UHGV virus genome: UHGV-0089399
Source: a virus
DNA: 22,830 nt
Strand: one strand, 5' to 3'
A program made the translations under genes and the position numbers. The notes under the pieces are model-generated. The model made no database searches. It worked only from the letters and a program-made list of their open reading frames with translations, and was not told the DNA's origin. Shown piece by piece: positions 1 through 22,830 of this stretch (positions are counted from its first letter, which is position 1; every line of letters begins with the position of its first letter).

Positions 1-184
1 TTACGTTTATCATGTTAATTCATCATTATTACATCATCATTGTAAATAATTAAATTAACTTCCATAACATTAAAATATGTATCCACTGACGCTTTTTTAC
101 ATAACGAAGAATTGACCATTTTGTCCTGTTGTGCCTTAATGTAAGTACCGTCCACAGCGTGGGACATACTTCAAGGAACCTTTT

Positions 185-376
185 GTGAGTCAGGCAACCA
201 GTATGCGAAAACGACACCGATTTAACAGTCGCATGACCCGTATCGTACTGCTCATCAGCTTTATCTTCTTCTTTGGCCGTTTTATCTACTCGTCCGTCGG
301 TGCATGGCAGCACCATCAGAGCAAAAAAGAAGCTCAGCAATCCACACTCTCCGTCGAATCACCGGTACAACGTTAG
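185..376 (+). CDS. yfgG: Small hydrophobic protein, YfgG-like (63 aa)
   Basis: 63-aa ORF with an apparent GTG start and a hydrophobic core (IVLLISFIFFFGRFIY). Sits immediately upstream of the yfgH/yfgI-like genes, as in the E. coli K-12 yfgG-yfgH-yfgI arrangement recalled from memory. Confidence 0.55.
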   Translation: MSQATSMRKRHRFNSRMTRIVLLISFIFFFGRFIYSSVGAWQHHQSKKEAQQSTLSVESPVQR

Positions 377-686
377 CGGTTACCTTCTCCACTTTCACAG
401 AACATAACGGCACCTCGCTGTCGGATGCTTTTGCTCTTTGGGATTATCAAAGCGGCAGATATTCTTTCATCTTAAATTTTACGTCTTTGTCCTGACTGAT
501 GTTTATCCTGTTTGGCTGCGAAATAAATATAAAATTAATACATATGTTTTAATGATGTATTTTTATAAATTATTTTCCACATGAATTTTAATAAATTTAA
601 TCTATTCCTTAATACGCAATACATTTACTTTCCTCTTTTGATGATCTTAAATGTCTTATTTTTCGTAATGTGTATAACAAGGAATA

Positions 687-1205
687 GTGATGAAATTTAA
701 AAAATGTCTTCTGCCTGTGGTAATGTTAGCGTCATTCACTCTGGCAGGATGCCAGTCAAATGCTGATGATCATGCCGCCGATGTTTATCAAACCGATCAA
801 CTGAATACCAAACAAGAAACTAAAACCGTTAATATTATTTCCATTCTTCCCGCAAAAGTTGCCGTAGACAACTCCCAAAATAAACGAAACGCACAAGCCT
901 TCGGCGCGCTTATTGGTGCAGTCGCTGGCGGTGTTATTGGCCACAACGTCGGGTCTGGCAGCAATTCCGGAACGACGGCAGGTGCAGTTGGCGGCGGAGC
1001 TGTTGGCGCGGCAGCGGGTTCTATGGTGAATGATAAAACCTTAGTGGAAGGTGTTTCTCTAACGTATAAGGAAGGCACCAAAGTGTATACCTCCACCCAG
1101 GTGGGTAAAGAGTGCCAGTTTACGACAGGTTTAGCCGTTGTTATTACCACGACGTATAACGAAACGCGTATTCAGCCAAATACCAAATGTCCTGAAAAGA
1201 GCTAA
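687..1205 (+). CDS. yfgH: Outer-membrane lipoprotein with glycine-zipper region, YfgH-like
   Basis: Signal peptide followed by lipobox L-A-G-C (MMKFKKCLLPVVMLASFTLAGC). Gly/Ala-rich glycine-zipper segment (GALIGAVAGGVIGHNVGSG...GAVGGGAVGAAAG). 172 aa; the ATG at 690 is an alternative start. Confidence 0.8.
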   Translation: MMKFKKCLLPVVMLASFTLAGCQSNADDHAADVYQTDQLNTKQETKTVNIISILPAKVAVDNSQNKRNAQAFGALIGAVAGGVIGHNVGSGSNSGTTAGAVGGGAVGAAAGSMVNDKTLVEGVSLTYKEGTKVYTSTQVGKECQFTTGLAVVITTTYNETRIQPNTKCPEKS

Positions 1206-1220
1206 TAATCAGGAGGAGTC

Positions 1221-1760
1221 ATGAAGAAAGTTTTTCTTTGCGCCATCTTAGCTTCCTTAAGCTATCCGGCTATCGCCTCATCATTGCAGGATCAACTCTC
1301 TGCTGTCGCAGAAGCGGAACAGCAAGGTAAAAATGAAGAGCAAAGGCAGCATGACGAATGGGTCGCGGAGCGCAACAGGGAAATCCAGCAAGAGAAGCAA
1401 CGTCGCGCAAACGCCCAGGCCGCCGCTAACAAAAGAGCGACAACGGCAGCGGCAAATAAGAAAGCTCGTCAGGATAAACTGGACGCCGAAGCCTCTGCGG
1501 ACAAAAAACGCGATCAAAGTTATCAAGATGAGCTACGCAGCTTAGAGATTCAGAAACAAAAACTGGCGCTGGCGAAAGAAGAAGCCCGCGTTAAGCGAGA
1601 AAACGAATTTATCGATCAGGAACTGAAGCACAAAGCTGCGCAAACCGATGTGGTGCAATCTGAAGCTGACGCAAACAGGAATATGACTGAGGGCGGTCGA
1701 GATCTGATGAAAAGCGTGGGCAAAGCAGAAGAGAACAAATCGGACAGCTGGTTTAATTAA
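1221..1760 (+). CDS. yfgI: Secreted charged coiled-coil protein, YfgI-like
   Basis: AGGAGG ribosome-binding site 6 nt upstream of the ATG. N-terminal signal peptide (MKKVFLCAILASLSYPAIASS), then a highly charged K/E/R/Q-rich helical region. 179 aa, matching the remembered size of YfgI. Confidence 0.75.
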   Translation: MKKVFLCAILASLSYPAIASSLQDQLSAVAEAEQQGKNEEQRQHDEWVAERNREIQQEKQRRANAQAAANKRATTAAANKKARQDKLDAEASADKKRDQSYQDELRSLEIQKQKLALAKEEARVKRENEFIDQELKHKAAQTDVVQSEADANRNMTEGGRDLMKSVGKAEENKSDSWFN

Positions 1761-1799
1761 TCGATGTAAGTAACTTCAAGCCTATAATTCTTGAAGATA

Positions 1800-1831
1800 A
1801 AAAACCCTCTGTAGTAACAGAGGGTTTTGTT
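1800..1831. terminator. Bidirectional rho-independent terminator after yfgI
   Basis: Stem CCCTCTG (1805-1811) / CAGAGGG (1818-1824) with loop tagtaa. Flanked by an A-tract upstream and a T-tract (ttttgtt) downstream. Confidence 0.7.
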
Positions 1832-1854
1832 CATTCATAGTGCAGGGATCAAAA

Positions 1855-1872
1855 TCATTCCCACTCAATTAT
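1855..1872 (-). other. Remnant of the guaA 3' end (I-E-W-E-stop); candidate prophage/chromosome junction (att core region)
   Basis: The minus strand reads ATT GAG TGG GAA TGA (IEWE-stop), the C-terminus of GMP synthase as I recall it. It lies where convergent guaA is expected next to yfgI, but the reading frame closes after 5 codons and no guaA body follows. Confidence 0.4.
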
Positions 1873-1956
1873 TTACGGATACCATAACCAATTGATTGAT
1901 AACAACTTTCTGCAACATGATTTTCACCGTACCGTTTTATATACCGTCACCGGAAA

Positions 1957-2454
1957 TCAGTGCCACGATTTTTGCTTCTTCAGTGAATCGTATTGCTGTT
2001 CGCAGGATTCTCCTGCAATCCGATACTTTTCAGCCTCAGCTGCTGTTGCGTTGTAAACTCGATTGCTTTCTTCAAGCATGTCGGCGAGCACACCGATGAC
2101 CTTGCTGGCTGGCGTGCCAGTGGGGAAAGATCCGGTATAGTGTTCGGCGAGTCGCTTGGTTTTGTCAAGCTCGGCGCGCAGGCTGTCAGCAGCGGCATTA
2201 GCATGCTCAGCATCAACACGCGCCACATCGATACGGGATTGTGCTTCACGTTCAATTTGTGTTTTCTCCTGATCACGTTGTGACCTGGCCTTATCATCAG
2301 CCTGTTTCTGATCTTCCTGTGCCTGCGCATACCCGGCATCGTACTGGCGGCTGCCGTGCATATTCCAGGCAACCACTCCGACGATGAACAGAGCAGCAAG
2401 CATCAACACGATAAGCAACTGTTTCCAGTATGCTTTTACGAATGCCCAGATCAT
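1957..2454 (-). CDS. i-spanin (Rz-like lysis protein)
   Basis: 165 aa with an N-terminal transmembrane helix ([18 protein letters not shown]) followed by a charged coiled-coil periplasmic domain. Its ATG overlaps the endolysin stop (ATGA). Last gene of the lysis cassette. Confidence 0.75.
1980..2228 (-). CDS. o-spanin (Rz1-like lipoprotein) embedded in the +1 frame of the i-spanin gene
   Basis: Alternative-frame ORF wholly inside the Rz-like gene. Encodes [17 protein letters not shown] with lipobox L-T-A-C, followed by a Pro-rich short periplasmic segment ([19 protein letters not shown]). ATG confirmed at 2228; a later ATG at 2213 is an alternative start. Confidence 0.55.
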   Translation of the reverse strand: MWRVLMLSMLMPLLTACAPSLTKPSDSPNTIPDLSPLARQPARSSVCSPTCLKKAIEFTTQQQLRLKSIGLQENPANSNTIH

Positions 2455-3080
2455 ACCGCCAGCACATTACTGGCAGTGATGTACCGCGCTCTCCGGTCGT
2501 CGATGCCGTTCCTGCCACCATTGATAATCAAAGTTACACGAGCAATATCGCCGGTATACTTCATGCAACCTTTGCTGGAGAAGAACCACGCCGCGCTACG
2601 AGCCGCATATTCGTCCTGCGCTAACAGTTCAGGATTCTCCAGCAGGTCCACTTTCAGGCCGTTTCCGCAGTCACGATAGTTATTCAAACCGGTAATCTGG
2701 ATAAGTCCACGGCCTCGGTAATTCCAGCCGTCACCAGGGGAATTGTTCCCCATGCGTTTGCTGTACACCAGATTGGCGATCGCTCGCTGGCGCTCGAGTG
2801 GCAATGGTGGTTCACCAGCACGGCGACCCAGTGCATTAGCCTGCCCCTGAGTGAGACGCCCAGCCCGAACGAAGTTAGCCAGACCGCTGACACTGTAGTT
2901 GAAATTCTCCTGCAATCTGGTGAAGCCCACAGATTCATGCCCGACCTGAGCAATAAACATTGCCTGATCCTCTGCTTTGCTGATACCAAACTCTTTCATC
3001 GCAGAAGTTATATGCGAGAACCAGCGAGCGGCCAGCGCCTCTCTAATACCAGCAGCTCGCTGGAATTGTTTAATCTCCAT
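2451..3080 (-). CDS. Endolysin, glycoside hydrolase family 19 (chitinase-like lysozyme)
   Basis: 209 aa with GH19-like motifs (QVGHESVGF ... [16 protein letters not shown]). Sits between the holin-like genes and the spanins, with overlapping start and stop codons. Confidence 0.8.
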
Positions 3081-3378
3081 GTTTAGACCTCGTTATTTTG
3101 AAAATCTGAACGACGTTACCGCGCGTTTTAATAACCGCAGCAAGCATGACAGCGTTGATAATGACCTCAGATAAATCCACAGCCATTGGCGTGCGTAACC
3201 AGATTGCATAAACGACACGAACAGGAATACTGGCCGCAGCAACAATCAGGAAATAAGCAATCCACCCACCCCATCTTCGGTGTTGAGATCCGTTACGCTG
3301 GAAAGTGACAACGCGAATTGCTATGCCAGTACAAATAACTGCATTGGTGATAAGTAAAAACAGGTCATGCGTTACCAT
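3070..3378 (-). CDS. Holin/antiholin-like small membrane protein
   Basis: 102 aa with 2-3 predicted transmembrane segments and a charged C-terminus. Overlaps the endolysin start by 11 nt and the upstream membrane-protein gene by 14 nt. Confidence 0.5.
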
Positions 3379-3781
3379 CGTCTTTTCTCCCCGGAATTAA
3401 CTCGCGTGGATTATCGGAACGGTGATAGAGCCAGATACCAATTCGCACTGCGACAATTGCTGATACGAATGCGCCAGCAGAGAAAACAATCCCTTTCTCG
3501 AACGAGTCCTGCGTGATGGTAGGGATCAGGCTGGCTATGCCGATAAGAATTGATGCTGCTGGTTTGTAAAAAAGAAGGCCGCAGAGAAAGCTGAGCATCG
3601 ACAAGAATACGCGACGACGAATTGGATACTCTACCGCAGAGGTAACAAAAATTACCGCACCAGCAAGAGCACCGAGCGCCACCTCTGGCGGAACACCTAC
3701 GATAACCGCAGCAAGAGAGCTCACACTAAGCCATTGATTTAAAGACTCAGTTGTTATGTTAACCGACATAGCACACACCAT
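3365..3781 (-). CDS. Holin-like membrane protein
   Basis: 138 aa with several hydrophobic helices and a charged C-terminal tail ([18 protein letters not shown]). First gene of the lysis cassette. Two in-frame ATGs 4 codons apart (MVCAM). Confidence 0.5.
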   Translation of the reverse strand: MVCAMSVNITTESLNQWLSVSSLAAVIVGVPPEVALGALAGAVIFVTSAVEYPIRRRVFLSMLSFLCGLLFYKPAASILIGIASLIPTITQDSFEKGIVFSAGAFVSAIVAVRIGIWLYHRSDNPRELIPGRKDDGNA

Positions 3782-3944
3782 TTTTTTTGTACATATCGAA
3801 CCTCTTCACTTACAGGTCACCAAACACAATAAACCATATATGTTTAACCATCAGGTATTCTGAAATAACTATCAATTCATTGGTTTTTGATGACAATATT
3901 CATAAACAACCATAAATGTAAGGATGTTTATTAGTTGCCAAAAT

Positions 3945-6551
3945 TTATTTCCTGCAAACTCCAGATGATGTTAATCCATCAAAAATAACCTGCACTCTGG
4001 CAATAACAACATCAACTCCAGAAGTCGTTTCACTTGCATAACCAAGTTTTATTTTAGATACAATATCCTGAGTAAGTTCAGATATTTCAGTTTCTGCAAT
4101 GTTACCAGAGGCCATGTGATTATCGTATGCCATAGAATGAATTCCATTATTGACATCGATTGAACTAGTATGTTTGTGAAAAATAGATGGGTTTACCTGA
4201 AACGAATTTGAACCGATAAGATCAGAAGATACTCCATTCATCACTGCAGTACAGCGTGGAATATTATTATCGGTTATTGTCATATGCAGACGGTTACCAG
4301 TTAACCCCTCACCAAGTGTGACATAATACGCCAATTCTCCACCTGCATATTGTTTCCCCTCAACAATAACAGTAATCCCTCTTAATTTCTGATTAGCTAG
4401 CAAAAACTTATTACTGTCTATATAGCATTTATTTGCGGAACCAAAAACAGCCCCTTCTAAAATATCTGATGAATAGGAATAAATAAGGTCACCAGAAACA
4501 AAGGAAAGAATATCAGATACGTTTCCTTTTTTAGATAAGTTGGGAGAATAGCTATTAACTATTTCATATTGTCCTGTGATAAAATCAAGGTAAACGCCAT
4601 CAGTTTTCATCTCTTTAAAGAAAATGCTATTAAAGCATCCATCAAGAACCGGTGGATATATTCTAGAGCTTGCATAAGCTGTTGGGTGATTCTTATTATT
4701 ACCACTACCAGGCGAATAAACATCTTCGTTAGTCATTGACTTTTTAAGCTTAACAGGAATCATCGGCTGCATATCAATTTTGCAGTTCCCTGAACCACCG
4801 ATGCGAGGATAAAATAAACCACCAAACCTTACAATATTACTACTGAATAGTATTTCGTTATCGTTAAGTGTTATCTCAACGAAGTTTCCAATAAGTTTAA
4901 ATTCAACTGAAAACAAACCAAGTGGAGCAGATAATTTAACAATATTGCGCATAAAAACACCTACAGTCCCTGTTGATGCAGTATAGTGTGTGGTTTCAAA
5001 GGCAGAGCCTGTATATTTCAAGTTAATGAAATTATTATGGTATGAAGACAATTGGAATTGAATCCCAGAACTAAGGATTTCAATATCTACAAATTGAATC
5101 CTTACGGAGTAAGAATATGATAAATCTTCATATTCATAAGGCAATGTAACATCTTTTGAAATAGTTGCCCTCACATAATTACCAGAAACCACATCAACCC
5201 CATCACGTACTGCATTAAAGTAACGATTAAAATCAATAAGCCCAGCGCCAACATACTGCGCATATGAACGAGTCCATCCTGCCATTGCGTTTCGTCCATT
5301 CTGAGCTTCTAAACTGCTAAATTCAGAGTCACTTGTGGTACTTGATGGGAGGATATTTGTACAAAAAACAATTTCAGGCATTGAAGTAATATCATTCAGT
5401 TCAGCCATCAATTTAAAAAAAGTTTTCTGCGGGAAGTTACCAACATCCCAACCATCTCCGTCATTCATGCCAAAAGCAATAATAACAACATCAGGGTTAA
5501 TATCACGAATGTAATCAATCCAGCGTCTGTTCGTGTCTGAATACCATGGGTACTGTGAGTTATAAGAAGTAATTGCTGGTGTATCTTTTCCAAGGTCATA
5601 GTACCTCATTCCACCAATTGCTCTGTTAAATAAAGTAGAACTTGGGAATTTCTCTTGCAAAACTCTCTTAAGATGAGCGGCAAAAATGCTTGATCGATCC
5701 ACTGTGCTTATATTATATGGGGCACTTAAGCTGTCACCAACTAACACTATTTTTGAGTTAGGCCTTGATAATCTCTCAAGTGTTTTAGATGTGACTAAAC
5801 TGCAGGAATTAATGAACTGAGTACTATTTAGCGTCTGTTCAAGTGTATCACCAAATCTGGTACCAACGTATGATGATCCGTTGACACTTGCTAGCTTAAG
5901 GCATAAATCAGCAGTATCTGTAATTGAAAAAATAGGAACAGGACGTCCTAAACTGTCATACCCCTGAATTGAGTTTGCCCTAGAAGATGCTGATGCCATT
6001 TCGCTTACTATCTCAGGGAAGCGGAGTGTTTTAGATATGTTGCTGTTAATAACTCCTTTGATAGATGAGTCTGTATATTTCTTCGTGGAAGCGTCCTGAG
6101 GAAATAATGGATCATCAAGGTTACGAATACGATTGCCGAGTGCATCGTAGTAAGTGGCACTAAATGATGGTTTACGAAGAGCCAGCCGAGCCATGCTTTT
6201 GACTAACTGGATCAGCATCGTTAGCTTATCAAAAGCATCCTCATGCACTTCCGCAAAGAACTTACCCTGATTGCGCAGATCAGTTTCCTGTGTAACCGGT
6301 AGCTCTCGTGATATAGAAATCTTATAGCCATTGGCCAACGCCTTCGACAATATTACATTTCCACCATTGTATCCTCCGGCCCCGGTAACTATATAATCAG
6401 TATCAAGAGTCAGTACGGTGATATTTTCATGAATATCAACAACCTGCACAATCAAATCAGATTTATTGAAAACCCTAAAGGCATACGGAAACGATGTCGT
6501 AACGCCGTTACCGGTGTATTCGTTGTGGTCAACTTCGGTTGAGACCGTCAT
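3945..6551 (-). CDS. Tail fiber/tailspike with T7 gp17-like N-terminal anchor and SGNH/GDSL hydrolase (esterase-like) domain
   Basis: 868 aa. N-terminus (EYTGNGVTTSFPYAFRVF...LTLDTDYIV) resembles the conserved T7 tail-fiber N-terminal domain. Central GDS block (VLVGDSLSAPY), a conserved Gly block and a GxND block (VVIIAFGMNDG) are typical of SGNH hydrolases. GGAG ribosome-binding site upstream. Confidence 0.8.
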   Translation of the reverse strand: MTVSTEVDHNEYTGNGVTTSFPYAFRVFNKSDLIVQVVDIHENITVLTLDTDYIVTGAGGYNGGNVILSKALANGYKISISRELPVTQETDLRNQGKFFAEVHEDAFDKLTMLIQLVKSMARLALRKPSFSATYYDALGNRIRNLDDPLFPQDASTKKYTDSSIKGVINSNISKTLRFPEIVSEMASASSRANSIQGYDSLGRPVPIFSITDTADLCLKLASVNGSSYVGTRFGDTLEQTLNSTQFINSCSLVTSKTLERLSRPNSKIVLVGDSLSAPYNISTVDRSSIFAAHLKRVLQEKFPSSTLFNRAIGGMRYYDLGKDTPAITSYNSQYPWYSDTNRRWIDYIRDINPDVVIIAFGMNDGDGWDVGNFPQKTFFKLMAELNDITSMPEIVFCTNILPSSTTSDSEFSSLEAQNGRNAMAGWTRSYAQYVGAGLIDFNRYFNAVRDGVDVVSGNYVRATISKDVTLPYEYEDLSYSYSVRIQFVDIEILSSGIQFQLSSYHNNFINLKYTGSAFETTHYTASTGTVGVFMRNIVKLSAPLGLFSVEFKLIGNFVEITLNDNEILFSSNIVRFGGLFYPRIGGSGNCKIDMQPMIPVKLKKSMTNEDVYSPGSGNNKNHPTAYASSRIYPPVLDGCFNSIFFKEMKTDGVYLDFITGQYEIVNSYSPNLSKKGNVSDILSFVSGDLIYSYSSDILEGAVFGSANKCYIDSNKFLLANQKLRGITVIVEGKQYAGGELAYYVTLGEGLTGNRLHMTITDNNIPRCTAVMNGVSSDLIGSNSFQVNPSIFHKHTSSIDVNNGIHSMAYDNHMASGNIAETEISELTQDIVSKIKLGYASETTSGVDVVIARVQVIFDGLTSSGVCRK

Positions 6552-6654
6552 GTTAAATCTCCAGATAGTCGCAGCACCCGTTGCGCCGCATATCTGGTTA
6601 TTCTATTACCTGAAAAACCATATATGTATAGAAAGACTATAAATACCAATAGAT

Positions 6655-6671
6655 ATTACCTTTATGGTAAT
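6655..6671. promoter_or_regulatory. Palindromic operator-like site ATTACC-N5-GGTAAT (copy 1 of 3)
   Basis: Perfect 6-bp inverted arms with a 5-nt spacer, in the divergent region between the tailspike and the plus-strand accessory operon. Confidence 0.4.
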
Positions 6672-6709
6672 TTGCAAAACGTGCTGGATAGCAAACAAAT
6701 TATTTGATA

Positions 6710-6725
6710 CTGTATAAATATACAG
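6710..6725. promoter_or_regulatory. LexA (SOS) box, CTGT-N8-ACAG
   Basis: CTGTATAAATATACAG is a near-perfect match to the LexA consensus CTGT(AT)4ACAG. Lies about 20 bp upstream of the 6747 start and overlaps the likely promoter (TTGATA upstream). Confidence 0.6.
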
Positions 6726-6746
6726 TTATTGCATGGAGAAGATAAG

Positions 6747-7004
6747 ATGCAGCGGTATCACTATCCACTGGAAGACGGATTTACCGAAAGGATTCACACG
6801 CCGGGAGGCGTCAGGTCACTGGTGGAGGGATCGCACTTGATGAAATTACTCCGGGATCTCGATAAGGATGGATTTAATGTCGATGGCCCACTTGCCGAAC
6901 TGACTGCACTGATTAACTACGTCACCAGCTCACAGATGTCTATGCGGGATCTGCAAACACATCTCGACTATTGTGCCGAACAATTACGAAAACAAACCAG
7001 ATAA
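6747..7004 (+). CDS. Small protein paralogous to the C-terminal domain of the downstream Bro-N protein
   Basis: GGAG ribosome-binding site 8 nt upstream of the ATG. Residues ERIHTPGGVRSLVEGSHLMKLLRDLDKDGFNVDGPLAELTALINYV...MRDLQTHLDY align with RSLIHSPSGVLGLTENSLLMNLLNQLQEDGHDVSGAAAELTTMFCYI...LRDIQTHAEY of the 7319-8011 product. Confidence 0.55.
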   Translation: MQRYHYPLEDGFTERIHTPGGVRSLVEGSHLMKLLRDLDKDGFNVDGPLAELTALINYVTSSQMSMRDLQTHLDYCAEQLRKQTR

Positions 7005-7022
7005 GGTTTGCAATTACCAAGT

Positions 7023-7066
7023 GGAGTGCTTATATTTACCTTTGAGGTAAATTTACATCGCACTCC
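7023..7066. repeat. Compound inverted repeat containing palindrome copy 2 (ATTTACC-N5-GGTAAAT)
   Basis: Outer arms GGAGTGC (7023-7029) / GCACTCC (7060-7066) enclose inner arms ATTTACC (7034-7040) / GGTAAAT (7046-7052). Confidence 0.5.
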
Positions 7067-7143
7067 TCTTGTGCCATAGTAATCGGGCACTGGCAAAATC
7101 CGGTGCCGGGATTGGTCTCCCGGATTACTACAGAGGCACATAT

Positions 7144-7164
7144 GCCGCATAAGCGGTTTTTTTT
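7144..7164 (+). terminator. Weak intrinsic terminator/attenuator-like hairpin with U8 tract
   Basis: Short stem CCGC-ataa-GCGG followed by tttttttt, between the small ORF and the Bro-N gene. The stem is short, so function is uncertain. Confidence 0.35.
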
Positions 7165-7318
7165 ATGTGTAAAGCGCACCTATTCTATGGTGGGCTGTGT
7201 GGGGGCACCGAAAGGTGCGCCGGGTTCCTTTGTAGCCGGTAAGACCAACTCTGCACAGTTCACCACCATCTGATTGGTCTCAGCGGTGGTGATTAACCTA
7301 ACTACAAAGGTGATCGCC

Positions 7319-8011
7319 ATGAATACCAAACCTTCCATCTTTTCCTTTGAGTCATCCTGCCAGATCCGTATGTTCATGATTGACGGAGAACCTTGGTTTG
7401 TCACCAAAGATGTGTGCAATGCTTTGAATATTGATGTTACACAAGCGAGAAAACTTGATAAAAAAGGCTGGAACAAAAAGGGGCTGTATTCAATACAGAC
7501 CCCTGGTGGAATACAAGAACTATCCATCGTTTCAGAATCAGGTCTCTACATCCTTATTCTGCGTTGCAAAGAGGCAATGACTGAGGGAACGAGAGCATTC
7601 AGATTTCTTGAATGGGTTACAGGCGAGGTTCTTCCTCAGATCCGCCGCACCGGAAGTTACATTAAAAACTCGCTACCGCAGGAAGAACGCATAAAGATGG
7701 TTGCCGACCAGGTAGCCAACGCCACGGCGTCAGCAGTAATGCAGGCGATGAAGATAGAGAACAAAACCTACAACGCCCCGCTGAAGCCCGGCTACCGCAG
7801 CCTGATTCATTCCCCGTCTGGTGTTCTCGGCCTGACGGAGAACTCACTGCTGATGAATCTGCTGAACCAGTTACAGGAAGACGGGCACGACGTATCGGGC
7901 GCGGCGGCGGAGCTGACCACCATGTTCTGCTACATCGTCGGTGTGAGCAAATGCCTGCGTGATATCCAGACGCACGCGGAGTACATCAACGACAAAGCAG
8001 GGTTCTTCTGA
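7319..8011 (+). CDS. Bro-N domain protein (phage antirepressor-like)
   Basis: N-terminal region (FSFESSCQIRMFMIDGEPWFVTKDVCNALN...ESGLYILILRCKEAMTEGTRAFRFLEWVTGEVLPQIRRTGSY) matches the Bro-N/KilA-N-type domain pattern. AGGTGA ribosome-binding site upstream of the ATG at 7319; the track ORF begins earlier at a non-ATG codon. Confidence 0.8.
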   Translation: MNTKPSIFSFESSCQIRMFMIDGEPWFVTKDVCNALNIDVTQARKLDKKGWNKKGLYSIQTPGGIQELSIVSESGLYILILRCKEAMTEGTRAFRFLEWVTGEVLPQIRRTGSYIKNSLPQEERIKMVADQVANATASAVMQAMKIENKTYNAPLKPGYRSLIHSPSGVLGLTENSLLMNLLNQLQEDGHDVSGAAAELTTMFCYIVGVSKCLRDIQTHAEYINDKAGFF

Positions 8012-8083
8012 CGGGCGGCGGCACAGGGATGTGCCTTTAAATAATTCTGTACAGATTGCAGACTGGGGGTGAATAGCGTACTA

Positions 8084-8098
8084 TTACCTTAAAGGTAA
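8084..8098. promoter_or_regulatory. Palindromic operator-like site TTACC-N5-GGTAA (copy 3 of 3)
   Basis: TTACC (8084-8088) and GGTAA (8094-8098) with a 5-nt spacer, about 45 bp upstream of the 8141 start codon. Same architecture as the sites at 6655-6671 and 7034-7052. Confidence 0.4.
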
Positions 8099-8140
8099 AC
8101 CTGTTTTTATTTTATACCTGTAACTTACCGGAGATTAAAG

Positions 8141-8467
8141 ATGACAAAACTTGGATTCGTGATGAGAGGTCCGGTAAGAAGCGGAACTCATGCAAAGCGT
8201 AGCAAGAGTCGTATTTTTACTGGTAAGGTTGTAGCACGTAAATCAGCTATTGGCTCGTTCAATAGTGAAAATGCGGCATTGCGCCATATTTTTATCAGCA
8301 CAAAGCCAAGAGCATCCGCTGATGTGCATACAATGACTATTCCTATCACAAAGAATATAAAGCGGATAAAAAAGCTCTCATCTGCAGAATCAAAAGAGAT
8401 ATCTTTCCGCCAGCTTAACTCATTAGAAACGCATATGAAGGAAGAGGAATTCGATGTTTTTGAGTGA
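8141..8467 (+). CDS. Hypothetical basic protein (108 aa), first gene of a coupled pair
   Basis: GGAG ribosome-binding site 8 nt upstream. Lys/Arg-rich N-terminus. The 3' end overlaps the next gene by 14 nt. AT-rich relative to flanking DNA. No motif I recognise. Confidence 0.5.
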   Translation: MTKLGFVMRGPVRSGTHAKRSKSRIFTGKVVARKSAIGSFNSENAALRHIFISTKPRASADVHTMTIPITKNIKRIKKLSSAESKEISFRQLNSLETHMKEEEFDVFE

Positions 8468-8966
8468 GTATAGCGGGAAGGTTATACCTACTGGTGAGTT
8501 TAAAACTGATGACTTTCTGATTTCGCTAAAAGATGCTTTTAAACAACACTGGCGTCATGGTCATCATCCTGATCTGGGAAAAGATACTCTTTTTGAAAGA
8601 CCAGACGAAGTATTAGGTTTCCATCTCAGAAAGGTTCATGTCAATATTGGTGAATATGCATCATATTCATACTCATGTACTGAACAGTGTTGGGATGAGT
8701 GGTCATATGGATTGATTGATGAACAAGGAAATTACAGGCCAAAACCAACCAGTAACGCATATCTCATATATGCAGTCAATGAAATAAGAGATGCAGCCTT
8801 ACTAGCTTATTGGGACCCGCCCGCACACACCAAAGCTAACGCAAAAGTTTGGATGGATTCCGTATTGAATTTCACAAAATTATTTCATGAACGAACGAAT
8901 ACAGCTCCACTTAGTAGAAATGTTTATCCGTGGGATTATTCGTACAAATCCAAAAAGCCTGCATAG
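8454..8966 (+). CDS. Hypothetical protein (170 aa), second gene of a coupled pair
   Basis: GAGG ribosome-binding site inside the upstream gene; start overlaps the upstream stop region. Contains a His-rich stretch (WRHGHHPD). No recognisable family. Confidence 0.5.
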   Translation: MFLSEYSGKVIPTGEFKTDDFLISLKDAFKQHWRHGHHPDLGKDTLFERPDEVLGFHLRKVHVNIGEYASYSYSCTEQCWDEWSYGLIDEQGNYRPKPTSNAYLIYAVNEIRDAALLAYWDPPAHTKANAKVWMDSVLNFTKLFHERTNTAPLSRNVYPWDYSYKSKKPA

Positions 8967-9047
8967 TAGTTTTTTATGGACGAAACAAAAGTCAGTGCTA
9001 CACTCATTGACGCCACATTGAGGTGGATTATAGATGGAAATTTCACA

Positions 9048-9209
9048 ATGAAAAAAGCATTTGCTGCACTGTTCGTTTTGTTGTCTCTGGTAGCTTCAAC
9101 TCAGGCCTTTGCCGGTCGTTGTCAGCACGACAGCGATACTGCCGCTGACGGCTCCCGCTGCGGTGGGCGTTCTGCGGATTCCCGCCCGGGCGGCGGTGGC
9201 ATTCGTTAA
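9048..9209 (+). CDS. Small secreted peptide (53 aa precursor) with Sec-type signal peptide
   Basis: MKKAFAALFVLLSLVASTQAFA-GRCQHD... with a predicted AFA-G cleavage site. The mature part is about 31 aa, Gly/Arg/Ser-rich with 2 Cys. The longer track ORF from 8976 lacks a ribosome-binding site and would bury the signal peptide. Confidence 0.4.
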   Translation: MKKAFAALFVLLSLVASTQAFAGRCQHDSDTAADGSRCGGRSADSRPGGGGIR

Positions 9210-9231
9210 AAACAAGGCCGCGAAAGCGGCC
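9207..9231 (-). terminator. Rho-independent terminator of the minus-strand structural operon
   Basis: GC stem GGCCGC-gaaa-GCGGCC (9216-9231), followed on the minus strand by TTGTTTTTA. Lies about 10 nt after the stop of the 9241-9537 gene. Confidence 0.6.
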
Positions 9232-9240
9232 TGTGACATG

Positions 9241-9537
9241 TCACGTCCCTTTTCTGAATGATAGCCATTCGAAAAATGATGACATTCCACCGCAGACAAT
9301 AGCAAAGATGATCCCACCAAAGAAGAGAAGGCCAGCCTGCCACCACTCCCACCGCCATACATCCACAGCGCCAACCATACCAACAATCGCTCCAACAAAT
9401 GGAATATAGCTCACGATGAAAGCAATGGGGGCTGCAATTATCCAGTGCAATCCCCACCATGATTCAAGCCCAGCCATAATTGCTGCCAACTGAAAAAGAC
9501 CAACGACGATATAAACAATGAATCCTATAGCTTGCAT
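9241..9537 (-). CDS. Small integral membrane protein (98 aa, about 3 TM helices)
   Basis: Strongly hydrophobic, Trp-rich sequence. AGGTGA ribosome-binding site 4 nt upstream of the ATG. Positioned after the ejection-protein genes. Confidence 0.6.
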   Translation of the reverse strand: MQAIGFIVYIVVGLFQLAAIMAGLESWWGLHWIIAAPIAFIVSYIPFVGAIVGMVGAVDVWRWEWWQAGLLFFGGIIFAIVCGGMSSFFEWLSFRKGT

Positions 9538-9549
9538 GTAGTCACCTAT

Positions 9550-9723
9550 TTACCCAGTAAAAATAAGAGGCCTCCCCTCAATAAGGCTTGCAACAAGAAC
9601 TACTCCCTGCACAACAAAGATGAACCAGCAAATAGCTTGAGTCTGAGGGTTAAGAAAATATTTGTAGCGGTCAATAAATAACAATCCACCAGAAATTATC
9701 ACACTCAAAATAATTAAAAACAC
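9550..9723 (-). CDS. Putative small 2-TM membrane protein (about 58 aa, GTG start), not in the ORF track
   Basis: Hand translation of the minus strand gives VFLIILSVIISGGLLFIDRYKYFLNPQTQAICWFIFVVQGVVLVASLIEGRPLIFTG-stop. AGGAAG lies just upstream of the GTG. Fills the gap between the gp16-like gene and the 98-aa membrane protein. Confidence 0.3.
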   Translation of the reverse strand: MFLIILSVIISGGLLFIDRYKYFLNPQTQAICWFIFVVQGVVLVASLIEGRPLIFTG

Positions 9724-9732
9724 AACACTTCC

Positions 9733-12207
9733 TTATTGCGGAGTGACATCCTGAGGTCGCCACCAGTATGTCTGGTTAAACTCTTTCTTCGAACGTTGCT
9801 CCATTTTACGCAAATAGCCTAGTGAAAAATACTCCTGCATCTGATTAAAGATCATGTGATCGAGAGCCGCCTTCAAGTACCAGAGATTCGCACCTGGCAT
9901 CAAACCTTTCCCCAGCTTCACCAGATCACCACCAGTCTGCTCACTCTTCCCTTCCACAGCATTTAACGGTATGCCCTGAGCAATCTTCACTACGTCATCA
10001 ACCAGACCAGCTACCGGGCCAAGCATCGACGCCAGCGCGCCGCTTCCGTACCTAGTGTGATCTGACAATAAAAAGTCACCATAAAGGCCAAGACCACCAC
10101 CTTTCAGTAGAGCACCAAGCCAGAATTTTGCGGCATCTTCTCCTGTCATCTCTCGAGGATTACGACCAGACGCAAGGTCGTTAAGTTGTTGCGACAAAGC
10201 GCCAAGAATGGTCGTACTGGCAATAAACGTCGCAATATATGCCGCACGCCCACCAGCAGACGGCATACCCATAGCGCGTGACCAGTGACGCATAACAACC
10301 GAGATAGGGAACGATTTAAACAGGAAAACACTTCTCGTTAATTCACCTTTCCATGTTCCACGCTGAATACCAGAACCGGTTATCAGTTGCTCACGTGCTC
10401 CCGGTGTAATAACAGCCATATCAACTTCTTCAGTTACGGCACCGAGCAGTTTACGCATTGCCTCAAATTTCACGCGTTCAGGCTCACCAAGATGTTTAAC
10501 TGCTGAATCAGGGATACGCATAATGCTTTCCGGTGTCAGCATCGTATTATTACCGTTCCCCCAGTCCTCCTGTTGCGCCAGCTTCCATACGCTCCAGTCT
10601 GTGTCAGTAATCCCTTTGCTTTTCAGGATACGAAAATCAGAGTCATCGAGGCTACGAAGGTCTGGTGTTCGTGACACTACTTCTCCCAGGCTTCCCATCA
10701 TGGTTACGCCATAGGCGCGCTTGTGCGCATCTGACCATGCTGTAAGCCCACTGGCACGCATTACCGCCGTTGCCGCCCAACGAGACACTGACGGCCCCAT
10801 ATTATCCATCGCCCAGCGGTTAACGCTGCCAAGTAGAGATTCCATCGCCAGACCAGCGCGGCGCGCCCGCGCAAGTTCTGTACGGTTCGTTGGGTCCATA
10901 GCTTCAAGCTGGTTGCGGAATAACTGGTTCATTGGAAGGTTGGTAACCTTCGCAGACAGATACATGGTTCCAAGATCAGAGAACGATGACAGCAACGCGG
11001 ATCCGAGTCTGCTGGCAACCAGCCAGTTGCGGATATTGTCAGACCATCGCGCGATGTGCGGATTCGCTACAGGCTGTGTCTTTCCGGAAATAAAGTTGTA
11101 CAGATTCTCTGTGTTGTTCGCTAGCCGCTCGACTTTACCGGTTTTACTCGGGTTAGCGGTTGCCGTTTCTGCCTTCACCTGATCAAGAAGAGAGCGGAAA
11201 ACATGATCGGGGTTTGGGCCATATGTTTCCACCAGTGCAATATCTTTACTGATACCTTCCAGGTGACCGACCATGATTTCCCATAGAGAGCGATCGCCAT
11301 AAAGTTGCTGATATTGCAGATAGGAATCTGCATCTTTGAAATGTATCTGTCGTGATGCATTACCACGGTTAGCACGTGCGCCGGAAATTCGCATTCCGGT
11401 ATCAGTAAGCTTATTCAGCCCACCAGTAGCGATCGTGTTATAAGCCTCTCCAAGAAATGCAGACAACTCGGCATCGTTCATCAGTTGTCCATCGGCTCGG
11501 ATATAATATTTGCGATCCAGCTTACCTATAACATCGCTAACCCACTTATCCTTTGATACCGCCCCAACCTTTTCCATAGAATGATGTTGAGGGATCCCCC
11601 AGTTTTCGAGATAGCCAATGTCCCCACCAGCATCATTAAACCGGCGGCGCAGCAGCTCTGTAACTTCTCTCCACGCCTTAGCACCTTTTCTTGCTTTAGC
11701 ATTGCCAGTATTTTGCCCCCGCATTTCATATACCAAGTCACGTACGCCCGCTTCATCTTCAAACAGACCAAAAAAGCGAGGATCAACTGCTTCGAATGCC
11801 TCCTGCAATTGACTCAATGCATAATCACGGGTGGCTTTTGTTCTGGATTCAACAGAGAGGAAATTAGATTTACCGTCTGCATTAAAAGCTATAGTACGGT
11901 TAAGAGCGCCAAGTTTCCCATCAGCCCCTTGATAGCTATTGATAAATTTATCCAATCTCTGACGCGCGGCTATAGTGAGAGCCACACGACGTTTCTTTAA
12001 TGCCGCTTCTCGCTGTAATTCTTCAGATGCCAATTGTGCTGCTCGATATAGCCGCTCTGATTCGGAAAGTTGTCGCCACGACATCGGGTCATCACGAGCA
12101 ATGGAGCGCATATTTCGATAAATGCGGTCTTCAATGTTCTGTATTTCTCGCGCCGTTAACGTGCGCTGCGCCGCCTGCTGGACCGCTTGTATACATTCCT
12201 GTCTCAT
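9733..12207 (-). CDS. Internal virion/ejection protein, gp16-like C-terminal part
   Basis: 824 aa. C-terminal region (FLFKSFPISVVMRHWSRAM...AAYIATFIASTTILGA) resembles the T7 gp16 C-terminal hydrophobic segment as recalled. GAGG ribosome-binding site upstream. Follows the 600-aa gene after a 5-nt gap. Confidence 0.65.
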   Translation of the reverse strand: MRQECIQAVQQAAQRTLTAREIQNIEDRIYRNMRSIARDDPMSWRQLSESERLYRAAQLASEELQREAALKKRRVALTIAARQRLDKFINSYQGADGKLGALNRTIAFNADGKSNFLSVESRTKATRDYALSQLQEAFEAVDPRFFGLFEDEAGVRDLVYEMRGQNTGNAKARKGAKAWREVTELLRRRFNDAGGDIGYLENWGIPQHHSMEKVGAVSKDKWVSDVIGKLDRKYYIRADGQLMNDAELSAFLGEAYNTIATGGLNKLTDTGMRISGARANRGNASRQIHFKDADSYLQYQQLYGDRSLWEIMVGHLEGISKDIALVETYGPNPDHVFRSLLDQVKAETATANPSKTGKVERLANNTENLYNFISGKTQPVANPHIARWSDNIRNWLVASRLGSALLSSFSDLGTMYLSAKVTNLPMNQLFRNQLEAMDPTNRTELARARRAGLAMESLLGSVNRWAMDNMGPSVSRWAATAVMRASGLTAWSDAHKRAYGVTMMGSLGEVVSRTPDLRSLDDSDFRILKSKGITDTDWSVWKLAQQEDWGNGNNTMLTPESIMRIPDSAVKHLGEPERVKFEAMRKLLGAVTEEVDMAVITPGAREQLITGSGIQRGTWKGELTRSVFLFKSFPISVVMRHWSRAMGMPSAGGRAAYIATFIASTTILGALSQQLNDLASGRNPREMTGEDAAKFWLGALLKGGGLGLYGDFLLSDHTRYGSGALASMLGPVAGLVDDVVKIAQGIPLNAVEGKSEQTGGDLVKLGKGLMPGANLWYLKAALDHMIFNQMQEYFSLGYLRKMEQRSKKEFNQTYWWRPQDVTPQ

Positions 12208-12212
12208 TTAAT

Positions 12213-14015
12213 TTAACCTCTCAAGAAACACGCCACAGCGACATCAAACAGGCTGGAATCCTGTATTGCCTGCTCACTTTCCCTGTTCGCTTCATCCAGT
12301 ACTTCACGCGCGCTGCGCGATTGTGGATTACCATCATCATCCAGCACGGTGATTATCATGTCAGGTGATTCAAGCAGCGAGTCTTCAGCTATGCGCAGAT
12401 CAATATCTCCTGCCTGATCTGACATCATTTTTTGTTCTGCCTGTTGCAATATTTTATCAGGCTCAAAAGGAGCTACTTCGTCTGGCGTCCTGACCTCTGC
12501 TGTTTTATAGAATGAAACAGCCTGAGCATTAAGTTCACTTTCTGCCTGCTGTCTCCGAGCCAGTTCTGCTAGAGCTTCAAAAAACTGACCGCCAGGCTCG
12601 TGCGGTGCCAACGCGTTACGGGAAAATTCCAGGCGTTCTTGTGCCTGCCGGATTCGTTGATCAATATCGCGAAGTCTGGCCTGTTTATCTGATCGAGCAC
12701 GAGACAAAGCTTTACCGCTACCGGTTGGCTCTTCTGCAAGAATTTGTGCACGCTGTTCAGTGAGATTTTCAATAATTCGTTGGCTATTAGCGATTTCCGA
12801 CTGGTAAACCTGTCTATCGCCACGCGGCAAAAGCTGCGCGGCCTGTTCTTCAAGCAACCGATTTTCTATAGCGCGCGCCGTTACTCCATCATCTACAGAT
12901 GACAGAGCCTCATTAACTGCCTGAGACAGCAGACTCTTGCGCCCAGGAATTTCACTGAAAGATGCAGACTCAACAATGCTGGCAACGTCTACAGGTCTCC
13001 CCTGGCTAACATCAGACATGGCTTTTCGCAGAGCCTGAATGTGAGAATTGCGCGAAAGCACGTTGATCGGCACGCCGGGAGCAATATCAATTTCAGCATG
13101 ATGAGCGGCATTCGCCGCCAGTGCAGCATCGACATCAACTGGTGAAAAATTTGGTGCGCTTGTAGACTCGCCGCGAGAGTTAATAAATCTGCCGACACCA
13201 CCAAACGCCACTCCAAGAACAGCATCAATAGCAATTGCCTGTCGATCCAACACATCATACTGATTAGCCATTTCGCTATAGCCACCATCACGAAGCGTTT
13301 TTGCAGTAAGCCCACGCTGTGCCATACCGAACGCAATATTTGTACCTGCGGCATAGGCAATATCTGGCGTTGCACGTACTGCTGTTGCTGCGGCGCGTCG
13401 CACTGAACTTTCACCCGTCCGCGCAAGCTGAGCCGCCACACCTTCCGCCAGCGCACCACCAGCACGTAACCCGAGGCTCATAGGGATCAGTGTTCCGGCA
13501 CCAGCAGTAATACCCTGCACTAATCCCGCTTCCTGCGCCGTCCTGAAATCAACACCCTGTGCTGTCAGCCGTTCAAACTCAGAAAAACCCTGTAGCGAAG
13601 TTACCGCCGCAGCACCTCCGACCGGACCACCGAGCGTTGTACCGACAACAGCCTGCCCGCCCATATCGAACAACCCATAAAGGACCTGCCCGGCGGTTCC
13701 GGTTGTCGCGGCATCAGGCGTCAGCCGCTTAACCTGCTGCTCTGCTAGTTTTCTCTGCTCAGCAATGTATGAAACTGAAGTGTCATTGAACGAGGTGTTT
13801 TCGTTAACAAACTGAGCAATCGGGGATACGATTTTATCCATCCCTGCCCATAGCAACTGATCTGGCTTTGCCACCAGCCCGGAGTACAAACCAGACAATG
13901 CCGCTCCTACAGCATTGTCGAAAAAACCAACATCGCTGTTAAATCCAGCTGGATTTGATGCAGCTTCGTCAAGCTGCTGATTCTGGTTTACTGGATTAAG
14001 GCCAAAGTAACTCAT
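12213..14015 (-). CDS. Internal virion/ejection protein (gp16-like N-terminal part or separate core protein)
   Basis: 600 aa, Gly/Ala-rich with coiled-coil segments. Start overlaps the upstream stop (ATGA). Position between the gp15-like and gp16-like genes. Confidence 0.6.
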   Translation of the reverse strand: MSYFGLNPVNQNQQLDEAASNPAGFNSDVGFFDNAVGAALSGLYSGLVAKPDQLLWAGMDKIVSPIAQFVNENTSFNDTSVSYIAEQRKLAEQQVKRLTPDAATTGTAGQVLYGLFDMGGQAVVGTTLGGPVGGAAAVTSLQGFSEFERLTAQGVDFRTAQEAGLVQGITAGAGTLIPMSLGLRAGGALAEGVAAQLARTGESSVRRAAATAVRATPDIAYAAGTNIAFGMAQRGLTAKTLRDGGYSEMANQYDVLDRQAIAIDAVLGVAFGGVGRFINSRGESTSAPNFSPVDVDAALAANAAHHAEIDIAPGVPINVLSRNSHIQALRKAMSDVSQGRPVDVASIVESASFSEIPGRKSLLSQAVNEALSSVDDGVTARAIENRLLEEQAAQLLPRGDRQVYQSEIANSQRIIENLTEQRAQILAEEPTGSGKALSRARSDKQARLRDIDQRIRQAQERLEFSRNALAPHEPGGQFFEALAELARRQQAESELNAQAVSFYKTAEVRTPDEVAPFEPDKILQQAEQKMMSDQAGDIDLRIAEDSLLESPDMIITVLDDDGNPQSRSAREVLDEANRESEQAIQDSSLFDVAVACFLRG

Positions 14016-16525
14016 TGCGGAATATCTCCGGAGAATCTCTGGCGCTTCTGTGTCAGATTAAGAACAACGGGAGAACCATCATCTTTCAGCAGATAACCAG
14101 TACCAAGCTTCACCAGGTACTGACTATCGCCGTAACTTTGCAAACCATACTGACCAGGCGGTGTTTTTATCCCGGAGCCGACAACTTGTTCATTCCAAGC
14201 CTGATTAACCTGCTTATCGAATTGCTCTGCAGACATTCCCCACGGCAAAAGGACATTCCCCATTCCGTTATAGTCATGCACGCCACCTGTAGCTACGTTA
14301 ACAGCCTGTTTCCAGACATCATTGTCAATTTCTCCTGATACCACGCCTTTTTTCGCCATCACACCAGCGTAATAATCCTTTGCGATCTCGTATGCCATTG
14401 ATGCCCCATGAGCGTCACCAGCAAATGCATCCTTCACCATGTCAGAAAACTCAAGGCGAAGATCAGCATCTTTAGGCATCGGAATACCTTTCGCATCATC
14501 AGTACCTTTACGAGCCGCCGCGCCAGCAAGAATTGTCTGCGCAGCGGTTTCAGGAGACACGGAAACATCCGGATTAAACCAGTTTTTTTCTGCCAAAATA
14601 CCACCAGGCTTATCCATCAGTATCCCGGCAACGGCAGCAGATGGAGCGTTGGCACTGATCTGCTGTAGTGCTGACATATACATCTGCCCACCACCAGTGC
14701 TCTGCCTGATGGTATCGAGATATGCTGCCTGTTGGGAAACTGGAGCATCACGAAAGAAAACACCGATCTGATTGGCCTCGTCTTTGGAAAAGAACGTCAG
14801 TGGAGTGCCATATGACTTAGCAAGGTCACTGACCTGAGCGGCACGCAAGGCAACGCTCTGTCCAAAGTTATCCTTATTGCTCATGTCGATAGGCTTTGCC
14901 TGTCCGGAGGCAAGAGAGAACTGCACAGGATCCGACTGCCGCTGCTTTATCACCTGATTTGCAGCCGAAACAACGTTGTCATAAAGAGCTGCGCGTGCCG
15001 CATACCCCTCCCCTGTATCACCAGTATCCGGGCGTAATTGCTCAACATATGCTGTAATGCTGCTTGTCGGCATGTTGCGGAAAGAGCCTATATACTGTCC
15101 GGCGATCTGCGTATTCTTAAACTCGGTATATCGCAGGTTTCCTTCTCTGACTCCATAAGCTGCAATAAAATCATCCTCACCAGGTGGGTTAGGAAATTCA
15201 ACGCCACGCATATACGCAGCCGTCGCATCGCGAACCCGGCTGTCGAGCATCGTTTTATATTCAGCCTGCTGCTGCCGACGCAGTTGATCCGCCTGTCGCA
15301 TAAAACTTGCTTGCGCCTCAGGAGATGCCGCATCGAATGCTGCATTACCGGTATAGCGTTTGGTGTTGGTTGGAATTGTTGATAAACCAAGTGCTGCACT
15401 GACACCAGCAGTTAACTGCTGATCACTGTATGGCTGGCTACCGTTCTCATGATGGATAATGGCTGCACAAAGCGCCTTCAGGGTATCAGGATTAGATGCA
15501 TCGAGAGGCTCATCAGCAGAAACGCCAAGTTGTTCGCACACTGCTTTGATATACGACATAGTGTCATTTTTATCAGTAGGCGGTGCCCAGCGATTAATTA
15601 TCTCGCTGACGGTATCAATACCCTGCCTCTGATACGACATCAGGTTCCGCCCTAATGCACGAATCCCGTGTTCAGGTGTTTCGAATTTAGCAAATCGACC
15701 ATCATCACCGGTCTGGCCTACCCACGGATTAGTTTTGCTGTATTCGAGATTTCCTGGGTTATTGTTGCGTATGCCACGGGCACGCTCGGAAGAGTCACTA
15801 TCTGCTACAGCACGGCGAGCTCCAGCAGCAGTATCACTTAACTCGCCATTACTTTGGATGAATGCGGTCGCATTGTTTGCCGACCACTGGGACAATGCAG
15901 CATCAGCAACCTTCTCTTTAAACTCGATTTTCTTGGCCTGGATTTGCTCGTCACTCCAGCCATGTGCAATGCCGTAATCCTCAATTTGCTGGAAAGTTTG
16001 CTTATTAGCCAATACGTATGCGGCGTTGTCGCCATACAATGCTGCGGCATTTTTACCATTGTTCAGCAGCGTAGCCTGAAACTGGCCTTCTTCGTAGGCA
16101 TTTATTTGCCCTATCTCGTGCCGCCCTGCCTGCGTAGTGAACTGAATGCGCTGCTGCTGCGCCTGCTGCATGAAAGCATTACGAGCCTGTTCATCCGGCA
16201 GCGACATAGCCAGTTGTTCGACCTGAGCATCAAACTGCTGCGTATACTCCTGACCTTTTCCAATAGCATTTTTCCCTTTCAGGTTAAGCAATCCTGTTTC
16301 AGGATTATTCAGCAGATCACTGCTTATCTGACTGAGGTTAAGAGATGCCTCCTGAGCCAGAGCGATATTGGCACGCTGTTTTGCCTGACCAAAAACATCA
16401 ATTGCCTCTGTCCCTGCCCGAACAAAAGCATCACCAATACCTGGCTGAGAAAACGTCTGCAAGCCTGCTGACTGAACTCCACGGCTCTGAACCTGACGGC
16501 CGGATACTGTTGGTACGACTGGCAT
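14012..16525 (-). CDS. Internal virion protein, gp15-like, with an embedded conserved NNPGN-motif domain (possible cell-wall-active domain)
   Basis: Likely start is the ATG at 16525 (MPVVPTVSGRQ...), with a strong GGAGG ribosome-binding site and a TAATG stop/start overlap with the gp14-like gene. Q-rich coiled-coil N-terminus. Motif GIRNNNPGNLEYSKTNPWVGQ...FAKFETPEHGIRALGRNL. Confidence 0.6.
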   Translation of the reverse strand: MPVVPTVSGRQVQSRGVQSAGLQTFSQPGIGDAFVRAGTEAIDVFGQAKQRANIALAQEASLNLSQISSDLLNNPETGLLNLKGKNAIGKGQEYTQQFDAQVEQLAMSLPDEQARNAFMQQAQQQRIQFTTQAGRHEIGQINAYEEGQFQATLLNNGKNAAALYGDNAAYVLANKQTFQQIEDYGIAHGWSDEQIQAKKIEFKEKVADAALSQWSANNATAFIQSNGELSDTAAGARRAVADSDSSERARGIRNNNPGNLEYSKTNPWVGQTGDDGRFAKFETPEHGIRALGRNLMSYQRQGIDTVSEIINRWAPPTDKNDTMSYIKAVCEQLGVSADEPLDASNPDTLKALCAAIIHHENGSQPYSDQQLTAGVSAALGLSTIPTNTKRYTGNAAFDAASPEAQASFMRQADQLRRQQQAEYKTMLDSRVRDATAAYMRGVEFPNPPGEDDFIAAYGVREGNLRYTEFKNTQIAGQYIGSFRNMPTSSITAYVEQLRPDTGDTGEGYAARAALYDNVVSAANQVIKQRQSDPVQFSLASGQAKPIDMSNKDNFGQSVALRAAQVSDLAKSYGTPLTFFSKDEANQIGVFFRDAPVSQQAAYLDTIRQSTGGGQMYMSALQQISANAPSAAVAGILMDKPGGILAEKNWFNPDVSVSPETAAQTILAGAAARKGTDDAKGIPMPKDADLRLEFSDMVKDAFAGDAHGASMAYEIAKDYYAGVMAKKGVVSGEIDNDVWKQAVNVATGGVHDYNGMGNVLLPWGMSAEQFDKQVNQAWNEQVVGSGIKTPPGQYGLQSYGDSQYLVKLGTGYLLKDDGSPVVLNLTQKRQRFSGDIPQ

Positions 16526-17070
16526 TATAATCCTCCGGGTAATCTGGTTCCTGCTGCTGACCCGATTGGCGCAGGGGTGCTTTGAGTAAACGGACTCCAC
16601 GTCCCACCAAACATCTGGTACGCACCGTATGCCTTCAGAGGCGCAGTGAGCAATGTTGTTGCTGCTCCCACATTCTCCTGTTTACGGGCTGAACTGGCTT
16701 CTGCTTTATAGTTGGCAGCCTGAACCTGATAACCGTAAGCCTCGCGTTGCGCGTTATTCACCGTCGTCAGCGAATCAAGAGCGCCAAACTGGGCAGTGTC
16801 GCCAAATATATCCAGCGCGTTACCTGTAGATAAATCAGCGCCGGTAGCCCCCATTGTCGCCGCCTGTGTACCAAGCCGCTGTCGGGTCTCTCTGCGCCGT
16901 TGCTCAGCTTCAGCGTTACCTCTGTTTATTGCATCATTTGCCTGAGCTGTGGCTATATCTGCGTTCGCTTCTGCAACCTTCGAGGTATACTTTCCCTGTT
17001 GGTACTGGGTGTATGCCTGAATGCCACTCATGGCGAGCATTGCGCCACCAGCAATAACCGGATCGCACAT
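16525..17070 (-). CDS. Internal virion protein A, gp14-like
   Basis: 181 aa starting MCDPVIAGGAMLAMSGIQA, resembling the T7 gp14 N-terminus (MCWAAAIPIAISGAQAI) as recalled. TAATG overlap with the upstream gene. Confidence 0.65.
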   Translation of the reverse strand: MCDPVIAGGAMLAMSGIQAYTQYQQGKYTSKVAEANADIATAQANDAINRGNAEAEQRRRETRQRLGTQAATMGATGADLSTGNALDIFGDTAQFGALDSLTTVNNAQREAYGYQVQAANYKAEASSARKQENVGAATTLLTAPLKAYGAYQMFGGTWSPFTQSTPAPIGSAAGTRLPGGL

Positions 17071-17534
17071 TATTTTCTCTCCATGTGAAATCTGTGGAAA
17101 TTAAGACCAAGAGCACCATAAGGCGCGGCTTCTTCAAGCCTGAATCCAAGCCAGTGCAGCCATGCTTTGGCAACATGGTTTCGCTCGTCGACATAGTTTT
17201 CCAGGCGCGGATAAACTGCCAGCATCTGCTGCAATACAGGGCGGCAGTGGCGAAGAAATGTCTTCTGATATTTTTCGATACGGCTGGTTCCGACCAGCCA
17301 GGGCGTACCATTGCCACCGATCATTGACGCCGGAGATACGCCAAACATGGTTACCAGTTCTCCGTTCGCAAATCCTGACCAGGACATAGTCGCAGTACGC
17401 AGACCAACACGCAGCGCATCTTCGGTAGTCATCAGTGATACCGCATACAGTTCGTCAATATCAGCCTGACGAACATCCGGCAAAATCATCTGAAGATGCT
17501 CTTCGGTTGCGGGAATAATTTGAACATCGATCAT
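17070..17534 (-). CDS. Hypothetical virion protein at the gp13 position
   Basis: 154 aa, sitting between the gp12-like and gp14-like genes with overlapping stop/start codons. Assigned by position only. Confidence 0.4.
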   Translation of the reverse strand: MIDVQIIPATEEHLQMILPDVRQADIDELYAVSLMTTEDALRVGLRTATMSWSGFANGELVTMFGVSPASMIGGNGTPWLVGTSRIEKYQKTFLRHCRPVLQQMLAVYPRLENYVDERNHVAKAWLHWLGFRLEEAAPYGALGLNFHRFHMERK

Positions 17535-20005
17535 CAGAATCCCCCAACAGTAAGGCGAGGAATAACTGCAAGAACAGACAGCGGCAACGGATCAAGCTGA
17601 CGGATTTTTACACGTCCGTTTTTGCCCCAGTTACTGTCCAGTTTCACTTCTACTTTTCCGGTAGCATCATCAACAGGATCATCGTAGAACTCGAATTCAC
17701 GCTGTGGATATTCGTACCATTTACCGCCGGGCGTAGTCGCCCAGATGCCGCGACTGGCATTCACAACCAGAGTAACGGACGGGATCACCTGTTTTTTGTC
17801 CAGCAGCGTTTCCTGTCCGTTAATGTTGATATCCAGTGTTTCGAATTCAGCAGTTATTGGCAGGCCGATGTGCACTACAGCCCCCGGAGATTCCAGCGTG
17901 ACGGCACCTCCGGAAACCACTTTCTGTGGTTCCACGTTCGCATCAGAGAGGATGTTTACGGTCTGGCCTTCAAGATGAGACAAGCCGCCAAATGTCCGGC
18001 GCGCCATCTGCCAGTTCGTGGTGGCCACATTCCTGAGGGATGGCGGGACGTTCCTGTTAGCACGAACCACTACAGCGGTATTGCTGGTTACAGAAATAAT
18101 GTCGCAACGTAATTCTTTTGACACTTCATCGCCAATATCAGGAACAGTTCCGGCATAAGGGAACTGTAGTTGCGCGCCGACATCACTACTGGTGAAGTAC
18201 GCACCACCAGAAATACTGATTGTATATTCCGCGCGGTAATCCCATTCACCAGAACCACCAGTGATGGTCATCGTTCTGTCAGACGTATTTCTTCCATCAT
18301 AGCTAAGGCCAGAATCAACAAAGAAAGCATCTTCATCGCTGGTAAATAAACGGCTGGACAGTCGCTCTATGTATCTCACTGTTTGCCCGTTAACGGTTCG
18401 GTTAACGACGAAATACACCGCATCTTCATTGCCTTCGCTGATACTGCATGTGCTTTCATATTTCCCGGTACTGGATTGTGGTGCCCATGCAAAAACCTGC
18501 TGATCACGCAAATAGGTCATCACCAGTAATTTACCGTCATCACGAATGCAGAAGGCGCTGGAGTAAGGGACAATCGAGAAGCACCAGTCAACAATGCTGT
18601 GCTTCTGAAAAAGATGATTGGCAAGGATGGTCAGGTCGTTCCCCTGATAGCCGTCAACATCGAATGAGTAGGCCAGATCACGGACAACACTGCCTTTCTC
18701 CTGGACGAACAGAGCAATATTCGCCACGGCAATTGGTGGGACATTGCTCGAGCCATTTGATCCCTGAGAGCTGAATGCAAATGATGATGGGGTTAACACT
18801 TTGTTCTGGTCGCCGGTGATGACGTACTCACCTCCGGAAGTCAGCGCCACCAGCGAACCAACATCAATCAGGTGACGGATCTCATTAACCTGACGCCCGG
18901 CATAGGTGTAGATAATTCTGTCGTCATCCTGCGTAGGATTGCTTTTGCCAAAATCCTTATAATCCCCGGTACGGCTGGCCCAGATAGTCTGAGGGAACGC
19001 AGTCGATGCGGCGAAGTAAAGACGTTGTTGATAATAAACAACAGTGCCAGGATAACCATTAACTCTGTTCCAGGCATATTTAGCCCATTTATAGCTGGCA
19101 TTATCCTCGCCAACGACCTGCGAAGGGATATAGGAAATCACCTGGGCAGTTGCAGTAGTGCCATTTGCAACAGTGATACGGGCAATGCCAAAACCACTGT
19201 GCAGATATTCCCACTCAATGCCAGTATCATCATCTCCGGATCCGCCCCAGCCATCCCATGATGTGCCTTCTGTATGCGAAGGGCGCAAAGTGCCTGTTTT
19301 ACCTGCCGTAACAGCACGATAGTAGTTACTGTCTGCACGGCGAATATCGCCAATCGACGTACTCTTACTGGTTTCCCATACCGGTACTGAATCCACTGCT
19401 GGCTGTTCCAGATAGAACAATTTGCCTACCTGTTCCGCGCCAAAAATAGAGGCGTTTGCCGTTAACGTAATTGTCCCGGTGCTGGCGCTGGCATAAACCG
19501 TCACTGACTCGTCAATATTGATATCTTCAAATGGCCCGTTCTTCGTTACCACATCAACCAGTTGCCAGTTGTCATGCGCATAGCGGCGCAACTCTTTCGG
19601 CGGGTATGCCGGGTGAACCAGCGTAAGCACGTCGGCGCTTTGCGTGAATTTAATTCGGAACAGATCGGCTTCAGTATATGGCGTGGCAATTTCATAAATA
19701 ACATTGCTGCTGTTCAGCACCAACGCACCATCTTTGATAACGCGCATGTACTGGTGTCCGAACTCCAGAGCATAGGTCTGAACCGTCGAGAACTGGAACG
19801 GGATCAGACGGCATTTCCGATTTGGGTATTTGGCGGCACCGACAAAACGCGTACCAGGTCGATTCTCAACGCCGCCATACTGCCGCACGATAAAATTATC
19901 GCACTTGCGCAATGCCACCTGGTACTTCGCCATGTCGATACGTCCGAACAACGACGGTCCAATCTCACCACCGGCAAAGCTGGGCTGGATCCAACTGATA
20001 GCCAT
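17534..20005 (-). CDS. Tail tubular protein B, gp12-like
   Basis: 823 aa (T7 gp12 is about 794 aa). N-terminus MAISWIQPSFAGGEIGP...ENRPGTRF resembles the gp12 N-terminal pattern. Immediately downstream of the gp11-like gene with overlapping codons. Confidence 0.65.
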   Translation of the reverse strand: MAISWIQPSFAGGEIGPSLFGRIDMAKYQVALRKCDNFIVRQYGGVENRPGTRFVGAAKYPNRKCRLIPFQFSTVQTYALEFGHQYMRVIKDGALVLNSSNVIYEIATPYTEADLFRIKFTQSADVLTLVHPAYPPKELRRYAHDNWQLVDVVTKNGPFEDINIDESVTVYASASTGTITLTANASIFGAEQVGKLFYLEQPAVDSVPVWETSKSTSIGDIRRADSNYYRAVTAGKTGTLRPSHTEGTSWDGWGGSGDDDTGIEWEYLHSGFGIARITVANGTTATAQVISYIPSQVVGEDNASYKWAKYAWNRVNGYPGTVVYYQQRLYFAASTAFPQTIWASRTGDYKDFGKSNPTQDDDRIIYTYAGRQVNEIRHLIDVGSLVALTSGGEYVITGDQNKVLTPSSFAFSSQGSNGSSNVPPIAVANIALFVQEKGSVVRDLAYSFDVDGYQGNDLTILANHLFQKHSIVDWCFSIVPYSSAFCIRDDGKLLVMTYLRDQQVFAWAPQSSTGKYESTCSISEGNEDAVYFVVNRTVNGQTVRYIERLSSRLFTSDEDAFFVDSGLSYDGRNTSDRTMTITGGSGEWDYRAEYTISISGGAYFTSSDVGAQLQFPYAGTVPDIGDEVSKELRCDIISVTSNTAVVVRANRNVPPSLRNVATTNWQMARRTFGGLSHLEGQTVNILSDANVEPQKVVSGGAVTLESPGAVVHIGLPITAEFETLDININGQETLLDKKQVIPSVTLVVNASRGIWATTPGGKWYEYPQREFEFYDDPVDDATGKVEVKLDSNWGKNGRVKIRQLDPLPLSVLAVIPRLTVGGF

Positions 20006-20613
20006 CAGGACAACCTCGCAATGGTAAACTCATCAACCGGTGGCTGTGGTTCCTGTGATTCATTCTGGCTATGCGAGCCAGCACTAAGAATCACGCGATT
20101 GTACATATTGAGGGCAAACGTACCGAGGTCTGCATTCCCAGTCAGCGCCATGTTAATAGCTGCCGCAAGACGCCAGGCCAACGCCTCCATAAAAATGGCA
20201 TCAAACATGTTCACATCTGTAACGCGAGAGACATACTTGAGCCATGCCTGAGGCTGGTCTGTGTAGATCAACTTTCCTGTTCCGTTGGTGTCTGCACCAA
20301 CTTCGTACTGAACGCGCATTGATGCTGTTGGATTGCGTACACCAGGAAGCATAATTTCAGTAATGCGCAGACAATCTGACGGGTACTGGTACGCATATTC
20401 CCAGTCAGGCGGTGGATTGCTCGTATCTGCAAGCGCCACGCGTTTGGTAGCAAAGTTCCAGTCAAAATCAGAAAGCACAGCATCACGGCAGGCCTCAAAG
20501 TGCAGCGAACATTCCCCCGCTTCCTTGCTGGCTTCCGTCAGGCTGTTAATGCTGCGGCTGTTGCCAATATTGGACAGCGCACGATTGCAGATCTCTACTA
20601 CAGAGGCCATCAC
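20005..20613 (-). CDS. Tail tubular protein A, gp11-like
   Basis: About 200 aa. N-terminus (ICNRALSNIGNSRSINSLTE) resembles T7 gp11 (VNDILASIGEPPVSTLE) as recalled. GGAGGTGA ribosome-binding site upstream. Size and order match the T7 tail module. Confidence 0.65.
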   Translation of the reverse strand: MMASVVEICNRALSNIGNSRSINSLTEASKEAGECSLHFEACRDAVLSDFDWNFATKRVALADTSNPPPDWEYAYQYPSDCLRITEIMLPGVRNPTASMRVQYEVGADTNGTGKLIYTDQPQAWLKYVSRVTDVNMFDAIFMEALAWRLAAAINMALTGNADLGTFALNMYNRVILSAGSHSQNESQEPQPPVDEFTIARLS

Positions 20614-20933
20614 TCACCTCCGTTACCGTACAGAGTTTCAGCCGCTGATTTTTCTACATCCCCGGAAACAGGAGCGATCGCCATATCAGTGATCTGCAGA
20701 TCGGCGCTGCGATTAACGCCATCGTCAGTTTCTCTGGCAGACAGGCCTCGAATAACAGCCTTTGCAGTTATCATCACTTCTGTTCCGACGCCCTGAGGTT
20801 GCGCCTTCAGCTTATTCAATGTGTCGTTATTCAGCGTGATGCACAGCCCCCACGGGTATTCATCGCGAGTTCTGGTTTCTCCGCTCTCATCCTGGTAGCT
20901 GTCAGTGCCGGTTTTGAGGTTTACGAGTTCCAT
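20610..20933 (-). CDS. Hypothetical protein (107 aa), translationally coupled to the gp11-like gene
   Basis: Start MELVNLK at 20933, preceded by a GGAG ribosome-binding site and a GC hairpin. Stop overlaps the gp11-like start. The track ORF extends further upstream into the ArdC gene end and is probably too long. Confidence 0.4.
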   Translation of the reverse strand: MELVNLKTGTDSYQDESGETRTRDEYPWGLCITLNNDTLNKLKAQPQGVGTEVMITAKAVIRGLSARETDDGVNRSADLQITDMAIAPVSGDVEKSAAETLYGNGGE

Positions 20934-20950
20934 ATACACTCCTGCAATAA

Positions 20951-20966
20951 AGGGGCCGAAGCCCCT
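20951..20966 (-). terminator. GC-rich hairpin (AGGGGC-ttcg-GCCCCT) at the 3' end of the ArdC-like gene
   Basis: Perfect 6-bp stem with a UUCG-type loop, followed on the minus strand by TTATTG. Overlaps the ArdC-like stop codon. Confidence 0.4.
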
Positions 20967-21960
20967 ACCCTGCAATGTCATCAGGTTGGGTGTCGCCGAA
21001 TAGCTGCGCATCGAGACGTTCGCCGATGAACCGCACGACCTGACGCACATCGCTCAGAACCGAGAAGATGAATGCAGGTTCCGCGCGGATCTTCTCCAGC
21101 CAGCCTTTCAAGTAGGCGACGTTCTCTGAACGGATGCCGCTCGAAATCCCGAGGCCGCAACCGGCCAGAGCTGCCGAAAATTCAGCGACCAGCTCCTCGC
21201 GGCCGTAAGCCTGACGCGACCGATCCTCGAAGTGCCGGTCCAGACGGTCGGCAGTACCCGTCGAATGGCTCATCTCGTGAAGAAGCGTGGAATAAAATGC
21301 CTCCAGATCGGAGAACTGCTCTTTGAGAGGCACGACGATAATATCGTCCGCCGGAGAGTAGGACGCCCGGTCGCCGACCTTCAGGCGGATCGGACAGACC
21401 CAGGATTGCGCCTCGAGCATACGCTCGAGAGTCGGATGCGCCGTGCCTGCGGGACGCCGGGGATGAGCCTGCCGGTCGAAGATCTGCTGCCAACGCTGCG
21501 GATACCGTTCGGCAAAGTCCGTTTGGTCGAGATTCAGTACCGGGTAAAAACGCAAGCTGAACCGCAGCACATACTCCTTGCGCTCGGATTCGGAAAGATT
21601 TTTGAAATCCTCTACCGAAAGATAGCGGGGTTTGCCTTCAACCGGAGTGGCGGCCAGGTAAAAGGGCTTCCAGAAAATCACCGGAAATTGTTTCGAGCCC
21701 TTGCGGACCTGCAAACCGAGTTCTTTGGCCTGCTTAAAGGTGACGAATACAGGGCTCTGGTAGCCCTTAACCTCCGTAAGCATAAGCAACGTCAGAATGT
21801 TCGCGCCGGTATAATTCCTCCCGGAGACAATGTTGTAGGGAAGAACGCCCTGTCCGAAGATCCACGGCTTCTGCCAGGATTCGGTCATGGACTCGATCTT
21901 GGCGATCATCAATTCTGCGAAATGCGAAGAGACTTTCTCGAGAACATCAGAATGTGACAT
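20965..21960 (-). CDS. ArdC-like antirestriction protein (ssDNA-binding N-domain plus zincin-like metalloprotease C-domain)
   Basis: 331 aa. C-terminal metalloprotease motif LLHEMSHSTGTADRLDR (HExxH followed by TG...RL.R), characteristic of the ArdC family. GC-rich coding sequence unlike the neighbouring phage genes. Confidence 0.7.
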   Translation of the reverse strand: MSHSDVLEKVSSHFAELMIAKIESMTESWQKPWIFGQGVLPYNIVSGRNYTGANILTLLMLTEVKGYQSPVFVTFKQAKELGLQVRKGSKQFPVIFWKPFYLAATPVEGKPRYLSVEDFKNLSESERKEYVLRFSLRFYPVLNLDQTDFAERYPQRWQQIFDRQAHPRRPAGTAHPTLERMLEAQSWVCPIRLKVGDRASYSPADDIIVVPLKEQFSDLEAFYSTLLHEMSHSTGTADRLDRHFEDRSRQAYGREELVAEFSAALAGCGLGISSGIRSENVAYLKGWLEKIRAEPAFIFSVLSDVRQVVRFIGERLDAQLFGDTQPDDIAG

Positions 21961-22421
21961 AACGTAAATGCAGACTTTATCCTCCTGCGCCGGAGTTCTA
22001 AACTGCCTGAAACGCTCAGAACAGCGATGCAGACTCAGCCGATCCGGGCGACTGCTTCAAAGGCAAGGACCCGGAAGGAAATATTTGCCGTCGAGACATC
22101 GACGGGCGCAGCGGACAAATATTTCCGAATCGGGCCAGGCGGCCAGCCTAACCAGGCTGGACGATCCTTGCCGCTGTCGAACGGATGTCGGCTAACTTTG
22201 CATCCATGTTGTGAGTGGAAATACCGCTCTCCCCCGGATGACGAGTTCGCTTGTCGATCGCGGTCGTCCGCGAGCTGAGCCCGGCGGCATAGTCGCCGGG
22301 AGCTGCAAGTTCAGGGGGCCCGAAGGTCGTGCGACAGGATCGGAGATCCGCACGGCGAGATAGCCGGTGGTCAACCGGCAACCGGCTATGGCCGGGTCCG
22401 ATGAATTTCTATGTGATGAAT

Positions 22422-22448
22422 CACAAAAAAAGAGGGGCTTAGCCCCTC
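22422..22448 (-). terminator. Rho-independent terminator
   Basis: Stem GAGGGGC-tta-GCCCCTC (22432-22448), followed on the minus strand by TTTTTTTGTG. Lies just downstream of the stop of the 22454-22825 ORF. Confidence 0.6.
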
Positions 22449-22453
22449 CTCCA

Positions 22454-22825
22454 TCATCCAATGATGTGGATTTCTCCGGAAATCCCGAGTTCACGAAGGT
22501 TGCGAAGCAGGCGGCCGAGATGTTTAGCCTCCTGCTCCTTCGCATTGGAACCAGGCGTATCGAGCCAGGTGTTGATGTCTGACTTGTAATTGTCGGTCCG
22601 TTCGACAAGATCATCGATAACATTCACCAGGTTGTCTAAATACACCTCCGGAACACGGTTCGTCTCGGTTCCGGAATCATCCAGAAGGCGGACTTCGAAA
22701 AGATCCAGACCCTCGTCGTAGAGCACAGCGACCCAGCCTTTGTGCTTGAAACCACTGACATGGAACCAAAGGCCCTCCATATCATCCCTACGATACGGAG
22801 CCCGTTTCTCCAAGCCCCACGACAT
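22454..22825 (-). CDS. Hypothetical acidic protein (123 aa as seen; may extend beyond the window edge)
   Basis: Open frame reaching the last codons of the window, ended by a clear terminator. No recognisable motif. GC-rich. Confidence 0.35.
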   Translation of the reverse strand: MSWGLEKRAPYRRDDMEGLWFHVSGFKHKGWVAVLYDEGLDLFEVRLLDDSGTETNRVPEVYLDNLVNVIDDLVERTDNYKSDINTWLDTPGSNAKEQEAKHLGRLLRNLRELGISGEIHIIG

Positions 22826-22830
22826 CTGAA

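Follow-up and report, generated by a model that had tools for sequence, protein, structure and literature searches.

On balance, we consider it probable that a repeated element of about 450 nt heads the transcription units of an establishment and anti-defence gene array in Bacteroidales integrative conjugative elements (ICEs), where, as sequence comparison suggests, it would serve as a promoter that works only on single-stranded DNA (ssDNA). We hold evenly balanced the wider proposal that Bacteroidales ICEs evolved ssDNA promoters independently, with a -7 box of their own placed 'backwards' on the template strand. The copy described here (about 450-470 nt; 21961-22430, + strand) was delimited by nhmmer copies and a 61-copy alignment (A3) in UHGV virus genome UHGV-0089399, whose whole analysed stretch of 22,830 nt is called the window below. 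We propose that folding takes place on the + strand, the template of the anti-restriction gene ArdC; the served genes lie on the minus strand.

The repeated element is unrelated to the E. coli phage filling the rest of the window. Positions 1-20966 showed 96-97% identity to E. coli Uetakevirus phages (phiv142-3, phiV10), a similarity that ends at 20966, and the sequence from 20941 to the window end was 92-97% identical to human-gut metagenome contigs. The only sequence common to the phage and the Bacteroidales element is an 18-nt GC-rich terminator hairpin (AAAGGGGCCGAAGCCCCT; 20949-20966). Since the two sources meet only in this common hairpin, the contig is probably chimeric; most likely the window is an assembly chimera, or else a recombinant at the 18-nt microhomology. 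The part beyond 20966 had no match in 5,426 complete E. coli genomes, and the phage collection contained no DNA similarity to the element. Within the phage part, and unrelated to the repeated element, adjacent Rfam matches to isrK (73.7 bits) and C4 antisense RNA (78.6 bits) are located at 7087-7270 (+), near an anti-repressor-like region. A listed 146-aa ORF at 20610-21050 (-), which overlaps ArdC, encodes a phage capsid staple protein (gp10-like), for which an internal ATG (20933; MELVN...) is the most likely start, in agreement with the 107-aa PHROG profile.

The element lies in the gap (21961-22453) that separates the start of the ArdC gene it serves (20965-21960) from the stop of the preceding gene (22454-22825+), both genes being on the minus strand. 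A first-pass annotation, made from the letters of the sequence, had placed the stretch upstream of an ArdC-like gene; Pfam (ArdcN, 1e-29; MPTase-PolyVal, 3e-28) and PHROG (anti-restriction protein, 6e-59) matches identified a true ArdC. The stretch had also been called GC-rich, in agreement with a GC content of about 0.60 (phage part, about 0.50), and devoid of a convincing ORF. ORFs of 75-83 aa are present, yet they are not conserved among 60 homologous copies: the ORF from the single conserved ATG varies from 11 to 88 aa with shifting frames, and 638 of 770 gap runs in the alignment are not multiples of three. A protein-coding reading of the element was rejected, as neither frames nor ORF lengths are conserved across the copies.

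An inverted-repeat check located all of the perfect stems that had been listed for the stretch, namely GGAAATATTTG and CAAATATTTCC (22077-22087 and 22116-22126; 100% complementary) around CCGTCGA-gaca-TCGACGG (22088-22105), CCAGCCT-aacc-AGGCTGG (22143-22160), TCGCGG-tcgt-CCGCGA (22258-22273) and the tandem CAACCGG repeat CAACCGGCAACCGG (22373-22386), the last within a ATAGCCGGT / ACCGGCTAT stem (22360-22389). The longest helix was absent from that list. It is a 28-nt long-range pairing of 22015-22042 with 22188-22215, which closes a branched hairpin of about 205 nt containing most of the small stems. Folding of both strands, a check that the annotation had proposed, gave energies that no dinucleotide shuffle equalled on either strand, with RNA parameters (+ strand -231.9 kcal/mol, z -7.3; - strand -212.3, z -4.8) as well as with DNA parameters (+ strand -121.5, z -8.2; - strand -109.1, z -6.2). 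A covariance-model search of the region (cmscan, Rfam 15) revealed no family at gathering scores, STAXI included; at E values up to 10 it returned chance-level matches only (14-21 bits), and no riboswitch, GOLLD, ROOL or HEARO. A search for tRNA and tmRNA genes in the region found none.

Starting from an ArdC relative in a contig of the viral collection, which carries the stretch twice and upstream of two different genes, pattern scans followed by an nhmmer profile revealed 222 copies of the element on 128 loci. The named carriers are Alistipes montrealensis (in strain kh20 on scaffold3, at about 584-600 kb) and two MAGs, one of Alistipes and one of Bacteroidaceae; the remaining copies are from human-gut metagenome contigs. 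A scan of the genome collection with CGACAGCGGCAAGGATCG gave mostly chance matches in GC-rich genomes, only those in L077, L080, L089 and L094 being real. More than one copy is present on 57 loci, with a maximum of five within 10 kb. Neighbouring copies are 743-4251 nt apart (3' end to 3' end) and most commonly about 750-930 nt, a distance that corresponds to one element plus one small gene. In all loci except three the copies are co-oriented, and the convergent copies in these three loci speak against an ssDNA promoter. The convergent pairs (L191, L193 and L236) are separated by about 0.9-1.3 kb and are not predicted by a one-strand model; at least one of these contigs, L191, has very low coverage. 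In several copies the central hairpin is matched by the profile on its opposite strand as well, because this hairpin is strongly palindromic. Modules have been exchanged between copies, and the resulting mosaics suggest that the repeats recombine frequently.

Each copy in the non-redundant 61-copy alignment A3 extends from just past the terminator of the previous gene to the ATG of the next, unrelated gene, and conservation reaches the start codons of these unrelated genes. In the window, a terminator scan found that the preceding gene ends in an intrinsic terminator at 22428-22452 on the minus strand (GGAGGAGGGGCTAAGCCCCTC and then a T run), and most copies in A3 are preceded by equivalent terminators. 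Directly after the terminator, at the far edge of the element, lies the palindrome TGTGATGAATCACA (TGTGAT-N2-ATCACA; 22412-22425; A3 columns about 75-100), which is present in 21 of the 61 copies and may be an operator.

The genes directly downstream of the copies belong to six families: an unnamed 142-aa family (43 copies directly upstream), ArdC (34), an 83-aa Zn-ribbon-like protein (15), WYL_2 (13), PcfK-like (5) and DUF7688 (3). SSB, orphan methylases (N6 and C5), an LPD29-domain protein and a Phd/YoeB pair are also found in the arrays. The 142-aa family, which is the commonest gene behind the element and often occurs twice per array, shares the motif GFKH.G.V, has no Pfam or NCBIfam match and is a candidate early or anti-defence protein. 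The 123-aa ORF of the window (22454-22825+) is a member of this family; the gene (22454-22830, minus strand) probably has its 5' end beyond the window. Searching viral contigs with the 123-aa protein gave weak, uninformative matches only. In the close relative L186, a second copy of the element precedes the equivalent gene, and L210 contains members of the family at 5811-6239 and 9576-10004.

The order of genes from integrase to mob genes was drawn from two loci. In L210, a tyrosine recombinase of the conjugative-transposon type is followed by five element-headed units and then ArdC; in L137, ArdC is followed by small genes, a C5 methylase, a 1.85-kb gap and MobA-like, MobB and MobC-like genes. 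The MobB relaxase of L137 matched NF041495 (NCBIfam equivalog) with 219.6 bits against a cut-off of 200, and the MobC-like protein is the coupling protein. The element belongs to a Bacteroidales (Alistipes-like) ICE with MobB/MobC and not to a plasmid, and this corrects the first-pass annotation, which had compared the stretch to plasmid leading regions. Nearly all genes on the integrase-to-mob path lie on one strand, so that the units point towards the mob genes, as the leading genes of F point towards oriT. According to the usual rule mob/tra genes enter last, and we assume that the array side of the conjugative element enters the recipient first. The gap in L137 (5027-6881), located between the C5 methylase and the MobA-like gene, is GC-rich and contains implausible ORFs only; the oriT of the conjugative element may lie here. 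A Phd/YoeB pair lies between element copies in L210 (8463-8983), parallel to flmAB in F. There, flmAB (hok/sok-like) is found between Frpo1 and Frpo2 and has been suggested to guard against recombinational deletion.

An integrase that adjoins an array of units, each consisting of a structured element and a small gene, and copies that have exchanged modules would also be expected if the neighbouring tyrosine recombinase shuffled gene cassettes by way of the element, as a folded site similar to attC. We regard this explanation as highly improbable. The element is about 450 nt long and lies upstream of genes, while attC sites measure roughly 57-141 nt; the integrase (Arm-DNA-bind_5 and SAM_5 domains) is of the conjugative-transposon type and co-oriented with the array; and homologous recombination among repeats of 75-95% identity explains the mosaicism. 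Membership of the integron attC sites, which requires an IntI-type integrase and an imperfect palindrome of <150 nt downstream of the cassettes, was rejected on the grounds of length, upstream position and integrase domains.

RNAalifold and single-sequence folds revealed a long branched hairpin at 22013-22217 (+) with two apical hairpins, followed by a second domain at 22231-22318 (+). The former is the proposed promoter hairpin, and was detected as an inverted repeat, in MFE and centroid folds, by RNAalifold and by pair counts. Its basal stem pairs 22013-22032 with 22198-22217, and its middle stems pair 22037-22069 with 22165-22193. Apical hairpin 1 (22077-22126), formed by the GGAAATATTTG / CAAATATTTCC stem, showed compensatory changes at A4 columns 121/155 (AU 33, GC 26) and 128/134 (GC 39, AU 19). 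Apical hairpin 2 (CGGCCAGCCT-aacc-AGGCTGGACG; 22140-22163), supported by the inverted repeat and pair counts, has a stem that is swapped wholesale between copies with pairing retained (helix 11, five pairs with two-sided changes). In the second domain (helices 12-17), a helix between a C5 run (22231-22235) and a G5 run (22314-22318) encloses three hairpins, including TCGCGG-tcgt-CCGCGA and GCCCGGCGGC...GCCGGGAGC. It is followed by a variable module (22320-22400; A3 columns 100-195), which in the window copy is of type A and forms two hairpins, one at 22328-22356 and one at 22360-22389 that contains the CAACCGG repeat. Other copies carry a type B module that is unrelated to type A and has equally GC-rich hairpins. 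The sequence from 22231 to 22400, about half of the element, is given no role by an ssDNA promoter, which counts against that reading.

A structured element as proposed by the first-pass annotation presupposes conserved structure, and covariation was found in the 22013-22217 hairpin. In the + strand alignment A4, 97 pairs were counted with 93.7% of cells paired, compared to 35-45% with slid partners, a percentage that is inflated because the structure was partly derived from the window sequence. Two-sided changes, which are less affected, were observed at 19 pairs (202 cells) compared to 3-9 pairs (5-29 cells) in the slid controls. None of 500 shuffles matched the observed values for four of the five measures. 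The DNA-parameter MFE of the window copy alone did not reproduce the basal stem, which the centroid and alignment-based folds did; for the pair counts the alifold structure was therefore merged with the apical helices of the window.

The two strands differ in their ability to form this structure. Of the 61 copies, 59 are more stable on the + strand when RNA parameters are used and 58 when DNA parameters are used, and RNAalifold energies were -248.9 kcal/mol for the + strand versus -219.4 for the - strand. Wobble counts over whole predicted structures are uninformative, because each strand's own prediction favours itself; informative are region-by-region counts over the + strand consensus helices and energies of the individual copies. 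Across the 17-pair basal stem we counted 178 G.T cells on the + strand versus 6 A.C, with 99.2% of cells paired on the + strand versus 82.3% on the - strand, and across the 22231-22318 domain 92 G.T cells on the + strand versus 9 A.C. An RNA of + polarity containing the whole hairpin would have to start in the variable downstream genes, which is unlikely, and ssDNA is therefore the more natural folded species.

Promoters recognised by sigma-ABfr in Bacteroides have a -7 box, TAnnTTTG, and a -33 box, TTTG, located 19-21 nt upstream and not always detectable (PMC7366714). The sequence TAACTTTG at 22193-22200 (+) agrees with the -7 consensus. It is located on the 3' arm, close to the base of the hairpin, and the central bases of the box are opposite a variable internal loop. 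At this alignment column, TAnnTTYG is present in all 61 copies on the + strand only, and the exact TAnnTTTG in 53 of them; the gene-sense strand of the 61 copies has no canonical -7 box at any shared position. At the frequency of the motif in the window, about one per 3 kb on each strand, the probability of a chance occurrence in a given arm of 60 nt is about 0.02. Five variants of the box were found, all of them TAnCTTYG, compared to 15 variants, of variable length, of the facing segment of the 5' arm, which argues that the box is retained for its sequence and not for pairing. A CTTG with an invariant spacer of 22 nt to the -7 box (22167-22170, inside the perfectly paired GGCAAGGA / TCCTTGCC stem) is present in 53 of 60 copies; as it deviates from TTTG-N19-21, it is a candidate -33 box only, and both this deviation and the seven copies without even this -33-like box are evidence against an ssDNA promoter. 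Compared with ordinary sigma-ABfr promoters, the element has the same -7 box and an imperfect -33 match, and its box is on the strand opposite to the gene. A scan for sigma-70 promoters inside 22013-22217 detected no -35/-10 pair, the best by eye being a poor TTGCCG-N19-TAACTT, and a sigma-70 promoter in the hairpin was rejected on this empty scan.

On double-stranded DNA, the -7 box would drive antisense transcription; this is possibly its real job, which counts against an ssDNA promoter. The TAACTTTG box would then fire rightwards from about 22206 and yield a structured RNA of about 220 nt (22206-22450), and this RNA would run against the upstream gene, keeping the array silent or insulated. 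A canonical box on the + strand, the wobble asymmetry of the 22231-22318 domain in favour of that strand (92 versus 9) and a hairpin at 22432-22448 that could terminate such an RNA are consistent with this. Still, the transcript would include only the right arm of the 205-nt hairpin, which shows the clearest covariation and the strongest asymmetry; the 22432-22448 hairpin is not followed by a T run on the + strand; and the variable module exists in two unrelated types. We consider an antisense promoter improbable as the sole explanation, and its role in silencing or insulating the array equally so, though it may coexist with an ssDNA promoter.

A transcript of the opposite polarity, initiated at a weak promoter at the far end of the element and perhaps under the control of the TGTGAT-N2-ATCACA palindrome, would make the element a long structured 5' UTR whose RNA fold controls translation or stability, for example with a C-rich run masking the SD-like GGAGG. 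In agreement with this, conservation reaches the ATG, the sense strand is itself well folded (z -4.8 with RNA and -6.2 with DNA parameters), either CCCCCTG (22312-22318) or a local CUCC is available as a pairing partner of CAGGAGG, and some copies have relaxed TWnnTTTG motifs and the palindrome at their 5' edge. The strict conservation of the SD-like GGAGGA and the conservation of the leader count against an ssDNA promoter as such and suggest selection at the RNA level as well. However, the sense strand has no canonical -7 box in any of the 61 copies and is the less stable one in 59 of 61, its basal stem would turn 178 G.T cells of the other strand into A.C mismatches, and the helix between the C run and GGAGG contains an invariant C.A mismatch in the sense reading. 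In addition, Bacteroidetes have been reported not to use classical SD sequences (PMC7366714). Taken with these points, a 5' UTR appears unlikely to us.

The promoter active on ssDNA that we prefer would work as follows. DNA of a conjugative element enters the recipient as a single strand, and we infer that this strand is the template of the served genes, the + strand of the window. Region 22013-22217 would fold into the long imperfect hairpin, whose 3' arm, carrying the partly unpaired -7 box TAACTTTG, would act as the non-template strand. Being on the strand opposite to the served gene, the box is usable for that gene only by way of such a fold-back. According to the model, the unpaired middle of the box would be already 'melted', and the position on the 3' arm near the base is where a non-template -10-like element would have to sit to aim RNA polymerase into the gene. 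RNA polymerase may then start near 22022-22027 on the 5' arm, opposite a small loop 4-6 nt past the -7 box, and transcription would leave the hairpin and proceed into the following gene, in this copy ArdC. The mRNA leader predicted from this hairpin geometry is about 65 nt long (21961-22027, minus strand) and contains the invariant GCATCGCTGTTC, a CUCC...GGAG hairpin (21982-21995) and the SD-like CAGGAGGA. Synthesis of the complementary strand would abolish the 22013-22217 hairpin and leave the box facing away from the gene, and the unit would be silent.

A similar logic is known from the F plasmid. The promoter boxes of Frpo1 and Frpo2 are restored by a stem-loop, with the T-strand as template; the two copies are nearly identical, and the few kb that separate them include a toxin-antitoxin locus (PMC9849209, PMC11541004). 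The early genes of the F leading region are directed towards oriT, with the transferred strand as their template (PMC9849209). Like Frpo1/Frpo2 and the ssi of ColIb-P9, the element described here is non-coding, a few hundred nt long and forms a long stem-loop, and several near-identical copies precede early genes (ssb, psiB and ardA there; ArdC, PcfK and an SSB unit here). In both systems the incoming strand is by orientation the template of the genes, the transfer strand being assumed in our case, the promoter box is located on the arm that mimics the non-template strand, and a toxin-antitoxin locus lies between copies. The differences are equally clear. The hairpin described here is branched and followed by a further 200 nt of structure, it has a Bacteroidota -7 box and no sigma-70 pair, it resides in a Bacteroidales ICE with MobB/MobC and not in an IncF/IncI plasmid, and its activity is predicted.

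Of the Frpo/ssi family, with which the first-pass annotation had proposed an alignment, the element shows neither the sequence similarity nor the sigma-70 pair: blastn with 11-nt words of 21900-22500 against 72,556 PLSDB plasmids gave no match. Samuel and Burstein define Frpo/ssi homology by BLAST at E 1e-6, a level the element does not reach in this search. In the absence of both sequence similarity and sigma-70 boxes, the element stands outside the Frpo family, though the logic agrees in every point. In its layout it resembles Frpo, with a stable template-strand stem-loop that has a -7 box on the non-template-like arm aimed at the gene; in location, several copies lie upstream of establishment and anti-defence genes, on the side assumed to enter first. 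Among the options originally raised, the comparative evidence favours an Frpo-type element and weakens a structured 5' UTR or ncRNA, because the element is multi-copy, heads the units of the array, belongs to a conjugative element, folds better on the template strand and positions its box like Frpo. STAXI (Rfam; Weinberg et al. 2010) is likewise structured, non-coding and a neighbour of ssb, anti-restriction and integrase genes, and its authors raised a possible function in ssDNA (PMC2864571). Unlike our element, which has no Rfam match, it consists of a short pseudoknot in two or three repeats.

Frpo was first described for both transcription and primer synthesis, as stated in the title of Masai and Arai 1997 (via PMC11541004). 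Folded ssDNA of the present element might likewise recruit primase or RNA polymerase for single-strand initiation only, with gene expression being incidental. The distribution of several copies over the first-entering region and the folding of the + strand would suit such a priming signal. Every copy, however, lies after a terminator and abuts a start codon, which is the layout expected for gene expression, and a primer made from this geometry would be the 5' end of the mRNA, so that the two roles are inseparable by sequence alone. Priming as the only function seems improbable to us; a priming signal could coexist with the ssDNA promoter.

The main survey of leading regions, which searched by similarity to Frpo or by sigma-70 boxes, does not mention Bacteroidota (PMC11541004). 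In the literature searched, we found no paper linking ssDNA promoters with Bacteroides. To our knowledge, ssDNA promoters are known experimentally only from enterobacterial plasmids (Frpo). If our interpretation is correct, a non-homologous version with a Bacteroidota -7 box would demonstrate a general strategy with more than one origin. The served genes would be switched on for only minutes while the incoming DNA is single-stranded, and be off or transcribed in antisense afterwards. This would explain how ArdC, PcfK/Acr-like proteins and SSB are expressed in abundant gut conjugative elements before the complementary strand is made. With its 222 copies, the element would provide a sequence signature for locating leading regions and mark a genome-wide catalogue of early anti-defence genes, including the abundant 142-aa family. 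It would thereby offer a route to new anti-defence genes of Bacteroidales, and a transfer-triggered promoter for engineering these bacteria.
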